Source of the DNA: a virus | Virus record (IMG/VR): IMGVR_UViG_3300047510_001256 | Span: 64,001 to 128,000 of that record | DNA length: 64,000 bases | Strand: one strand, 5' to 3' | In this document: one piece after another, positions 1 through 64,000 of the stretch | Layout of the letters: the number at the start of each line of letters is the position of its first letter | Numbering within the stretch: the stretch's first letter is position 1 | Notes under the pieces: model-generated | Told to the model about the DNA's origin: nothing | Database searches by the model: none | Seen by the model: only the letters and a program-made list of their open reading frames with translations | Translations under genes and position numbers: made by a program

Positions 1-660
1 ACAGTGTCATGGAATGGAGTATCAAAAACAGTTACTATTTCATCCACAGATACAGATACAAACTCCACATACTCAGCACTTGCTAGTGGTGGTATTGCTC
101 AAACTGGATCGGCATTCTCTCTGAATGGTTCAGGATCTTTTACAACCAACAGAGTTCTGAAATGGAATGGAACATCATTCAGTTTACAGAATAGCAATAT
201 CACAGATACCGGATCACTAATTACTCTGTCTTCAGCAACAGAAATCAGCAGCACACTCAGAACAACTGGAGATGTAACTTTTGGATCTGAAACACCATCT
301 CCTTCTCTTAATCTCAGAGGTGGAGTTCTTACAGTTGGTGGTAACGCAAACATTGTAGTCAGACAGACAACAAATGGTCTGGGTGTGACACTCACAGATA
401 CAAGATTAATTTATGATGCCACCACTGGTGCTAAGGGATGGAAGATTGTAGAGGAAGGTGATGTAGCACAGGCAAGAACAATCTCATCTGTGACTACAAT
501 CATGCCAGCAGCAGCTAACCCACAAAATAGTTCTTTAGCAGCAGCTCCTGCTACAAATGGTGCCATTGGTAGGGCAGGAGAAGTTAGATGGGATACTGGG
601 TTTGTTTATTTTTGTGTAGCAAACAATAACTGGATTCGTGTTGTAAGAAGTGCCTTCTAA
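1..660 (+). CDS. Tail fibre / virion structural protein, C-terminal part (5' end outside window)
   Basis: Ser/Thr/Gly-rich ORF open from the window edge; C-terminal 'GRAGEVRWDTGFVYFCVANNNWIR' is typical of phage fibre termini. Confidence 0.7.
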   Translation, partial: TVSWNGVSKTVTISSTDTDTNSTYSALASGGIAQTGSAFSLNGSGSFTTNRVLKWNGTSFSLQNSNITDTGSLITLSSATEISSTLRTTGDVTFGSETPSPSLNLRGGVLTVGGNANIVVRQTTNGLGVTLTDTRLIYDATTGAKGWKIVEEGDVAQARTISSVTTIMPAAANPQNSSLAAAPATNGAIGRAGEVRWDTGFVYFCVANNNWIRVVRSAF

Positions 661-661
661 T

Positions 662-698
662 AAAAAAGACCTCCCTGTTATTTGGCAGGGAAGTCTTT
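662..698. terminator. Intrinsic terminator between convergent units, possibly bidirectional
   Basis: AAAAAAGAC-CTCCCTG...CAGGGA-AGTCTTT imperfect stem; T6 tail on the minus strand, short T3 tail on the plus strand. Confidence 0.8.
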
Positions 699-721
699 AA
701 GCGGCCGACGATATTCAGTTG

Positions 722-729
722 TATTTATA
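722..729 (-). promoter_or_regulatory. T4-type late promoter TATAAATA
   Basis: Exact gp55 consensus directly after the hli stop, followed only by a short stretch and the terminator. Confidence 0.55.
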
Positions 730-849
730 TCACCAAACGCCAGGGATGATCTGACCAGTGGTGAAGTAAGTGCCGATAGCAATGACAAAACCAAGCATTG
801 CCAGACGAGCATTGAGGATCTCTGCCTCAGGGGTGAATCCGAATTTCAT
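730..849 (-). CDS. hli: High-light-inducible protein (39 aa, not in ORF track)
   Basis: Manual translation MKFGFTPEAEILNARLAMLGFVIAIGTYFTTGQIIPGVW with the ExxNxRxAMxG chlorophyll-binding motif; AGGAG SD upstream. Confidence 0.95.
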   Translation of the reverse strand: MKFGFTPEAEILNARLAMLGFVIAIGTYFTTGQIIPGVW

Positions 850-868
850 AATAGTTCTCCTAAATTAG

Positions 869-1159
869 TTAAAGGTTTTCTTCTTGTTCAGTTAAAATTA
901 CACAATCGCTAACAGGATAAGCAACACAAGTGAGAATGAATCCCTCTTCCATTTGCTCATCATCCAAGAATGATTGCTCGCTATTATCTACAGTTCCACT
1001 GATAAGTTTACCAGCACAGGTAGAGCAAGCGCCAGCACGGCAGGAATAGGGAAGATCAATTCCTGCCTCGTCAGCAGCATCAAGAATGTATTGGTCATCA
1101 GGGCACTCAAAAGATTGTTCAGTGCCGTCAGGTGATTGAAGGGTAATATTAAATGCCAT
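869..1159 (-). CDS. petF: Plant-type [2Fe-2S] ferredoxin
   Basis: [17 protein letters not shown] ... LTC motif. Confidence 0.97.
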
Positions 1160-1245
1160 TAGTATGTTTCAGAAAGTTTTTCTACAGAGTATGCCAGCAA
1201 AACTAAAAAGCTGACACCAGTAATTGTAAACAGGATTTCAGTCAT
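1159..1245 (-). CDS. 28-aa single-TM small protein (not in ORF track)
   Basis: [28 protein letters not shown]; fills the gap between hli and petF, with a TAATG stop/start overlap with petF. Confidence 0.7.
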
Positions 1246-1258
1246 TGTCAATCAATTG

Positions 1259-1462
1259 TCAGAAGATGCCGAAAAAGAGTTTGCCAGTGCCAATATAAGA
1301 AACGAGCCCAGCAATAATACCGACCATAGCCCAGCGTCCATTATACATCTCCGTAGTTTGCATTGGGGTCATCAGACCTTTGCGATTGTATTCCTGATAG
1401 ACCATCTCAGGTTCTTTGGCGAACATGTTCATTTGTCCATGTTCATTAGTCGTTACAGTCAT
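1259..1462 (-). CDS. hli: High-light-inducible protein (67 aa)
   Basis: MTVTTNEHGQMNMFAKEP N-terminus and EMYNGRWAMVG motif; start reassigned to the ATG at 1462. Confidence 0.93.
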   Translation of the reverse strand: MTVTTNEHGQMNMFAKEPEMVYQEYNRKGLMTPMQTTEMYNGRWAMVGIIAGLVSYIGTGKLFFGIF

Positions 1463-1471
1463 TATCGTTTT

Positions 1472-1527
1472 ATTACGAAGTGTTACAATAGTATATAGGT
1501 GAAGGGGGAGTCTTGTCAACCCCCCCT
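1472..1527 (-). promoter_or_regulatory. Sigma70-type promoter of the hli-petF operon with HLR1-like repeat; -35 lies inside a hairpin
   Basis: TTGACA-18-TATACT; ATTACGAA-GT-GTTACAAT at 1472-1489; GGGGG...CCCCC stem around the -35. Confidence 0.7.
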
Positions 1528-1869
1528 GTCAGGAGATTCTAATTGTTTTCTTTTCCTTACTTGCTTTGCACTCCAAGCAGCGAATGCCATGATAGCAAAG
1601 TAGAATAGGTAGTCATCAATCATAACCAAAAAGAAAATAATAGATCCACCTATCCTCAAATAGTCCGGCATCGGAATCTTAGTAAAGATCCAACGAACCT
1701 GTTTCTCGAAGAGAAAGTATAGTGGTATGAGTGCAGTGACTACAAACTCACTATACGGAACTACGAAATACAGAGAGAGCAATACAAAGATTGGAAAGTA
1801 TTGTCTCTCTGGTATCCTCTTCAAGTATGAAATATATAAATCAATTGATCTCTTGAAGAGTTTTTTCAT
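1516..1869 (-). CDS. Hypothetical membrane protein
   Basis: 117-aa ORF with several hydrophobic segments, directly downstream of the porin gene. Confidence 0.75.
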   Translation of the reverse strand: MKKLFKRSIDLYISYLKRIPERQYFPIFVLLSLYFVVPYSEFVVTALIPLYFLFEKQVRWIFTKIPMPDYLRIGGSIIFFLVMIDDYLFYFAIMAFAAWSAKQVRKRKQLESPDRGG

Positions 1870-1875
1870 GTTCTA

Positions 1876-3351
1876 TCAGAACGTGAACTTGGTCTGGATT
1901 ACACCACCCCACTTGCTGCTGTCCTGGTAACGCTGATTGTTTTCAACGTAGAACAGAGCGGGAGTGATGCTGATGTTGTCGGTAACTTGGAACTTGTAGA
2001 AGAACTCAAGCATCGTAGCATCAGATACACCAACGGTTTCAGCAGAAGGTGCTTGACCGACAGCAATACCAGCGGTATTACCAGCAACAAAAGCATCTGC
2101 CCACTGAAGACCAACGAACCACGAATCGGAATCAGTGGCATCAGTAGCACCAGGAGCACCACTTACGAAATTATATCCGTAACCAGCACTGACAGAAGGA
2201 ACCCAACCAGATTCAGAAGGTTGCCAATAAGCATTAAGAGCAATGGCATTAGACTCCTGACCATCTACCAGGGCACCATTGGCACCTAGTAGACCGTTGT
2301 AGGAGCGAGGACGGGTGCCCTCAGAACCGTAACGATAACCAGCACCAACACCCCAGTTAGATCCTTTGTAACCAACTTGAGCAAGGAAGTTCAGAGCACC
2401 ATCAGAATCAAAGACACCAGTGGAGCTATCATCACCTTCTTGAGCAACATAGTTTAGACCAGCAATGAATCCACCTTTGCCGACATACTGAGCACCAACA
2501 CCAGCACCAGTTGCCTTGTTATAGACACCAGGAGCACCAGCAACTTGGAAGAAGTCAAGGATTTCCGACTTATAAGCAGAAGGAACCCATGCCATCTCAG
2601 TGTTACGGACCTTAGGACCAGCAGTAATAGTCACACTATCACCAACAGGGAACTGATAGTAGAGACGATCAAGAACAACATTGTCTCCAGTCAGAGCAGT
2701 AGTGTTGTCTGCCTTGTCCAGTTTGAACAGGGAAGACGAAGAACCGAAAGGATCACTGCTGAAGTTAGCAGAACGCAGACGAGTGCGAAGGAGATCACGA
2801 CCAGTGAACGAGGTGTCAAAGTTCAGACGGACATCATAATTAAATGCGGTGTTGCCAACGTTTCCACCAGCATTAGTTTCAAGTCCAGGAACTCCACCCA
2901 GAACAAAGGTTGCTTCACCCTTCAGTTTGGTAGTGGTAGAGAATTGAGTTGCCTCAAGTTGACCTACCTTTGCTTCCAAACCATCCACACGACCCTTGAG
3001 AACAATCAGTTCTTGTTCAAATTCAACAAGAAGTTTACGCAGTTCATCGGTAGTTTCGGTTACACGATCCAAGCAAGCATTGAGAAGTGCTGCTGCCTCA
3101 AAACGAGTCATTGCCTTACCACCACCATAGGTGCCGTTAGGATAACCAGCAACGCAACCATAACGGGATACGAGATTGCTGAGTGCCTGATACGCCCAGT
3201 CGGTAGGTTGAACATCAGAGAATTGACTGATGCTTGTGACTTGCTCTGACGAAGCATACTGATTTACATCAGTAAGATTAAGTTCTGCTGCCATAGATGC
3301 GGTAGGAATGACCGAAACCGCACCGGCAACAATCAGAGATTGTAGTTTCAT
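1876..3351 (-). CDS. som: Cyanobacterial Som-type outer-membrane porin (SLH domain + OprB-like barrel)
   Basis: Signal peptide; SLH 'FSDVQPTDWAYQALSNLVSRYGCVAGYPNGTY'; coiled coil; 'QFSTTTKLKGE'; C-terminal 'QTKFTF'. Confidence 0.95.
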   Translation of the reverse strand: MKLQSLIVAGAVSVIPTASMAAELNLTDVNQYASSEQVTSISQFSDVQPTDWAYQALSNLVSRYGCVAGYPNGTYGGGKAMTRFEAAALLNACLDRVTETTDELRKLLVEFEQELIVLKGRVDGLEAKVGQLEATQFSTTTKLKGEATFVLGGVPGLETNAGGNVGNTAFNYDVRLNFDTSFTGRDLLRTRLRSANFSSDPFGSSSSLFKLDKADNTTALTGDNVVLDRLYYQFPVGDSVTITAGPKVRNTEMAWVPSAYKSEILDFFQVAGAPGVYNKATGAGVGAQYVGKGGFIAGLNYVAQEGDDSSTGVFDSDGALNFLAQVGYKGSNWGVGAGYRYGSEGTRPRSYNGLLGANGALVDGQESNAIALNAYWQPSESGWVPSVSAGYGYNFVSGAPGATDATDSDSWFVGLQWADAFVAGNTAGIAVGQAPSAETVGVSDATMLEFFYKFQVTDNISITPALFYVENNQRYQDSSKWGGVIQTKFTF

Positions 3352-3417
3352 ATATGTGTAGTACTAAACAACTATTGGACTCTTGCGAGTAATTGAGGCG
3401 TGAGTCACAACATAGGT

Positions 3418-3476
3418 AATATAGGATAGAAGAGTTGGATTGTAAAGGGGGCTTGTGCCAGTTTGTTTACTGGCAC
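3418..3476 (-). promoter_or_regulatory. Early-type promoter of the porin with upstream palindrome
   Basis: TTTACA-17-TATATT; palindrome GTGCCAGT...ACTGGCAC (3455-3476) 8 nt upstream of the -35. Confidence 0.7.
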
Positions 3477-3518
3477 GACATACCTAAATACTCAATAGGG
3501 TAATAGTAAAAAATACAA

Positions 3519-6500
3519 ATGGCAAAGATCTTTGCGAAATTTGGAGCAGTTAGAGACGAAAATCTCAATGATTTAACATCTGGTGAAGTAGCATTAAACA
3601 TTCTGTTGAACAGAATTAAAGGTGGTGCTGAAAGTTTTACATCAGCAGATTTAGAATTAATCAGAGGTTTGTTTAGCACTAACGTTACCTCAGGAACTCT
3701 TGACTCAGCTGCTGATGCAACTGTAACTGTAACTGGATCAAACGGATTGCAAACTGTCTATGATCCTTTAATTACCCTAGCAAATAGATTCGATAGAGCT
3801 TATTTTACTACATCAGAACCATATTTTCTTGGCGGTGATGGACCAACCGCTAGATATTTCGACAACAATCAAATCATTAGATCTGGTGCTGGAGCGACAA
3901 CAAATTTCTTAGGATTTAATCAGGTTTTCGATACCGAAGATGGTAGAGTAATACCAAATCCAGCTACAGGAATAGAACTAGCATCTGATGTAGATAATTT
4001 TTGGGAAGAAGGAGATTTTTATTATGGAAATAAAATTAGAAATAAACTTCTCAGTGCATACGGTGGTGTAGAATGGACTGGGTATTTTAAACCAACAGTG
4101 ACAGGAAACTGGTCATGGGTTATAAACACTACTGGTTATGTAAAAGTAGAGTTTGATAACAGAGAAGCACCAAGTAAAGGATTTACTTTTAATCCATCGA
4201 CAGGAACATTCAAACTTAATGATACTGACTTCAGAAATCCACAAGGATTGACAACTCTAGTTGACCAAACTAAGTTATCGGATGCTGGTATACCAATATC
4301 TGCTAGTATTTCAGGAAACATAACCAATGCTACAGACAAAGGTGTAAATTATGGAAGATTTGGATCAGGAGGAACTGCTTTTCTGAGTCAAACTACAACT
4401 GGGTCGGGAATTTATTTTAATATTGGTAGAGATATTGCAAATGGAAATCTAGTTATTACATCTACATTTCCCACAACTGGTGGCATTGATGGATATAATG
4501 TTGGAGATACATTTACCATAAGTGGATCATTAGTTGGACAAACTGGCAATGATATAACATTAACACTAACAGATGTTGGTGGATATTATATTTTCAATAG
4601 TGTTACTAATCAACAGTTGGGAACAGCAACAATAGGAACAAATAGAGAATTAACTATTAACTTAGGAGATTTAGTAGCATACGAAGCATATAAATTTAGG
4701 ATATCATTCTTTATCGATGAAGATTCTGTTGATAAAATGAATGAGATTCAGGTCAGTGGTCCAATCATAAAGCAAATTATTTTTGATAGAAGACCTCCGG
4801 ATGTCACTACAACCACATCATCTGCATATGACTTCGACTACAAATATCTTTACGGAGATAGATACTTTGATTTTTATAATATTGGAGACTTCAAAAAATT
4901 TATAGACTCTTCTATCTCTTCAGGGGGAAGCAGAATAGGCAATAAAAGAGCAGTTGGAGATACAACATCGTCAGCAGAAGGTAGTCCTGGTGACAAGTAT
5001 GCAGCACTTCTTAATCTGAATCCAGTAGTTTCATATTACCAAGCACCACTAACAACCTCAGCTGAAGAATTAATTACAATTAGAACTGGAAATGTATCCA
5101 GTTTGACTAGAAATATAGTTCTAGGAAACACCAACCCAACGAATGGGCAACTGCTCCCAAACAAAACTGAAAATATAGAGATAGGAAACTATGTCGTAGG
5201 ACCAGGAATACCAATTGGTAGTAGAGTTGTATCAGTAACAATAAATGATTCCGTACTAATTGATAGAACACCAACATCAACTACGACTTCAGCAACTTTA
5301 AATTTTATTCCACACAAAGGTCTAGTTGGATTTGGTAAAGGAGGATACTATACAGGAAGTGCATCAAATGCAGATGGATTTGCTTTAGGTCAAAGAGCAT
5401 TAAGTTCCCTTTCCATAAAATCTGGTTCAGTAATTAATCTAGCAGAAGCAGGAAGTTCGTATGGAAATTTCTCAAAAGTTATTGGAACTGGATCATTAGG
5501 ATACCAAACAAATTCCAGTGGATCTAATGCTGTAATTAGCGTAGCAAGAAATCAATTTGGTGCATTAACATTTACAATTGTCAATGGAGGAACTGGATAC
5601 AGTAATTATGATTTGATTACCATTGCAGGAAATTATATTGGTCAACCTGGAAATGATTTAACTTTAGAAATTGTCGCATTAAATGATACATTCATTGTAG
5701 GAAGACCTGAATATGTGATCAAACCTGGACAAATATTTAAACACGCAGATCTTCCAGCAAGTTCTAAGATACAATATACTGATAAATTTACAAACCCAAG
5801 TATTAATATCACGAGAACATTTAACGATACTCAAATAATTAAAAGATTATATTCTGCAAGTAATAAAGATACCACATATGCTCTAAGCAATAATACAATA
5901 TTATGGAAAACAAAATTAGTAAACGATTCTGAAATCACAACATTATACAGTGGAGCAAATCCAGGATTAAACAAATATTGGTTCATCTATCAGACATTCG
6001 GATTAAACAACGATGCCCTAGGTGGATATTGCACTGGAGTATTTGATGCAAGAATAGAACAAAAACTGTCAATTATTAATGTAGCAGACGGCAGTGGTAG
6101 TGGTTATGTTAGTAATGTGTTGCCGGTAGGTGCATCACCAACTCCAGCAACAACCACCACATTAAGCGGTTCTGGTTTCGGTATGAAAGTATGGTATAAA
6201 GCTGCTGGAAATATTACTTATGTTTGGATGGCAGAACCAGGACAAAATTATGAAGCCGGAGACAGAATACAAATTAATGGTGGAAATAATAATGCTAGAT
6301 ATACAGTTGGATATCCAAACATCACCAGTAATACAATCACATTTAGAGTAAGCGGTTCAGAAATTGAGTTCAGTAATAATGGATCTGCTGTTAGTGGATA
6401 CTACGCACACTTATTCCCATCGTTAGCATACAATTCACCAACTAATGATGTTAATGATCTAGTAGGTGAAGTAAGAATTTCTAGTGTAGAATACCCAATT

Positions 6501-7013
6501 CTAGGCAGCGAAAATCCTAGTTCTCTTGGAACCTACCTAGACACTGCAGCTTTAGTTACTCTACAACATGAATCTGGTGGTTCAAATGCTGTTCAAAATA
6601 ACGAAATCAGTTATGTTGATAGTGTAGTAACTAGAATTACATTCACACCTCCTGCATCACCAAATCAAAACAAAGAAGTGTGCTTTAGACCAACAGACAC
6701 CTCTCCACCATTTGCAGCAACATCAAGTGGGTTAACTACATCAAATGAAGTTAAGATGGTTCTGTCATTCACTAGTAGTGGTCTTGCGAATGCAGGAACA
6801 TTCAATCCCGGTAGATTAACTTACGACAATATAACTTTAAACACAAACAGATCCTTAAATGAAGTGGCACTAGTAAGTAATCCTCTTCCACAGGATATTA
6901 TATCAGGTTATATTCCGATTACATGCGGCAAAGCTGGTGGAGGAACAGAACAATTTTATCTTCTGCTAGGAAATACTTATAGTTCAGGTGATGGAGCAGT
7001 TGTATCAGGTTAA
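3519..7013 (+). CDS. Large virion structural protein with PA14-like segment
   Basis: 1164 aa, Gly/Thr/Asn-rich; 'VEWTGYFKPTVTGNWSW' resembles PA14; GxGY..GD.ITI repeats; late-promoter-like CTAAATA at 3484-3490. Confidence 0.75.
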   Translation: MAKIFAKFGAVRDENLNDLTSGEVALNILLNRIKGGAESFTSADLELIRGLFSTNVTSGTLDSAADATVTVTGSNGLQTVYDPLITLANRFDRAYFTTSEPYFLGGDGPTARYFDNNQIIRSGAGATTNFLGFNQVFDTEDGRVIPNPATGIELASDVDNFWEEGDFYYGNKIRNKLLSAYGGVEWTGYFKPTVTGNWSWVINTTGYVKVEFDNREAPSKGFTFNPSTGTFKLNDTDFRNPQGLTTLVDQTKLSDAGIPISASISGNITNATDKGVNYGRFGSGGTAFLSQTTTGSGIYFNIGRDIANGNLVITSTFPTTGGIDGYNVGDTFTISGSLVGQTGNDITLTLTDVGGYYIFNSVTNQQLGTATIGTNRELTINLGDLVAYEAYKFRISFFIDEDSVDKMNEIQVSGPIIKQIIFDRRPPDVTTTTSSAYDFDYKYLYGDRYFDFYNIGDFKKFIDSSISSGGSRIGNKRAVGDTTSSAEGSPGDKYAALLNLNPVVSYYQAPLTTSAEELITIRTGNVSSLTRNIVLGNTNPTNGQLLPNKTENIEIGNYVVGPGIPIGSRVVSVTINDSVLIDRTPTSTTTSATLNFIPHKGLVGFGKGGYYTGSASNADGFALGQRALSSLSIKSGSVINLAEAGSSYGNFSKVIGTGSLGYQTNSSGSNAVISVARNQFGALTFTIVNGGTGYSNYDLITIAGNYIGQPGNDLTLEIVALNDTFIVGRPEYVIKPGQIFKHADLPASSKIQYTDKFTNPSINITRTFNDTQIIKRLYSASNKDTTYALSNNTILWKTKLVNDSEITTLYSGANPGLNKYWFIYQTFGLNNDALGGYCTGVFDARIEQKLSIINVADGSGSGYVSNVLPVGASPTPATTTTLSGSGFGMKVWYKAAGNITYVWMAEPGQNYEAGDRIQINGGNNNARYTVGYPNITSNTITFRVSGSEIEFSNNGSAVSGYYAHLFPSLAYNSPTNDVNDLVGEVRISSVEYPILGSENPSSLGTYLDTAALVTLQHESGGSNAVQNNEISYVDSVVTRITFTPPASPNQNKEVCFRPTDTSPPFAATSSGLTTSNEVKMVLSFTSSGLANAGTFNPGRLTYDNITLNTNRSLNEVALVSNPLPQDIISGYIPITCGKAGGGTEQFYLLLGNTYSSGDGAVVSG

Positions 7014-8600
7014 TGGATCAGATCCTGCTCCAGTTCCATTATCATTACCAATATCTTTAGTGAGACAAAGACTGTAAAACTCTCCATCAATTATACAATC
7101 AATTTTGTGTGTAAATCTATACTTCTGTGTATCTATTGCATAAACTTGTGCATTTGATATACCATAATCAGATAGATCTAAACGTCTTTGAGTTCCTGAA
7201 AGAATTTGAACTCCAGAAAAATACTCACCTGGAGTTCTAGTATTTCCACTAGCAATTTCTATGTATCCATTGGATGTATCTCCAATACTTAGATTTCCAA
7301 TTTGCATTTCTTGAGCACTGGCAGATCTAGGAAGATTTGTAATGGGATTCCGCAAAACTTGATACTCCAAGATATCAGGTGGTCCCGCAAGTAATGACCA
7401 TGGCTGTGTATTATCAGAATATGCCCTGAGTTTTGTAATTACAGGTGGATCAACAATAATACTAGAAGCATCTTTATTTAAAATATATACACCGGGACTA
7501 GTATCCTGAAATAAATCGGATACTTCCGAATTAAATATATCAGTATCTGTAGTTGTTATTACACCCTCACTTCCAATTTCAGTTACATCAAATAAATTAT
7601 CTTCGCTAGTCAAGAATTTCTTTTGTCTAAAGAAATTAGCATTATCAAGATATGATTCTAAGTCATCAAAATTATCACCAAATGTTCTATTTAATGCTCC
7701 ACTAGTGAATGTAAAAAACTCGTCTTCAAATACAGGTCTCGCAAGATTCTCTAAATTTTTCTTATTTGTTGCATTTGATCTCTCAAATATAATATTTTTT
7801 GTTGCTAATTCTGAGGTATTAAATCTAAGTTGTTGAATTAATTGAGTTCTACTATAATTTCTACCTACTCTAAATGTAGTTACGGCATCAGAGAATACAA
7901 TATAGTATGTCTGGTCGAAAGATACTTGATCCCCAGTCAATACTGTGGGGAATGGAAAAAATTGACTGGTGCTGTATGGAAAGTAGTCGGTTGGAGCACC
8001 AATATCTCCAACCTGAACAAATTCACCTGGATCATTGACATCCTCAAATCCCAGACTTGGATTATTAGGATCTATAAGTTCAAGTTTTTGTTTATATCCA
8101 ACATCAAATATTCTAAGTTGAGTTGTGCTAGAATATTGAGCACGATAAAATTTTTGATTAAGTGCTGTAGCTACATTAGCAAATAAAGTTCCTTCTAAAG
8201 AAACATAAACTTCTGTTTGAGTAAAAGTTACCTGAGGAATTCCATGAGCACCGCTATAAGTTATAACAAGGGCATCTTGTTGTGCATCTAATAAGTTTCT
8301 AGTAATATTAAATATCGATTGAGCAACTCTAAGTTTTACTGGATCTCCATTGCCAAATGTTGCTAGTTTATCTCTTTGTTCAAATACAGTTCCAGCATCA
8401 GGATCTGATGGGTTAGTAGCGGTAGAGAATACATCCCCAGGTTTAAATATTAATCTTGTTATGTTTGTAGTATTTCCAGCAAACACTTGTAAGTCAGCTG
8501 GAATAGTAACACCATCAGCAAGATTTTCAAATATTTTATTAGCATCTTCTGCTTCAAATAAGTTTAAAGTTCTTACAAACCCTTGATTAAGTAATGCCAT
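7005..8600 (-). CDS. Virion structural protein
   Basis: 531 aa, last gene of the minus-strand structural operon. Confidence 0.7.
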   Translation of the reverse strand: MALLNQGFVRTLNLFEAEDANKIFENLADGVTIPADLQVFAGNTTNITRLIFKPGDVFSTATNPSDPDAGTVFEQRDKLATFGNGDPVKLRVAQSIFNITRNLLDAQQDALVITYSGAHGIPQVTFTQTEVYVSLEGTLFANVATALNQKFYRAQYSSTTQLRIFDVGYKQKLELIDPNNPSLGFEDVNDPGEFVQVGDIGAPTDYFPYSTSQFFPFPTVLTGDQVSFDQTYYIVFSDAVTTFRVGRNYSRTQLIQQLRFNTSELATKNIIFERSNATNKKNLENLARPVFEDEFFTFTSGALNRTFGDNFDDLESYLDNANFFRQKKFLTSEDNLFDVTEIGSEGVITTTDTDIFNSEVSDLFQDTSPGVYILNKDASSIIVDPPVITKLRAYSDNTQPWSLLAGPPDILEYQVLRNPITNLPRSASAQEMQIGNLSIGDTSNGYIEIASGNTRTPGEYFSGVQILSGTQRRLDLSDYGISNAQVYAIDTQKYRFTHKIDCIIDGEFYSLCLTKDIGNDNGTGAGSDPLT

Positions 8601-11600
8601 TTAAGTAGTTACCTGTACTGTCCAACCTTTGCTTCTGAGGAATTCTACTGCACCCTGTCCACGTTTGACAGATTTATTAATCAATTGCTGAATGCTAGAA
8701 ACTCTAAATTCCAATGACTGGAAAACGGTGTTTCCAGATTGGTTTACAAATTCAATTGTATTAGAAGTAGTTATAACATCCAGGTTTGCATATCCCTCAC
8801 CAACTGTATTTATTTGAGTTACAGTATAATTCAAATCTCCTGCTCTATAATAATCTGCTTTAATAGCAGAGACAGTGAATGTAGCAGTCAACGTTGACGC
8901 TGTTCCTAGTGCAGGTAATGTAACTGTTAATAACTGATTTAAAGAATATCCTCCATTATCAGGTTTATTTACTACAGTTCCTATGATTCCTCCACCAAAT
9001 CCACCATTAGTGACAGTAACACTTATTTCTGCACCACTACCAGTTGCAGAAGTAGTAGTGTATGTTGCTGTTCCATTAGTATATTCTCTAACATTACCAA
9101 GATTAACCAAGAGATAATTTCCAGACTGCGCTCCGGTCCCTGCAGCATTCATATTCAATACAACTTTGTCAACATTAGATTGTTTCGTGAATCCATCTCC
9201 ACCTTGAACTAAGGCAAGGTTGATTGGATTAAAATTACGACGAACATTAAAACTAACAGTGGCATTTGATGATGGTGAAGAAACACCTCCTGTAATTGGA
9301 GCACCAAGAGTAACAGTTTCTGATCCGCTTGGTATGCCATATCCAGACCCAGCAAATCCACTTACTATTTCAGCAGTGGCAACTCCACCACGAACATTTA
9401 CAGTAAGAACTCTTATTCTTAATCCAGTTCCCGTTCCAGTAACAGAATAAATTGCACCAGCAACATATCCAGTTGCCATATTATTAGTTCCATCATCACC
9501 AGAGCTCACAATACCAACAGTTCCTTGAGGAATACCATCCGCTTCGATTGTAAATGATATGCTTGCTCCTGTTCCGTTAGCAGAATTTGATCCTGCATTA
9601 GTAGAGTCATGAGTAAGAGTATAATTACCAGGAGTTAAAGGAATCGAATTCGATCCGGCAGACCATGAGAATGTTCCAGGAATACTTTGAATTACTCCAG
9701 GTAAAGAAGAAGGAGAGGCGACTGAGTTTACAGAATCAACAACATTCTTTACAGAATTAACATCTACATCAATTGTAAATGTAGCACCAAATCCACTGCC
9801 ACTACTAGTAGTTGCAACTCCAACATAATTTTTCTTAACCGGAATTAAACTAGCATTAATTGCAGTTCCAGTTATCTTTCCTCCTAAACTTGTAATGTTA
9901 CCATTGGAAACTGTTGGATCTGGGGGATCATCAACATCAAGAAGTGTTCCATTAATTGGCGGGAATTGTGATGGTCTAGACATATTGCTTCCCTGTAAAT
10001 TAAGAAGAACACCACCTCTAGGAGAAGCACTATAGTTATCAACAAAATCAAATAGTATTTGATCTATAGCTGATTCCGATAATTTATTATTTGATATGTC
10101 AAATGATATTACTTTGTATAATTTTTTAAAGCATCCCGATATATAATTTGTGAAATTATTATTATTCAATTGAACATATTTTACATTTGGAGTCGAGTCT
10201 GATAGGTTTGGAAATATGCCAGTGGTAGAATCATCTAATCCTGTGGTTGGATTTCTTCCAAATAAATTATTACTTAAGTAAAGATATTCAAGATTAGATA
10301 AAATAATTCCATCTTCAATTGAGGTAAGTTTATTATTACTAATATCGACATAATATAATTCAGGTTTATCAGTTAAATTGAATGGACCACTAAATTTATT
10401 ATCAGATATACGCAAATTACTCAACGCAGTTGCTTGAGAAAACGAAGGTAAAGGTCCGGACCAACCTTGCCCAGCAGAGTATACTGTTCTCAATGCAGTA
10501 TTGTCTTCGATATTAGGGAAACTTCCAGTAATTCTACCATTACTTTCCAATCTAAGGAATGACATTTTATCTTTTAATGGAGCAAATGCATCTGGTTCTA
10601 TTTCTCCCTTAAAATTAACATTATTAATATTAATATCTACACTAGTAATGTTTGTATTTGTGCTGAATTGATCGTTGTATAAAATTTTAGCTGGTTCAGC
10701 TTCTTGTATTTTAAGTTGGACTTCTCCAGTTCCTCCAAGTTCTAATGGCACATTCACCACTACGAATTCATTATTAACATAATCTATTCCTGGTGAAGTT
10801 AATGAGTAAGTAGATATAAATCCAGAAGAATCTGTAACAATTTGAACCTGTGCATTAATGCCACAAAAACTTCCTTTTCCTGTATCAGTTAAAGAGAATG
10901 TACTAGATGGAACAAAATCACCATTATTTGGAGCAATTGCACCGGAAACAACGCTGGTAATATTAATTACTAGATTCTTATTTAAGTTATTAGTATTAGG
11001 TGGATTGAAATTAACTGCACCGAAATGTAATTGATCACTTGTTGTGTAACCAGAACCAGATGATACTATAGTATAACTGGATGGAAATCCATTTGATCCA
11101 ACAACAACTTGCACAACAGCTGGTTGTATTGGATTTGAAAGAGTTCCATCATCTTGAACTGAATAAGTTCCTGGAGTATATCCTGGAGATGATGATCCGT
11201 TTTGGTTTTCGATAATGTAACCACCAAGAGGTTCTAGTATTCCACCCGAATCAAATAACTTAACGATCTTTCTTTTTCCTGGTCTTCCAGATACAATATT
11301 ATTAGTTGCATAATAATCATAAGCTGTCAAAGCTGGACATCCAAAATATCTTGGTAGATATCCTCTAATGTCAGAATAACTGCTGTTGTGTGCAGTTAAA
11401 GCAGCACAGTTAGCAAACTTAAAATTCTCCAAATCTGATCTAGGATAAGTATTATCAAGAATTTTTATTCTAGCATCACCACTACCACCAGGAATTGCTA
11501 TTGTTCCTGTAAGATCTCTTTTATAATCCTCACCACCATCTACAATGGTAGCACTAATAACTTTTCCTGCAGATGTTGTAATATTTAAAATCAAACCAGA

Positions 11601-13526
11601 TCCATCTCCTCCGGTTATTGTAACATTACCATTTACATACCCAGAAGTTCCTTGATTTGATACTTCAATTTCAGTTACTGAACCTCTACCAATATATCCA
11701 TTCCACTGACTATGAACAGATCTCCTATTAGATCCAAAAGTATGAGAATATGATTGCAGAGAAGTAAAGTTTGAACAATTTGCAATAGGTAATGCTGTAT
11801 AAGATGTACTAACGGTTGTTATATTATTTCCGCAGTTAAGAGTAAAGAATTTTTTAGTAGATCCTAGACTTGTATTTGAAGTCAAACCTAAAGAAACAAT
11901 ACTAGTTAATTCTTCAATACTAAGTGTATTAAATACTCTAAGAACTTCAAATACAGGTTGCTGAGCTGTAGGATTTCCAAGTGTCGTAGTAGAGACAGTA
12001 AAAGTATCCCCAACTTGATATGATTTTCCTGGATCTTTTATTTGAATGAAGGAAATAAATCCATTTGAAACTGTTATATCAGCAGTAGCTCCTTCACCAC
12101 TGCCAGTAATATTAACTACAGGAACATTCTGATAGGTTCCGTTAACAAAACTCTGAGCTCCTCCATTGCCAGAGAAATTAGTTTTATATCCTTTTGGTGG
12201 GAAAGTTTGTCCAGAAGGAGGATCAAATGGATTTCTATCTATGCCACCTTGTCTACCAGCTGGAATAGTTCTGAAATCATTATTAGTAAAATCAATTGTT
12301 GCAATCGAATGAGATCCAGAATTTCCAGATATACCATAAAAAGTTGGAAGTTCTCCATTAGGATTAACACTATCGGGATAGAAGTATGCTCCATTAAATA
12401 GAGATCTAGAAGCACTCAAGGTAGTTAAAGATCCGAGATTTCTTAAGGTATGCTGTTCAAATCCTGCTTTGAAACATCCGATAATGTTTAGCGTTCTAAT
12501 TGTGCTCGGAAAATTTCTGGAAACTTCTTCGCTGAAATATCTTTTCTTAGCATCATTAGAATTAAAGAATGGATTATTTTGTATCCTTAGGGTCTGAACT
12601 GCAGGAGTAAAGAAAACAAAATTAGGACATTCAATAAGACCATTACTTTCAAAGGTCAGTGATGAAAGATTGATAAGTCTAGACTTTGGAAGTTCTTGAA
12701 TACTGCAATTACTTAGAGAAAGTGTAGTTATTTCAAGTGGGTTTTTATAAATTTCAATAGTTTTAGATGACGAGAAAGGAGATCCATAATTAAAATTAGA
12801 TGATGAAGAACTCGATATAATATTTGGAAAGTCTTGTATCTGTCCACTACCATCTGTATTATACACCCTCCAACTAACTGGAGCTCCACCACTATACCCT
12901 ACCGAAGAAGAAAAATCACGGAAAAATCCTTTGAATCTAATTGGAATTCCTTTCATTACTAATAAAAATTGTTCAACTCCATTAATTCTTAATTTTATTT
13001 TATGTGTTGGAGTTTCGGATGAGAATGTTCTTTGTTGTGGTATGGGTCTTGTTCTCAAAGAACCTATTGATAACTTTCCGTTGATGGATACATCAGCTCC
13101 ATACACAATAGCATCATTAATTGAACTCCAAGAACTTACACGGGAAGTTGAAATATCTCCCCACCTAAGAATTGGAGTTTGACCGGAGGATTCCAACAAA
13201 GAATATCTAAATGCAGTAGATGATAATGGACCAAGAACTTCTAAGTTTCCTCTAGTTCTAAAATCAACTCCTGCGGAAGAACTTAACTGACCATTATATG
13301 TAAGAACATCAGTAATATATCTATCAAAAGTTCTCCAGATGGGAACATTGAGATTAGATAAAGTCTGCAAATCTAGTGTATCAAATCCAGTAAGAGATAC
13401 TTCACGAATTATATCAATATCTCTAATGTCTAGAGATATGTTAAGCAGTGCCTCTTCTCTATCCGGTATATCAGCTAAAGATAGAGGAACTGCGAGACCA
13501 AAAATTCTTTCGTTTTTAATTGCCAT
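8601..13526 (-). CDS. Leucine-rich-repeat virion structural protein
   Basis: 1641 aa; LRRs (ITTLSLSNCSIQELP, LSNLRISDNKFSGP, LEYLYLSNNLF) interleaved with GxGY fibre-type repeats. Confidence 0.8.
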   Translation of the reverse strand: MAIKNERIFGLAVPLSLADIPDREEALLNISLDIRDIDIIREVSLTGFDTLDLQTLSNLNVPIWRTFDRYITDVLTYNGQLSSSAGVDFRTRGNLEVLGPLSSTAFRYSLLESSGQTPILRWGDISTSRVSSWSSINDAIVYGADVSINGKLSIGSLRTRPIPQQRTFSSETPTHKIKLRINGVEQFLLVMKGIPIRFKGFFRDFSSSVGYSGGAPVSWRVYNTDGSGQIQDFPNIISSSSSSNFNYGSPFSSSKTIEIYKNPLEITTLSLSNCSIQELPKSRLINLSSLTFESNGLIECPNFVFFTPAVQTLRIQNNPFFNSNDAKKRYFSEEVSRNFPSTIRTLNIIGCFKAGFEQHTLRNLGSLTTLSASRSLFNGAYFYPDSVNPNGELPTFYGISGNSGSHSIATIDFTNNDFRTIPAGRQGGIDRNPFDPPSGQTFPPKGYKTNFSGNGGAQSFVNGTYQNVPVVNITGSGEGATADITVSNGFISFIQIKDPGKSYQVGDTFTVSTTTLGNPTAQQPVFEVLRVFNTLSIEELTSIVSLGLTSNTSLGSTKKFFTLNCGNNITTVSTSYTALPIANCSNFTSLQSYSHTFGSNRRSVHSQWNGYIGRGSVTEIEVSNQGTSGYVNGNVTITGGDGSGLILNITTSAGKVISATIVDGGEDYKRDLTGTIAIPGGSGDARIKILDNTYPRSDLENFKFANCAALTAHNSSYSDIRGYLPRYFGCPALTAYDYYATNNIVSGRPGKRKIVKLFDSGGILEPLGGYIIENQNGSSSPGYTPGTYSVQDDGTLSNPIQPAVVQVVVGSNGFPSSYTIVSSGSGYTTSDQLHFGAVNFNPPNTNNLNKNLVINITSVVSGAIAPNNGDFVPSSTFSLTDTGKGSFCGINAQVQIVTDSSGFISTYSLTSPGIDYVNNEFVVVNVPLELGGTGEVQLKIQEAEPAKILYNDQFSTNTNITSVDININNVNFKGEIEPDAFAPLKDKMSFLRLESNGRITGSFPNIEDNTALRTVYSAGQGWSGPLPSFSQATALSNLRISDNKFSGPFNLTDKPELYYVDISNNKLTSIEDGIILSNLEYLYLSNNLFGRNPTTGLDDSTTGIFPNLSDSTPNVKYVQLNNNNFTNYISGCFKKLYKVISFDISNNKLSESAIDQILFDFVDNYSASPRGGVLLNLQGSNMSRPSQFPPINGTLLDVDDPPDPTVSNGNITSLGGKITGTAINASLIPVKKNYVGVATTSSGSGFGATFTIDVDVNSVKNVVDSVNSVASPSSLPGVIQSIPGTFSWSAGSNSIPLTPGNYTLTHDSTNAGSNSANGTGASISFTIEADGIPQGTVGIVSSGDDGTNNMATGYVAGAIYSVTGTGTGLRIRVLTVNVRGGVATAEIVSGFAGSGYGIPSGSETVTLGAPITGGVSSPSSNATVSFNVRRNFNPINLALVQGGDGFTKQSNVDKVVLNMNAAGTGAQSGNYLLVNLGNVREYTNGTATYTTTSATGSGAEISVTVTNGGFGGGIIGTVVNKPDNGGYSLNQLLTVTLPALGTASTLTATFTVSAIKADYYRAGDLNYTVTQINTVGEGYANLDVITTSNTIEFVNQSGNTVFQSLEFRVSSIQQLINKSVKRGQGAVEFLRSKGWTVQVTT

Positions 13527-13528
13527 CT

Positions 13529-16500
13529 TTACTGTTGTTCGATGTAGTTTAGAGTTCCAGCAATTGTTGTGTTAGCAATGTCTCTTGACGTTGCAACAAA
13601 GAAGTATGCTGTAGTATTTAGAAGATCAGGCGTAATCGTTTCTCGTTGTGGTCCAAATATCATTGAAAGATCTAACTGTTTTGTTTGATATTGATCATCA
13701 GTGCCATCGGCAGGGTTCCCTAGATTTCCACCAACATAAAATCTATCCACAACTTCATATGGTCTCAATTGTGATGTGCTTTGCGTATCAACTAAAGCAG
13801 AAGACAGTCTATTCTCAGAGGTGAAGTTTGGCGGAGAACTTTCTTGATCTCCTGTTGTGAGAGATGTTTGTCCTATCTCACCAACCTCTAATAATTGACC
13901 ATCAATACTACCATTTTCAAGAGTCACTGAAGGGGATCCAATCCATCTTGGGTTATATGTATTTTGAACTTGAGAAAATTCACGAATTGTTGGAGAATTA
14001 ATCCTACAGTTATCTCTCATTTCCATAAAGAAATAGAGAGGATATGGATTAAAGTCAAAAGATTTCTTAGACAATCTTCTGAAGGACTCTAGGAATACAG
14101 GTATATTATAAATGTAAACATCTGTAGCATTAGTAGCATTTACAAGTCTTCCAGTTAAATTATTGAATACATTTGTTCCTGATAGTTTAACAACAGTAAA
14201 TTGTCCTTGACCTGAGATAGTATATGTAACAAAATCGCTAGCAAATCTAACACCAGATCCTAACTGGGGAATATTATCTGGATCATCAAAGTCCACACCA
14301 TTTTGACTTGGATTTAAATTATTATATCCTATCTCCCCTCCCTGAGCATTGTAATCTAAGAACGGTCCACCAGCTTTTCTCAAGTAATATGCATTTGCAT
14401 CAAATGTAGAGTTCACATCAGCAAAAAGTTCAGCAATACTTTTCCCGGATGATTCATCAACCACACTACTAATAGAAGATGCCGGAATTTGCTGAACAAA
14501 ATTAATCTCAGGAGATCCAACAGTAATATTACAATAAGAACATCTTCCACTATTTGTTCCGGGAGGATCGGGAATACGATAATCTACTGTAAACACTGGA
14601 ACTCTACCATAATCATATTCAGAAATTTCAAATCCTTCTGCATCTCTGAATAATGCCTCAGCGAATCTTTCTGCATATAATTTATATTGCTCAGTAAAAT
14701 TCTCCTGACTTATAACTTCTCCTGTTGCTGGGCGCTCCCATTGAATTGGACTATTTGGAGATGCTTGTGTTGGTTTAAATGGGGTAATTCCAAGTCTAAA
14801 GTCTGCTCGTTGATTTGAACTGAAGGATCCATTATCTACAGAACCTACATTCCTAGGGATTAAAGCAAGAATACTATTGTCTTTACCATAAACTGGGAAA
14901 GTAGAAGCAGCAATAGACTTATACTGACTCAATCTGCATGGATATCTATAAGTAGTTTGCCTTACCTCAGAGTCACCAAATCTCTCAAATTTCTGTAGTG
15001 CTCTTGGAACTTTATACTGGATTGCCTCAAATACCTGTCCCCCAAGTGATCTTATCAGATTTTCATTGACAGTCCATAAAGAAACAAGTGTAACACCGAT
15101 GGCATTTTTATAAGTATCGCCTATTTTAATCTGAGATGAGTAAGTTATACCAGAATTTTCAGCAAAGTCTGTAGTTCCAGGGAAAGGAATATCTAAGTAA
15201 GTTAACCAAACTTTTTCGGCAATCACCTTAGCATTATAATCAAGTTCAAAGAAAAGTAGAGGTTGAATAGTTAATGGTGTTCCTGTGGATGATGAGGGAG
15301 ATGGAATGTTAGTAGTAAATGTGTTATTCGATAAATTAATATCAGTAATATAACAATTCTCTACTCCTTGAGAAAGAAGATATGATTGAGTCCATATTAA
15401 TCTGTCGGGATCTATAACATCTCCAATTCTCAAAAATCTCATGCGATTTCCTGATGTAAATGGTTGTGATTTGTCAGGTTCACCATTTACATCCGCAAAT
15501 CCAAGAACATTTACAAGATTACTACCAGACGATAGAGAAACTTGTCTTCCTAATTTACTAATTTCAAATCTAGCAGCAACTGTTTGCTGTTGATTAATAT
15601 AATCTGGAGTTCCATAATCATATATTGCATCTCCATTTCCATCAGTTCCAATTCTTAGCAACTCAAAATATCTTTCGTCTCCAACATATCCAGATGATAC
15701 ATTAGTCTGATATGTATGTGCAAAACCTGGACACGCAACACACTTAACCAAAGAAATCTCTGTCAATCCATTGGCAGTGAGAGAAAGTTCTCTTGGATAA
15801 ATGGACTGTTTGTTTTTAATAACTTTTCCTAAGGAATTATAGATAACTGTTTTTGGAAGTAACCCAACTACAGTTGTACTTCTAGTCACAGAAGGAGCAT
15901 TTGGATCTGGTAATCCTGTATTTGGATCAATTGCGGTTGTTTCAGTTGGTGCTATTTTTGGTTCACTAGTAACAGAATTAACTTTAATTGTTCCATCATC
16001 TCCGCCATCAATATAGCAAGACGTTCCATACTTATACACAAACTGTGGAGTGTCAACCGATGCCGGACCCTCATTAACAACAGCATACTTAAACTTAAAG
16101 TATGGATCACCCATAGAAGGTCTTCCGATGGAATTTTCAATTACTAAAGTATGAACAGCAACCCATCTAGCTTCATTATTATTGACCGGAACATAAACAT
16201 AAAATTTAACTCCAATGGCACCATACCATCCGAATTCAATCTTATACATGGTAACGTCTTCTATCTTCAAATTCCATCCGGATGGACCATTACCATTAAG
16301 TGGATCGCCATTCCACAAATCTCTTGGTATTTTAGTTTCAAATACCGGCTTGTCTATAAGTCCTGAGAAAGTGCTATCTCCACCACCTTGAGCATCATTA
16401 TTACTATCAAGTGTTGTTATGATTTGATCGCCATCAAAATATGGTTCTATAGCATCAATTTTTTGTGCTACTGATGTATTTTCATCAGTGAGAATATCTG

Positions 16501-18892
16501 CATATGTTGACTCTCTAAATGTTTTAAAGTCTGGAGATCCAGGATTTAATATATTTCTTTCCATTACAGAATCTGATAATGGAACTACACTTCGTCTCAC
16601 TATATTAATATTTGCACCTTCCACTTGGAAGACCAGTTCATCAGTGTCATTTGAGATTCCCCATTCCAATCTAACGGCATTAGTAGTAGCATCTCCAGAT
16701 GCACGAACACCAAAAGTATATCCACTAATTCTACCGGGTTGATATCTAAATGCTTTTCTTGATATTAAAAAAGCTCTAGATACAGATGCTGGTCCTGCTC
16801 CAGGCAAAGAATCATTGATTGGGGATATTGTTAATCCGATTCCAAAATCAATTCCTATAATATACTTAACAATATCAGGTAAATTTTCTACGTCATTGGG
16901 AGTCAGTAATCCTTGACCTGGAATAGTTAATTGTAATCTATTTAATTTTTTCCAAGATGTTTCTAACGTATCGCACTGATTACATAAATCTCCAAAAGTA
17001 TTATATGCTTGATTCAAGGGGAAAACTAAATTCCTAAACATCAATCCTGGAGACTTGAACTGCATGTCACCATTAATATTAACCGTCGATTTACTAGTTT
17101 CGCCAATTACAGTGAAGTAAGTATCATTAGTAGTTCCCGGACGATTTTTCCATTCCGTCCATAAAAATCCAACATCTTCATTAAAATGTATAGTTCCATC
17201 AAATAAACTATATGTTCTTAATGTTCCTATCGGTTCAACTCCCGGTTTTGGAACTCCATCTACAGTATCACCAATGTAATAAATGTTTTCCCCTGCTAAA
17301 AATGGACTGATCAGAGCTTCATTATTATCATAGTATGGGAATTGTTTGTTTGTTATTCTAGGATCATCCCCTAAAACATATTCCAAGTCTGTAGAAGCAA
17401 AACTTGCAACGTAAGGAAAGAAGTTTAATGCATACCCAGTATCAGTTAATCCTGAAGTCGCTGCGCCATCTCCTCTTGCTGGAGATGGTGATGTTGGTTT
17501 AAAATAATCATAAAGTAACATTCCTAACTTAATGAAGTTACAAAATTTCTTATGACTTGTACTAGTTACTGATGTTGTTGAGGATGGACCTGGAGGATAA
17601 GAATAGGAATAAGACTGTGGATATGATCCAATAATAATTGCAGATTCCTCTTTTCCTTCTATGTAAGTGCTTCTATAGTGCTTTCCGTATTCTCTGTTTC
17701 TTCTAGTAACCCATTCAAAGGGACTATTTTCAGATGGATCTGTGCTATAAAAAAGAAAATCATCATTGTCCAATCCATAAGTAGAAACATTAGAAAATAA
17801 TCCTAACTGTGTTTCTGCTTTAGGAATTCCAAGAATACTAGAACTAACTTCACTGAATAAAGGAAACTGTTCTTCTATAGGTAAAACTGGATCAACTTGT
17901 CTAGTGTCTCTACGATAAATTGCACCAACGCCAGAGAATTTTCCAACACCTACACTAACCAATGGTTTTTGATTTGTTACGGCAAGTGATAAAAATACAG
18001 TAGAATCATCTTGAACAGAAGAAACAGATCTAAGTTCATTTGCTGGCACTGTGCTAGCAATAATATTAATTTGTGCGGGGGTGCTTCCAGAAGCAGTTCC
18101 TGTATTTAAAGTTACCGTTCCAGTAACGTATCCTTTACCACCTTGAATGATAGTATAGGAAGCTATTTGACCATTACCAACACTATCAACTCTAATTACT
18201 AATCCATCACCAGTAGCGGCTTTTACTATATCACCTTGATTATAAGAATTACCAGCAGAAACTATTGCGGGAACACCTTTACCAGTAACAACCCCAACTA
18301 GTTCACCAGTAGGAAGAACTAATTTATTTTTTATTTGCAATTCCGATGTGAATTTAGTTCCTTCTCCGGAAACTAACGTTCCAACTCCAGTAATTCTAGC
18401 AACAGCATTGTTTAATGGTTGTCCGGATGGGGATGGAATTGTGAATTGTGTTCCTGCTACATAATTACTTCCACTTGATCCGGTTTTCGGAATGATACTA
18501 CTTAAAGATCCGGTTAGAGAATCTACAATATAAGTAACAACTCCGTTTCCATCGCCATCAGAAGAGAGAACAAAATCCCCACCATTAACAAATCCCCCAC
18601 CAGGATTTATAACTTCTATAGAAAGTATGCTATCATTTAATATAAAGAAATTTTTTCCAGTTAATCTATAATCAATTTGTTTGAAAGTTTTACCCTCATC
18701 AGTAAAAACAATTGATGTTGCTTTGGAAGATACTGCTTCAGATGATAAAGTTATATTTTGTTCTGATACAAGAATTGTTCCGCCAGAGTCTGTTAAAACT
18801 TGTCCTGTTTGTAAATTATAAAGTGGTTGATTACTGGGCACAACCGGAGCTGGTTGCTTGTCGTGCCCTATTCTAATATCTAATCCAGACAT
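13529..18892 (-). CDS. Giant virion structural protein (paralogue of 18896..22729)
   Basis: 1787 aa; FRYQPGR and VTMYKIEFGWYGA blocks of cyanomyovirus structural proteins. Confidence 0.8.
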   Translation of the reverse strand: MSGLDIRIGHDKQPAPVVPSNQPLYNLQTGQVLTDSGGTILVSEQNITLSSEAVSSKATSIVFTDEGKTFKQIDYRLTGKNFFILNDSILSIEVINPGGGFVNGGDFVLSSDGDGNGVVTYIVDSLTGSLSSIIPKTGSSGSNYVAGTQFTIPSPSGQPLNNAVARITGVGTLVSGEGTKFTSELQIKNKLVLPTGELVGVVTGKGVPAIVSAGNSYNQGDIVKAATGDGLVIRVDSVGNGQIASYTIIQGGKGYVTGTVTLNTGTASGSTPAQINIIASTVPANELRSVSSVQDDSTVFLSLAVTNQKPLVSVGVGKFSGVGAIYRRDTRQVDPVLPIEEQFPLFSEVSSSILGIPKAETQLGLFSNVSTYGLDNDDFLFYSTDPSENSPFEWVTRRNREYGKHYRSTYIEGKEESAIIIGSYPQSYSYSYPPGPSSTTSVTSTSHKKFCNFIKLGMLLYDYFKPTSPSPARGDGAATSGLTDTGYALNFFPYVASFASTDLEYVLGDDPRITNKQFPYYDNNEALISPFLAGENIYYIGDTVDGVPKPGVEPIGTLRTYSLFDGTIHFNEDVGFLWTEWKNRPGTTNDTYFTVIGETSKSTVNINGDMQFKSPGLMFRNLVFPLNQAYNTFGDLCNQCDTLETSWKKLNRLQLTIPGQGLLTPNDVENLPDIVKYIIGIDFGIGLTISPINDSLPGAGPASVSRAFLISRKAFRYQPGRISGYTFGVRASGDATTNAVRLEWGISNDTDELVFQVEGANINIVRRSVVPLSDSVMERNILNPGSPDFKTFRESTYADILTDENTSVAQKIDAIEPYFDGDQIITTLDSNNDAQGGGDSTFSGLIDKPVFETKIPRDLWNGDPLNGNGPSGWNLKIEDVTMYKIEFGWYGAIGVKFYVYVPVNNNEARWVAVHTLVIENSIGRPSMGDPYFKFKYAVVNEGPASVDTPQFVYKYGTSCYIDGGDDGTIKVNSVTSEPKIAPTETTAIDPNTGLPDPNAPSVTRSTTVVGLLPKTVIYNSLGKVIKNKQSIYPRELSLTANGLTEISLVKCVACPGFAHTYQTNVSSGYVGDERYFELLRIGTDGNGDAIYDYGTPDYINQQQTVAARFEISKLGRQVSLSSGSNLVNVLGFADVNGEPDKSQPFTSGNRMRFLRIGDVIDPDRLIWTQSYLLSQGVENCYITDINLSNNTFTTNIPSPSSSTGTPLTIQPLLFFELDYNAKVIAEKVWLTYLDIPFPGTTDFAENSGITYSSQIKIGDTYKNAIGVTLVSLWTVNENLIRSLGGQVFEAIQYKVPRALQKFERFGDSEVRQTTYRYPCRLSQYKSIAASTFPVYGKDNSILALIPRNVGSVDNGSFSSNQRADFRLGITPFKPTQASPNSPIQWERPATGEVISQENFTEQYKLYAERFAEALFRDAEGFEISEYDYGRVPVFTVDYRIPDPPGTNSGRCSYCNITVGSPEINFVQQIPASSISSVVDESSGKSIAELFADVNSTFDANAYYLRKAGGPFLDYNAQGGEIGYNNLNPSQNGVDFDDPDNIPQLGSGVRFASDFVTYTISGQGQFTVVKLSGTNVFNNLTGRLVNATNATDVYIYNIPVFLESFRRLSKKSFDFNPYPLYFFMEMRDNCRINSPTIREFSQVQNTYNPRWIGSPSVTLENGSIDGQLLEVGEIGQTSLTTGDQESSPPNFTSENRLSSALVDTQSTSQLRPYEVVDRFYVGGNLGNPADGTDDQYQTKQLDLSMIFGPQRETITPDLLNTTAYFFVATSRDIANTTIAGTLNYIEQQ

Positions 18893-18895
18893 ATA

Positions 18896-21800
18896 TCACT
18901 GTTCCTCCCAAGTAATGCTGGCGAGTATGTTCCCGCGAGCTGCGTAATTAGTTCCCTGTAAGTATGTAGACTTGGAAGAAGCACAGATATATAATGTCTC
19001 CTGAACATCGGTTAATGGGAAAGAAAGATAATCTTTATTGTAATCGAAGTATGGAGAAAGTTGATATTCTTCTCCAGAATTTGGAGAGAAAATAGTGGTT
19101 ATAGTAGTTCCAGTTCCTGGAATTGGACTTCTTTGTTCAGTATCTGTTTCGATAGCAGACAATCTTGCCAATGTAGAGGTTGGGAATGGTTGAGTCACAC
19201 CACTCAAATCAGGATTTACTGGAGCTCCATTATCACCAGATGGTCCTCCCCATCTTCCCGCAATTAAGAATTTTCCTCTGATGATAATCTCATCAATTGT
19301 TACTTCATATGCAGAAAAATAATACTTACCAGTATCTGAAGATCTATCCAAAATTCCTAGTGTAGTGAATGCCTGACCAGAAGTATCTCCTAGAACAGTA
19401 TATCTAAACCATCCATATACTCTTTGTCCAGGTTGTAAATAATCTCCACCAGTAACTTGAATGCTTGCATCAGGAAGAAGAATTCTTTTACCTCTCTTTC
19501 CAATATTAATACCATTACTAGCACTAACTGCAAAACTACTTCCAACTCCAGGATTATCAAATGTCTGGAACGCAGGAGTTTTAATTAATTCAACAGCTAA
19601 AGACTCAGAATCAGATGTAACACCAGTAGCGAGACGAGTTGGATAAATTTGAACTCTATTTCTCACGCCATTAATTTCAGTTCTGCACTTAATTCCAACT
19701 AGTGGTTGAGGTCTTCTAACAACAAGACTGATACTGCCAGAAGTTGCATTGATAGTCCTAGTCAAATAAAGTTTTTTATTTACTGGATCCACAAACGATA
19801 CTCTAACATCTTGATCTGTTGGATTTGTGGTGATGACTTTTGCATTCATATAATAATCACTAATTGGAGGTCTGTTGGCAGAAGAACCATTTCCAAAAAA
19901 TTCAGTAGCACTTCCGTTAAATTGTAAATAAGGAGCATTTACATATCCAGATCCAGGAGTATTATCCTGACCATTCCCTGCAAATGTATGCATTGCCCCT
20001 GCACCACTATGATTAATCTCATCGAATACGTATCTAGATCCGCCAATCTCCTTAAGAGTTTCCGAAGCATATGAGAATAGTCTTACAGTTCCTCTATCTC
20101 CACCATCAATATAGTATGAAGCACCATACTTGGTTAACTGCTCTGATGTAGATCCATACCCAGACTCACTATTAAGTCTACGATCTGCATTTAAATATCC
20201 ATAAGCATTCTCATTGCCGCCTCCGTAACACATATATGTGATTGGAAGAGTAGCGTTACCAAGTGAAGCAACCTTCAACTGGTTAGATGCTCTAAGGTGA
20301 TGAACTCTCACCCATCTTGCTTCATTATTTTCTACTGGAACATAGGCTAAGAATGTTGCACCAACAGCACCATACCAGGAGAATTCAATCTTATACATGG
20401 TTACTTTTGTTGGATCTAATTCCCAAATACTATTATAAGTTATTTGTTCATTTGTTGTTGGATCTAATACATCAGATCCAGCTTTATTTGATAGAACATT
20501 ATCACTGTAAACGACTTTAGTTGTTGTTCCGTTTAATTTTTCCTGACTCATTCTGGAGCGAGGAACTCTATACTCATAAACTTTATAATACTTAGGATCC
20601 ACATTGAACCAAACCCAGTTCTTGTAAAGTCTCTTATTTACATAATTAATTTGTCCTTTAATATCGTCAGTATTATTGAAAACAGAATCTATGTATCCAA
20701 CAGAATTTGTTGCTGCTGACTGAGCAGGAGGATAAACGTATGGGAAAGCACCATCCACATATTGTTCTGGGAATCCTTCCTGTCCTGGTCTAGTTTCATC
20801 ACTATATTGACGACCAGCATAGGTTCTTTCATCAGATGGAAGAACAAATACGGTTGGAGTTCTTAATGATAATCCAAGATTTACTATCGTAGAATTCTCT
20901 CCAGATTCAGAACCAATCGCAGTTCCTAAAGAAACATCAGAACCATTCTGTCTAACTGCATCAAGATCAAAAACTTCAATATCTCCATATGCTTTCGTGG
21001 AATCACTTGCCCATGGATTTGTTGTGTTTCCTGATCCATAAATCTCTTCATTTCCTGGATATCTAGAAAATCTTATATACTGATAAATGTTTTGTGATCC
21101 ACTTACTGTCTCAACTCTTTGCTTTATGTCAAGTTGTCCAGTTGTGAATTCAGAAACATACCAAATACTGCCATCTTTAACAAGAGCAGAGGATCCAGTA
21201 TCTCTCAAATCTACATTAACTCCATTTGTTTCAAAAGTAAATCCCTGACCAATTTGTAATAACTCTGCTCCTGCAGGAACTTTTACTTTTAAATATTTGG
21301 ATGTATTGCCATCAATAAGATTGACAATTTCATAGTTAACTCTTGCTTTTAATAAAGAAGGATCAAATGCTGCTGCATGAACCATCACTAATCCATCTCT
21401 AAGAAGAGTTAACTCTCCAGCCGAAGATCCAGTTGGACTTGTTGGGATAGAAGAATAGTTAAAATCTGTATCAAATTTACCGAGAGCTCTCAGTAAAATA
21501 TTGTTTAAAAGATTGTCTACTGCGGAAGATGCTCCCGATTCTATAACACCAATACCAGTCGAAGGTATACCTAATGTAGTTCTAGAAACATAAGTGACAC
21601 TTCCTATATCACCACCACGACTGATTGTAAGTGGCGTAGTTGTTCTTGTTGTATTTGGAGCATTTCCAGCAAAAATATCCTTAATGGCATCAAGGATAAC
21701 ATCATATCTTGCTATCTCATCATTTGCTGTTTTAGATCCAATTCCACTTTGGACATATAATGAAACAGTTCCAGGAACATTTGTATTAAAAAATCTTAAT

Positions 21801-22729
21801 GTATTATAAACAGTAGAAGCATTTCCACCATACTTCAAATCATGTAGAATACCTTCAATAATAAGTCCAGAGTCCTTTCTACATTTTGGAGCATCTCCTG
21901 CTAAAGTTATACTTGTAGCAGCAAGTTCTTGTAAATATGGTTTGTTAGCCTCAAGTAATCTATACGCAACTGGATATGTTGGACTGGAAGTTTGGATTTG
22001 AGGAATACCAGTCCAAGCATAATCTTGATCTTGTGCCCCAGAAACAGATCCAAATGGAAGAGGATTGTCACGAATAATTGATTGTGTTCTTCTTACAACA
22101 GTAAAATTATCGCCACGACCATCGTTTCTTGATTCAAAGTAATACCCATCAAATTTATCAAAGATGCCATACTTTTTAATTGCTGGATTCTTAATTGCAA
22201 CTCCAGTAGTAGCATTATCAGTAACAGTATATGGTGCTCTAGTTAGTTTAACACCAAAGGTAGCTGCAGAAACACGGCCTGGTTGATACCTAAAGAAACG
22301 CTTTGAAGTTAGAATAGTGTATTCATCTGATGGTGCCTCAATCATAGCACCAGCTTCTTCTGCAATGTGAGTTAAACCCCAATCAGCATCTCCAATTAAT
22401 CCCGCATACTTTGGTCTGAGAGTGACTCCATCACTTTGAAAAATTTCTGCAGAAGTAAATTGCTCTGGGAACTGAGACCATTCTGTTGGGTTAACATCAT
22501 ATGTATTAACATCTGCGAATATACCTAAAGCAACTTCAGATCTAGGAATACCTAAGAGTGACAGAGCAACCTCAGACTGTTGCTTATTTTGTTCTTCAAC
22601 CGGAATGGCAGTTTGATCGCTTGCAACAACAACTGGCACAGAATTTGCTGATGTCTGTTGACCAGGAGGAACTGGAGCAGTTCTTCCAACTACAACAACA
22701 GCGGCATTATTATTTACACCTGTAGCCAT
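18896..22729 (-). CDS. Giant virion structural protein
   Basis: 1277 aa; FRYQPGR and VTMYKIEFSWYGA blocks, C-terminal WEEQ; late promoter upstream. Confidence 0.8.
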   Translation of the reverse strand: MATGVNNNAAVVVVGRTAPVPPGQQTSANSVPVVVASDQTAIPVEEQNKQQSEVALSLLGIPRSEVALGIFADVNTYDVNPTEWSQFPEQFTSAEIFQSDGVTLRPKYAGLIGDADWGLTHIAEEAGAMIEAPSDEYTILTSKRFFRYQPGRVSAATFGVKLTRAPYTVTDNATTGVAIKNPAIKKYGIFDKFDGYYFESRNDGRGDNFTVVRRTQSIIRDNPLPFGSVSGAQDQDYAWTGIPQIQTSSPTYPVAYRLLEANKPYLQELAATSITLAGDAPKCRKDSGLIIEGILHDLKYGGNASTVYNTLRFFNTNVPGTVSLYVQSGIGSKTANDEIARYDVILDAIKDIFAGNAPNTTRTTTPLTISRGGDIGSVTYVSRTTLGIPSTGIGVIESGASSAVDNLLNNILLRALGKFDTDFNYSSIPTSPTGSSAGELTLLRDGLVMVHAAAFDPSLLKARVNYEIVNLIDGNTSKYLKVKVPAGAELLQIGQGFTFETNGVNVDLRDTGSSALVKDGSIWYVSEFTTGQLDIKQRVETVSGSQNIYQYIRFSRYPGNEEIYGSGNTTNPWASDSTKAYGDIEVFDLDAVRQNGSDVSLGTAIGSESGENSTIVNLGLSLRTPTVFVLPSDERTYAGRQYSDETRPGQEGFPEQYVDGAFPYVYPPAQSAATNSVGYIDSVFNNTDDIKGQINYVNKRLYKNWVWFNVDPKYYKVYEYRVPRSRMSQEKLNGTTTKVVYSDNVLSNKAGSDVLDPTTNEQITYNSIWELDPTKVTMYKIEFSWYGAVGATFLAYVPVENNEARWVRVHHLRASNQLKVASLGNATLPITYMCYGGGNENAYGYLNADRRLNSESGYGSTSEQLTKYGASYYIDGGDRGTVRLFSYASETLKEIGGSRYVFDEINHSGAGAMHTFAGNGQDNTPGSGYVNAPYLQFNGSATEFFGNGSSANRPPISDYYMNAKVITTNPTDQDVRVSFVDPVNKKLYLTRTINATSGSISLVVRRPQPLVGIKCRTEINGVRNRVQIYPTRLATGVTSDSESLAVELIKTPAFQTFDNPGVGSSFAVSASNGINIGKRGKRILLPDASIQVTGGDYLQPGQRVYGWFRYTVLGDTSGQAFTTLGILDRSSDTGKYYFSAYEVTIDEIIIRGKFLIAGRWGGPSGDNGAPVNPDLSGVTQPFPTSTLARLSAIETDTEQRSPIPGTGTTITTIFSPNSGEEYQLSPYFDYNKDYLSFPLTDVQETLYICASSKSTYLQGTNYAARGNILASITWEEQ

Positions 22730-22766
22730 GGTTATTCCTCGATGGTGATTACTAGTTCTCTTCTGT

Positions 22767-22774
22767 TATTTATA
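22767..22774 (-). promoter_or_regulatory. Late promoter TATAAATA
   Basis: Exact consensus about 37 nt upstream of the ATG at 22729. Confidence 0.85.
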
Positions 22775-22775
22775 A

Positions 22776-25700
22776 TTAGAAACTAATACCAACTATACCT
22801 TTTGCGATAGTAAATGTGTTTCTAATAGAGGCATATCCATTGACTGCATTAGTTCCGACAGTGGTTAAAGTGCCAGTGGCAGCTCCAATAACACCCAATG
22901 AATCTTCGGATCTTGCCGAAAGAGTTAGCACATAAGTTGGTCCTGTAGTGACCGCCTTAGTAATGACTTCCCATATTAGAGTTCCAGTTGCTGTAACATT
23001 TGGATTGTAGGTGTGTGAACTGGATATTTTAATATAAGATCCTTGTGATACTGCATCATATAAAACTTTAGATACAGTTAATTTATAATTACCCGACTGA
23101 ACTTCTCCAGAAATAATTGTAAAATTGACATCAGATCCAACATCAACATATCTGATACCAAATGCTCGGTATACATTATACTGATTTGGACCGGGAGGAT
23201 TAGAAGCAATAATTGCATTTGCTCCCGCCTGACCGATATTAAATAAAACTTGACCAATAGTAGGGTCAGTAGTTGCCAATTGACCATTAATAATTCCAGA
23301 AGGTTGATACTGAATTACATCAACTCCATTCAATAATATAGGACTCAGGAAGTTAATAGTTTCTACACCTCCAGAAACAGAAACTGGTAACACTTGTGCT
23401 CTGATATTTACATTTGAAAGATCTACTCCAGAACCATTTTCAATATATTGTAATACTGGAGTGAAATTATCAGAAGCACCTTGTTGAACAATTAAATTGA
23501 CGCCATTAAAATCGCTATCATAACTATCAGGAACAGGAATCCATTCGTCGGCAGGACCAAGAATCAAGTTGTTTAATACGTCAGTTTTACTTGCTCCATA
23601 AATTCTTAATCCGGTTCCACAATTTCTGATTGTGCATCCATTAACAGCGAGTACATTTGTCGAGTTGAGAATTACTGGTCCAGGGAAATCTCGGAATACA
23701 CAGCTAGATATGATAGTTGTATCTCCTTCATCAGCAACAATACAAGGAGTTGCAAATCTTTCAACATCAGCACCATTGTAGAATACACAACTATCAATTG
23801 ATAAGTTTTCGGATCCTCCTGCAACTAAAGCAGGACCAGCAGATTGTCTAATTTTAACATTAGTCATCCTAAAGAACTTACTATTAATTGCATTAATTAC
23901 TGCATCATTAGTTTGCGTTTCTGTTCCAGTATCAAAGTTTGACAATGGACCAAGAACTTGGAATTTAGCAGATCCATCAAATACAATGTCTCCAAGAGAG
24001 CAATCTAGAGCACCTTCTGTGCCAACGTCAGAACCATCAAAATTAATAGATTTAAGCATATTACCACGCTGTCCATCAGCTGATGAACTAGTATCGGTAA
24101 TTCCCTCAGTATTCCAATATTGTCTATGTAATATAGTAGCATCTGCTAACCCTCTTAGAGTAAATCTATCTGGGATTACTAATTGTCTAATTAAATATGT
24201 TCCTCCAGGAATAACTAGGAAATCTCTTCCATTAAACTTAGCAGAATTGATTGCATTTTGTAATGGTTTAGTATCATCATGATACATGTAAACACTTTCT
24301 GTTCCGATGTTATTATAAAGAGTTACAACATTTTCATCCGGATCAGAAAGTGGTTCTTCCGACCATATAGCACCTCTTAAAGTTACTTGATTTGTTGCCA
24401 GATTTATATTTAAAATATCCGAAGAAACAAATCCATGTCTATGCTGCCCTGGATAGTTTGGTGAATGTGGAATATGGATTTCGTCTTCTCTAGGATTTGA
24501 TGGGTTACTTCCAAATGAACCATCATCACCTCTTAAACTATTTGTTGTTACGTCATAACTACCGTAATCCTGATACTGGACGTTGTTTCCACCAGAAAAA
24601 TACTTTGCACCAACAACCGCAATCAATTTAAAATTATCTCTATTCAATCCGCCAATAAGATCTGTTCTTGCATTAAGTGCTGGTTGAAGATCAGATCCTG
24701 GGTCAGCAGCTGCAAATCTATATACCAAAACAGATTGGCGAGAATTTTGTCTCTGTAGTGCGATCGTGTTGTAATTTTCTTCGTTTAAATTATCTGGACT
24801 ATTGTTAAATACAATTTGATTAGTTGATGGAACGGCACATCCAGAGACATCTCCAGTCTCAGTATCAAATACAGCTGTAACATACACATAGCACCAACGA
24901 TTGCCGGTTGGTAGAGGATTAGATGCAACGGTTGATTGTGGAGCAGGAACAGTTCCAAATTTAGTCGAGAGATTTTGTGTGCTGCTTACACCATAAATTT
25001 TAACGTTATGATTTGGTTTAAATTTACTGGCGTCTGGAACTGTAACAACAACTCTAGACAATCCACTGATATTTACGCTTGTAATTGCGCTGACATTATA
25101 TCTATTTGGATCACCACTTGCTCCAAATTCTTCCGGAGCACCAAAGTCGGTTTCCGAAGGCAATAGCATATTATTATAGTTTACACCATCATTTGTAAAC
25201 TGCCATCTACCATCTGACTCACTCCATCTTAATGCTGTATCTAAAAGTGATCCTCGGTTTACTTGAATTACAGCATCATCATCACCAAGACCAGATGGAA
25301 TTTCGCTATCTGGTAAATCGGAATTCAATCTAATTAAATTAGTTCCAACAAATAGATCAGACAATCCAATTTTAGAACCATTAACATTAAGAGATCCTTC
25401 AATTACTAGGTCTCCTGTAAATGTGGATTGTCTCTTAGATTCTGATACATTTACAACAAAAGATGCGTTAGTATTTGCTCCCTGAACAATTGTTACAACA
25501 TCACCATTCTTATAATTTCCATTACCCTGATTATTAATTGTTACACTACTAACTTGACCAGAATTTGTTGTAATATTAACGGTTAATCCAGATCCATTTG
25601 GTGATGTTGTTGATACAGCAGTTCCATTTGTATAACCAGATCCAGGAACTAAACTGTTTACCGCAACACTCTTTCCTTGATATGTTGCATTAGGAACATT

Positions 25701-27023
25701 GGATGATTTAATTACAAATGATGTTGCCGTGTTTATACTTTGAACTATGTAAATTCCATCTAGATGCGGATTACTAGTGTTGAAAATTTTAACCCTATCA
25801 CCAGCAAGATATTCATGCCCTGTTGCATTTACAGTAGCATTTCTAGTTCCATCGGGATTAACGGTAGATGAAACTACAATTGATTGAATATTTACTAATT
25901 GATATGCAGCATTATTTACATGTAAATTTTGAATACTATCAGTTACATCTCCAGTAGTAAAGTTTGGAGATGTATTAATACCCTGATAAATTTCAGATCC
26001 TGGAACAGCAGCAGCAACATAATCAAAAGTTCCGCTAGAAGAATTATAACTTAAACTACCAGTGGCAGTAAACAAACTGCGAATATCTTGTGTTGTGATA
26101 CCTGCGTATGATAGTTGTCCTGTTCCAGTATCTAAATTGATACTACCCCAAGAATAAGCATTATCAGTTTCTGTTAAACCAGTGTTATTTGGATTACCTC
26201 CAACTGTGCTAAATCTCTGTCTAATCTGTGAATCTGATACACCAGTAAATCTAATTTGACCAGCATTAGTTCCAGTTGCACTATAACTTAGTGATCCATA
26301 TCCAGACACATTAGAAACAGATACTGATTGTCTAATTTCTGTCTGTGTTATACCAGTATATTGAAATATTCCTGTCGATGCACTATAAGTAAGCGAACCA
26401 AATCCACCATTATTACTTGGACTTAATGCTGCACGAAAATCAGATCTCTTTGGACCAACGTATGTAAAGACTCCAGAATTATTGTAAGAGAAGGAACCGT
26501 ATCCAGTTGTCTCAGGATCTCCAGTTTGATTAGCAGTATTGTTTACGCTTAGATCATTGAATTCAATGGCAGAATCAGCAGAAATAGAAAGTATATTTCC
26601 AGAATCATTATAGTTAACAGTAATACCAGTGCCACCTTGAATTAAAGCCGCTACTCTATCATCAACTCTCTCATTAGTAAAATATAAATTAGTTCCTTCA
26701 GCAAGATCAAACGTAGTAAACTGAGAAAGATTAAACTCAGTTGCACCCTGAACTTCTAAATTTCCAGTGATAAGAACATTTTTAAATGTTACATCAGATG
26801 TTGGAGAAATTGCTTGCGGAAGAGAAGTCCAGGATACCTGTGAACCACCATTAATGGCAGTAAGATACTGACCTGTGTTACCATCACTTCCAGTACTATC
26901 AATGATAGATCCAGATACCTTCAGATCTTCGCCAGCTGGAATTGTTAGTCCAGTATTAGCAGTAACTTCTCTTGTTACTGCACCATCTAGCGAAGCTAAA
27001 CTATTGACTTTAATAAGGGACAT
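22776..27023 (-). CDS. Tail fibre/tailspike with C-terminal right-handed beta-helix (putative depolymerase)
   Basis: 'LAEGTNLYFTNERV' fibre motif, LSYxxxTGxFxY repeats, 'DDTKPLQNAINSA...IPGGTYLI' pectate-lyase-3-like start followed by beta-helix repeats. Confidence 0.8.
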   Translation of the reverse strand: MSLIKVNSLASLDGAVTREVTANTGLTIPAGEDLKVSGSIIDSTGSDGNTGQYLTAINGGSQVSWTSLPQAISPTSDVTFKNVLITGNLEVQGATEFNLSQFTTFDLAEGTNLYFTNERVDDRVAALIQGGTGITVNYNDSGNILSISADSAIEFNDLSVNNTANQTGDPETTGYGSFSYNNSGVFTYVGPKRSDFRAALSPSNNGGFGSLTYSASTGIFQYTGITQTEIRQSVSVSNVSGYGSLSYSATGTNAGQIRFTGVSDSQIRQRFSTVGGNPNNTGLTETDNAYSWGSINLDTGTGQLSYAGITTQDIRSLFTATGSLSYNSSSGTFDYVAAAVPGSEIYQGINTSPNFTTGDVTDSIQNLHVNNAAYQLVNIQSIVVSSTVNPDGTRNATVNATGHEYLAGDRVKIFNTSNPHLDGIYIVQSINTATSFVIKSSNVPNATYQGKSVAVNSLVPGSGYTNGTAVSTTSPNGSGLTVNITTNSGQVSSVTINNQGNGNYKNGDVVTIVQGANTNASFVVNVSESKRQSTFTGDLVIEGSLNVNGSKIGLSDLFVGTNLIRLNSDLPDSEIPSGLGDDDAVIQVNRGSLLDTALRWSESDGRWQFTNDGVNYNNMLLPSETDFGAPEEFGASGDPNRYNVSAITSVNISGLSRVVVTVPDASKFKPNHNVKIYGVSSTQNLSTKFGTVPAPQSTVASNPLPTGNRWCYVYVTAVFDTETGDVSGCAVPSTNQIVFNNSPDNLNEENYNTIALQRQNSRQSVLVYRFAAADPGSDLQPALNARTDLIGGLNRDNFKLIAVVGAKYFSGGNNVQYQDYGSYDVTTNSLRGDDGSFGSNPSNPREDEIHIPHSPNYPGQHRHGFVSSDILNINLATNQVTLRGAIWSEEPLSDPDENVVTLYNNIGTESVYMYHDDTKPLQNAINSAKFNGRDFLVIPGGTYLIRQLVIPDRFTLRGLADATILHRQYWNTEGITDTSSSADGQRGNMLKSINFDGSDVGTEGALDCSLGDIVFDGSAKFQVLGPLSNFDTGTETQTNDAVINAINSKFFRMTNVKIRQSAGPALVAGGSENLSIDSCVFYNGADVERFATPCIVADEGDTTIISSCVFRDFPGPVILNSTNVLAVNGCTIRNCGTGLRIYGASKTDVLNNLILGPADEWIPVPDSYDSDFNGVNLIVQQGASDNFTPVLQYIENGSGVDLSNVNIRAQVLPVSVSGGVETINFLSPILLNGVDVIQYQPSGIINGQLATTDPTIGQVLFNIGQAGANAIIASNPPGPNQYNVYRAFGIRYVDVGSDVNFTIISGEVQSGNYKLTVSKVLYDAVSQGSYIKISSSHTYNPNVTATGTLIWEVITKAVTTGPTYVLTLSARSEDSLGVIGAATGTLTTVGTNAVNGYASIRNTFTIAKGIVGISF

Positions 27024-27054
27024 ATTCTTCCCGCAATATACTATTCCTTCTAGT

Positions 27055-27062
27055 TATTTATA
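27055..27062 (-). promoter_or_regulatory. Late promoter TATAAATA
   Basis: Exact consensus about 31 nt upstream of the tailspike ATG. Confidence 0.85.
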
Positions 27063-27073
27063 AAGTCATTATA

Positions 27074-27144
27074 AGCGGGTGACGGGGATCGAACCCGTGA
27101 CAAGAGCTTGGAAGGCTCGCATGTTACCGCTACACCACACCCGC
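27074..27144 (-). tRNA. tRNA-Gly(TCC)
   Basis: GCGGGTG acceptor, anticodon loop CTTCCAA, GGTTCGATCC T-arm; no encoded CCA. Confidence 0.95.
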
Positions 27145-27160
27145 AGAAAAGTCCGAAGAC

Positions 27161-27385
27161 TTAAGTATATTTCCTGTAAGCAGGAACACCATCAGGATCT
27201 AACCATTTGGTGTATTCAAAATCTTCAATTGCAGTTGACATTTGAAGAGAATTATCACATAGATACATGTCTTTATATCTATTCGTGTAAGAATTCATCT
27301 TCTGAATTCTAAAGTCTGGATGACCATTATCTAGTGTACCACATTCAACATAACGATAGGGGAATCTTTCAAGTAAGATTTTCAT
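27161..27385 (-). CDS. Conserved cyanophage hypothetical protein
   Basis: MKILLERFPYRYVE...; ATGA-coupled to upstream gene. Confidence 0.8.
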   Translation of the reverse strand: MKILLERFPYRYVECGTLDNGHPDFRIQKMNSYTNRYKDMYLCDNSLQMSTAIEDFEYTKWLDPDGVPAYRKYT

Positions 27386-27576
27386 GGAGCATCATCGTGG
27401 TCTGTCATCATATCATACCACTCCTTGTCGGCAATGTCAAGAGCTGGAACGGCAGCAACTGCTCTACCATCAGGCATTCTGATCATAAAGTACTGCTTGT
27501 CCTTCTCTATCTTATCCATATACTCTTCAAAGTTTTCTTCAAACTCTTCTTGTGTAACTTCAATTACTTCGTTCAT
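27382..27576 (-). CDS. Hypothetical protein, Phd/YefM-like N-terminus
   Basis: 'EVTQEEFEENFEEYMDKIE...FMI...GRAVAAVP' pattern. Confidence 0.65.
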   Translation of the reverse strand: MNEVIEVTQEEFEENFEEYMDKIEKDKQYFMIRMPDGRAVAAVPALDIADKEWYDMMTDHDDAP

Positions 27577-27964
27577 GTGTGATATCCTCGTAGTCCTGTA
27601 GTATTCCTCGTTTGAAATGTAATTTTAATCGTGGCCATGTTTCCCATGATCCTTTCCAATTTGCCACATGTACTTCAACATATTTTGTAATTAAACAGGG
27701 AACATATCTACCATGTTGTCCGGTAGGAACCCATTCAAAGTTTAAAAACTTCATCTTGGGATCATATCTTGGATCGTCCTCTTCAATAATCTCAAATGTA
27801 TTTGTTCCCCGATAATCAGGATACCATAGAACTCCATTTGGATCTAACCAATAGTCAGTCATTGTGCCACCAATACCATCTTCAATGTCTTTGGTTTGAC
27901 ACACTACATTTGTAAATTGCTCACCCAAATCATATGATGAGCGAAAATAATCAAACATTCCCAT
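27560..27964 (-). CDS. Hypothetical phage protein (MGMFD family)
   Basis: 134-aa ORF overlapping both neighbours; MGMFD...QTKD N-terminus. Confidence 0.8.
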   Translation of the reverse strand: MGMFDYFRSSYDLGEQFTNVVCQTKDIEDGIGGTMTDYWLDPNGVLWYPDYRGTNTFEIIEEDDPRYDPKMKFLNFEWVPTGQHGRYVPCLITKYVEVHVANWKGSWETWPRLKLHFKRGILQDYEDITHERSN

Positions 27965-28229
27965 GTTTCTCTACCGTAGCCCTCCAAAAATCAGATGTCA
28001 TGTTATTAGATCCTTCAACCTTGGCAACAATGACACCATCAATTAAAGCAACTAAAGTTGGTGTGGCAACTACACCACAATCATTGGCAAATTGCGTCCA
28101 TTGATTTCCAACTTTAGCATTGGTGATGGTGATAACATTTTCCCAACCTTCAACTTTCTTTAGTTGTGTCTCAGCATACATGCATGGACGGCAACCTTCT
28201 TGAACAAACAAATGAATATCAGTCATCAT
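27951..28229 (-). CDS. Thioredoxin/glutaredoxin-fold protein
   Basis: CRPC active site and cis-Pro 'GVVATPTLV'. Confidence 0.85.
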   Translation of the reverse strand: MMTDIHLFVQEGCRPCMYAETQLKKVEGWENVITITNAKVGNQWTQFANDCGVVATPTLVALIDGVIVAKVEGSNNMTSDFWRATVEKHGNV

Positions 28230-28590
28230 CTAACTCCACATCATCTACAAGATCTGTTAATCTTTTTATAAAGTCTTCATCCATAGGAATGAGTTTTTCT
28301 TCACCACGATCAATACGATCTACCATTTCAAGCAACTCTTCAAGAAAATACTTTGGATAAGTATCATCTTCGCCAAGAGATACCCAAAACCATTCAAGAC
28401 ATTCTTGTTCTGGATCGTCATTTTTGAGTAGAGCATAGTCTTTATAGTTTGATCCCATAAGATCAGCCCAGATTCTAAATGCTCCACGAATAGATTGCCA
28501 ACCAGTCATCCAACAATGACCGATCCAATATTCCCACCAGTTGAGGGTGGTTTTGTTTTTGTTTGTTCCCTTAACTGGTGTGCTATACAT
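28219..28590 (-). CDS. Conserved cyanophage hypothetical protein
   Basis: Trp-rich 'NWWEYWIGHCWMTGWQSI'. Confidence 0.8.
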   Translation of the reverse strand: MYSTPVKGTNKNKTTLNWWEYWIGHCWMTGWQSIRGAFRIWADLMGSNYKDYALLKNDDPEQECLEWFWVSLGEDDTYPKYFLEELLEMVDRIDRGEEKLIPMDEDFIKRLTDLVDDVELDDD

Positions 28591-28591
28591 A

Positions 28592-28837
28592 TCAAATCAT
28601 ACAACAAAGTTCTTTTTCTTTTAGATATTTAATTGATTCTTTGCAACCGCCTAGTGGAATGTCCCCTAATACGATCTGTGGAAATGTTGCTCCTTTACCA
28701 AACTCAGAATAAAACTCTTCTTTTGTAAAGTGCTCTCCCAATTCATAGACAACATAATCTAGACCTTGATGTTGTGCGATGAAAATAAATTTCTGGCAAT
28801 GCGAACATCCTGGTTTTGAATAGATTGTTAGACTCAT
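28592..28837 (-). CDS. nrdC: Glutaredoxin (NrdC-like)
   Basis: YSKPGCSHC, TFPQI and GG motifs. Confidence 0.85.
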   Translation of the reverse strand: MSLTIYSKPGCSHCQKFIFIAQHQGLDYVVYELGEHFTKEEFYSEFGKGATFPQIVLGDIPLGGCKESIKYLKEKELCCMI

Positions 28838-29502
28838 TTGTTTTGTGCTTCGTAATCTTTGTTGAAAGTTTCAAGTCCCTTATCCGTGAGAACATGACAA
28901 TACATTTTGTCAAAAATCTCTGGGGGCATAGTAACAACATCGGCACCACTCATAAAACAACGCGAAACACTATGCACATCTCGTAAAGAAGCAGCAAGAA
29001 CCTTGGTATTGATGCCGTGTAATTTATATGTATCAGAAATATTTTGTATCAGTTGAACACCATCAAAAGAATTATCATAGACTCTACCAACAAAAGGAGA
29101 AACATAAGTTGCTCCTGCTTTTGCTGCTAGAATTGCTTGTGCTACAGAGAAGATAAGAGTTACATTAGTAGTTATCTTTTTACCATCTGTATTTTCCATG
29201 TCTGCAAAATAAGCACATGCCTTTAGTCCTTCTGGTGTGCATGGAAGTTTGATTGTGACATTTGGAGCGATAGTAAAGTAATCTACCCCTTGTCGTATCA
29301 TACTAGCATAGTCATCTGCAACAACTTCTGCAGAGATAGATTCAAAATCAGGAAAACTATCGACAATTTCTTGAATGACTTCTTGTTGTGTCCTGCCAGA
29401 TTTTAAAATAAGAGTTGGATTTGTCGTGACTCCATCAATTAATCCGGTAGTATATCTTTTATAGATTGCATCAACATCACCTGTATCAAGAAATATTTTC
29501 AT
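28834..29502 (-). CDS. talC: Transaldolase (phage TalC)
   Basis: MKIFLDT, GVTTNPTL, TIKLP (Schiff-base Lys), YVSPFVGR; start reassigned to 29502. Confidence 0.95.
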   Translation of the reverse strand: MKIFLDTGDVDAIYKRYTTGLIDGVTTNPTLILKSGRTQQEVIQEIVDSFPDFESISAEVVADDYASMIRQGVDYFTIAPNVTIKLPCTPEGLKACAYFADMENTDGKKITTNVTLIFSVAQAILAAKAGATYVSPFVGRVYDNSFDGVQLIQNISDTYKLHGINTKVLAASLRDVHSVSRCFMSGADVVTMPPEIFDKMYCHVLTDKGLETFNKDYEAQNK

Positions 29503-29568
29503 GGGGTTACTTTGAATTGTAATATTAAATGACGACATATAATTAAAAAATAACAACAATTAGTTGAG

Positions 29569-29642
29569 TCGGGATGATAGGATTTGAACCTACGACTTCT
29601 CGCTCCCAAAGCGAGTGCTCTACCAAACTGAGCTACATCCCG
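29569..29642 (-). tRNA. tRNA-Pro(TGG)
   Basis: CGGGATG acceptor, loop TTTGGGA, GGTTCAAATCC T-arm. Confidence 0.95.
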
Positions 29643-29836
29643 ATAGACTCTTTATATAGGAATTGTTCTTTGAGATTATAGAACAACTTATGGTGTTTTG
29701 TCAAGAGGTAATATCCAGTGAGATCCTTACCATTATCAGTCCACCCATAAGAAATAACAGGTTCATTAATATCTTGTAGATCAAGTTTACGATCTGTATG
29801 AAGATAGTGATTGAAACGCTGGTGGAGGTTGATCAT
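29633..29836 (-). CDS. Hypothetical protein
   Basis: 67-aa ORF with its own promoter; last 10 nt overlap tRNA-Pro. Confidence 0.7.
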   Translation of the reverse strand: MINLHQRFNHYLHTDRKLDLQDINEPVISYGWTDNGKDLTGYYLLTKHHKLFYNLKEQFLYKESIGM

Positions 29837-29845
29837 AATTTGCTT

Positions 29846-29886
29846 GCTTCTGTCAGTATTTTATGACAGAAGCGTGTGAAAATCAA
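29846..29886 (-). promoter_or_regulatory. Sigma70-type promoter inside a perfect 10-bp inverted repeat
   Basis: TTGATT-17-TAAAAT; GCTTCTGTCA / TGACAGAAGC flank the -10. Confidence 0.65.
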
Positions 29887-29914
29887 GACATTCTAAAGGA
29901 ATTTTATTATATCT

Positions 29915-30166
29915 TTATCTTTCTTCAAAGTCAAGACGACGCACCTTACGCTTGCGTCTCTGCTCCTGAAACTCCAAATCCTGTCTTGTTAGAACTGAAT
30001 TTTGGTGACGAGGTTTTGCCCCCGAGATTATTTCTACTAGGGACAGGTCCAGTCCACTGATGTTGCCACCACGGATGGATGTAAGGTTCGGACATTGGCA
30101 ACTGCGTAACTGGGATGGGTGCTCCTCTAATACTTTCCCGCAGCTCTTGCATCTGATAGTTAACAT
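29915..30166 (-). CDS. Conserved cyanophage Zn-ribbon protein
   Basis: CKSC...CQC; C-terminal RRKRKVRRLDFEER. Confidence 0.8.
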   Translation of the reverse strand: MLTIRCKSCGKVLEEHPSQLRSCQCPNLTSIRGGNISGLDLSLVEIISGAKPRHQNSVLTRQDLEFQEQRRKRKVRRLDFEER

Positions 30167-30246
30167 TTTCAAGCATTCCTTTTATGTCGTCAAGTTCTTT
30201 ACGAATTTTTAAATAGCGTTCTTTATCCATATTATATATTGGACTA

Positions 30247-30318
30247 TGGGCGATACTGGATTTGAACCAGTGACCATCTCCGTGTAAAGGAGGCACTCTA
30301 CCGCTGAGTTAATCGCCC
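30247..30318 (-). tRNA. tRNA-Val(TAC)
   Basis: GGGCGAT acceptor, loop TTTACAC, GGTTCAAATCC T-arm. Confidence 0.93.
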
Positions 30319-30322
30319 TAGA

Positions 30323-30509
30323 GGGTGGTGAGATTCTATCATACTCACAATCGGGAAGGTCTCACTGATAGTAAGTGTTTTCCCAATACTTTCGGACTCC
30401 TTGATAGTGGATTCTCATACCTCTAGTCTCCTAGTCGTATGGCGGGTATCACCCCTGTCCTAATCTACATTACCCAGTGCTTGACCACATAGGTTATTCT
30501 GTCACACCC
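30323..30509 (-). ncRNA. Structured ~190-nt RNA between tRNAs, probably the manA RNA motif
   Basis: GGGTG/CACCC closing stem, GGGAA/TTCCC and GTGAG/CTCAC helices, CTATCA/TGATAG loop complementarity; size and tRNA-adjacent position fit cyanophage manA RNAs (from memory, not searched). Confidence 0.65.
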
Positions 30510-30535
30510 AGGAGAAACCCGTCAGTTTCTCCAAG

Positions 30536-30609
30536 CGTCTCGGACAGGACTTGAACCTGTGACCAACTGCTTAGAAGGCAGATGCTCTATCCAACTGAGC
30601 TACCGAGAC
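30536..30609 (-). tRNA. tRNA-Arg(TCT)
   Basis: GTCTCGG acceptor, loop CTTCTAA, GGTTCAAGTCC T-arm. Confidence 0.95.
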
Positions 30610-30617
30610 ATGAGACA

Positions 30618-30646
30618 ATCTTACCATAGACTGGTCGGATTGTCAA
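30618..30646 (-). promoter_or_regulatory. Sigma70-type promoter for tRNA-Arg / ncRNA / tRNA-Val
   Basis: TTGACA-17-TAAGAT, overlapped by a GACAATC/GATTGTC inverted repeat. Confidence 0.8.
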
Positions 30647-30728
30647 TGGGCAGGGAGGGATTTGAACCCCCGTAGGCAGAGCCAGTGGATTTACAGTCCA
30701 CCTCCATTAACCACTCGGACACCTACCC
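30647..30728 (-). tRNA. tRNA-Tyr(GTA)
   Basis: GGGTAGG acceptor, loop CTGTAAA, long variable arm. Confidence 0.95.
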
Positions 30729-30814
30729 TAGAGACCTCCCTGTTTGTGCTTCAATGAGAGGCATGGGAGGGGCGAGACTGACGCGAGGTTTGGACCCCCG
30801 CTGCTCATGAAATA

Positions 30815-30843
30815 ATAGTAACAGATCACTCCTGGTTTGTCAA
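30815..30843 (-). promoter_or_regulatory. Sigma70-type promoter for the structured leader and tRNA-Tyr
   Basis: TTGACA-17-TACTAT. Confidence 0.8.
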
Positions 30844-31269
30844 GGGGCAATCTGGAACCCATGGGGCACAGAGTCGGATCTCTCCTCCCAGTGCCTGACA
30901 CTCCTTAGTATAGCACACAGACTTGTCCACTGGTGCCTCTGAGTATCGTGGTGATGGAATCCTAACAGATCCATCGTCTCCTGTCAAGCGTTCGTATCTA
31001 CGAATTGCTTCATCAACTTCTAGTTCTACCTTAGCATCCAATTGTTTTTGATGATCTACTGGATCTGGAATGTCATTCTTAAGTCCTAGTTTTTCAATGA
31101 GTGCTGTGTATATTTTCCAGAGTTGCTTCTCATCTATTTTAAAATGATCAGAAAATCCAGCAATGATTAAAGCAATAATTGAAATAATAATGAATCCTTT
31201 TATGTGCTTTGGATTTAAAGTTGGCAATACTTTAAACTTTCCTTCTTTGAATTCAAAAAGTTTAAACAT
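30826..31269 (-). CDS. Hypothetical membrane-anchored protein
   Basis: One TM helix; C-terminal CYTKECQALGGEIRLCAPW. Confidence 0.75.
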   Translation of the reverse strand: MFKLFEFKEGKFKVLPTLNPKHIKGFIIISIIALIIAGFSDHFKIDEKQLWKIYTALIEKLGLKNDIPDPVDHQKQLDAKVELEVDEAIRRYERLTGDDGSVRIPSPRYSEAPVDKSVCYTKECQALGGEIRLCAPWVPDCPLTNQE

Positions 31270-31582
31270 TGTCCTCATCCATATTAGTCAGAAAATCTTC
31301 AAGTGCTTGATCTAAAGCATCTTTGGGAGATGTGTATCTTCCTTTGTCTCTAAGTTTTTTAGTATCAAAAGTTAGAGTTGGAGTCACAGATCCGTCTCTC
31401 TCTACTTTAACTTTTGCTCCAAAGATAGTTCCTTTGGGTTGAATGTTTAAGGTGTCAGCAGAGTCTAAAGAAACTTTTATCTTATCGTTCTCTGCTTTTA
31501 AATATCCTGACTTAGCAAGGACATCAACTACATCTCGCTCCCCAGGTAATTCATTATCATCTAGTTGATTAAATTTTGTCAT
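31262..31582 (-). CDS. Hypothetical protein
   Basis: 106-aa ORF; late-promoter-like AATAAATA at 31611-31618. Confidence 0.75.
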   Translation of the reverse strand: MTKFNQLDDNELPGERDVVDVLAKSGYLKAENDKIKVSLDSADTLNIQPKGTIFGAKVKVERDGSVTPTLTFDTKKLRDKGRYTSPKDALDQALEDFLTNMDEDNV

Positions 31583-31624
31583 AGAAAGGGGAGGTGATCA
31601 GTCTCCCCACTATTTATTATATAA

Positions 31625-31987
31625 TTAGACCCTACTATAGCAAACACTGGCGACTCCTTGCCCTGGATGAGCAATAGAAGAGAACGCACCATAAGACAAG
31701 TCAAGGGAGCGACCAGCAACGAACGGTCCTCTGTCATTCACATACACAATTACCGACTTACCATTAGATTGATTCGTAACCCGTAGTTTCGTTCCAAATG
31801 GTAGCCATTTATGTGCTACTGATTTTCCATAAGCGTTGAAGCGTTCACCATTAGCAGTAGTCCTGCCATGATATCCATCACCGATTCCATAATGTGAAGC
31901 GAGGGAACATCCGCTCGCTGCCTTTGCTTGAAGGGGTGCTAGTCCCGTAACAGCAACGGCAAGAATTGAAAGTGTTTTAAGAAGCAT
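31625..31987 (-). CDS. rlpA: RlpA-like (DPBB) lytic transglycosylase with signal peptide
   Basis: ASHYG..GRTTANGERF, AHKWLPFGT, VNDRGPF, LDLS; start reassigned to MLLKTL. Confidence 0.9.
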   Translation of the reverse strand: MLLKTLSILAVAVTGLAPLQAKAASGCSLASHYGIGDGYHGRTTANGERFNAYGKSVAHKWLPFGTKLRVTNQSNGKSVIVYVNDRGPFVAGRSLDLSYGAFSSIAHPGQGVASVCYSRV

Positions 31988-32118
31988 TAATTTGTATTGA
32001 ACTCTACATCCCAATAGAAGGGGGGTATACCGCCCCTCTCGGGGGGCACCTTCCTGGGCTCTAAATGTCACACTCAAAGTCTAATGATAAAGAGGTCTGG
32101 TGTGTTACAGACCCTTAC

Positions 32119-32176
32119 ATAGTATGGCATATTTAGTCATTTGTCAAGCTAAATAGTCCAGATTGAAAACTGGCAC
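32119..32176 (-). promoter_or_regulatory. rlpA promoter with palindromic motif and divergent late-like boxes
   Basis: TTGACA-17-TACTAT; GTGCCAGTTTTCAATCTGGAC 8 nt upstream of the -35; CTAAATA on both strands (32130-32136 minus, 32149-32155 plus). Confidence 0.75.
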
Positions 32177-32181
32177 ACACC

Positions 32182-32334
32182 ATGTATCAGCTACGAGAGA
32201 ATGACATTCACAGACTAATTACTGCCTGTAAGCACTATCAAAACGAGACTGGATCTGAGTTTGTCTGGGCAGAGTATCAAAATTTAGTTGACAAATTAAA
32301 ATTATATCTTGAGCAAAACTTATCACAATCATAA
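32182..32334 (+). CDS. Small hypothetical protein (50 aa, not in ORF track)
   Basis: MYQLRENDIHRLITACKHYQNETGSEFVWAEYQNLVDKLKLYLEQNLSQS. Confidence 0.75.
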   Translation: MYQLRENDIHRLITACKHYQNETGSEFVWAEYQNLVDKLKLYLEQNLSQS

Positions 32335-32355
32335 AACATTTTAATCATAAAATGT

Positions 32356-32550
32356 ATGCCAAGAGAATGGAACACTCCGATTAGAGAGCCTTGGAATGCT
32401 CCTATTCACAACACACTAAAGGCAATAGACAACCACACTCAAGAGTATTTTAAGAGTGGTGATGAATGGCATCTAGAAAAAGCAGATATGCTTAGAAATT
32501 ATCTTCACGAACTGAAGACTTGGATACACAAACAAGAGGGTAGATCATGA
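32356..32550 (+). CDS. Conserved cyanophage hypothetical protein
   Basis: MPREWNTPIREPWNAPIH... Confidence 0.8.
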   Translation: MPREWNTPIREPWNAPIHNTLKAIDNHTQEYFKSGDEWHLEKADMLRNYLHELKTWIHKQEGRS

Positions 32551-32696
32551 TTCAAGATTTTCCATGGGGAGTAGTAATTATCTTAGGCATGGGATTAATA
32601 TTTACTGCCTATATCATTTACTACATATTAAGATTAGCATATTTGGAGACTAAAGATGTATCAATACAAGATCAAGAAGATCAACAGGGTCATTGA
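32547..32696 (+). CDS. Small single-TM protein (49 aa, not in ORF track)
   Basis: MIQDFPWGVVIILGMGLIFTAYIIYYILRLAY...; ATGA-coupled. Confidence 0.7.
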   Translation: MIQDFPWGVVIILGMGLIFTAYIIYYILRLAYLETKDVSIQDQEDQQGH

Positions 32697-32994
32697 TGGT
32701 GACACTATTGATGTTGATATTGATCTGGGTTTTAGTATCACACTCTCTCAAAGAGTAAGATTAAAAGATATTGATGCTGCTGAAACTAGAACAACAGACC
32801 TAACAGAAAAAGCAGAAGGTCTAGCAGCAAAAGCATGGCTAGAAAAAGAACTCTCCCGTGAGGGAGAGTGGATTATTGAAACAACAAAAGAGGACAAGTA
32901 TGGAAGAATACTTGGCACTCTTTATCTTGTTGGTGATCCCGTCACATTAAATGAAAGGATGTTGAATGAAGGTATTGCTAAACCTTATTCGTAA
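32656..32994 (+). CDS. Thermonuclease (SNase-like)
   Basis: VIDGDTI, RVRLKDIDAAE, DKYGRILG. Confidence 0.92.
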   Translation: MYQYKIKKINRVIDGDTIDVDIDLGFSITLSQRVRLKDIDAAETRTTDLTEKAEGLAAKAWLEKELSREGEWIIETTKEDKYGRILGTLYLVGDPVTLNERMLNEGIAKPYS

Positions 32995-34124
32995 AAGTCG
33001 GCAGCACCAAAATCATCTGTGTAATTTGGAATCTCAAAGTCAATCACTGGTGGTGAAATCTGAGGATCATCATAGTATAGATTATCATCAAATGGTGGAA
33101 TCTCTTCGTGCCAATGATCTCCTGGATTTTGCTCTATGAATCTTCCAATGAAATCATCGTAATGCTCACTAGGAGAAGCATCATTTTCAGCATTATTGTG
33201 AGGCCCTGAATTACCTGGAGCATCATCATCTCCATTTCCCCATCCGTTGTCTTGATGGTTATCAGGTTTTCCTCCACCTCCTCCATTGCCAGGAGAATTT
33301 TCCGAATCATTATTTTGTCCTCCATCATTCTTTGAATCGCCTGGAGGTTGGTTTGGTTCGGGGTCTTGTCCATCTTGGTGATTACCTTTACCTGGATTAT
33401 CGGATGCTCCTGTCTCTCCATCCCATGGCGAGTTACCGACTTCTTTATCATTACCAGGATTACCTTTGCCTGGATCTTCAGGATCAGGCTCCTCAGGATC
33501 CTCTGGGTCTGGGTCTTCTGGATCTTCAGGATCAGGCTCCTCAGGATCTTCAGGATCCTCTGGGTCAACTGGTGGGTCCACAGGAGGATCTACAGGGGGG
33601 TCCACAGGCGGATCAACGGGTGGTTCAACAGGAGGGTCTATAGGCGGATCAACTGGCGGAACAGGGGGGTTCACAGGAGGATCAACTGGTGGGGCAGGGG
33701 GGTCTACAACTTGTTCTTGTTCTGGTAGATCGCCAACAACAATGCTGTCGTCAACATTATTCCCACTCCCAAAAGATATAGTATCAAGATTAAAAGAGAT
33801 GTCATTTTTTCCAACGGGTGTAATGTCTATTCCATAAGCTTTAAATGCTTCTGCTGGAGTGATACTAGTTGGGATAATAGTATCTCCAGAAGATCCAAAG
33901 GATTCTAATGCTGGATTGGAAAAATCAATTCCTGCCGTAACTTCAACTTCACCTACATTAATTGATGGAGCATCTTCTACTGGTGTAGTGATACTTACAT
34001 CACCAACTGGTGTATATCCACCAGGGAAACGAGCAGCAGCAGTAGGATCATGTGGTATTTGATCCTGAGATTGCTGACTCGTCTTGAGTGTTTCTTCGCC
34101 TTGTAATCCTAACTGATCTTCCAT
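32985..34124 (-). CDS. Acidic Pro/Asp/Gly-rich low-complexity late protein
   Basis: 379 aa with PPVD and PEDPE repeats; late-like AATAAATA at 34144-34151. Confidence 0.75.
   Translation of the reverse strand: MEDQLGLQGEETLKTSQQSQDQIPHDPTAAARFPGGYTPVGDVSITTPVEDAPSINVGEVEVTAGIDFSNPALESFGSSGDTIIPTSITPAEAFKAYGIDITPVGKNDISFNLDTISFGSGNNVDDSIVVGDLPEQEQVVDPPAPPVDPPVNPPVPPVDPPIDPPVEPPVDPPVDPPVDPPVDPPVDPEDPEDPEEPDPEDPEDPDPEDPEEPDPEDPGKGNPGNDKEVGNSPWDGETGASDNPGKGNHQDGQDPEPNQPPGDSKNDGGQNNDSENSPGNGGGGGKPDNHQDNGWGNGDDDAPGNSGPHNNAENDASPSEHYDDFIGRFIEQNPGDHWHEEIPPFDDNLYYDDPQISPPVIDFEIPNYTDDFGAADFYE
33470..33705. repeat. Coding tandem repeats (12-nt PPVD units; 31-bp exact repeat at 48-nt period)
   Basis: ctggatcttcaggatcaggctcctcaggatc at 33470 and 33518; degenerate 12-mers to about 33705. 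Confidence 0.85.
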
Positions 34125-34151
34125 AATTTTGCCTATATAGAACTATTTATT

Positions 34152-34652
34152 TTATGTTGACCATAAAGCACCTTCTGCTTTTCTTCTTCTCATCAGTCCT
34201 GCTTCTACCTTAGTGCCAGGATTACGATACAACGCTAATGCTCCTGGAACATCATTCCATCTTCCAGATTGTAATGCCTGAGTGATTGTTTTGAAGTCAG
34301 GACTTCCATAGAAGTTAGCGCCAAGATTATAAGCAAAAGATAATAGTGCTCCTCGTTTCTTATCGCTCATCTGATCCCAGTAAGGAATCTTTTTCAACTT
34401 AGGAATGAACTGAGTTTTGATTTGATTAATTAAAAGATCATCTGCTTCTTTTTGTGTGATCTTATCAGTAATTTTAAATGGTTTCCCATCAAAGTTTCGT
34501 GTGCTTCCCCATCCTATGGTGATAGGAAGTCCTCCAGTGTATGGATCGTAGTAGGCATCTAATTCACATCCCTCAAATTCCTTAATTAAAGCAACACCAA
34601 CCAAAGGAACTTCATCAGGATTGTTTGCCCGATTGGAATTTATGGTTGGCAT
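34152..34652 (-). CDS. GH24 phage lysozyme (endolysin domain)
   Basis: LIKEFEG, AYYDP, TIGWG, ALLSFAYNLG, GLMRRRKAE. Confidence 0.93.
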   Translation of the reverse strand: MPTINSNRANNPDEVPLVGVALIKEFEGCELDAYYDPYTGGLPITIGWGSTRNFDGKPFKITDKITQKEADDLLINQIKTQFIPKLKKIPYWDQMSDKKRGALLSFAYNLGANFYGSPDFKTITQALQSGRWNDVPGALALYRNPGTKVEAGLMRRRKAEGALWST

Positions 34653-34654
34653 GT

Positions 34655-35353
34655 CTACTTTTTTGCTTCAAAGATTCTACCCCAACCATCACTACCTTTG
34701 GGACACCATCGCTTCGCCAGTTCAGATCTCTTATACACAGCACCCTTGCCATTGGTTACGGGTCCAGTATAACCATCGTTGAGAGAACCATATGGATCAT
34801 TCACAACATAGTCTTCACCTTTCTTACCAATAACTACAGCCATGTGCCCACCAGTAGGAGCAGATAAAGGACCACGATGATAGAACCCGATAACAACAGG
34901 TCTCCCAGCAGCAAGCTGACGATCAAGTTCGGCAAAATTAAGATTATACTCAAAGCGTGAATCAATTCCAAAGTCTTTAAGAACTTTGGTTTGAACTGAG
35001 TGATCAGTTGAGTCGCCAATAGCGAATACCTTTCTAACATAGGCATCATCTCCCTTGGGACCAGGCAATGATCCTGGTTTGAAATACTCTAGTGCCATAG
35101 CACAGGCAGATGAATTACAGGTTCTCTGGGCATCTCTGTAGTTATCTGTCTGTGGAAAGAATGGCACATCTAATACTGATGGCACTGCTGGAGCTACTGC
35201 TTTTTCTCTGAATGTTTTAACCCACTCAGCAGTATCTTCCATTTCTTCTGGTGCCTTTGCTTCAAGCACCTTCTCAAGTAATTCTACTCCAGCAATATGC
35301 TTTGGATTCTTTTCATCGTAATGCTTAAAAAAGTTATGTAAATCAATTTTCAT
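34655..35353 (-). CDS. C39-like cysteine peptidase (putative endolysin) with N-terminal domain
   Basis: FPQTDN..RTCNSSACAM (Cys), GGHMAVVIG (His), VNDPYG (Asp); ends in A_AAA_AAG_TAG. Confidence 0.88.
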   Translation of the reverse strand: MKIDLHNFFKHYDEKNPKHIAGVELLEKVLEAKAPEEMEDTAEWVKTFREKAVAPAVPSVLDVPFFPQTDNYRDAQRTCNSSACAMALEYFKPGSLPGPKGDDAYVRKVFAIGDSTDHSVQTKVLKDFGIDSRFEYNLNFAELDRQLAAGRPVVIGFYHRGPLSAPTGGHMAVVIGKKGEDYVVNDPYGSLNDGYTGPVTNGKGAVYKRSELAKRWCPKGSDGWGRIFEAKK

Positions 35354-35687
35354 TTTTGTCTCCAAATAATTGAATGTAATACTCTGCGTCTACTACAACT
35401 AGTGGTTTCTTACCATTCTTTTTCATAATAACAATAGGTTCATAGTCACCACAATTAGCGGATGCCTGTTCATATGCTTCCCAGATATTTAGTTTCTCCA
35501 CATTTTTACATTCAATGCTGTGAGGAAACTTTGACCTAGCAGCACGAGCCATAATGAGATCTTCTCCACCAGCACCCATGCTACGTGATTCAATATCTTC
35601 TGGATGAACATCAAGCATCTCAATGAGTTTATCTCTCACCCATTGTTGAAGTCTACGTCCCTTTGCCTTTGCCGATTGTGGGCGCAT
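35343..35687 (-). CDS. PD-(D/E)XK Holliday-junction-resolvase-like nuclease
   Basis: SAKAKGRRLQQ, GEDL, SIECKN; late-like ATAAATA at 35712-35718. Confidence 0.8.
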   Translation of the reverse strand: MRPQSAKAKGRRLQQWVRDKLIEMLDVHPEDIESRSMGAGGEDLIMARAARSKFPHSIECKNVEKLNIWEAYEQASANCGDYEPIVIMKKNGKKPLVVVDAEYYIQLFGDKNEN

Positions 35688-35718
35688 AATAAAATACCTT
35701 CGTCATGGAGGTATTTAT

Positions 35719-35856
35719 CTAGTCAATTGAACCAGGGATCTGGAATTTTTCCATTAGAATCTTCAGCATCCACCTTTGTTGATAATTTAGATTCTCTATG
35801 TTTTGCTGCTGTTCCTTCAGTCTTTTCAGTATCTTTTCTAGTTTTTTCTTTTTCAC
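35719..35856 (-). CDS. Possible 45-aa basic protein (GTG start coupled to the nrdB stop)
   Basis: MKKKKLEKILKRLKEQQQNIENLNYQQRWMLKILMEKFQIPGSID; GTGA overlap; an alternative frame is also open. Confidence 0.45.
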   Translation of the reverse strand: MKKKKLEKILKRLKEQQQNIENLNYQQRWMLKILMEKFQIPGSID

Positions 35857-37025
35857 AATTTGAAACCAGCAAATGTATCTTTCTTGATATCCTGCTTAAT
35901 ACCACCGATAACATAACTTTCTACCTCTGTTTCTTGTGGGGCAACTTGAACTTGTCCTGAATTAAACCAATGTTCTGTCCATGGAAGTGGATTGTTCTTA
36001 GCAGAAATATCATAGATGGGTTTCAAACCAATTGCTTTCATGCGACGATTAGCAGTCCATTGAACATATTGCTGGAGCAGTTTAGAATTAAGACCAATCA
36101 TAGATCCATCTTTGAACAGGTAATCCGCCCATGCTTCCTCCTCAGCAACACAATCTTTGAACATCTGAATAACATTCTCTTCTTCTTCATCCGCAATCTT
36201 AACCATATCAGGATCATCACCAGCTAACCATTTGTTGATAACCTTTTGTGTGATGGTCATGTGCTGTGCTTCATCTCGGGCAATAAGTTTGATGATCTTC
36301 GCATTACCTTCCATCTTCTGACGTTCAGCAAAAGCAAAAGAGCAAGCAAATGAAACATAAAAACGAATTGCCTCTAGAATATAAACGTTTACCATAGCGC
36401 GATAGAGTTTGCGCTTGACCTCATACAACTCACTAGTTGCTGCTGGGACACCCTCTAAGGCGTGTTGCCATTGATTACCTGCGCCCCACTGCTGAGCTGC
36501 CTGAACAAAGTCATCGTATGCTCCAGTGACGCTCTGGGCACGTTCTAGGATCTTCTCATCAGTCAGGATGTGATCAAAGACATCAGAAGGATCTGAATAT
36601 ACATTCTTGATGATGTATGTGTAGGAGCGACTATGAATCATTTCCATAGTCTGCCAGATATTCATGGCAGATTCTAGTTCTGGAATAGAGCAGTAAGGAA
36701 TAAATGCCATGCCAGGTGCTCTACCCTGAAGAGAATCAAGCATGATCTGATACTTCAGATTAGAAGTAAAGATGTGCCTCTCAGTATCAGTTAGTTGCTG
36801 ATAGTCAGCACGATCCTTGTTAAGCGATACCTCTTGAGGACGCCAGAAGAGTGACAACTGCTTGTCTGTTAACTTATCAAAGTCAGCATACCTAAAATTA
36901 TCGTATCTCTGAAGACCCTGTGGAGCACCAAAGAACATAGGTTGCTTGGTGGTATCCACAGAGTTGGTATTAAGAACTGTCATACCTTTAATGTCTTCGT
37001 TGAGTTTAAATTTTACAGCTGTCAC
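35853..37025 (-). CDS. nrdB: Ribonucleotide reductase class Ia beta subunit
   Basis: FWRPQEV, EMIHSRSY, LEAIRFYVSFAC, RDEAQH, VAPQETE. Confidence 0.97.
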   Translation of the reverse strand: MTAVKFKLNEDIKGMTVLNTNSVDTTKQPMFFGAPQGLQRYDNFRYADFDKLTDKQLSLFWRPQEVSLNKDRADYQQLTDTERHIFTSNLKYQIMLDSLQGRAPGMAFIPYCSIPELESAMNIWQTMEMIHSRSYTYIIKNVYSDPSDVFDHILTDEKILERAQSVTGAYDDFVQAAQQWGAGNQWQHALEGVPAATSELYEVKRKLYRAMVNVYILEAIRFYVSFACSFAFAERQKMEGNAKIIKLIARDEAQHMTITQKVINKWLAGDDPDMVKIADEEEENVIQMFKDCVAEEEAWADYLFKDGSMIGLNSKLLQQYVQWTANRRMKAIGLKPIYDISAKNNPLPWTEHWFNSGQVQVAPQETEVESYVIGGIKQDIKKDTFAGFKL

Positions 37026-39312
37026 AATCTTCCTCCTGTGAATTTAGAATTTCGTTTAACATATCTTCTATGCTTGTTAGTTGTTCCTTATCGTGATCAT
37101 CCTTTTCCTTTTGGAGATCATTTGTATTCTGGTAGTAAGATGTTTTCCAACCATACTTATAAGTTGTTAGGAAATCATTTGCCATCACTGAAGTAGGAAC
37201 TTCATTATCCGGATAATGCTCCGGATTATAGGACCAGTTTCCAGAAATCGCTTGATCAAAGAATTTTTGGATAACAGCGACAATATTAATATACCCAGAA
37301 TTGCTAGGCATATCCCAAAGGAGCGTATAGTTATTCTTAAGAGTTTGATACTGAGGGACAATCTGCTTGAGTGGACCCTTCTTTGATTTCTTAACGGACA
37401 AGTAACCGCGAGGTGGTTCAATTCCATTTGTTGCGTTTGACACAACGGAACTGCTTTCCGATGGCATTTGTGCGGACAATGTTGAGTGCCTGATACCGTG
37501 AGCCAAGATGGATGTTCTAAGACTTTCCCAATCATATGAATACTCCGGTGCTACCAATTCATCAACATCTCTCTTGTATGTATCAATCGGAAGAATGCCA
37601 TCAGCATACTTAGTTCTAGAGAATCCTTCACATGCTCCTTTCTCAATTGCGATTTGATTAGAAGCCTTGAGTAGATAATACTGGAATGCCTCAGTCAGTT
37701 TGTGAACTTCAGTGAGAGCATTGTCATCATCATACTTGTAACCACACTTTGCCAGGTAGTGAGCTAGACCAATATAACCAACGCCAAGAGAACGACGGAA
37801 CTTAGTGCTGCGCTCTGCTGCCTTAACTGGATAGTTTTGATAATCAATCAGTTCTTCCAGACCGCGAACAGACAGATCACAGAGTTCTTCCAGATCATCT
37901 AGATGCTTCAGTTTACCAACATTCACAGCAGAGAGAATACACAGAGCAATCTCACCATCGGGATCGTCAATGTGTTGAATAGGATCTGTAGGAAGAGTGA
38001 TCTCCTGACAAAGATTACTCATGTAAACTTTATCTTTGAATGAAGAGTGAGAGTTACAATGGTCAATGTTCATGATATAAACACGACCAGTCTCAGCACG
38101 TTCTTTGAGAAGATCTAGAATCAGTTCCTGTGCCCGAACAGTCTTTCTTGGAAGAGACTGATCTCGTTCATAAGACTCATACAAATCGTCAAATCTATCA
38201 GTGCCAAAAGCATCATACAAACGAGGAACGTCATGTGGACTGAAGAGAGAAATCTCTCTATCTTGGATGAAACGTTCATAGAAGAGTTTAGAGATCTGGA
38301 TACTATAATCTAGCTTACGAACTCTGTTATCTTCAGTTCCCTTATTATTTTTTAACACAAGGATATCTTCTATCTCTTGGTGCCAGATTGGAAAGTGGAC
38401 AGTAGCACTTCCACCACGAATCCCGTTTTGTGTACAGCATCTGACAGTTGACTCAAACTTTTTGAGGAATGGGATAACGCCTGTATGAGCAACTTCTCCG
38501 CCCCTGATCTTACTGTTGATGCCACGAATTCTGCCTGCGTTGATGCCGATGCCCGCCCTTTGAGCAACATAGCGACCAATAGCCATGTCGCTGCTGAAGA
38601 TGCTATCAAGGGTGTCATCAGAATCAACCAACACACAACTAGCGAATTGTCGCAGAGGCGTCCTAACTCCTGCCATGATTGGCGTAGGAATGTTGATCTT
38701 GTGCTTGCTGATTGCGTCGTAGTATTTTTTGACATAGTACAAACGTGATTCTGGTGGGTAGTTTGCGAACAATGTGGTAGCAATCAGAATGTACATATAC
38801 TGGGGAGTCTCATAGAGAGACCCAGCACTACGATCTTGAACAAGATACTTATCAACAACCTGCCTTAGTCCAGCATAGGTGAATAGTAGATCCCTATCAT
38901 GATGAACATAAGAATCAATCTTGTCCCATTCTTCCATAGAATATTTACCAAGAAGTTCCCCGTCATAAATGCCTAGGGATACACCGCCAACAAGATGATC
39001 ATGAACATTGGGGAATCCTACTTTCCAACCAGATCCAAAGACCTGCTTATATAGGCCGTACAACAAAAGACGAGCAGCAACAAACTGGTAGTTTGGATTA
39101 TCAAGGCTGATAAGGTCACTAGCTGACCGAACCAAGATTTCTTGGATTTCATTTGTAGTAATACCATCATAAAATTGAATACCTGAATTCATCTCAACTT
39201 CGGAAGATGAGACGCCAGACAAACCATCACAAGCAGACTCAACCATCTTGTGAATCTTTTCAATATCCAGTTGTTCTACATTACTACTACGCTTCTTTAC
39301 AGAAATGCTCAT
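37006..39312 (-). CDS. nrdA: Ribonucleotide reductase class Ia alpha subunit
   Basis: ATP cone, QFASC, SNLCQEI, C-terminal CDSCKI; no intein or intron visible. Confidence 0.98.
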   Translation of the reverse strand: MSISVKKRSSNVEQLDIEKIHKMVESACDGLSGVSSSEVEMNSGIQFYDGITTNEIQEILVRSASDLISLDNPNYQFVAARLLLYGLYKQVFGSGWKVGFPNVHDHLVGGVSLGIYDGELLGKYSMEEWDKIDSYVHHDRDLLFTYAGLRQVVDKYLVQDRSAGSLYETPQYMYILIATTLFANYPPESRLYYVKKYYDAISKHKINIPTPIMAGVRTPLRQFASCVLVDSDDTLDSIFSSDMAIGRYVAQRAGIGINAGRIRGINSKIRGGEVAHTGVIPFLKKFESTVRCCTQNGIRGGSATVHFPIWHQEIEDILVLKNNKGTEDNRVRKLDYSIQISKLFYERFIQDREISLFSPHDVPRLYDAFGTDRFDDLYESYERDQSLPRKTVRAQELILDLLKERAETGRVYIMNIDHCNSHSSFKDKVYMSNLCQEITLPTDPIQHIDDPDGEIALCILSAVNVGKLKHLDDLEELCDLSVRGLEELIDYQNYPVKAAERSTKFRRSLGVGYIGLAHYLAKCGYKYDDDNALTEVHKLTEAFQYYLLKASNQIAIEKGACEGFSRTKYADGILPIDTYKRDVDELVAPEYSYDWESLRTSILAHGIRHSTLSAQMPSESSSVVSNATNGIEPPRGYLSVKKSKKGPLKQIVPQYQTLKNNYTLLWDMPSNSGYINIVAVIQKFFDQAISGNWSYNPEHYPDNEVPTSVMANDFLTTYKYGWKTSYYQNTNDLQKEKDDHDKEQLTSIEDMLNEILNSQEEDCDSCKI

Positions 39313-40301
39313 ACTTTTTTCCATGCGTTAAAACGAATTTGTGCTTCTAGTCCTTTGTAGGTATTTGATTCTACCACAGACTGAACGTTATGTCCAGCCA
39401 TCACCATGTCATTAATATCCTTCTCGGTGATTGAAGAAGGCCAGATGACTACCGGATCTCCGTGCTGTATGGTTTTAGCAATCTTAGCACAGATCTCTCT
39501 GTTGCGTGGTTCGTTGTCGTATACGAAGACGAACTGACAATTATAATTGCTAAGTTCAACATCGCTACCACACATAGCAATGCTGTTTCCAATGAAGGTG
39601 GAATCAAACGGACCTTCTGTGACATATACTAATTCCTCTTTGTTTACTTTATCAAGACCATAAACCTTGGGTTTACTCTCATCAAGAATGATTGTAATGT
39701 ATCTCATCTTTGCTTTAGGAGCAAGAGATCTACCTTGATATCCAAAGAGTTTACCTGTTTCGTCCCTAAGAGGAATTATAATACGTGGACTATCCTGTTT
39801 AAGATTATCAAATGATTTCTTAATGGTGTTGGTCCATTGTTTGAATTTGGGACAATAGTAGAAACTATCTAAATCTTTAATTTGTCTGTTTGTGAGGTAT
39901 TCCCTTGCGGGATGTGTTGTATTTAGTTCTGAAATTTTCTCTAGATCAATATCAACTTGTGTTGATTTGAAGATTGGTGTATCAAAGTCTAGATCATTGA
40001 TGGTTGACTTTCGCTTAGGTTTAGTTGTATTGCTTTTATACTTCTCCATGATGTATTCATCATGAAGCATCTGATTATTATCTTTGAGAAAGTTAGCAAG
40101 ATTCCTACCGGCACCACAATTGTGGCACTTAAAGATCATCTCATTCTGAATGCGAAAGAAGTATCCCCGTGCTTTATCTTGACGCTTCTTACTATCGCCA
40201 CAGTAAGGACAACGAAAGTTATACAGATTGGTCTTCTTCTTTGAAAAATTTTGGAGTTGCGGAGAAACTAATTGTATATACTTAACATCAAGATAACTCA
40301 T
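39309..40301 (-). CDS. gp61: DNA primase (T4 gp61)
   Basis: CPYCGDS...CHNC zinc finger; TOPRIM EGPFDS and YDNE. Confidence 0.95.
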   Translation of the reverse strand: MSYLDVKYIQLVSPQLQNFSKKKTNLYNFRCPYCGDSKKRQDKARGYFFRIQNEMIFKCHNCGAGRNLANFLKDNNQMLHDEYIMEKYKSNTTKPKRKSTINDLDFDTPIFKSTQVDIDLEKISELNTTHPAREYLTNRQIKDLDSFYYCPKFKQWTNTIKKSFDNLKQDSPRIIIPLRDETGKLFGYQGRSLAPKAKMRYITIILDESKPKVYGLDKVNKEELVYVTEGPFDSTFIGNSIAMCGSDVELSNYNCQFVFVYDNEPRNREICAKIAKTIQHGDPVVIWPSSITEKDINDMVMAGHNVQSVVESNTYKGLEAQIRFNAWKKV

Positions 40302-40726
40302 CTAGCATGGGGGGTCGTCGTCTCTCTATTATAGTGACTCTCCATCATGTTGTCAACAAAGGTTGGGACAATTGCTGAAGCGGCCCCAATGACCAACACA
40401 GCAAGGGATCCTATGGTAACTGCCTGCCATCTGAATTTCAATAGATCATCAATTGTTTTTTCAACAGATTCTAATCTACCAATGACTTGATTATGTTCTC
40501 TTGAATTTTGATGCTTAACATCTTCAATCATTTTAACAATGAGTTCATCTGTTCTCACACTTTGTTCTAATTTTTCATCATGTTTGGTTAGTATAGTGGC
40601 AATCTTATTATTAGATTCACCTATCTTGTCCACTGCTGCTTCTAGTTTATCTATCATCTGCTTTGATAAATCTTCGTAGATCTCAAACTTAGATGACAAA
40701 ACTTCTAACTTTGCTTTTCCAAACAT
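40298..40726 (-). CDS. Conserved coiled-coil protein with C-terminal TM
   Basis: Heptad pattern followed by a hydrophobic helix. Confidence 0.8.
   Translation of the reverse strand: MFGKAKLEVLSSKFEIYEDLSKQMIDKLEAAVDKIGESNNKIATILTKHDEKLEQSVRTDELIVKMIEDVKHQNSREHNQVIGRLESVEKTIDDLLKFRWQAVTIGSLAVLVIGAASAIVPTFVDNMMESHYNRETTTPHAR
40328..40356 (-). promoter_or_regulatory. Consensus sigma70 promoter for primase-nrdA-nrdB, inside the upstream gene
   Basis: TTGACA-17-TATAAT perfect match. Confidence 0.9.
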
Positions 40727-40743
40727 GTCTCCTAGTTGTTTTA

Positions 40744-41433
40744 CTAAACGTTACGGATAGCAAAGTCAAGAGCACTTTGATATGACGAAGCGTTCTTGTT
40801 GAGCATATAACGGAAGGCATGTTGATTGTCGCCTTCTAGTCCAGCATATGCTGCGGCAATTTTTCTAGCAGAGAATTGATCCAGGTTCTGAACTCCTCCG
40901 TCAGCAAACTGAATCTTTGCGTATGATGTTTCTGATGTGTTTGTTGGTTTGGTTGCTACATCAACAGCAGCATCAAGAACATCGTTATATTCTAGAATCA
41001 TATTAGTAGTCATTTCAACTTCCTCTTTTTTGAGTTTTTGTGTTTGCGAAGACGCCTTCTTTTTGAAGTCTTGAAGTCTCGCCTTCATCAAGGTATCCAT
41101 TTCTTTTGTCTTATTAATCATTTTCTTTTTCGCTTCATCCTTCTTTTTCTGAAGATCCTTCTGGCGATTGAGCTTCTTCATCTGCCCAATCTGCTTCTGA
41201 GCTCTCTCAGTTTCTGATGGGACTGCTTCGGAAATAATAGTTCCTTCTACTTGCTCTTTCATTTTTTTACGTTGAATGCGTGATAGTAAAGTTTTTGCGC
41301 CTTTAGATCTTCCATCAACAAAGTCTTTTTTATTATTATTTTTCCACGTTCTATGTTTACGTGGATTCACAATAACTAAAGAGGGGGGAATCTCCATACC
41401 TTTAATACCAGGAGAACTAGCATTGTTAATCAT
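40744..41433 (-). CDS. Conserved cyanophage hypothetical protein (Lys-rich)
   Basis: 229 aa; VDGRSK motif; coupled to upstream gene. Confidence 0.8.
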   Translation of the reverse strand: MINNASSPGIKGMEIPPSLVIVNPRKHRTWKNNNKKDFVDGRSKGAKTLLSRIQRKKMKEQVEGTIISEAVPSETERAQKQIGQMKKLNRQKDLQKKKDEAKKKMINKTKEMDTLMKARLQDFKKKASSQTQKLKKEEVEMTTNMILEYNDVLDAAVDVATKPTNTSETSYAKIQFADGGVQNLDQFSARKIAAAYAGLEGDNQHAFRYMLNKNASSYQSALDFAIRNV

Positions 41434-41786
41434 ATGAGATTTAACTCCTCAAGACAACGTTGATCTACTTCATTATTTAGTGATTCAGGTAATCTATCTA
41501 AGAAGCGCATGAACGCTTTTAACATAGACCAATATTGTTTTTCAACTTTATAAAATAACAATGGTGTGGCAGCATCATCAAATACATTATACATGACGAT
41601 GATGTGATTTAGAATTAAATGTGTCTTCAGTTCGCCTGTTGTTTCAAAGCGTTTGAAGAGGCGCTTAATGTATTTGATACGATTAAGATCCTCTTCAAAG
41701 TCTTCTTTTGTTACTGCCGTGGGATTGTAGTAATGTTTAATAGCGAACATCTCCCAGTTGTCTGGGTTCAATTCATGAAAGTTCAT
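41430..41786 (-). CDS. Conserved T4-like hypothetical protein
   Basis: FAIKHYYNP...EEDLNRIKYIKRL...LILNHII. Confidence 0.85.
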   Translation of the reverse strand: MNFHELNPDNWEMFAIKHYYNPTAVTKEDFEEDLNRIKYIKRLFKRFETTGELKTHLILNHIIVMYNVFDDAATPLLFYKVEKQYWSMLKAFMRFLDRLPESLNNEVDQRCLEELNLI

Positions 41787-41790
41787 TTAA

Positions 41791-42510
41791 TTATGGTGTT
41801 ACGTCAACAAGTTTTAATGTAGCAGCATTGGAAGTAACTTCTTCAGCACCATTGTTTGAAGCAACCTTAACTCTATACTGATAGTTATTCAGGTCAAGAT
41901 CTGTCAGTGCTCCAGCAACAACAGTAAGTGTTGCTGTTGTGAATCCAGTATAAGCACTTGAATCAAGTGTTGAAGTAATGTTAACCCAACGTGTCTGATC
42001 TGCTGCCTTACGCTGCCACTGATACTCTAGAGTTCCACCTTCGGTAACTGCTGCTGTCACAGCAAATGTTCTCAGAACAGATGGAACTTCAATATCTGAT
42101 GTTCCGTTACCAACGTTAACTGGTTGAGCAGAAATACTGATAACTGGCATTGGAGCATCAGCAGCAATATCATCATCAGCATCACCAGTGTTAGCAGGTG
42201 CTGATCCCATTGAAACCAACTGCTGTGCCTTGTGGCGTGTCTCGCCAGCAGCATCTGTATATGTCATATACTCCCACCAACCAGGGGAGTTCAGACCTCT
42301 AGAAGTGTTTGCTTCAAGAGTTGCTTCAGACTCGTCAACAAATACAACTCTACGAGCAGCAGTAGCATAACCCTGTGCTCCAGTGACTACACTATCACCA
42401 TCGGTGATTAAAGTATTGTCGTGGTCATACTTATCTACAGAGTTTTTTTCTGTAGTGCTAAGAACTTTTAAACTTTGTGCGTCTGTTTCAGCACGGCTAT
42501 ACAGAGACAT
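41791..42510 (-). CDS. Virion structural protein with Ig-like domain
   Basis: ISISAQP...YQWQ...YQYRV...TSNAATL I-set pattern; late promoter TATAAATA at 42539-42546. Confidence 0.82.
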   Translation of the reverse strand: MSLYSRAETDAQSLKVLSTTEKNSVDKYDHDNTLITDGDSVVTGAQGYATAARRVVFVDESEATLEANTSRGLNSPGWWEYMTYTDAAGETRHKAQQLVSMGSAPANTGDADDDIAADAPMPVISISAQPVNVGNGTSDIEVPSVLRTFAVTAAVTEGGTLEYQWQRKAADQTRWVNITSTLDSSAYTGFTTATLTVVAGALTDLDLNNYQYRVKVASNNGAEEVTSNAATLKLVDVTP

Positions 42511-42538
42511 TTACGATACTCCAGCGTTTCCTAAAATA

Positions 42539-42571
42539 TATTTATAAAAAAAAGAGGAACCGAAGTTCCTC
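42539..42571 (-). terminator. UUCG-tetraloop terminator abutting a late promoter
   Basis: GAGGAAC-TTCG-GTTCCTC-T8, with the T tail running into TATAAATA. Confidence 0.9.
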
Positions 42572-42722
42572 ATTTAACTAACATCTTTTTCAAGAAGTTT
42601 GTGGTAAAATCTATTACCGTATTTTCTTTGAATCTTTTTGTCTTTCCAAGATACTCAGAAAAACTGAGGAGCAGTGCCAATACAACACTCACTCCCCAAT
42701 TTGCTAACAAACATTCTATCAT
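42570..42722 (-). CDS. 50-aa membrane protein, possible holin-like (not in ORF track)
   Basis: MIECLLANWGVSVVLALLLSFSEYLGKTKRFKENTVIDF...; ATGA-coupled. Confidence 0.65.
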   Translation of the reverse strand: MIECLLANWGVSVVLALLLSFSEYLGKTKRFKENTVIDFTTNFLKKMLVK

Positions 42723-42892
42723 GCTTGTGGTTTGAACAGAAGTTCCTTAACAGTTTCTAGAATTGTATTATCAATGCTATTGTCAGTAGTTGAGACATAC
42801 TTCTCAAGAAGAGAAATAACGAGATTCTTAACTGCTTCTGATGTTGCGAGTTTGAGTAAAAATGGTTTTACTAATGCTACGAATGCGTCCAT
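42719..42892 (-). CDS. Small conserved hypothetical protein
   Basis: GGAG SD; ...STTDNSIDN...; late-like GATAAATA at 42920-42927. Confidence 0.75.
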   Translation of the reverse strand: MDAFVALVKPFLLKLATSEAVKNLVISLLEKYVSTTDNSIDNTILETVKELLFKPQA

Positions 42893-42918
42893 GATGTTCT
42901 CCATAAGAGTCGGGATAA

Positions 42919-43173
42919 TTATTTATCCTTTTTATTCTTTGCTTTCCAAGCAGTAGCATATGCGATTGACTTTTCCTTGTCGGATAGTCCATCCTTAGAG
43001 TAACCTTTCTTAATATGCTTCACCATTCTTTCATACTTTTTGCCGGGAGGTGCCTTCTCTTCAATAGGTTCTACTTCTTCTTTCTTAACAGATGCCTGCT
43101 TGATATACTTTTTGTGATCAGATGATGACTTTTTATATTCCGCAGAATTTTCGTTTGGAATATTAGGCATCAC
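42919..43173 (-). CDS. Basic module, probably the C-terminal part of a -1 frameshift fusion with 43179..43901
   Basis: KAPPGKKYERMVKHIKK...IAYATAWK; in the -1 frame and open from the slippery site. Confidence 0.75.
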   Translation of the reverse strand: MMPNIPNENSAEYKKSSSDHKKYIKQASVKKEEVEPIEEKAPPGKKYERMVKHIKKGYSKDGLSDKEKSIAYATAWKAKNKKDK

Positions 43174-43178
43174 CTCAA

Positions 43179-43901
43179 CTACTTTTTTGCTTCTTCAATC
43201 TCCTGACGAAGTTCTGCTTCTTCCTTCATTGCCTTCTTCTTATTGATGACGGCACTTACTTTCTTACGACGGGCATGTAGATACTTGTCAGACTTGTCAT
43301 GATCACCATCGTTATCAATATCCTTATCTTCTTTACCTACAGGATCCATCTTCTCAGTGATGATCTCTTCAGCAAGAATTCTATCTGCGAAGTATTCAAC
43401 ATCCTCTTTCTTCATTGGAACGCACTTGTCCTTTCCATTCTCAGTGCCAGCATACTTATATCCTTTCCAGCAAGCCTTGCCGTCAGCACCTTTCTCTTTC
43501 TCAAGAACGAGAGTATAGTTATCAAACTCAATCTCATACATCTCTTTCTTCATCATCTTCTTCCAAGAAGACTTCTTATCCATCTTCTCTCCCTTCCCTT
43601 CCTTCTCACCCTTGCCATGCTCAGGACCGCAAGATTCATCCATCTTCTTCTCGCACTTAGAGCAACCCTTACCATGACAGGATTCACATTCTTTTTTGTA
43701 TCCCTCTGCTGTTACGCCAGGAGCAGACTCCATGCCAACATACTTGGTGGGTTTTTTAATTTCTTTCTTTTTGAGAGTAGTATTCTCAATCTCTGCGCCA
43801 TGAGATTGTGGATCCATTCCATCAAATACTTCTGCTACATCTACAGGTTTGCCAAGGAAACTTGACATAAGGGATTCAGTAAGAGCGTCTCTTTTTGCCA
43901 T
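43179..43901 (-). CDS. Highly charged late protein, putative head-internal/prohead-core-like
   Basis: K/E-rich; CWKGY and DIDNDGD modules; late promoter TATAAATA at 43928-43935; ends in A_AAA_AAG_TAG. Confidence 0.75.
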   Translation of the reverse strand: MAKRDALTESLMSSFLGKPVDVAEVFDGMDPQSHGAEIENTTLKKKEIKKPTKYVGMESAPGVTAEGYKKECESCHGKGCSKCEKKMDESCGPEHGKGEKEGKGEKMDKKSSWKKMMKKEMYEIEFDNYTLVLEKEKGADGKACWKGYKYAGTENGKDKCVPMKKEDVEYFADRILAEEIITEKMDPVGKEDKDIDNDGDHDKSDKYLHARRKKVSAVINKKKAMKEEAELRQEIEEAKK

Positions 43902-43930
43902 TGTATCTAAGTGTGTTCTTCGTTTATTAT

Positions 43931-44134
43931 TTATACTTCTCGGATATCTTTAACCCAAGCGCGGAACATCTCTCCCTCCTCAGTGACAGCAATCACATAG
44001 TTAACTCCACTACGATGGATTGTTCCCGTTTGACCAGTCGTATTAGACATGATCACATCTCCCTCCTGAAAGATACCTTTGTGTCTGTATCTCTGGTGAG
44101 TTGATTCCTGTCTTAGTTGTTTAAAATTTTTCAT
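43931..44134 (-). CDS. Small conserved protein (SH3/KOW-like)
   Basis: FQEGDVI...GTIHRSGVNYVI. Confidence 0.78.
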   Translation of the reverse strand: MKNFKQLRQESTHQRYRHKGIFQEGDVIMSNTTGQTGTIHRSGVNYVIAVTEEGEMFRAWVKDIREV

Positions 44135-44682
44135 TTCAATCCCATTCCTTCCCTTACAGCGTTGTATAACGATAAAGTATTTGCTTGTCCTAACGTTTTA
44201 GGAATACCTTTCCTAAAAGTAAGCAGATCCATTTCTTTTGCTGCTTCTCTCATCTTACTAGCAGACATACCAGTAGCACCAGGAGCATCAGGATCTCGTT
44301 CACCAGCAGATACAACTTCCAAGTGTCTATATGTATATTCAACACCATTATATCTACTAATTAAACTTTCATATTCCGGAACTCTATCAGATCCAGCAAT
44401 CAATGTCAAGTCTTCATATGTTCCTTGATATTTTTGAAGTAATTTTATGATAGTATTAATATCTTTATCATAGATGATATGGTCTTTATATTGTGGAAAC
44501 ATAAGATGCATATATTGGACCTTTAAATCTGATGGCAATGGATCCGTTGGTTTTTTCTGAGTGTGCGACGGGTAGATAAAGTAGTCATCCCTCTTAGCAA
44601 TTCTTGCTACCGCATCAATCAATTTTTCGTGACCGATTGTTGGAGGATTAAATCTACCCCAGGCAACTACTACTCTGCTCAT
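44131..44682 (-). CDS. HIGH-superfamily nucleotidyltransferase (phage 'cytidyltransferase')
   Basis: GRFNPPTIGH, GSDR, MSASKMR. Confidence 0.9.
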   Translation of the reverse strand: MSRVVVAWGRFNPPTIGHEKLIDAVARIAKRDDYFIYPSHTQKKPTDPLPSDLKVQYMHLMFPQYKDHIIYDKDINTIIKLLQKYQGTYEDLTLIAGSDRVPEYESLISRYNGVEYTYRHLEVVSAGERDPDAPGATGMSASKMREAAKEMDLLTFRKGIPKTLGQANTLSLYNAVREGMGLK

Positions 44683-45893
44683 TAGTCTCCAGCAACCCAG
44701 TTCTTAGATACATTAAAGTTAGCAACGCTAAATGATAATCTATCCACTAACTTAACCGCATTGGTTCCATTGCTGATAGCAACATAACCTTCAGGAGCAG
44801 TTATCTTATATCCATCTTCAGTTCTAAGGTAAGTTCCAAACTGCTCACCCTTCTCAAGTTTACGAACAAAAAAGTTCTTAGCATTCTGTAATGTAGTATA
44901 TAGTCCAACCGCCTTGAGTAAAGCAGTTTCATTTGATTCAATGAAATCTAATCCAGCGTATAACTTAGCGAGTTTAGCGGCTTTTGCTTTTGGTGTCTTA
45001 ACTTTATCCGCTGCTTTCTTTACCTCATCTTGAAAATATTTCTTAAAGTCATCAACAAATTTCTTAGCACTACTCACTCTTCGTCCCTGACGAACGTATG
45101 TGTTGAAATAAATTTTCAGTCTTGGTCCTACAGTCAGTTGATCGTTCTCTTCAATCTGCTTGGCAACTTCATCTAAAAAATTTCCAGCAACACGAATAAG
45201 ACTAGCTCCAGCAGTTTTCATTCGCATGAGTCTTTGCTTCTCTTGCTTTGTGATGAGAGTATCTTTTCCAAGTTGTCCAGTCTCAGCAGAGAGAACTAAA
45301 ACATCTGGGCTTTTGTTTAACTTAGATATATCATATCCAAATGTAGCATTTAAATTTTCAACTGAGTTACCTTTATATGTGGTATGAAATACCACACCTA
45401 TCTTTGCTCGCTTTGCTTTTTCATAAAATGGAGATCCTTCTGGAATAGCATATGTGATGGTATTAGGTTGAAATGTGATACATCTTTTACCATCAATGGT
45501 TTCGTATTTTTTGTCGTCAGTAAAAAGTAAATCTCCTTGAGCAACTCCTGTAATTCCAAGCGCAGGAAAATATTTTAAAGCATCCTTAAGTTTAGATACC
45601 AATCCAGGAGCATGTCCATGATTCCTATCAACATCCTCCGGAGTTATGTTTATTTTTGCGTCCTTATTAAATACAGATTTTGTTCCCACAAAGAATTGAT
45701 CTGTTCCAGGATACATACCACAAAATATAGCTGGAGCCCCATCCCATTTGGTTGTAATTTTAAAATTATTGTTTCCCTGTCCAGTAAAAGTTTTAGCAAG
45801 TAGATCTAAAAATTTAAACGCATCACTCGCACCTTGCTTACCATCAAGCAAGATACTATCTTCTAAATGTTCTAGGTGTGTGTTCTTACTCAT
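44682..45893 (-). CDS. Conserved protein (DUF6267-like) with ligase-type motifs
   Basis: NTHLEHLED; TKWDG, QGDLLF, EGYV, VKLV. Confidence 0.8.
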   Translation of the reverse strand: MSKNTHLEHLEDSILLDGKQGASDAFKFLDLLAKTFTGQGNNNFKITTKWDGAPAIFCGMYPGTDQFFVGTKSVFNKDAKINITPEDVDRNHGHAPGLVSKLKDALKYFPALGITGVAQGDLLFTDDKKYETIDGKRCITFQPNTITYAIPEGSPFYEKAKRAKIGVVFHTTYKGNSVENLNATFGYDISKLNKSPDVLVLSAETGQLGKDTLITKQEKQRLMRMKTAGASLIRVAGNFLDEVAKQIEENDQLTVGPRLKIYFNTYVRQGRRVSSAKKFVDDFKKYFQDEVKKAADKVKTPKAKAAKLAKLYAGLDFIESNETALLKAVGLYTTLQNAKNFFVRKLEKGEQFGTYLRTEDGYKITAPEGYVAISNGTNAVKLVDRLSFSVANFNVSKNWVAGD

Positions 45894-47722
45894 CTTAGGA
45901 CAGTTCTGATTCCCTTTACTTCCATTTTATTTTTTATTTGTTTATAAAATTGTTTAAAATCAGTCGTGATGAAAACTTGGAACTGAGGAGACGCAGTGAT
46001 GGCCCCTTTATATCTTACCTCCAAATTTAACAAAGGAAGATTATCAAGTCTCATAGTGTAATACAATTTGGCAGCGGATGCCGTAGGTTCAAATGCTTGA
46101 CTCTTACCATTCCAAGTTTCTAACACCATAGCACCAGGCTTCTTAATAGCACTAGGATTACCAATTGAGTTTATTCCCGAAGAAAACATAATATTAAAAA
46201 TTTCTTTCATCAAAGCTGTGCTCTTTTCATCAACTTTTCCCACAACAATTTTTCCAGTTCTCTTATCAATACTTCCCGTTCCAGTAATCAAACTAAAATA
46301 GAAGTGGGAATTTTTGACGTATTCGTTAATATCTAATCTAAAAGCAAGATCTAAAAATTCCCTAAAGTTATTAGGGTCTGACATCACACGACGAAATACT
46401 TTATCTAAAGTTTCAAAGAAAAAATTATTGGGATATTTTGTTCCTCTATATTCTTTTCCTGTAAGTGAAGCATTTTTATCATCTCCAGAGAGAGCATTGT
46501 TTAATTTAGTTTTCCAATCAGAAGCAGGTTTTGTGGGCCAGTTTGTTGGTTCTACATTATCACCTAATTTTTTTCCAGGAGGAAACAATGGAGGTGGTCC
46601 AAGTTTTACCATATAAACTTGCTTCCAAAAATTTTCTTCAGCAGTTTTCATCTCATTTTTTTCATTGCTCTGTGCTTTCAAATAAAGGTATCCAGCTTTT
46701 TGCTTACCACTTGCAGAAGCTTCACCAACCAAAGGTTTATTTAAAAGAGTTGGGTCATCATTCAAACCCGATTTTTTCTTTAAAGATATTCCCCAGTAAT
46801 ATTCAACACTATCTTTAGTAAATTTTATAATTAAATCGGACGAATTGTATGCTTTAATTAATTGATCTTTAGTAGGATCTTTTCCTTGCAACCCAGCTCG
46901 CTTGAGTTCAGCGTCCCATTTAGAACCTGTTTGAAATACTTTATTCACATTAGCATTATTTTTTCTCATTAAAAAATTAACCCAGTTAGAGACAGAAAGT
47001 GCTTTTGCTAAATTTACAATATCTCCCTCAATTAATTTTGCTTCTTTGTTACTATGCCCTATAACTTGTGTATAATTTGAATGAATTTCTTTAGTAATTT
47101 TATTAAGTGCTTCATTTCTATCAGCAACATTCATCGTATTGATGTTTGATACCGGAATAATTTTACCCATAGCAATCAAAGTTCCAGTCATCAATTCATG
47201 AGGATCTCCTTTATCCGATGTAAGACCCTTCGCATAGATCACAAAAAGATTGATTGGACTACCTTCTATATTTCCATCTTCATTGTATTTAAATGCTCTC
47301 AAATAAATTGTGTTTGCTCCGTCAGAGTAAGATGCGTTTCTAGTAAAAGCCCAATCTTCAACAACAACATTCATTAAATTCATCGCAAAGTATGACTGAT
47401 ATTCTAGTCTAATACTTTCCAAGTGTGGTCCCATAGCATTCCACACTTTACTCAATACATTATTTCTCTGATTGTTATTGTGAACAGTTATTTTTAATCC
47501 GTATCCAGACTTTTCCAACTTCCCAACAGACCTATTGTTATCTACTGGATGAGTATAGGCAAAATCATCATCAGATAAACCACTATTGTGTTGAGAAATT
47601 ACTTTAGCAATATCAATTCTCTCAGCAATAATTTTAGATTGTCTCTCGTAAAATTTTTTGGCAACATCCGATGATGGACTTATTTTCCCGACATTATTTC
47701 TAGTAAGTTTTTTTACTGCCAT
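45890..47722 (-). CDS. Large variable protein, putative PD-(D/E)XK-like nuclease
   Basis: DPHELM, YNSSDLII, GISLKKK; start reassigned to MAVKKL because the longer ORF runs through tRNA-Ser; late-like AATAAATA at 47748-47755. Confidence 0.65.
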   Translation of the reverse strand: MAVKKLTRNNVGKISPSSDVAKKFYERQSKIIAERIDIAKVISQHNSGLSDDDFAYTHPVDNNRSVGKLEKSGYGLKITVHNNNQRNNVLSKVWNAMGPHLESIRLEYQSYFAMNLMNVVVEDWAFTRNASYSDGANTIYLRAFKYNEDGNIEGSPINLFVIYAKGLTSDKGDPHELMTGTLIAMGKIIPVSNINTMNVADRNEALNKITKEIHSNYTQVIGHSNKEAKLIEGDIVNLAKALSVSNWVNFLMRKNNANVNKVFQTGSKWDAELKRAGLQGKDPTKDQLIKAYNSSDLIIKFTKDSVEYYWGISLKKKSGLNDDPTLLNKPLVGEASASGKQKAGYLYLKAQSNEKNEMKTAEENFWKQVYMVKLGPPPLFPPGKKLGDNVEPTNWPTKPASDWKTKLNNALSGDDKNASLTGKEYRGTKYPNNFFFETLDKVFRRVMSDPNNFREFLDLAFRLDINEYVKNSHFYFSLITGTGSIDKRTGKIVVGKVDEKSTALMKEIFNIMFSSGINSIGNPSAIKKPGAMVLETWNGKSQAFEPTASAAKLYYTMRLDNLPLLNLEVRYKGAITASPQFQVFITTDFKQFYKQIKNKMEVKGIRTVLR

Positions 47723-47758
47723 TCCTACAAGTACAATGCCACAGGAATATTTATTAAG

Positions 47759-47842
47759 CGGAAAGGGTGGGATTTGAACCCACGGTGCTACTAACACGGC
47801 AGTTTTCAAGACTGCTGCCATAAACCACTCGGCCACCTTTCC
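47759..47842 (-). tRNA. tRNA-Ser(TGA)
   Basis: GGAAAGG acceptor, loop CTTGAAA, long variable arm. Confidence 0.95.
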
Positions 47843-47848
47843 AATAAA

Positions 47849-48022
47849 TCACCAATGCCTGATGACACCAGCGATAATATAACAATTAGTTATAAAGTAT
47901 GTAGCGAACAAAAATGTTCTCATGATGGCAACGGCATCAGATTCTTTATCACAATCACTTGCTTTTTGACCTAATGCCTTTGCCCATATACGCCAGAGGC
48001 GTCTACAGGTCGCCTTCTTCAC
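47849..48022 (-). CDS. Small conserved membrane protein
   Basis: WRIWAKALGQK...IAGVIRHW; start uncertain. Confidence 0.7.
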   Translation of the reverse strand: MKKATCRRLWRIWAKALGQKASDCDKESDAVAIMRTFLFATYFITNCYIIAGVIRHW

Positions 48023-48407
48023 GATTCTCAGAGTAGTAGATATCAAACTGACCACCAGGATAACGCTTCTCAAGTTTCTTCACATTGCGCTCAAGAACTT
48101 CCTCAAAGGAAACTCCAAGTGCCAGAGTTGCTTGAGCAACATACCACATGATGTCACCGAGTTCAATGATCAGATGCTCGCGGTTATCTTCATTAAAAGG
48201 TTTGCCTTGGAAGATCATCTTCTTAACGATCTCAAGAAACTCACCACCCTCAGCATTAATGCCAACGCCAGCAGTAAGCAGTCGTTCAATATTGGCACCC
48301 TTACGATCCAACTCAACGAGACGATCAGAGAGGGCAACAAAATCTGTTGAAGCATCAGAAGTAACTGCGTCAACAAATGTTTCGTATCGTTTGAAATCAA
48401 TGTTCAT
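48003..48407 (-). CDS. mazG: MazG-like nucleotide pyrophosphohydrolase
   Basis: AEGGEFLEIVKK, ELGDIMWY, KLEKRYP. Confidence 0.95.
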   Translation of the reverse strand: MNIDFKRYETFVDAVTSDASTDFVALSDRLVELDRKGANIERLLTAGVGINAEGGEFLEIVKKMIFQGKPFNEDNREHLIIELGDIMWYVAQATLALGVSFEEVLERNVKKLEKRYPGGQFDIYYSENREEGDL

Positions 48408-48409
48408 GT

Positions 48410-49792
48410 TTAATAAAATTCAGAAAATTTACTTATCCTGTTCTTGTTGTCAAAGACTCCAACATTCGCATCCTCTTCTAGGAAATCAAGATCAGATGCT
48501 AGGTCGCTGTCATCTCCAACATTATAGAGCTTCATCTTCGCTCTGTCAATACCCACTTTGAACTTTCGTTTGTCTGTGGGATCGTTGTATCTGTTCTTCA
48601 ACTGCTTCACCATGATGGTGCCTTCCTGTTCTAATTCCTCTGTGGAGATTAAAGCAAACATAAAGTCAGCAGTAGCAGGAAGACCGAATGATTCGGAAGT
48701 GTCAGTCAGTTCCAGATCAGTATTACCAAATCCAGAACGAGTTGTCTGTGTAGCAGAGACCAAAGGCACCTCATACTTCACAGCAAGACCACGAAGTTCT
48801 TCAGCAATAGACTTCACGAAAGTGTAAGAGTTCACAATGGAACCTTTGAGTCTTGCTGAGTTACAGATGTTGAGATAGTCAACAAAGATGATATCCGGTT
48901 TGAATTCTTTCTTAAGAGAAAGTTCATTCAGCAATGCTTGGAAGTGTCCAGCATGTGCTGATGCTGTTGGATACTCTTTGATGATCAATCTACCACGAGT
49001 CTTGCGACTCAGTTCTTCAACAGAACTTTTGAAACGATGCTCAGGAATGCTCACCAGATCCTTGATGTTAGTGTCAAGAAGGTGGGCGTCAATCCGTTCA
49101 GCAATCTTTTCCTCTGCCATCTCTAGAGTGATGTAGAGGACGTTGTAACCATCCATCAAACACGATCCTGCCATGTGGCACATGAACAGAGATTTACCAA
49201 CACCAGTGCCAGCAAGGGCAATGTTCAGTGTCTTCTTAGGCAGTCCACCTTTAGTGATGTAATTAAAGGTGTCAAGATCAAAGGCGATCTTCTCTTCTGT
49301 TTGATGATAGAAGTTGTATCGTTGATCAATACAATCTAGATAGTCGTGTCCGATGTGTTCATCAAACGATACTCCCAGGGCCTCTTGTAGGATACTTGGG
49401 ATCGCATCCTTTGATAGTTTTTTATCACTTCCTTCCGCGATCTTGACTGACTTGAGTAAAGCATTGTAGATTGCTCGCTCCTGACACCATTTCTCTGTGG
49501 CATCAACGAGCCAGGAATAATCAATCTCAGTATCCGAGAATGCCTTGACCATCTCCACAGAGTTTTTAAGATCGTCTTCAAAGACATCTTTACGAGAGTT
49601 AAGTTGAAGAATGACAACTTCTTTCGTCGGGATCTTGTCGTATTTGGTAGAGAAATCATAGATCTCTTCATAGATAAATTTTTCAACTTGTTCAGCAAAA
49701 TAGTCTGGTTTGATATGAGGAATGACTTTACGATAGTATACGGGATCATTCAGCAAGTTGCGAAGAATCGTATTCTCAAGTCGTTCACTCAT
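48410..49792 (-). CDS. gp41: Replicative helicase (T4 gp41)
   Basis: AGTGVGKS, TLEMAEE, FVDYL, SATQT, KNRY. Confidence 0.96.
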   Translation of the reverse strand: MSERLENTILRNLLNDPVYYRKVIPHIKPDYFAEQVEKFIYEEIYDFSTKYDKIPTKEVVILQLNSRKDVFEDDLKNSVEMVKAFSDTEIDYSWLVDATEKWCQERAIYNALLKSVKIAEGSDKKLSKDAIPSILQEALGVSFDEHIGHDYLDCIDQRYNFYHQTEEKIAFDLDTFNYITKGGLPKKTLNIALAGTGVGKSLFMCHMAGSCLMDGYNVLYITLEMAEEKIAERIDAHLLDTNIKDLVSIPEHRFKSSVEELSRKTRGRLIIKEYPTASAHAGHFQALLNELSLKKEFKPDIIFVDYLNICNSARLKGSIVNSYTFVKSIAEELRGLAVKYEVPLVSATQTTRSGFGNTDLELTDTSESFGLPATADFMFALISTEELEQEGTIMVKQLKNRYNDPTDKRKFKVGIDRAKMKLYNVGDDSDLASDLDFLEEDANVGVFDNKNRISKFSEFY

Positions 49793-50792
49793 CGTCATCT
49801 ACTCCATACTTAAATTGTTTTGAGATCGCAGTATCAATCTGTTCCAGGACTTCAGGTGTGAAGAACTTTTCAGGATCCTTCATGATCTCCTTACCCCAGA
49901 ACTTCTTGCCATCAATCTCGTAGCGACCACCACTGCTGGGCCACGGAGCATAGTCTAGCAGACCATGATACCTTTGTAAACCCCTTGCGTCAAAGAAGAG
50001 TTGGACCTCTGCCTTGGATCCTTCCTTTGTCAGACGGGACTTTTTCGCCTCGCATTTAATAATGTTTCCGACATGTTCTGTTCCATCTTTCTCTTTCTTC
50101 TTTGATAAGAAGATAATAGTAGAAGAGGCATACTTAAGACCGCTACCACCGCCCATCTCTTTAGTAGGAACATAGGAACCAATTACATCGTAGGTGTGAT
50201 TTGTCATTAACATGGGGATACCTGCCTTACCAAGTTTCATTGTAAGAACTCGGAAGGTAGATTTTACAATCTGTGACTTGGTGAAGTCTCTAGCTTCACT
50301 GCCTTTGATTGCGTCATCAACTTCTTTCTGAGTTGGCAGATTGCCTAGACTATCTAGGACAAACATCATGGGTTTCTTTTCATCTTGCTTCAGATAGTTC
50401 TCAACAATTTTGATTGAGACCTCACGGAATTCTTGAATAGTTTCTACAGGATATAGTAATACGCGAGAAGTATCAATACCTCTAGACTCAAACATGTCAC
50501 TGGAAATAGCAGACTCGCTTTCAAAATAAACGACCATGCCATCAGGATTACTATCAAGGAAATACCTAACGACACTAAGACAAAAATAAGTCTTCCCAAC
50601 GCCGCTCTCTCCTGCCAAAGCGGTGATCTTGTTTGAAGGAATGCCTCCAAAAATTGAACCACTAACGATGGCATTGAGCATGTAAGAACCAGTATCAACG
50701 AAACCGCTGATGTCGCCAGCAGCAACTCCATCGGATACGAATCCAACATATTCATTTTTACTTTCTTTGACTATTTGATTTAAGAATTCCAT
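49785..50792 (-). CDS. uvsX: RecA-like recombinase
   Basis: GESGVGKT, VLDSLG, MGGGSGLKYA. Confidence 0.95.
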   Translation of the reverse strand: MEFLNQIVKESKNEYVGFVSDGVAAGDISGFVDTGSYMLNAIVSGSIFGGIPSNKITALAGESGVGKTYFCLSVVRYFLDSNPDGMVVYFESESAISSDMFESRGIDTSRVLLYPVETIQEFREVSIKIVENYLKQDEKKPMMFVLDSLGNLPTQKEVDDAIKGSEARDFTKSQIVKSTFRVLTMKLGKAGIPMLMTNHTYDVIGSYVPTKEMGGGSGLKYASSTIIFLSKKKEKDGTEHVGNIIKCEAKKSRLTKEGSKAEVQLFFDARGLQRYHGLLDYAPWPSSGGRYEIDGKKFWGKEIMKDPEKFFTPEVLEQIDTAISKQFKYGVDDDE

Positions 50793-50794
50793 AT

Positions 50795-53296
50795 TTAAAA
50801 GAAGCTAAGAACAGAAGTTGTTTTTTCAGATTTCCACCCAATACATTCTAGCACATTCTGAACTGGTTTGAGAAACTTCTTCTCAAATTGTAGGGAGTAG
50901 TCAACATACTTCTCAAGATTAAACTCCTTTGGAATCTCACCAAAGAAAGCAATCACTGCTTCACCAATTGGATTTGGATCTTTAAGATAAACGTATTTGA
51001 CTTTCTCACCCTCTTGGATGGATTGGTATTTGTATTCAATTTTATGTTTTTTAAGAAGGTAATTATAGATCAGAGATCCCTTGACGGCAATTGGTGTGCC
51101 AGTCTTCTCACCTTTCTTGTAGATTGTATAAGGACTACGATACTTTGCCAGATTATTTACGCCGCTAGGAGTAGCAATCGCAGCATAGTTTTGTGTCTTG
51201 GTATCCTTCTTGACTTCAGCAATGTAATCAATCAGATCTTCATTTGTTTTGTTGATGATGATCTGATATGCCTGATACAATTTGTCTCTGAAGTATTGTG
51301 GAGTTGAGGATCGTGCGGTCTCAAGACCACAGATCTTCAGTTTAGGTTGCTTGTATCTAACACCCTCGCTGTCCCATACATTCAAGGCATAGCGTTTCTT
51401 GGCAGTCCAGAATCCGCGACTAGCGATGTTCTCTCGCTTCATCTTCATCTTCTGTTCGTATGCGTTCACATACTCTGCCAGCGTTTGGTAAGAACTTTCA
51501 ATAAAAGGTTCAAGTTCCATCGCACACACCTTGTCAAGGAAATTAACAATTTCCTCATCAGTTTTTTCTCTTCCTTGGAGTATACATTTGACAAAAGGAC
51601 CAAGGTTAAGATACATGGAATCAGTATCCATAGCAACGACATAATCTTCTCCATCAGTTTTGAGAATCTTATTGAGATGTGCGTTCATACACTTCTCAAT
51701 CCAGCGAATAGAAAGCTGACCAGACAAAGTAATTGCTTCAGCAATCTCCAGCATATAATAGCGGAAGTGCTGGTTTCCAATCGCACCATAGGCAGAGTTG
51801 AGTGAGATCTTCTTTGCCATCTGAATGTTATTGTAGCGAGCAATATCTTTCATCAACTGAATTGTTGGTGTCTTTTCATATTGCTTCTTTGCCTCAAGCA
51901 TCTTCTTCTTATAGATCACACGCTCATCATACATCTTCTTCATCATCTTAGGGAGAAACCCTTGCTTGGTTGTATCGTAATACGTTCCATTGGCGCAGAG
52001 AGTTTTATCCTCAAGATCAGAAAGATTCAGTTCTTGATTAAGCAGTTTGTCTACATTGACAGAAGGATGACGCTGTGGCAGTAGAGTCTCTGGGGAAAGA
52101 TTATACTGCATGATCAAGTGAGGATACAGAGAGTTAAGGTCAAAGGAAATTACCCAGTCATAAATGCCGGGAATAGGTTCCTTGACATATGCTCCAGCAT
52201 ACTTCTTGTCTTTCTCTGATTCAGACTTAGGTGGAATGGCAACTTTATTCTTCAGCAATTCAATGTAAATGTAGTTGTCCCACATACGAACCTGCGAGAA
52301 TACATCCTCAAAGTTTACCTTTGCGTCGTATGCCATAGTGAACGCAAGGTCAAGAAGCTTCATCTTGTCATCAAGTTGATCAACAAGGCGAACGTCATGA
52401 ATGTTATATTCAATAAACTTCTGCCAGTCTTTGGTATAGAACTCTTTGAACGTATCGTATTCAGAGTGATCTAGTTTTGTAGCACCAAGTTCCACAAAGC
52501 AGATGTGATTCAAAGCATATGATTCTTGATTAGTATAAGTAAACTTTTTGTAAAGTTGAATGTAATCAAGAATAGACATGCCAAGAATATCACATGCTGT
52601 CTGCTCTTTATTATTGATTTCAATCTTGCGAGTTGAAACAAGTCTCCACGGCGAAAGCATCCGAAGATACTTGTCACCAAGAATTCTAGTAATACGATTG
52701 GCGATGTAGGGCATGTCAAAGAACTCTACGTTCCAACCTGTGATCACATCAGGATAATTCTCTACCCACCAGTGAACAAAGTTGGTGAGCATTGCCTGCT
52801 CATCTTTGAAATGTAGATAATCTACATCGTCAAACTTATTGTCAAATGGTTTTGCTCCCCAGACAGTGATGCGACCACTATAAGAGTCCTTCAAACTAAT
52901 GGACAGGATTGCTTGGTCTGCTGTTTCAATATCTGGGAAACCATTTTCTGCTGCTGTCTCAATGTCAATATTAAATACACGGATCAGAGAAGCATCGTAT
53001 TTAATCTCATCCTCAGGATGTTCCTCGGCAATGTATTGATAGAGATAGCGTGTGTTTCCATAGACGGGAACATCTGTTTTAGAACAACGCTTTACAAAGT
53101 CCTTTGCTTCCTCAATAGATCCTTGAGGAACAGGGGAAATGAGTTCACCTTGTAATGTTTTCCACTCGGAATAATTACGCGATTTGATATAGAGAGTAGG
53201 GGCAAAAGGAACCTTCTCAGTAATCCTCTTCCCCCCCTGATACCCCACCACCAGCAGGCGGTTCCCCGCCTGTTCTATCTTCGTGTAAAACTTCAT
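50795..53296 (-). CDS. gp43: Family B DNA polymerase (T4 gp43)
   Basis: DIET exonuclease, SFDLNSLYPH, KISLNSAYG, DTDS. Confidence 0.98.
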   Translation of the reverse strand: MKFYTKIEQAGNRLLVVGYQGGKRITEKVPFAPTLYIKSRNYSEWKTLQGELISPVPQGSIEEAKDFVKRCSKTDVPVYGNTRYLYQYIAEEHPEDEIKYDASLIRVFNIDIETAAENGFPDIETADQAILSISLKDSYSGRITVWGAKPFDNKFDDVDYLHFKDEQAMLTNFVHWWVENYPDVITGWNVEFFDMPYIANRITRILGDKYLRMLSPWRLVSTRKIEINNKEQTACDILGMSILDYIQLYKKFTYTNQESYALNHICFVELGATKLDHSEYDTFKEFYTKDWQKFIEYNIHDVRLVDQLDDKMKLLDLAFTMAYDAKVNFEDVFSQVRMWDNYIYIELLKNKVAIPPKSESEKDKKYAGAYVKEPIPGIYDWVISFDLNSLYPHLIMQYNLSPETLLPQRHPSVNVDKLLNQELNLSDLEDKTLCANGTYYDTTKQGFLPKMMKKMYDERVIYKKKMLEAKKQYEKTPTIQLMKDIARYNNIQMAKKISLNSAYGAIGNQHFRYYMLEIAEAITLSGQLSIRWIEKCMNAHLNKILKTDGEDYVVAMDTDSMYLNLGPFVKCILQGREKTDEEIVNFLDKVCAMELEPFIESSYQTLAEYVNAYEQKMKMKRENIASRGFWTAKKRYALNVWDSEGVRYKQPKLKICGLETARSSTPQYFRDKLYQAYQIIINKTNEDLIDYIAEVKKDTKTQNYAAIATPSGVNNLAKYRSPYTIYKKGEKTGTPIAVKGSLIYNYLLKKHKIEYKYQSIQEGEKVKYVYLKDPNPIGEAVIAFFGEIPKEFNLEKYVDYSLQFEKKFLKPVQNVLECIGWKSEKTTSVLSFF

Positions 53297-53537
53297 GATA
53301 TGTAAGATACGCTGCTTTTAACTCTGGACCCGGTTCTATCATAGTATCACAATCCATGAACCGGATGGCGCATTGTGACACTTGGTAATCTGGTATGTAT
53401 CTCACCAGTTCTTGATCTTTGACAATCATTGGAGACTTCAGCAGAAGATCTGGATCACCAATTTCGGTTTCCAATTCTTCTGCCTCAGCTATGATCCAAT
53501 CACTCTTCAGTTTCAGCAGGAGTATCAGTTGACTCAT
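53217..53537 (-). CDS. Hypothetical protein (Sm-like family upstream of gp43)
   Basis: Usual position before gp43; 3' end overlaps gp43 by 80 nt. Confidence 0.7.
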   Translation of the reverse strand: MSQLILLLKLKSDWIIAEAEELETEIGDPDLLLKSPMIVKDQELVRYIPDYQVSQCAIRFMDCDTMIEPGPELKAAYLTYHEVLHEDRTGGEPPAGGGVSGGEEDY

Positions 53538-53871
53538 CTTCGGGGATCTCATCTACAATATCGACAGAATTAAAGTATTCAATTTTTTCAGCAAAGGCAG
53601 CATCAAGATTTGGATCTGGTGCTGTAACACAAACAACCGCATCATAAGGAACTCGGAAAACTCTGTCGAGAGTAAATGGATTCCAACGAGCAAATCTTAC
53701 CTTACTTCTATCAGCAGGATCTTCAGCTTCAGGATTTTCGTAAAGCTCTAGAGCAAAAGGATCACTCAATTGAAGACCAACTCCTTTTCTATCATCTCCT
53801 TCGCCTTGATAAATTTCGCGCACTTCACAGATAATATTCTGTCCAGTTTTCAACGTAACAATGGATGCCAT
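53500..53871 (-). CDS. Conserved hypothetical protein
   Basis: LKTGQNII...WNPF; has its own promoter. Confidence 0.8.
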   Translation of the reverse strand: MASIVTLKTGQNIICEVREIYQGEGDDRKGVGLQLSDPFALELYENPEAEDPADRSKVRFARWNPFTLDRVFRVPYDAVVCVTAPDPNLDAAFAEKIEYFNSVDIVDEIPEDESTDTPAETEE

Positions 53872-53894
53872 AATAGTATTCAAACCTCTTAATT

Positions 53895-53930
53895 AGTATA
53901 GCAAAAAATATGGGGGGCGTCAAGCCCCCC
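53895..53930 (-). terminator. hsp20 terminator whose loop carries the -35 of the next promoter
   Basis: GGGGGGC-TTGAC-GCCCCCC-ATATTTTTT; TTGACG-17-TATACT. Confidence 0.8.
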
Positions 53931-53939
53931 TGAGTTTAT

Positions 53940-54374
53940 TTAGAACCAGTCTTTTCTTTTGTGATGATCAGGAACAATCTTACCCAACATGATTGTTAAG
54001 AGCCCATCCTCAAATTCAACTGATCTAACTTCCGTTTCATCTGTGAGGGTCCAAGATCTGGTGAAAGATCTTTGAGCCATTCCTCTGTGGATAAACGTTG
54101 TGTCTGTTTCTCTGTCTTCTTTTTGTCCTTCCACGAATAGTTTTCCATCTTGGGTATACACGTTAACTTCTTTTTTCTTAAATCCAGCCAACGCAATCTC
54201 AAGTCTAGACTCTACATTACTAATTTCAATGTGATTGTATGGTGGATAGTTGGATGACGTTTCGTGAAGAGTGAAAATTCTATTGAAGTATTCGTCCATA
54301 CCGATGGTATTTTTCGTGATCTTATCCATGAGGACAGGAAGATCATTAGCAGTATAACGCATTAAAGTGTTCAT
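53940..54374 (-). CDS. hsp20: Small heat-shock protein
   Basis: NYPPYN, LEIALAGF, HRGMAQRSF, FEDGLL; AAGGAG SD; start reassigned to MNTLMRY. Confidence 0.95.
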   Translation of the reverse strand: MNTLMRYTANDLPVLMDKITKNTIGMDEYFNRIFTLHETSSNYPPYNHIEISNVESRLEIALAGFKKKEVNVYTQDGKLFVEGQKEDRETDTTFIHRGMAQRSFTRSWTLTDETEVRSVEFEDGLLTIMLGKIVPDHHKRKDWF

Positions 54375-54540
54375 TGTTTTTTTTCTCCTTGATAAGCGAG
54401 TGTGTGAATTAGGATCCCTAAGGCATCCGTAGCGTATGGGGGGTGATACCACCTCTCTCCCATCACTACTAATTTATCACACTTTTCAAATTTTCACAAC
54501 CACTGAAAATTACGGATTACTGAAAAATTTAGTTCGGTTC

Positions 54541-54957
54541 TCACTTCTTACGTCCAATATTATACTTAGACTCAAGAGACCACTCATCCTTTTCCTTGAA
54601 TGCCAACACCTTAATTTGATTCAATGGTGCCAGATCTCCAATTCTTTCTTCTTGAACAACGCTGATCAATCCCCAGTCTGAAAGAAGTTTGGCAATACGA
54701 TTCCTTCTTTGAACATCATTCAAAGAGAGATTAGTTTTCTTGCCATCCAGAGCAAAGAGTTCTTTAAAATGAACAATGTAGTATCTACCCTGCTTGTGTA
54801 GGATGTGGCAAGATTGATAGAGTTTTCTTTCTTTACGAGAGGCAACGCCAATGCGAGTGAGAGTTTCTCTTACTTTTAGAAAATCATCTGGTTCGGTAAG
54901 AACAACCTCCACCATATCAGTAGGTTCCCATTTCACTTCGGTAATTTCAGCAGTCAT
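54541..54957 (-). CDS. regA: Translational repressor RegA
   Basis: DFLKVRETLTRIG, LYQSCHILHKQGRYYIVHFKE. Confidence 0.97.
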   Translation of the reverse strand: MTAEITEVKWEPTDMVEVVLTEPDDFLKVRETLTRIGVASRKERKLYQSCHILHKQGRYYIVHFKELFALDGKKTNLSLNDVQRRNRIAKLLSDWGLISVVQEERIGDLAPLNQIKVLAFKEKDEWSLESKYNIGRKK

Positions 54958-55340
54958 TTCATTCCACCTTTATACAATAATTGTCTTATCTTATCTAGTT
55001 GATCTACTGTGAGAATTCTCAGTGCGTCAAGTGCCTTATCGTCATTATAACCATAATACTCCTTGACTAATTCAAGATGCTCAAGAGATTGCTTTTTCAA
55101 CCAAGGAGAGAATCTCTTTCTTGGTTTCAAAGTATTTATAAGGAAATCATACTGCATCTTCTTAGGAAGTTGATGATGCTTATTCATTTCATTTGCATAC
55201 ATCACAGCATCCATGTGACCAGACAAACATTTATTAATAATATATGGAGGATAGGCACTGATAGCCTCAGTGTCATCCCCCATGATATCTTTCTTAGATT
55301 GATTGATGGAATATAAGTAATCTTTTAATTCAGGTTTCAT
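54954..55340 (-). CDS. gp62: Clamp loader small subunit (gp62)
   Basis: YPPYIINKCLS, ANEMN, RKRFSPW, YYGYN. Confidence 0.93.
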   Translation of the reverse strand: MKPELKDYLYSINQSKKDIMGDDTEAISAYPPYIINKCLSGHMDAVMYANEMNKHHQLPKKMQYDFLINTLKPRKRFSPWLKKQSLEHLELVKEYYGYNDDKALDALRILTVDQLDKIRQLLYKGGMK

Positions 55341-55480
55341 TTAAATACGGCAGTGACACCAACAACTTTAGCGGTAGGGTTGCGGGCAAGTGCTGTCTGA
55401 CGAGCATCTTGATAGTTTGCTGCTTCAACAATCTCGTCAAAGACTTTACCGGCAACGTAGAGTTGAACTTTAACTTTCAT
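55337..55480 (-). CDS. Small conserved cyanophage protein (47 aa)
   Basis: MKVKVQLYVAGKVF...ALARNPTAKV. Confidence 0.8.
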   Translation of the reverse strand: MKVKVQLYVAGKVFDEIVEAANYQDARQTALARNPTAKVVGVTAVFK

Positions 55481-56336
55481 AATTAATAAGGACGAGTTCC
55501 TTTCGGTCTGCTTGATCCATTGTATACGATCCGGTGGACCGCATGGTGTAGGTGTGTGCAAATTCCGCATCTGTCCACCCGCTGCTGAGGAAGCGGTCTT
55601 TGACCTCGTTTGACGAATTGTAACTGATACACATTGGCATGTTGTGATTCAGATTACATTTGCTAGCAAAGTCAACATGATCAAATGACTTATGCATTGA
55701 ACCTTTACGACCATAAAGATTATCTTTAATGTCATAGGGTGGATCCAAATACATGAATGCCTTGCTGTCACAATCCATCAACATGGAGTAATCCAAGTTT
55801 GTAATGTTCCAGTGCTGAATCAATTGAGAATACTCAGGCAGTTTCTCAATACCATTCAAAGAGAAGTTACTGACACTTGCCTGCTCAGAGAACGAGGAAG
55901 ATTCAGTCAGTCCAGAGAAAGAACATTTGTTCACAATGTAGAAACGAACAGCGCGTTCAAACTGACCAGTTGCTGGATCGTTCAGAATATCTTTTGAAAT
56001 TTTAAACAAACCACGAGCTGCTTCTGTAGTGTCAGAGGTATTCTTGAAGTGAAGAAGATGTGCTCTCAGTTGCTCAGGAAACTGCTGGAGAATGGTCCAG
56101 AAATCGTAGAGAGGACCATACAGGTCATTGACCCACACAGGCATGTATGGGTAGCGTCTAGAGACCTCTAGGGCAACGCTCCCGCCGCCCAGGAAGGGTT
56201 CCCGATACTCGCGGTAGTCCGACAGGTCAGGGAAGTATTGGAACAGCTTGGAGACCGCCCTAGACTTGCCTCCCGGATACCTGAGGGGAGTCTTCAGAGA
56301 TTTGGTAGTCCGCTTGGTTGTATTTAAGGTATTCAT
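55470..56336 (-). CDS. dam: DNA adenine methyltransferase (D12 class)
   Basis: LRYPGGKS, EPFLGGGS, YLDPPY. Confidence 0.93.
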   Translation of the reverse strand: MNTLNTTKRTTKSLKTPLRYPGGKSRAVSKLFQYFPDLSDYREYREPFLGGGSVALEVSRRYPYMPVWVNDLYGPLYDFWTILQQFPEQLRAHLLHFKNTSDTTEAARGLFKISKDILNDPATGQFERAVRFYIVNKCSFSGLTESSSFSEQASVSNFSLNGIEKLPEYSQLIQHWNITNLDYSMLMDCDSKAFMYLDPPYDIKDNLYGRKGSMHKSFDHVDFASKCNLNHNMPMCISYNSSNEVKDRFLSSGWTDAEFAHTYTMRSTGSYTMDQADRKELVLINYES

Positions 56337-56487
56337 AAAAAATGTGTTTCATTTCACGTTGGGTCATACCGCAATGTTTTGCTGCGGCGGGCAATGTCAT
56401 TCTAGCACGAAACAAAGCTTCGTTTGCTTCTCTCACATTCTGTGGGGTTGTCTTCACAGCATGTTCTTTTAAATGCTCATAGTTCAT
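56260..56487 (-). CDS. Conserved cyanophage hypothetical protein
   Basis: KTTPQNV.EANEALF...AAKHCGMT. Confidence 0.75.
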   Translation of the reverse strand: MNYEHLKEHAVKTTPQNVREANEALFRARMTLPAAAKHCGMTQREMKHIFYEYLKYNQADYQISEDSPQVSGRQV

Positions 56488-56673
56488 TTACTTTTCATCC
56501 ATTTCAAAATCTTCAATTTGATCAGCAGAAACTTCATGCTCACCAGCAATTAGATACCAGTGATGACCAGCGCGTTCTCCAAGGTATTTCATTTGATCTT
56601 CCTCAAAGATATTCTCACGCATCGCTGCTTGAATTTTAAAATGGATTAGTTCTTCTTTAGTAGGGACGTTCAT
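56488..56673 (-). CDS. Hypothetical protein
   Basis: 61-aa ORF coupled to gp44. Confidence 0.75.
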   Translation of the reverse strand: MNVPTKEELIHFKIQAAMRENIFEEDQMKYLGERAGHHWYLIAGEHEVSADQIEDFEMDEK

Positions 56674-57611
56674 TTGAATTCACAACTCATCATAATTTCA
56701 GTAAGGAAAGCTAGGAGATTAATCTCCTGATCAGCAACTTGCGGCACATAAGTTTGATACTTAGCACAGACTAACACCAACTCAGGAATATATTTTTTGA
56801 CGACATATTCATCCGAGGTGTTATAGATCTTGCTGATCACATTGGTAGGATCATTGTTAAGATTATCAACGACCCACTTCCTGACAGAGGTGTAGTCTTT
56901 ACTCTTCATGGAAGCATACAAAGATTCTACACGAATGTCTGGGATTAAGGCAAGAGCATCAGGACCAATAGTTCCATTAGAAGCAAGTGCCTGAATCTCA
57001 TTAATCAATCTACGCCAGTCAGGATAATACCTTTGGAGTAGTTTGGCAATCACACGATCATCATGTTCAATCTGTTCATGAACAAGAATAGTTTTGATAC
57101 GCTTCAGAAATTGAAGTTGAATATCTTTCTTATCTTCTTCAGGAACTTTGAACTGAACTACAGAACAACGAGAATGAAGTGGTTCAATAATCTTGTTGAT
57201 GAAGTTACAAGTAAAGATGAATCTACAATTACTATGAAACTCCTCTACAGCATTACGCAGCGAAAGTTGAACATCATTGGTGGTGTTGTCTGCCTCGTCA
57301 ATAATGACGACTTTATGCTTAGCACCAGATGTTAAGGAGACAGTTGTGGCGAATTGCCTGACTTTGTTTCGGATGGTATCTAGGAATCTACCTTCATCAG
57401 AACCATTGATAACGATGTAAGAAGCACCAAGTTGTTCACACAATGCTTTCGCAATCGTTGTCTTTCCCACACCAGCAGTGCCAGACAAAAGAAGATTAGG
57501 AATCTCACCCTGATCTAGAAGTCCATTAAAGATATCTTTAATACCATCCGGAAGAATACAATCTTCCACACACTTTGGACGATATTTCTCAACCCACAAA
57601 AAGTCACTCAT
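56670..57611 (-). CDS. gp44: Clamp loader large subunit (gp44)
   Basis: LWVEKYRP, GTAGVGKT, IIDEAD, SRC. Confidence 0.97.
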   Translation of the reverse strand: MSDFLWVEKYRPKCVEDCILPDGIKDIFNGLLDQGEIPNLLLSGTAGVGKTTIAKALCEQLGASYIVINGSDEGRFLDTIRNKVRQFATTVSLTSGAKHKVVIIDEADNTTNDVQLSLRNAVEEFHSNCRFIFTCNFINKIIEPLHSRCSVVQFKVPEEDKKDIQLQFLKRIKTILVHEQIEHDDRVIAKLLQRYYPDWRRLINEIQALASNGTIGPDALALIPDIRVESLYASMKSKDYTSVRKWVVDNLNNDPTNVISKIYNTSDEYVVKKYIPELVLVCAKYQTYVPQVADQEINLLAFLTEIMMSCEFK

Positions 57612-57613
57612 AT

Positions 57614-58123
57614 TTAAATCCATTCAGGTTTTCGTTGCGGCATACGAAGATAATTAGATGAAGCCCAAGGTTTGGATGCGATATAACGTTTGTAAGCAGT
57701 AAAAGTGTCAATGCTTGTGTCATGTTTAAATTCATCTGGCATCGCACGAACGAAGGGTGTCACCTTATCTAATTTACCTTTTGGGAAAAGGTAGTATGCT
57801 TGGAGCAATGTATTATAGCACGAATGCGTCTTGCCGTAACGCACTGAGTATTCGTCACACAGATTCATTCCCCACTTAATAAGCCAGTAGGAGTTATCCA
57901 CTGACTCCGCTGCCCATTTTGTACATGGATGATTACGGAAAGCACCTTTCTCTGTCTTATAGGGCGTCCCGTCTGTCTTTCCCAAAGTTCCATAAGAATG
58001 ATACCAAGAAGAAGCAATGATGCTAAGCATCTGACAACATTCCAGGGGCATCTTAACAATATGTTTATCGGGAAGACAGATAGCACTTTCAGCAGGGAAT
58101 GGATGTGTGACGAAGATGTTCAT
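57614..58123 (-). CDS. Pyrimidine-dimer DNA glycosylase-like protein (DenV/Pyr_excise family)
   Basis: MNIF...DKHIVKMPLE...HPCTKW. Confidence 0.8.
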   Translation of the reverse strand: MNIFVTHPFPAESAICLPDKHIVKMPLECCQMLSIIASSWYHSYGTLGKTDGTPYKTEKGAFRNHPCTKWAAESVDNSYWLIKWGMNLCDEYSVRYGKTHSCYNTLLQAYYLFPKGKLDKVTPFVRAMPDEFKHDTSIDTFTAYKRYIASKPWASSNYLRMPQRKPEWI

Positions 58124-58785
58124 TGTTCAAGAGCTATGTAGTAAACAAGATCCATAGTTTTGTTCTTCCATTGTGAAATACCAGCAGTTGCGATGCTGAC
58201 TTCATAATCACCAGGGAGAAGGACAAGGTTCTCAACCTTCATGTTAACAGAGAAGTCACCAGTGGCATCACCTTGAAACGATTGTTCATAGGTGTTGCTG
58301 GTCTCATCTTCAAGGTCACATACTGTAGCAACTACCTTACCTTCAACAGAAGCGATTGCCATATCCTCAAGATTAAAAATGTTTGCTGCTTTTTTGAGTG
58401 CCTTGATATCATTCTCAGCAACGTCAAATTGAACATCAAATCCAGAAATCTTTACATCACGATTAGGTGCTGCCTTGAGAGTGATCTCAGGATTGCTGAA
58501 GTAATACTTTGAATACCTAGATCCACTACGAATAGTCACATAGTTATCGTTGGTGAAATCCAGAGTGGGATCCTGAAACAGAGTAATTACATTCAGGAAA
58601 TTACTCAGATCATAGATAGCAAAGTCCTTGGGAAATTCTTCAGCACAAGTATACTTAGAAAGGATGTGTTCAGCATTGCTGATTGTCCTCAGTTGATTAC
58701 CAGCACTCACCACAATAGATGGATTGATGCTGGCGTAGTTCGCTAGAATATCCAGTGTTTCTTTACTTAATTTAACTTTACTCAT
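58120..58785 (-). CDS. gp45: Sliding clamp (gp45)
   Basis: KLSKETL..NYASINPSI, FAIYDL..FL, YYIALE. Confidence 0.95.
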   Translation of the reverse strand: MSKVKLSKETLDILANYASINPSIVVSAGNQLRTISNAEHILSKYTCAEEFPKDFAIYDLSNFLNVITLFQDPTLDFTNDNYVTIRSGSRYSKYYFSNPEITLKAAPNRDVKISGFDVQFDVAENDIKALKKAANIFNLEDMAIASVEGKVVATVCDLEDETSNTYEQSFQGDATGDFSVNMKVENLVLLPGDYEVSIATAGISQWKNKTMDLVYYIALEQ

Positions 58786-59092
58786 AAACCCCATTACGCA
58801 GATCTGTCATGGTAGCAATCTTATGCTCATTCAATTTTTGTTCTTTCTGATCCAACCAATAAATTAGAAGGAAAGCATAGTGAATGACTTTGAACAAATC
58901 CCTACGCCACTGCCCTTTGCTTGGGCGATCAATATATTTTTGAATATTACCAGCAATAAATCCTTCACGCCAGGAAGGACGAATCTTTTCAATAGTCTGA
59001 AGACCATCTTCATCACTATAGTGCTGCTGATAAGTAGAGCTTACATAAGCTTCGTATTCCCTCAGCAATTCATCTTCATTAAACTTAAACAT
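58778..59092 (-). CDS. Conserved hypothetical protein (DUF3310-like)
   Basis: TYQQHY, GNIQKY, DLFKVIHYA. Confidence 0.8.
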   Translation of the reverse strand: MFKFNEDELLREYEAYVSSTYQQHYSDEDGLQTIEKIRPSWREGFIAGNIQKYIDRPSKGQWRRDLFKVIHYAFLLIYWLDQKEQKLNEHKIATMTDLRNGVYE

Positions 59093-59247
59093 CACTCCTC
59101 CCATAGAAATAGCATATCTGTATAATAGCACTCTTTAATCTCTCCGTCAAGATCTTGGACTTTGATGCGAGTGTCAACATCAACAATCTTAACGGTCTCG
59201 CCGTCTTTAGTGACGGCGAGAGCACCAACTTCAATATCAGTTATCAT
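59092..59247 (-). CDS. 51-aa hypothetical protein (not in ORF track) containing an internal promoter
   Basis: MITDIEVGALAVTKDGETVKIVDVD...; TTGACG-17-TATTAT at 59150-59122. Confidence 0.7.
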   Translation of the reverse strand: MITDIEVGALAVTKDGETVKIVDVDTRIKVQDLDGEIKECYYTDMLFLWEE

Positions 59248-60364
59248 ATTCAACCTCTAAACGAATAGGTTCCAGAGGATCAGCGTCAGGATTCACAGAA
59301 GCATCCATCTTATCATAGAGTTCCATGAACATCTGCTTAGTCTCTTCATCAAATCGGTTGACACAAACATTGATGGACTTCATACGATCATTGAAGATAG
59401 TGAAGGCACGAACAATGTGAGTCAGACGACGAGTAGAAATGATCTCGTCAACACCACCATCTTTGAAAGTCTTACGGATCACATCTGCCCAGTCAGAGAG
59501 TTTCTGACAGAAATCAGAGTCATCACCGCCAAGAGAAGCAAGCAGTTTCTCAAGAATCTTCTGTTCTACTTTGGCAGTAGGATAATCTTGCTCAAAGGTG
59601 AGAGCAAAACGCTCAAGAAATGCCTCGTTAAGAACATTGGTGCCGATAAAACGACCATCATCAGAACCTTTACCTTTGGTATTGGCAGTAGCGATGATGT
59701 TAAAACCAGCAGCAGGTTTCACATAGCGACCGATCTTCTTCAGGAATACACCATTGCCCTCAAGAATAGATTGAAGACAAAGGATCTTGTTAGAGGCAAG
59801 GTCAACTTCATCCAGTAGAAGAATAGCACCACGCTCCAGTGCTTCAATCACGGGACCATTGTGCCAAGCAGTGTTACCATCCTGAAGACGGAAGCCACCC
59901 AGAAGATCATCCTCGTCGGTCTCAATCGTGATGTTGACGCGAATGAGTTCACGCTTCAGTTGAGCACATGCTTGCTCTACAGAATAAGTCTTACCATTAC
60001 CAGACATACCAGTAATGAACAGAGGGAAGAACTTCTTAGATTGGATGATCTTCTTCACATCGGTAAAGTTACCGAACGAAACAAAGTTGTCATCTTTGCT
60101 AGGAATGAGAACTTGATCATGACGCTCCATAACAGCAGGAGCAGCAGGAGGAGCAGCATAGGTTTGCTCAAGTTTCTCTTGAATGGTCAGGTTCCACTTA
60201 CCATGACCAGATTTATATTGCTCAAGACGCTTTTTAACAGTAGGCAGGGAGACACCAAAGTGATCTGCTGCTGCCAGAAGTTGAGGAGTAGCAACTTCGC
60301 TACCATAAGAAATAGTCAGATAGTCAACCAGTTGATCGTTAGTCATAGAAACAAGTCGGGGCAT
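59237..60364 (-). CDS. cobS: CobS/MoxR-like AAA+ ATPase
   Basis: GMSGNGKT, LLLDEVD, ATANTKG, LNEAFLERF. Confidence 0.93.
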   Translation of the reverse strand: MPRLVSMTNDQLVDYLTISYGSEVATPQLLAAADHFGVSLPTVKKRLEQYKSGHGKWNLTIQEKLEQTYAAPPAAPAVMERHDQVLIPSKDDNFVSFGNFTDVKKIIQSKKFFPLFITGMSGNGKTYSVEQACAQLKRELIRVNITIETDEDDLLGGFRLQDGNTAWHNGPVIEALERGAILLLDEVDLASNKILCLQSILEGNGVFLKKIGRYVKPAAGFNIIATANTKGKGSDDGRFIGTNVLNEAFLERFALTFEQDYPTAKVEQKILEKLLASLGGDDSDFCQKLSDWADVIRKTFKDGGVDEIISTRRLTHIVRAFTIFNDRMKSINVCVNRFDEETKQMFMELYDKMDASVNPDADPLEPIRLEVEYDN

Positions 60365-60387
60365 TGGTCGTTTGTGTTGATGAAATA

Positions 60388-60444
60388 AGTATAAGGCATA
60401 CCCGCCGCCATGGGAAGGGGCGGGTGCCAGTTTGTCAGGTGGTC
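60388..60444 (-). promoter_or_regulatory. Early-type promoter of cobS with upstream motif
   Basis: GACCACCTGACAAACTGGCAC, then TTCCCA-17-TATACT within a CCCGCC/GGCGGG repeat. Confidence 0.7.
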
Positions 60445-60445
60445 C

Positions 60446-62626
60446 TCACGCGATGTGTTGGATAAACGAGGTGAGGATTTTCTTGTTATTCTGTTTAGCT
60501 TTGGTCATCTTCTTGAATGCTTTGGTGATGGCAGTTTTACCAGCACCATCTTTCACATCAAGATCAGCATCTTCATTCATCGCATTGTTAGCGATGGCAT
60601 AAAGAGAAGTGAAAGCAATCGGACTAGGAATAACCACAGAGCGATCTTTCTTCCAATCCTTCATGAGTTTGTCATAGTCTTCGCGCCAACCACCATAACC
60701 GCGAATGAATCCAGTCAGACCAGAACCCTGAACAATACGGAATCCGAGAACATTCACACCAGGATTGCGATCACGAACTTGTTGAATCAGTTGGTTGGTA
60801 AGATTCTCAAATCCATTCTTCAGTTGTTGATACACGCGACCAGTTTTACGATCACGAAGACACCACTGACCATCAATACGATTCGCTCCAACTTTACGAA
60901 CCTCACCATCAGGATCAGCAGCATATGCTTTACCAACAACAGATCCACATGCTTCACCATCAGTCAGAATACAGACATTCACTTTCTGAATATCACTAGA
61001 TTTCCTGAATTGAGGAATGATGTAATTCAGAGAAACAATCGCTTCATTCAAAGGAGTGCCGGAGAGACCGAGACCATGAGTAGCAGAATAGTTAGCATAC
61101 ATGGTTTGAGCATAAACTTCACGCCAGATATTCTTACACTGGCGTTCATATTCACGAGAATTAGAACGAGAAGAAATAAGATTCAGCATAAAGAAAGTCT
61201 TAGGAATGAAGAACTCTTTCTCTTTGATGCCATCGTGGTAGGAGCGAATCTCATCCATGTAGGAGGAATTGTCTGCCTTAGTATTGTTAGTAATGGCACG
61301 ACGAGCAACACCCCACTCATTCGTGAAAGCATAGACTTCAAAAGGAATCTGAACTTTCTTACAGAAGTTGGTAAGGGACAGAAGTTGCTTCAGAGTATTC
61401 AGAAGAACATCCGACATAGATCCAGACCAGTCCAGAACAAAGATCAGACCATGATTCTTACCTTCAGGAATCACACTAATCTTCTTGAAGATATCTTCCC
61501 TGAACATGTAAGTATGAAGCTTGGAAGTGTCAAGAACGCCAGTCTTAGATACAGCAGCACGGGCATACTGATCAGCAGACTTACGCATCTCAAACTCTTT
61601 CACAAGGTAGTTAACTTCCTTGATGGATTCGTTTTTGAACTTACGATACTCAAAATCTACATTAGAATAATCATTCTCAAAATTTGCTGCGTTGGCAAAC
61701 CGAACTTGGTAGGCGTCAATCCAATCATGAACTTCCTTCCAATCAGCAACGATGTTATTCAGATCAACAGACTCAGCAATCTCAAAGTAACGAATGTCAG
61801 AGCGACCAGCATTATTCAGTTGCTCAACTTTCTCGTCAAAATTATCTTGAGTTTTTATCTCGTCAGGATCGTTATGATGACCGCCACCTTGGCTCGTAGA
61901 TTCATCTAGATCATTCTCGCCTTCATCCTCTTGATTATCAGCACCAGCAGAAGGTTGTTGATCAGAAGACTCTTCATCGGAATTAGACTCCATCTCCATC
62001 TGTTCAGATTGATCCTGAGATTGTTCGCCCTGAGCAGAAGAATTTTGAGTCAGACTCTCGGGTTCTTCCTGTTCTTCCTGCTGTTGTTCTTTAGAGAACT
62101 TATAGATCTCCCGTGCCAGATCAACTGCCTCATCAAAAGTTTCAACTTCAGCAGCACGATCTACATACTCAATCTCTTCATGAGAGAAGGGAACAAGACA
62201 AGACGCACCAATCTTATAATGAATGTTGATGCGATCAATCAGATTATACTTGCTCAGATCTTCATCATTGGTGCCGAAGAAATCATCGTCAGCAAGTTCT
62301 TTGTATCCACGGGCAAAGGTCTTGGGCAGACCTTGATACCGACGCTTCATAAGTTTCTCAACACGAACATCTTCAATGATGTTGAGATAACCTTTGGGAA
62401 TATCCATCTTGCCGAACCACTCGGTAGGAGTGAAGAGGGCATGACCCACTTCATGTGCCACCAGCATATCGTATACAAACCCAGACGCCCGCTCCCAGAG
62501 AGGCAGGGTCAGAATACGATTGTCAATGTCAAACGATGCTGTAGGGCAACGCTTGTGCTCCACAATCAGGTTTTCGGTAGCAAGCAGTCTCGCCAGACCG
62601 CCCTTGATTTCGTGGTTGATCGTCAT
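60446..62626 (-). CDS. Metallopeptidase-motif / vWA protein (CobT-like partner of CobS)
   Basis: HEVGH; acidic linker; MIDAS DWSGSM, GTPL, LTDGE; start reassigned to MTINHE. Confidence 0.88.
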   Translation of the reverse strand: MTINHEIKGGLARLLATENLIVEHKRCPTASFDIDNRILTLPLWERASGFVYDMLVAHEVGHALFTPTEWFGKMDIPKGYLNIIEDVRVEKLMKRRYQGLPKTFARGYKELADDDFFGTNDEDLSKYNLIDRINIHYKIGASCLVPFSHEEIEYVDRAAEVETFDEAVDLAREIYKFSKEQQQEEQEEPESLTQNSSAQGEQSQDQSEQMEMESNSDEESSDQQPSAGADNQEDEGENDLDESTSQGGGHHNDPDEIKTQDNFDEKVEQLNNAGRSDIRYFEIAESVDLNNIVADWKEVHDWIDAYQVRFANAANFENDYSNVDFEYRKFKNESIKEVNYLVKEFEMRKSADQYARAAVSKTGVLDTSKLHTYMFREDIFKKISVIPEGKNHGLIFVLDWSGSMSDVLLNTLKQLLSLTNFCKKVQIPFEVYAFTNEWGVARRAITNNTKADNSSYMDEIRSYHDGIKEKEFFIPKTFFMLNLISSRSNSREYERQCKNIWREVYAQTMYANYSATHGLGLSGTPLNEAIVSLNYIIPQFRKSSDIQKVNVCILTDGEACGSVVGKAYAADPDGEVRKVGANRIDGQWCLRDRKTGRVYQQLKNGFENLTNQLIQQVRDRNPGVNVLGFRIVQGSGLTGFIRGYGGWREDYDKLMKDWKKDRSVVIPSPIAFTSLYAIANNAMNEDADLDVKDGAGKTAITKAFKKMTKAKQNNKKILTSFIQHIA

Positions 62627-62648
62627 GTCGTTTCGCTCGTATGAAACC

Positions 62649-62705
62649 AATATACACGAAAAAAGAGGGGGCACAACCCCCCTCAGTCCAGTTCGTGAAC
62701 TGTCT
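62649..62705 (-). promoter_or_regulatory. gp46 terminator fused to the next early promoter, with upstream palindrome
   Basis: GACAGTTCACGAACTGGAC; GAGGGGG-GTTGTG-CCCCCTC-T6; -10 TATATT. Confidence 0.7.
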
Positions 62706-64000
62706 CCTTGAGCACCGAGAAATTTTTAATCTTCTCAGCAGTAAACGTTCTACCAAACTTGTCCTTCATTTGTTCTTTGTGACTGATGACAAATACATTT
62801 GTTTTATCATCAAAGTTCCTCAGAATCCAACCCAGTTCACCAGTGCCATTTTGATCAAGTGATCCGTCAAAGATCTCATCAAGAATTAGGAGATTAGTAT
62901 CCACGCTATTCTTAAGTTTAGCAATAGCTCTCCAAGTAAGCAGAAGAGAAATATCAATCCTAGCTTTCTCTCCCTCCGAAAAAGATTCATAGGAGAAGGT
63001 ATCTCTGTATCTTGATTTGATAGTTTCTTCAAAGTTTTCATCCAGGGTAAAGTTCACATAGAAGTCCATGGATTGTAGATACTGATTGATCAGTTTGTTC
63101 ATCGTGGGCAAATACCTTTTGATGATTCTGGTCTTGATACCATTGTCCCTCAGGAGCATGGCAGCAGCAGTCATACAATCTCTTTCTATTTTAACCTCGG
63201 ATAGACTTTTTTTAAGATTCTCGTAATCTTTCTTAAGGGAATCTAATTTCTCGTATGCCTGTCCCTTCTTCTCTTTTTGTGTCTTGAGGTTCTTAATGTC
63301 ATCAGAGATTGATGTCATTGCTCTATCAAGATACTCAGATTCCTTCTTAGTCGTAACCATATCAGTATTAATCTGATGTTGAAGAGTGCTGAGTCTAGAA
63401 AGTTCTTTCTCTCTTTCTTCTTCAACTTTAATCTGTTCGGTCAACTCAAGAAGTCCAGTCTCTATCTTAGAGATTGTAGAATTGAGCTTAGCAATCTCAT
63501 TTACTTTAATTGCTTGTTCGATACTTTGAGTGCAAGTTGGGCAGTTGTCATTCTGATTAAAGAAAGCAATGTTCTTATTTGCGTGTTCAATCTTTCCTTC
63601 AAACTTACCGCGAAGACCATTCAATTGTTTGATCTTACTCTTATCAAAAACAACCTTACTTATCTCTTCGGCAACAAATCCCATGTCTTCTGCGAGTGAG
63701 AAGTATTGGAGATCAAGAGAATTCTTTTTCTCTAGATGAGATTTGAGTTCCTGCTTTCTTTCGTTGATACGATTGTCAACATCTTCCTCAACTTTCTTGA
63801 TAAAAGATTCCTGCATCGCAACTTTTTCCTCAGCAAGATCAGATTGATAATCAATATCTTTCACCTGATCAGTAGCAACTTTCAACTTCTCTTTCAGTTT
63901 GGTATTCATGACAGAGAAGATTTGAATATCAAGAATGTCCTCAATAATCTCACGGCGTTGTGCCACTGGCAGGCGCATGAATGGGACAAAGGTAGAAGAA
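62683..64000 (-). CDS. gp46: Recombination endonuclease subunit gp46 (SbcC/Rad50-like), 5' end outside window
   Basis: CPTC zinc hook, FSEGE signature, LILDE, ISH. Confidence 0.96.
   Translation of the reverse strand, partial: SSTFVPFMRLPVAQRREIIEDILDIQIFSVMNTKLKEKLKVATDQVKDIDYQSDLAEEKVAMQESFIKKVEEDVDNRINERKQELKSHLEKKNSLDLQYFSLAEDMGFVAEEISKVVFDKSKIKQLNGLRGKFEGKIEHANKNIAFFNQNDNCPTCTQSIEQAIKVNEIAKLNSTISKIETGLLELTEQIKVEEEREKELSRLSTLQHQINTDMVTTKKESEYLDRAMTSISDDIKNLKTQKEKKGQAYEKLDSLKKDYENLKKSLSEVKIERDCMTAAAMLLRDNGIKTRIIKRYLPTMNKLINQYLQSMDFYVNFTLDENFEETIKSRYRDTFSYESFSEGEKARIDISLLLTWRAIAKLKNSVDTNLLILDEIFDGSLDQNGTGELGWILRNFDDKTNVFVISHKEQMKDKFGRTFTAEKIKNFSVLKETVHELD

Follow-up and report, generated by a model that had tools for sequence, protein, structure and literature searches.

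A predicted programmed -1 ribosomal frameshift between a C39-like peptidase and a GH24 lysozyme in a T4-like cyanophage

In E. coli, dnaX gives two products, tau and gamma, from one mRNA by means of the heptamer A_AAA_AAG, a nearby downstream stem-loop and a proven upstream Shine-Dalgarno stimulator, in a host whose only tRNA-Lys is UUU. Members of the IS3 family (IS911, IS150) carry A_AAA_AAG where the upstream ORF ends, with a very short overlap of the 0 and -1 frames and a 3' structure, and the shift from OrfA to OrfAB fuses two functional domains. Where AAG is decoded by tRNA-Lys(UUU) only, A_AAA_AAG is highly shift-prone; an upstream Shine-Dalgarno-like stimulator, found in dnaX and in some IS3 members, is not obligatory. 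The tail assembly chaperone G/GT of tailed phages is likewise a conserved case of recoding, in which a short and an extended protein are made and the position is kept while the sequence drifts.

Here we describe a locus of a T4-like cyanophage that resembles these systems in the respects just listed, as far as its predicted products and a proxy host go and leaving the upstream stimulator aside. It lies in a window of 64,000 nucleotides, by which we mean the whole stretch of DNA that was analyzed (positions 64,001-128,000 of IMGVR_UViG_3300047510_001256), and all of its features are on the minus strand. Comparative evidence strongly supports a -1 frameshift interpretation, and we put the probability at about 85% that a programmed shift of the dnaX/IS3 type takes place at the two codons before the stop of what would be a peptidoglycan peptidase gene, for which there is no experimental evidence.

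The mechanism itself is already known, and the locus differs from each precedent. In dnaX ribosomes that shift soon meet a stop and make a shorter product, whereas here the shift would bypass a stop codon and add a whole catalytic domain; the candidate upstream element GGGGT, unlike its dnaX counterpart, cannot be assessed as a stimulator, and neither sequence nor Rfam comparison linked the dnaX cassette to this one. The IS3 cases are transposase genes of mobile elements, while the present gene is a lytic-phage lysin without homology to them. G/GT belongs to another gene family with another function, usually employs other heptamers (lambda G_GGA_AAG) and is not an enzyme fusion. A further cassette of the same phage, at 43188-43182, closes a gene with an identical GAAGCAAAAAAGTAG and leads into a -1 ORF of 87 aa; that gene is a late gene unrelated to the peptidase.

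Anatomy of the peptidase-lysozyme junction

The features of the locus are as follows.

34655-35353, minus strand: C39-like peptidase ORF in the 0 frame, 232 aa, with its ATG at 35353, ending ..FEAKK and then TAG
35165-35353, minus strand: N-terminal helical module (KIDLHNFFKHYDEKNP..), phrog_3617 positions 1-53, preceding the peptidase domain
34679-34683, minus strand: GGGGT, candidate internal Shine-Dalgarno-like element, with 14 nt between it and the heptamer
34668-34670, minus strand: -1 frame stop TGA inside TTT GAA; the -1 ORF opens 3 nt before the heptamer
34658-34664, minus strand: slippery heptamer A_AAA_AAG in X_XXY_YYZ phase (GCA AAA AAG)
34655-34657, minus strand: 0-frame stop TAG, adjoining the heptamer; G-TAG-AC is Val-Asp in the -1 frame
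34594-34652, minus strand: 3' stem-loop, putative stimulator, with a 10-bp stem and a 5-nt spacer after the heptamer
34572-34574, minus strand: catalytic Glu codon GAG in ..LIKEFEG.., 3' of the stem; the motif is present in all homologues
34152-34667, minus strand: -1 frame ORF comprising a linker and a GH24 muramidase domain, with its stop at 34154-34152

The peptidase ORF, whose ATG is preceded by GGAGA 5 nt upstream and whose 3' end reads GAA GCA AAA AAG TAG, is composed of a ~60-aa N-terminal module and a C39-like (papain-fold) cysteine peptidase. It scored 40.1 bits against PF13529 (Peptidase_C39_2) in Pfam, where the gathering cut-off is 24; the Cys motif SSAC was found in 103/103 homologues and the His motif GGH in 102/103. 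An AF2 model of a fused homologue (L095) matched staphopain, the C39-like peptidase 3erv and the C39 domain of PCAT1, and a PDB sequence search with the peptidase gave no match. The protein thus meets the Peptidase_C39_2 profile and has the Cys/His pair and, by the model of the homologue, a papain-like fold; its substrate is inferred at most. The N-terminal module matched no family in Pfam and likewise nothing in the ESM Atlas. The same module heads a stand-alone lysozyme of phage DSL-LC03 (BLASTP E = 2e-15, L003:2275-2943), and its similarity to the N-terminal extension of split lysozymes of another type (L020) was not significant (E = 0.53).

Counted from the ATG at 34652-34650, the lysozyme ORF is 166 aa long (34652-34152, minus strand). 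It scored 78 bits against PF00959 (Phage_lysozyme; gathering cut-off 22.3) in Pfam, matched solved GH24 endolysins at E down to 2.7e-12, gave a target-normalised TM-score of 0.90 to 9kbq for the GH24 fold, and has an Asp nine residues after the catalytic Glu of ..EFEG... By profile score, catalytic residues and fold it meets the criteria for GH24 (PF00959). The ATG sits 2 nt past the TAG, within the 5' arm of the stem. It could also yield free lysozyme by re-initiation.

The 0 and -1 frames overlap by 10 nt, and the -1 frame reads AGC AAA AAA GTA GAC ATG CCA into the lysozyme ORF, giving ..FEAKKVDMPTINSNR as the predicted transframe junction peptide of this phage. AAAAAAG is not rare in the phage genome (52 copies, ~49 expected); just 8 lie in phase within ORFs of at least 70 aa, and 2 of these 8, at 34664-34658 and 43188-43182, adjoin a stop and open a long -1 ORF. 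In all homologues GGGGT falls on the obligatory codons for Trp-Gly (TGG GGN) and, because these codons force it, its conservation is uninformative and a role as stimulator cannot be shown. In the cyanophage S-CAM7 the distance from the Shine-Dalgarno-like element to the slippery run is only ~5 nt, much shorter than the 14 nt found here. The stem arms ATGCCAACCA (34652-34643) and TGGTTGGTGT (34603-34594) form 10 bp, 2 of them G-U, and enclose a small inner hairpin (34633-34628 paired with 34619-34614). The minimum free energy of this stem is -20 kcal/mol, with a modest z of -2.26 to -2.7 (-2.26 against dinucleotide shuffles), and an Rfam scan of 34450-34800 at a permissive threshold returned chance-level matches only. 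The original prediction, made from the letters of this DNA, had described the ORF ends, the heptamer, the -1 reading, the stem and the position of GGGGT, all of which held on re-checking, as did its remark that the lysozyme ATG has no Shine-Dalgarno sequence (no GGAG-like motif precedes it).

We propose that GCA AAA AAG would be decoded while the hairpin 5 nt downstream stalls the ribosome, and that the two tRNA-Lys(UUU) could then move back by one base to pair with A AAA AAA. Non-slipping ribosomes would terminate at the TAG and release a 232-aa protein made up of the N-terminal module and the C39-like endopeptidase; those that slip would read G-TAG-AC as Val-Asp and continue through the linker into the GH24 muramidase, yielding a two-enzyme protein of ~400 aa. 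The proportion of peptidase to peptidase-muramidase from a single mRNA would be set by the efficiency of the shift. The occurrence of the shift, its efficiency, the fixed ratio of products put forward in the original prediction and a role of both products in lysis are inferences only.

Conservation of the junction and its stem among relatives

Random phase or loss of AAAAAAG among homologues would have refuted the original prediction. We found A_AAA_AAG kept in phase in 73 related sequences representing 46 distinct junctions, including that of S-PM2 (a second S-PM2 sequence has an identical junction), and the lysozyme is in the -1 frame at every frameshift-type locus. The codon supplying the first A is GTA in 23 of the distinct junctions, GCA in 21, and ACA and ATA in 1 each, so that the amino acid before the two Lys codons varies (V/A/T/I) and the third codon base is always A. 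The frame overlap is 10 nt in 33 junctions, 13 nt in 12 and 19 nt in 1, and the 0-frame stop follows the heptamer directly in 36/46 and one codon later in 10/46. In S-CAM7 and two metagenomic relatives the gene ends GTT TTT TTT CCA CAG TAG, i.e., with an in-phase U_UUU_UUU; a different stem (GTAGAACC/GGTTCTAC) lies 5 nt downstream of this heptamer, the same spacing as in the A-type, and the lysozyme has no start codon.

In relatives the lysozyme ORF is open for 155-168 codons with its catalytic motifs intact, and in most homologues the catalytic-Glu motif can be reached solely from the peptidase frame. No ATG lies upstream of the catalytic Glu in 39/44 distinct A-type junctions; 24 of the 44 have no ATG, GTG or TTG before it, and 15 have GTG or TTG only. 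In S-PM2 the earliest possible start is a TTG past the catalytic motif, and the lysozyme is annotated as a 72-aa fragment. That the lysozyme is reached by the shift, as had been proposed, is thus supported by the 39 junctions without an ATG but is left less certain at the present locus, which has one.

A dnaX/IS3-type cassette is expected to have a stimulatory RNA structure on the 3' side, 5-9 nt from the heptamer and backed by covariation, and the stem satisfied this criterion. Across relatives the minimum free energy ranges from -8 to -23 kcal/mol, the 5' arm lies only a short way (mostly 2-8 nt) past the heptamer, and the 3' arm occupies three registers, one codon apart. Compensatory double changes were seen at 3/9 pairs in one stem group and at 5/10 in another, with almost no broken pairs; the third group, which includes the window, has no double change, one-sided variation of the G-U type and two broken cells. 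The downstream hairpin is thus maintained by compensatory changes in relatives, although in the window's own group the changes are one-sided only. The median stem z was -4.1 in 35 junctions without an ATG versus -0.4 in 8 in-frame fusions, and about 0 in the S-SRM01 type, which has an ATGA overlap. The stem is present only where the shift would be needed, being missing from in-frame fusions and from relatives with an overlapping lysozyme ATG. Since the four junction types of the S-SRM01 kind retain the heptamer without the stem, the heptamer can be kept on its own, perhaps through selection on the Lys-Lys tail.

In-frame fused homologues, whose existence had been put forward as a check, were found in ACG-2014f (gp211) and in the sequences L094-L102 (398-406 aa), with a junction that agrees with the predicted transframe peptide: the fusions read GWGRIFDAK-VEE.., the predicted transframe product GWGRIFDAKK/VES.., and the homologous GTA GAA is decoded in them as Val-Glu. 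These in-frame phrog_3617 endolysins have the N-terminal module, C39_2 peptidase, GH24 lysozyme and AK-VE junction residues in common with the present locus, and both of its ORFs are collinear on the 405-position phrog_3617 (1-235 and 244-404); in one fusion, L095, Pfam placed C39_2 at 63-191 and Phage_lysozyme at 269-399. They differ from it in having a single ORF, no conservation of the heptamer, no stem and only the bifunctional protein, and their junction codons vary freely (GCG AAA, GCC GAA, GCT AAG, GCT ACG). The reverse domain order occurs in S-CREM1 and S-CBS2 (phrog_10051). The 'endolysin' of S-N03 was considered as a peptidase-lysozyme fusion and rejected, no lysozyme being found in it by Pfam.

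Decoding and alternative explanations

The expectation that the host lacks tRNA-Lys(CUU) was borne out in a proxy host only, Synechococcus sp. MIT S9451, whose psbA is 92% identical to the phage copy and which is the only proxy genome that was fully checked. Its complete genome has 43 tRNAs, and the sole tRNA-Lys is UUU, with no CUU. The phage genome also encodes tRNA-Lys(UUU), which accompanies a stem-bearing A-type cassette in four of six records (this genome, S-PM2 and two further contigs). It was not found by BLAST, the only search made, in two A-type contigs that are incomplete records (L074, L075), and was absent from 4/4 complete phages checked, which are fused, U-type or stem-less. Confounded as it is by phylogeny and incomplete contigs, this link between the phage tRNA and the A-type cassette is a lead only. 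The frameshift might act as a regulated dial and not just as a fixed splitter, phage tRNA-Lys(UUU) accumulating during infection, raising slippage and so altering over the infection cycle the proportion of bifunctional protein to peptidase and hence when lysis comes or how complete it is; we regard this as speculative and improbable on present evidence.

The ATG at 34652, 2 nt beyond the stop, raises the possibility that the lysozyme is mainly or only a free 166-aa protein, made when ribosomes terminate at the TAG, the stem is melted and translation re-initiates, with the heptamer and stem as relics. Such an outcome has parallels, since the subgroup of S-SRM01, L008, L015 and L066 has an ATGA overlap and has kept the heptamer while losing the stem, and split arrangements in which the lysozyme has an independent start exist among relatives. 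The ATG, however, is without a Shine-Dalgarno sequence and is buried in the 5' arm of an intact stem of -20 kcal/mol, and the window is unusual in having it: in a quick tree, poorly resolved and our only guide to relatedness, the five nearest relatives by path length (L006, L007, L011, L018, L014) all lack it. Because the difference between the ACG of relatives and this ATG preserves pairing as G-U, the ATG is probably incidental. We therefore think it unlikely that re-initiation accounts for most or all of the lysozyme, although it and frameshifting are not mutually exclusive.

Slippage could also be attributed to the RNA polymerase rather than the ribosome, one base being added to some mRNAs on the A6 run (U8 in S-CAM7). 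The site is indeed a homopolymer run in both types, and runs of at least 8 can support transcriptional slippage, as in T. thermophilus dnaX (cited in PMC5009743). The A run, however, never departs from six A followed by a G, a length that is short for polymerase slippage, and a polymerase would require neither the conserved ribosomal X_XXY_YYZ phase nor a hairpin mostly 2-8 nt downstream, so that we consider this explanation very improbable. Still less can be said for an artefact or decay, i.e., either a homopolymer sequencing error in a gene that is really fused, or a pseudogene of the lysozyme. Homopolymers are prone to error, and only fragments of the lysin are annotated in S-PM2 and S-CAM7; yet the same state recurs in 73 sequences that were assembled independently and in both of two independent genomes of S-PM2, the lysozyme ORF is intact over 155-168 codons including its catalytic motifs, and true fusions carry A3 at the junction, not A5 or A8. 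We see almost no chance that error or decay is responsible. The frameshift interpretation, in turn, draws on the anatomy and conservation of the junction, covariation in the stem, missing lysozyme starts, fusion junctions and the tRNA of the proxy host, all of it evidence from sequence.

Proposed recoding in cyanophage lysins

A literature search on frameshifting in cyanophages and endolysins found no description of a frameshift in any lysin gene, and a large recoding review mentions neither endolysin, lysozyme nor cyanophage. The locus would thus represent a new use of recoding, no frameshift in a lysis enzyme having been found described, and we found no case in which one mRNA gives a cell-wall hydrolase in both single-activity and dual-activity form. 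There are consequences for annotation as well. The lysins of S-PM2 and S-CAM7 are recorded merely as fragments of 72 or 90 aa, and ~40 metagenomic lineages are without a muramidase gene model that covers the catalytic Glu. The prediction is directly testable, S-PM2 and Synechococcus WH7803 being available as a laboratory system.

Within one gene family, in-frame fusion, the A_AAA_AAG shift, the U_UUU_UUU shift and split genes form an evolutionary series. The stem holds its distance to the heptamer while the 3' arm is displaced in steps of whole codons, and the family may thereby provide material on how recoding signals originate and are maintained. If the dial reading were true, selection on the proportion of the two products would account for the way the family has repeatedly moved between fusion, two heptamers and split genes.

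The peptidase-lysozyme junction

The original prediction was of a -1 frameshift joining a C39-like peptidase to a GH24 lysozyme, and its statements on the sequence of the site all proved correct when the ORF ends, heptamer, phase, stem and absence of a Shine-Dalgarno motif were re-examined. The features, all on the minus strand, are:

35353 (ATG) to 34657-34655 (stop), minus: peptidase ORF, 232 aa; Pfam Peptidase_C39_2, above the curated cut-off
34670-34668, minus: TGA closing the -1 frame
34664-34658, minus: A_AAA_AAG heptamer in X_XXY_YYZ phase
34652-34152, minus: lysozyme ORF, 166 aa; Pfam Phage_lysozyme, above the curated cut-off
34652-34643 with 34603-34594, minus: 10-bp stem, 5 nt 3' of the heptamer; MFE -20 kcal/mol

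The peptidase ORF, with GGAGA 5 nt upstream of its ATG, ends in GAA GCA AAA AAG TAG, and after the TGA the -1 frame reads AGC AAA AAA GTA GAC ATG CCA into the lysozyme ORF. Because this TGA closes the -1 frame, the two frames overlap by only 10 nt, most of which is occupied by the heptamer. No Shine-Dalgarno motif was found upstream of the lysozyme ATG, which sits within the 5' arm of the stem. Immediately 3' of the lysozyme stop (34151, minus) is a late-promoter-like AATAAATA, ahead of a 379-aa ORF (region 32985-34151, minus) that is rich in Pro/Asp/Glu repeats (PVDPP.., DPEDPE..) and had no Pfam or PHROG match.

The genome is that of a cyanomyovirus (144.7 kb, 38% G+C) and holds 52 copies of AAAAAAG, approximately the number expected from composition. 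Only 8 of the 52 are in phase inside ORFs of at least 70 aa, and only two of these both adjoin a stop and lead into a long -1 ORF: the lysin site and 43188-43182. The latter (GAAGCAAAAAAGTAG, minus) lies at the extreme 3' end of an ORF of 240 aa, with a -1 ORF of 87 aa after it. The question of chance is settled by comparison with relatives.

The closest cultured relative, Synechococcus phage S-PM2 (71% nt identity), shares the gene order nrdB - resolvase - peptidase - lysin. Its peptidase ends in GCA AAA AAG TAA and its -1 frame is open into the lysozyme, with no ATG, GTG or TTG before the end of the catalytic ..LIKEFEG.. motif; an independently sequenced S-PM2 deletion mutant has an identical junction. 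With the window peptidase as query, IMG/VR yielded 80 loci (71-81% amino-acid identity). Conservation of the heptamer and of the -1 phase, proposed earlier as a check, was borne out: together with the cultured phages, 73 sequences have an in-phase A_AAA_AAG (A-type), representing 46 distinct junctions, and the -1 frame is the lysozyme frame at all of them. The first A comes from GTA in 23, GCA in 21, ACA in 1 and ATA in 1, so that the encoded amino acid varies while the third base is constant. The 0-frame stop follows directly in 36/46 and one codon later in 10/46, and the frames overlap by 10-13 nt in 45 of the 46. In the stretch from where the -1 frame opens to the catalytic Glu, 24 of 44 distinct A-type junctions have no ATG, GTG or TTG, 15 have GTG or TTG only, and five, including the window, have an ATG.

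Public annotation records only C-terminal fragments lacking the catalytic Glu: a 72-aa 'putative lysin' in S-PM2 (p157, L001:2513-2731) and a 90-aa 'lysin' in S-CAM7 (gp246, L088:2145-2417).

The downstream stem and tRNA-Lys decoding

All junctions without an ATG have a predicted hairpin (-8 to -23 kcal/mol), 0-8 nt and mostly 2-7 nt from the heptamer in MFE folds. The arms are highly divergent between relatives (GTTCTATTC/GAATAGAAC, TCAACACCAC/GTGGTGTTGA, CCAACTAAC/GTTAGTTGG; S-PM2, AGCTCTAC/GTAGAGCT). The 3' arm is coding sequence immediately before the catalytic motif and occurs in three registers, offset from each other by one codon; the 5' arm is free linker, altered to match the 3' arm. 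Covariation was assessed with RNAalifold separately for each register group. Compensatory double changes occur in 5/10 pairs of the S-PM2 group and 3/9 of the second group, with almost no broken pairs in either, and in 0/10 pairs of the window's group, where there are only one-sided, G-U type changes and two broken cells. Register can differ between sister sequences on the peptidase tree, e.g., L026 and L029 (alignments A2, A3, A4; loci L006-L085), suggesting, from alignment, either fast stem turnover or recombination of the lysozyme module.

The stem is restricted to junctions needing a shift. Its z-score is -2.26 to -2.7 in the window, with a median of -4.1 in A-type junctions without an ATG (n = 35) and of -0.4 in natural in-frame fusions (n = 8). 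In S-SRM01, L008, L015 and L066 (n = 4), where the heptamer accompanies an overlapping ATGA and a short linker, it is ~0 in three and -2.4 in L066.

A second heptamer occurs in S-CAM7 (57% identity) and two metagenomic relatives, whose peptidases end in GTT TTT TTT CCA CAG TAG with U_UUU_UUU in phase. Here too the -1 frame encodes the lysozyme, which lacks a start, and a stem unlike the A-type one, GTAGAACC/GGTTCTAC, begins 5 nt 3' of the U run (z-scores -3.9 and -5.4, n = 2). A quick, poorly resolved tree placed the S-CAM7 clade among the in-frame fusions and the A-type sequences in a separate clade (96% SH-aLRT).

A_AAA_AAG is particularly shift-prone where a lone tRNA-Lys(UUU) decodes both Lys codons (PMC5009743). 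The psbA gene of the phage shares 92-94% identity with those in Synechococcus and Cyanobium genomes. The suggestion that the host might lack tRNA-Lys(CUU) was borne out in a proxy host, Synechococcus sp. MIT S9451, whose complete genome has 43 tRNAs (Infernal), with a single tRNA-Lys(UUU) and no CUU (ARAGORN). Among its 17 tRNAs the phage itself encodes tRNA-Lys(UUU), outside the window (G000:C1:37295-37366; locus L113:96-167); the same tRNA is encoded by S-PM2 and by two long contigs (L029, L033) in which the A-type cassette has its stem. None was found in S-CAM7, ACG-2014f, S-N03 or S-SRM01, or seen in the A-type contigs L074 and L075, both incomplete. Phage tRNA-Lys may be connected with A_AAA_AAG recoding, but this is only a lead.

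Natural fusions and separately initiated lysozymes

In-frame fused homologues, also sought on the earlier suggestion, were found: ACG-2014f and nine metagenomic loci encode a single 398-406-aa protein. The fusion junction, GWGRIFDAK-VEEKK.., matches the predicted transframe product, GWGRIFDAKK|VES.., and therefore the stop-bearing G-TAG-AA of the frameshift forms corresponds by homology to GTA GAA (Val-Glu) in the fusions. In place of the heptamer, fusions differ freely in their codons (GCG AAA, GCC GAA, GCT AAG, GCT ACG). One 405-position PHROG covers both window ORFs collinearly (1-235 and 244-404). In the fused homologue L095 (C39_2, 63-191; Phage_lysozyme, 269-399), an AlphaFold model (mean pLDDT 82) predicts a helical N-module, a papain-like domain and a GH24 domain, the modelled domains matching C39-like peptidases and phage endolysins. 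PMC5017753 includes Peptidase_C39_2 in its table of endolysin domain types. The S-CREM1 and S-CBS2 fusions have the reverse order, lysozyme - N-module - peptidase.

The helical N-module ahead of the peptidase (~55 aa, ..IDLHNFFK.YDE.NP.H..; window 35165-35353, minus) belongs to no Pfam family. It is also N-terminal on the separately encoded lysozyme of DSL-LC03 (L003:2275-2943) and DSL-LC02 (E = 2e-15), and lies between lysozyme and peptidase in S-CREM1. Six loci lack the heptamer (L020, L023, L024, L030, L043, L080); their lysozymes start at an ATGA overlap and carry an extra ~55-aa N-terminal stretch, whose similarity to the N-module was not significant (E = 0.53). S-SRM01 (L002:2190-2260), L008, L015 and L066 keep A_AAA_AAG with the ATGA stop/start overlap and short linker, the stem being absent; judged by these junctions, they are probably a lineage that shifted from frameshifting to translational coupling.

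Interpretation of the site

A programmed -1 ribosomal frameshift is the best explanation of the site, although there is no experimental evidence. Termination at the 0-frame stop would give the 232-aa peptidase, and slippage at the heptamer a peptidase-muramidase of ~400 aa. Sequencing error or pseudogene formation can be excluded, since the junction recurs in many independent assemblies and the lysozyme ORFs are intact. Slippage during transcription could also change the frame, but it is unlikely on a run of six A and would leave the phase of the heptamer and the hairpin unexplained. In the window, some free lysozyme may be made beside the frameshift product by termination and re-initiation at ATG 34652. 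However, where relatives have ACG the change to ATG retains the pair as G-U, and the ATG is enclosed in an intact stem; this route is therefore held to be secondary to frameshifting.

The mechanism is already known, being of the same type as the textbook -1 frameshift of dnaX and the IS3 family; within incomplete literature coverage, we found no published frameshifting for a cyanophage lysin or any endolysin. Given the proposed frameshift, and with activity inferred, it is the sole route to an active muramidase in most relatives.

Follow-up and report, generated by a model that had tools for sequence, protein, structure and literature searches.

Organization of the locus

The window, that is, the whole stretch of 64,000 nucleotides analyzed here from a virus record in IMG/VR, carries on its minus strand a gene for a 240-residue protein followed closely by a short open reading frame (ORF). 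The features in and around the junction of the two are as follows.

43179..43901, minus strand: ORF of the 240-residue protein, read in the 0 frame and giving the proposed short isoform; its 3' end is GAA GCA AAA AAG TAG
43182..43188, minus strand: slippery heptamer A_AAA_AAG in X_XXY_YYZ phase, the candidate shift site, invariant in 32 distinct loci
43179..43181, minus strand: 0-frame stop codon TAG, adjoining the heptamer and overlapping the -1-frame valine codon GTA
42919..43188, minus strand: -1-frame coding region of the putative long isoform (KK-VVEVMPNIP...), 89 codons
43173..42919, minus strand: 84-residue ORF of the annotated type inside the -1 region, with possible starts at GTG 43173 and ATG 43170
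43120..43175, minus strand: two-tier hairpin, candidate 3' stimulator, predicted by RNAfold in the 75 nt after the heptamer
43200..43204, minus strand: Shine-Dalgarno (SD)-like AGGAG, candidate 5' stimulator, 11 nt 5' of the heptamer
43928..43935, minus strand: T4-type late-promoter box TATAAATA, 27 nt 5' of the ATG of the 240-residue gene

An earlier note, made from the letters of this DNA, had described a gene ending in the second copy of a 15-mer, a -1 frame continuous with the downstream ORF, an AGGAG 11 nt 5' of the heptamer, and a two-tier hairpin that begins 6 nt 3' of the heptamer and buries the downstream start. Each of these was recovered. Two minus-strand copies of the 15-mer are present in the window, at 34655-34669 and 43179-43193, where shuffles lead one to expect 0.02. 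From the heptamer the -1 frame reads AAA AAA GTA GTT GAG GTG ATG and stays open to 42919, its 89 codons including the 84-residue ORF. AGGAG lies at 43204-43200, and RNAfold returned the same fold, with the GTG and ATG inside the outer stem. Taken by itself, the heptamer shows no excess in the window and is slightly rare if anything (16 copies against 24.7 expected); the unusual feature is the context of the heptamer and not the heptamer alone.

A shift into the -1 frame is predicted to give a fusion of 238 + 89 = 327 residues. The first residues of its junction peptide, VVEVMPNIPNENSAEYK, are impossible in a product initiated at the GTG or the ATG. These two codons lie 6-9 nt past the TAG in the window, and the start and stop do not overlap as they do in an ATGA.

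Related loci and their three arrangements

The comparison drew on 7 GenBank loci and 80 IMG/VR loci, the latter collected through an alignment of the upstream protein, as a scan of IMG/VR with a single protein gave just two truncated loci. A tblastn search against phages returned few matches owing to the low-complexity filter, and the close relatives of the window were obtained through protein look-ups. A pattern scan of IMG/VR for the zero-spacer junction of the window found no match. Each locus was traced from a conserved Ca-loop-like motif to the stop codon, and 69 loci were readable.

The region is conserved in T4-like cyanophages (Kyanoviridae). Type A, with 33 of the 69 loci (32 distinct sequences), has an in-phase A_AAA_AAG at the stop or one codon before it and a gene end of the form ...E-x-K-K; its members include the window phage, S-PM2, Syn1, S-CAM1, S-CAM3 and Sf-CH11. 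The stop is TGA in 16 of the 32 sequences, TAA in 12 and TAG in 1, and 3 have one extra codon. Type B comprises 28 loci, including S-WAM2 and S-RSM4, in which the upstream gene ends ...MK(G/K)KK and overlaps the next through ATGA. Here the downstream ORF begins at an ATG of its own, and an N-terminal stretch of 25-30 residues (MKSFKQLREECGCKDKERK...) precedes VEVMP, so that VEVMP is internal. As type B produces the downstream protein separately, through an ATGA-coupled start, fusion is dispensable for the function of the module. The remaining 8 loci are paralogues that have only the Ca-loop motif in common.

In a third arrangement the two parts are fused in frame. One such relative (P0008) encodes a natural fusion of 338 residues and is represented by 10 contigs, the 6 contigs listed coming from 6 different samples, with the same gene neighborhood as in the window. 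Its residues 1-206 match the 240-residue protein of the window (66% identity, E 5e-99), and residues 214-302, which follow EKK-SS, match the -1 product (65% identity, E 3e-33). The junction has TCTTCGG where the window has TAG; it is 4 nt longer and therefore not a miscounted run of A. A second and more distant in-frame fusion (P0178) has 419 residues. Additionally, a DUF6321-like module lies inside the upstream ORF in 28 further homologues, and a DUF3008 module does so in another (P0050). The fusions, together with the modules inside upstream ORFs, indicate that the modules belong in one polypeptide with the upstream protein. The gene pair is thus known in three states: frameshift-linked, ATGA-coupled and fused in frame.

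Conservation of the heptamer and of the -1 frame

The pair might be read as two ordinary genes, with the small ORF started at GTG 43173 or ATG 43170 or by termination-reinitiation and the heptamer present as a Lys-Lys tail. The window ORF has GTG ATG just past the stop, the type-B clade does use a separate ATGA-coupled start, cyanobacteria often initiate translation without an SD sequence, and the two genes are annotated separately in all GenBank records examined (e.g., S-PM2p142/143 and Syn1_163/164). We nevertheless consider two independent genes unlikely, given the conservation described below.

A Lys-Lys tail leaves unexplained both the invariance of the heptamer and the base before it when these are set against codon usage in the same ORFs. 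The terminal Lys-Lys is encoded by AAA AAG in 32 of 32 distinct type-A sequences, whereas the same pair of codons accounts for just 29 of the 337 adjacent Lys pairs elsewhere in these ORFs. The codon preceding the pair is GAA in 28 sequences, GGA in 2, GTA in 1 and GCA in 1, which amounts to four amino acids and a final A in every case. Judged by these counts, selection is acting on the heptamer at the nucleotide level.

The frame that follows is equally constrained. Every type-A locus has a -1 frame of 34-456 open codons, against no more than 18 in the +1 frame. VEVMP follows the heptamer at a distance of 3, 4, 7, 8, 9, 19 or 20 codons, always in the -1 phase; the chance that six independent indels would all remain in phase is about (1/3)^6, and separate initiation offers no account of seven spacer lengths that all keep phase. 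In the 29 sequences with an adjacent stop, the -1 codon over the stop is GTA or GTG and always encodes Val, and in the TAA and TAG forms this overlapping codon is unusable as a start.

Among 22 aligned sequences, the V-E-V codons 5' of the ATG vary at position 3 of the -1 frame (GTY GAR GTN), their first two positions being constant except for single Ile substitutions. At the heptamer, the highest column entropy passes from the third positions of the 0 frame to the third positions of the -1 frame. By this comparison the stretch between the stop and the ATG is evolving as -1-frame coding sequence, and a coding signature 5' of the ATG is at odds with a gene that begins there. One of the variable positions turns GAG into GAA in half of the aligned sequences, by which the only SD-like string before the ATG is lost (GAGG becomes GAAG), leaving no conserved SD for a separate start.

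Some downstream ORFs have no start codon that could serve them. In one type-A locus (L058) the -1 ORF of 54 codons retains the family sequence, with VEILP, and contains no ATG, GTG or TTG. In two others (L043 and L045) the sequence NEACGCDDK, homologous to the type-B N-terminus, stands behind GTA, a codon that cannot start translation. The natural in-frame fusions and the predicted hairpin, in which the ATG of the window is sequestered, likewise weigh against two separately initiated genes.

Candidate stimulatory elements

In the predicted hairpin of the window, the outer stem pairs AGGTGATG (43175-43168) with CATCATCT (43127-43120) and contains the downstream GTG and ATG, while the inner stem pairs ATATTCC (43163-43157) with GGAATAT (43141-43135). 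The structure begins 6 nt past the heptamer and has a folding energy of -15.2 kcal/mol (z = -2.7 against dinucleotide shuffles). Each of the 31 distinct type-A sequences folds into a structure more stable than that of its dinucleotide shuffles, with a mean z of -2.6 and a predicted stem 6-7 nt downstream; the stems vary from lineage to lineage at this same distance from the heptamer.

The covariation analysis of the stem that the earlier note had proposed yielded double changes in the S-CAM3 and window classes and none in the Syn1/S-PM2 class, the hairpin models having been derived from the same sequences as were used for the counts. In the S-CAM3 class the hairpin of 15 pairs is 94.8% paired over nine distinct sequences, with 4 pairs doubly changed; its score was reached by 1 of 500 shuffles, and pairing falls to 32-62% when the partner is slid by 1-3 columns. 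The five close sequences of the window class all retain the inner stem, with one double compensatory change (U-A to A-U), and the outer stem survives a codon insertion. Double changes were looked for in the Syn1/S-PM2 class and none was seen; there CTGGC, the partner of GCCAG, survives indels and is formed over Pro, Ala and Thr codons ending in CT. A search of Rfam assigned no family, with just chance-level snoRNA matches far below gathering scores.

Upstream of the heptamer, GGAG is present at -15..-12 in 16 of 16 distinct sequences with the tail type of the window. The codon preceding it is AAG, CAG, GCG, AGG, GGG or ATG, so that it always ends in G. The in-frame fused relative has lost this SD-like box (CAA GAG). 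In members of the Syn1/S-PM2 class only 7 nt separate the box from the heptamer, a distance outside the spacing known to favor -1 shifts, and one sequence (L061) is without a box.

The phage psbA is 92-94% identical to psbA of Cyanobium and Synechococcus genomes. The complete genome of one of these, Synechococcus MIT S9451 (psbA 92% identical), gave 43 tRNA matches with one Lys(UUU) and zero Lys(CUU), and is used here as a stand-in for a host that may in fact differ. The phage genome itself carries 17 tRNAs, among them another tRNA-Lys(UUU). A sole tRNA-Lys is the condition that makes A_AAA_AAG especially shift-prone (PMC5009743).

These elements bear on whether the shift would be made by the ribosome or by RNA polymerase. 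Polymerase slippage on the run of A would add one A to some mRNAs and so give the long form, and one added A yields the same protein as a -1 ribosomal shift. The run comprises 6 A in sequences of the window type and 7 A in most relatives, and known productive slippage involves longer runs, of about 9 A/T or more, so that the run here falls below that length. Thermus dnaX does use transcriptional slippage (PMC5009743). At the present locus, however, the G at position 7, the strict 0-frame phase, the hairpin and the GGAG are features of a ribosomal shift, and the possession of only tRNA-Lys(UUU) by the stand-in host favors the ribosomal route. Slippage as the source of the long form is accordingly very unlikely, and the ribosome rather than RNA polymerase is the presumed agent.

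It is extremely improbable that the pair is a fused gene split by a 1-nt homopolymer indel, through decay or misassembly: a fused relative is known and the break falls at the A run, yet 32 distinct sequences, drawn from isolates as well as many metagenomes, share the split and among them use three different stop codons, both parts are under purifying selection, and the fused junction is longer by 4 nt and not by one A.

Promoter, proteins and gene neighborhood

The designation of the 240-residue gene as late is reasonable because of the T4-type box upstream and because NATAAATA lies 33-45 nt 5' of the start codon in 12 of 12 related loci searched; the motif suggests that TATAAATA acts as a promoter. 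This agrees with what the earlier note had claimed of the gene.

The 240-residue protein is K/E-rich and modular, with CxxC pairs, a CWKGYK...C module and a DxDxDG Ca-loop-like motif (DKDIDNDGDHDKSD). Its family is viral-only, and GenBank notes place it in T4-like gene cluster 842/1080. Pfam gave zero matches for either window protein, and PHROGs gave only families without assigned function, the 240-residue protein matching PHROG 4359 (E 3e-43). An Atlas model of this protein is of low confidence (pLDDT 0.52). The -1 tail of the window ends in a DUF6321-like module (KYERMVKHIKKGY...AYATAWK), and its homologue in Sf-CH11 is named a DUF6321 domain protein in GenBank. The appended tail of S-PM2 carries a DUF3008 module instead.

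The neighboring genes are a ligase-like gene, a cytidylyltransferase-like gene, a 67-residue ORF and a virion structural protein gene. A site of the tail assembly chaperone G/GT type was considered and rejected, as the gene is not located between tail tube and tape measure genes.

A second site in the genome and the idea of a cassette

At 34655 the 15-mer closes the gene of a C39-like peptidase, and the -1 frame continues from it into a lysozyme. At the corresponding junction of S-PM2 (GAT GCA AAA AAG TAA) the lysozyme domain has no start before its catalytic motif, and the heptamer is in phase in 59 of 80 IMG/VR relatives. By this conservation the peptidase-lysozyme site at 34655 is a conserved frameshift site too, one for which no report was found in the literature searched.

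From the two copies the earlier note had drawn the idea of a reusable cassette for adding optional domains to late proteins, consisting of genes that end in EAKK and stop at once, and had proposed a scan of cyanomyovirus genomes for A_AAA_AAG-stop followed by an open -1 ORF. Both sites proved to be conserved, and to this extent the idea holds. Only these two loci use the signal, though, and the sequence flanking the 15-mer is unrelated between the 34655 and 43179 sites. A scan of the window phage genome found no further A_AAA_AAG at an ORF end beyond the two. Among the 17 AAAAAAG-stop strings in five complete relatives, a long 0-frame ORF and a long -1 ORF coincide at the 240-residue locus (5 of 5), and the only other fit is the lysin locus of S-PM2. 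One weak extra candidate was seen in S-CAM3 at 193526. A genome-wide family of EAKK-type cassettes is accordingly rejected, as the scans of the window genome and the five relatives gave no further convincing locus.

The more specific parts of the description apply within limits. At the present locus EEKK or TEKK is the ending in most relatives, EAKK being shared with the window solely by its close relatives (L099-L104), and most lineages have GAA and not GCA before the heptamer. An immediate stop is usual but not obligatory: of 36 distinct loci with the heptamer, L102 and L103 included, 7 have the stop 1-5 codons later. The shared 15-mer looks like convergence on one shift signal plus some chance, and not like a mobile or homologous cassette.

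Comparison with known frameshift systems

In the dnaX gene of E. coli, which encodes tau and gamma, the shift takes place at A_AAA_AAG, which is preceded at about 10-11 nt by an SD-like box and followed after 6 nt by a stem-loop. The window locus has the same heptamer and the same layout of candidate SD-like box and predicted downstream stem-loop. It differs from dnaX in that the shifted frame of the latter stops at once and gives the shorter product, whereas here the 0 frame stops and the shift would lengthen the protein; the proteins themselves are different and have no sequence relation. The dnaX shift depends on a single tRNA-Lys(UUU) (PMC5009743).

Two conserved sites in one genome, as in S-PM2 and the window phage, invite a comparison within the phage family. 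At the peptidase-lysozyme junction, as at the 240-residue gene, A_AAA_AAG adjoins the stop, the -1 frame continues with GTA or GTG, and a start codon is often missing from the downstream domain. The genes are unrelated, however, and the part appended there is an enzyme domain needed for lysis, unlike the small module of the window locus, which a sister clade makes separately.

Mejlhede, Atkins and Neuhard are said to have described, in 1999, a -1 frameshift at CGA AAG in cdd of Bacillus subtilis. This case reportedly resembles the window locus in having an A_AAG shift at a gene end beside the stop, an upstream SD-like stimulator, and entry into the next ORF. The cdd site is said to have no full heptamer and a low efficiency and is usually regarded as incidental, whereas at the window locus a full heptamer, a predicted hairpin and a downstream coding frame are all retained throughout a family of phages.

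T7 gene 10A/10B and lambda G/GT are late genes in which a -1 shift near the end yields a major short form and a minor form with a C-terminal extension. Their proteins (the capsid protein in T7 10, a tail assembly chaperone in lambda G/GT), shift sites and genomic contexts differ from those of the 240-residue gene, which sits between a cytidylyltransferase-like gene and a virion structural protein gene.

Proposed mechanism

We consider it probable that a programmed -1 ribosomal frameshift of the dnaX type yields 240- and 327-residue forms of a late protein. Two isoforms of 240 and about 327 residues had been suggested in the earlier note, and the suggestion gains support from the conservation of heptamer and phase, the coding signature before the ATG, the start-less ORF, the natural fusions and the covariation, all of them evidence of sequence comparison.

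When ribosomes translating the late gene arrive at A_AAA_AAG, the two Lys codons would occupy their P and A sites. A fraction would slip one base back onto AAA AAA, pass the 0-frame stop by reading GTA (Val), and go on in the -1 frame to give a protein of 327 residues, the last 87 of which are now annotated separately. Ribosomes that do not slip would terminate at the TAG and release the 240-residue form. The likely stimulators are the stop beside the heptamer, the hairpin 6-7 nt downstream and the GGAG 11 nt upstream. Independent initiation at the GTG or ATG of the window may add to the product of the frameshift.

Although the mechanism itself is well known, we found no earlier record of a frameshift at the 240-residue gene in the literature searched on cyanophage frameshifting, S-PM2 genes and the heptamer in phages.

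Possible role and significance

One further reading concerns what the long form might be for, and we regard it as rather unlikely. The frameshift would be a loader of capsid cargo, in which an upstream polyprotein internal to the head carries the start-less module. The module could enter the prohead only by riding on the upstream protein, and the prohead protease would release it by cutting at the conserved V-x-E|VMP junction; in type B the module would instead use an equivalent leader of its own, of the T4-like capsid-targeting kind. The type-B leader MKSFKQLRE resembles the T4 capsid-targeting sequence (compare T4 MKTYQEFIAE), and V-V-E|VMP would fit a hydrophobic-x-Glu cleavage site. Only one ORF in the window phage genome starts with a leader of this type, and the capsid-targeting idea is therefore left as speculation. 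If it were true, the slip rate would set the dose of one injected peptide, and in the fused lineage the retained heptamer would give the short form in the manner of dnaX, the -1 frame there reading KKVFG-stop.

With regard to the frameshift itself, what are now listed as two neighboring "hypothetical" genes most likely form a single recoded gene that gives two products, and the annotations and gene-cluster tables of a globally abundant phage family would need correcting. Together with the lysin site, T4-like cyanophages would have two conserved A_AAA_AAG-stop frameshift sites, which would make the ribosomes of marine and freshwater picocyanobacteria a natural system for shifting of the dnaX type. 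The three states of the gene pair form a rare natural series in which to ask why a fixed ratio of short to long product would be selected.

Peptidase-lysozyme site and phage tRNAs

The first copy of the 15-mer lies at the junction of two other genes.

Window 34655-34669, minus strand: peptidase-lysozyme slippery site, with ORFs 35365..34655 and 34652..34152

The gene that terminates in this 15-mer encodes a C39-like peptidase, and the -1 frame enters a GH24-type lysozyme. The lysozyme of S-PM2, annotated as a truncated 73-aa lysin, has no start codon ahead of its catalytic motif. Among 80 IMG/VR relatives, 59 retain the in-phase heptamer at this site. Two tRNA clusters in the phage genome together supply 17 tRNAs, with no tRNA-Lys(CUU) among them.

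G000:C1:37295-37366 (phage genome outside the window), strand not given: tRNA-Lys(UUU)

This tRNA-Lys(UUU) would be the species that slips at both frameshift sites, 34655-34669 and the heptamer at 43188-43182 ending the 240-aa gene.

Other candidate sites

Two further in-phase slippery heptamers with open -1 frames were found near ORF ends in this phage.

G000:C1:51054-51767 (outside the window), minus strand: slippery heptamer
Window 1516-1869, minus strand: slippery heptamer

One, T_TTT_TTC, is followed by 65 open -1 codons and the other, G_GGG_GGT, by 88, which reach into an hli gene possessing its own ATG; both are probably ordinary gene overlaps. Scanning of five genomes yielded a single additional candidate, in S-CAM3 (L202), where the -1 frame is open for 64 codons.

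L202, record position 193526, strand not given: AAAAAAG TAA closing a 110-codon open frame

The 67-aa ORF upstream of the 240-aa gene

Window 43931-44134, minus strand: 67-aa ORF immediately upstream of the 240-aa gene, N-terminus MKNFKQLRQE

The start of this ORF, the only one of its kind in the whole phage genome, resembles both the T4 capsid-targeting leader and the N-terminus of the downstream ORFs of the type-B sister clade. Its homologues are named NrdB or "possible cytitidyltransferase" in GenBank, which looks like mis-annotation.

Divergent and fused relatives

L093, near locus position 2120, strand not given: fused junction of L093-L098, with GAA AAA AAG
L061:1749-3116 (IMG/VR contig 3300038369_000018), strand not given: heptamer and TAA of a divergent relative

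In L093-L098, where the upstream and downstream parts are fused in frame, GAA AAA AAG is retained at the junction and the upstream GGAG has been lost. The -1 frame there closes after four further codons (KKVFG-stop), so a slip would yield the short form, as in dnaX, reversing the logic of the split loci. In L061 the identical heptamer is followed by TAA, by a G/C-rich hairpin (GGGGGGA/TCTCCCCC) 5 nt downstream, and by a -1 ORF of 456 codons without a Pfam match. In this relative the tail added through the same A_AAA_AAG signal may be a far larger protein. DUF3008-like and DUF6321-like modules lie in the downstream ORF or within the upstream ORF, depending on the phage (P0050 and 28 proteins). 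This protein family is one in which small modules are shuffled.
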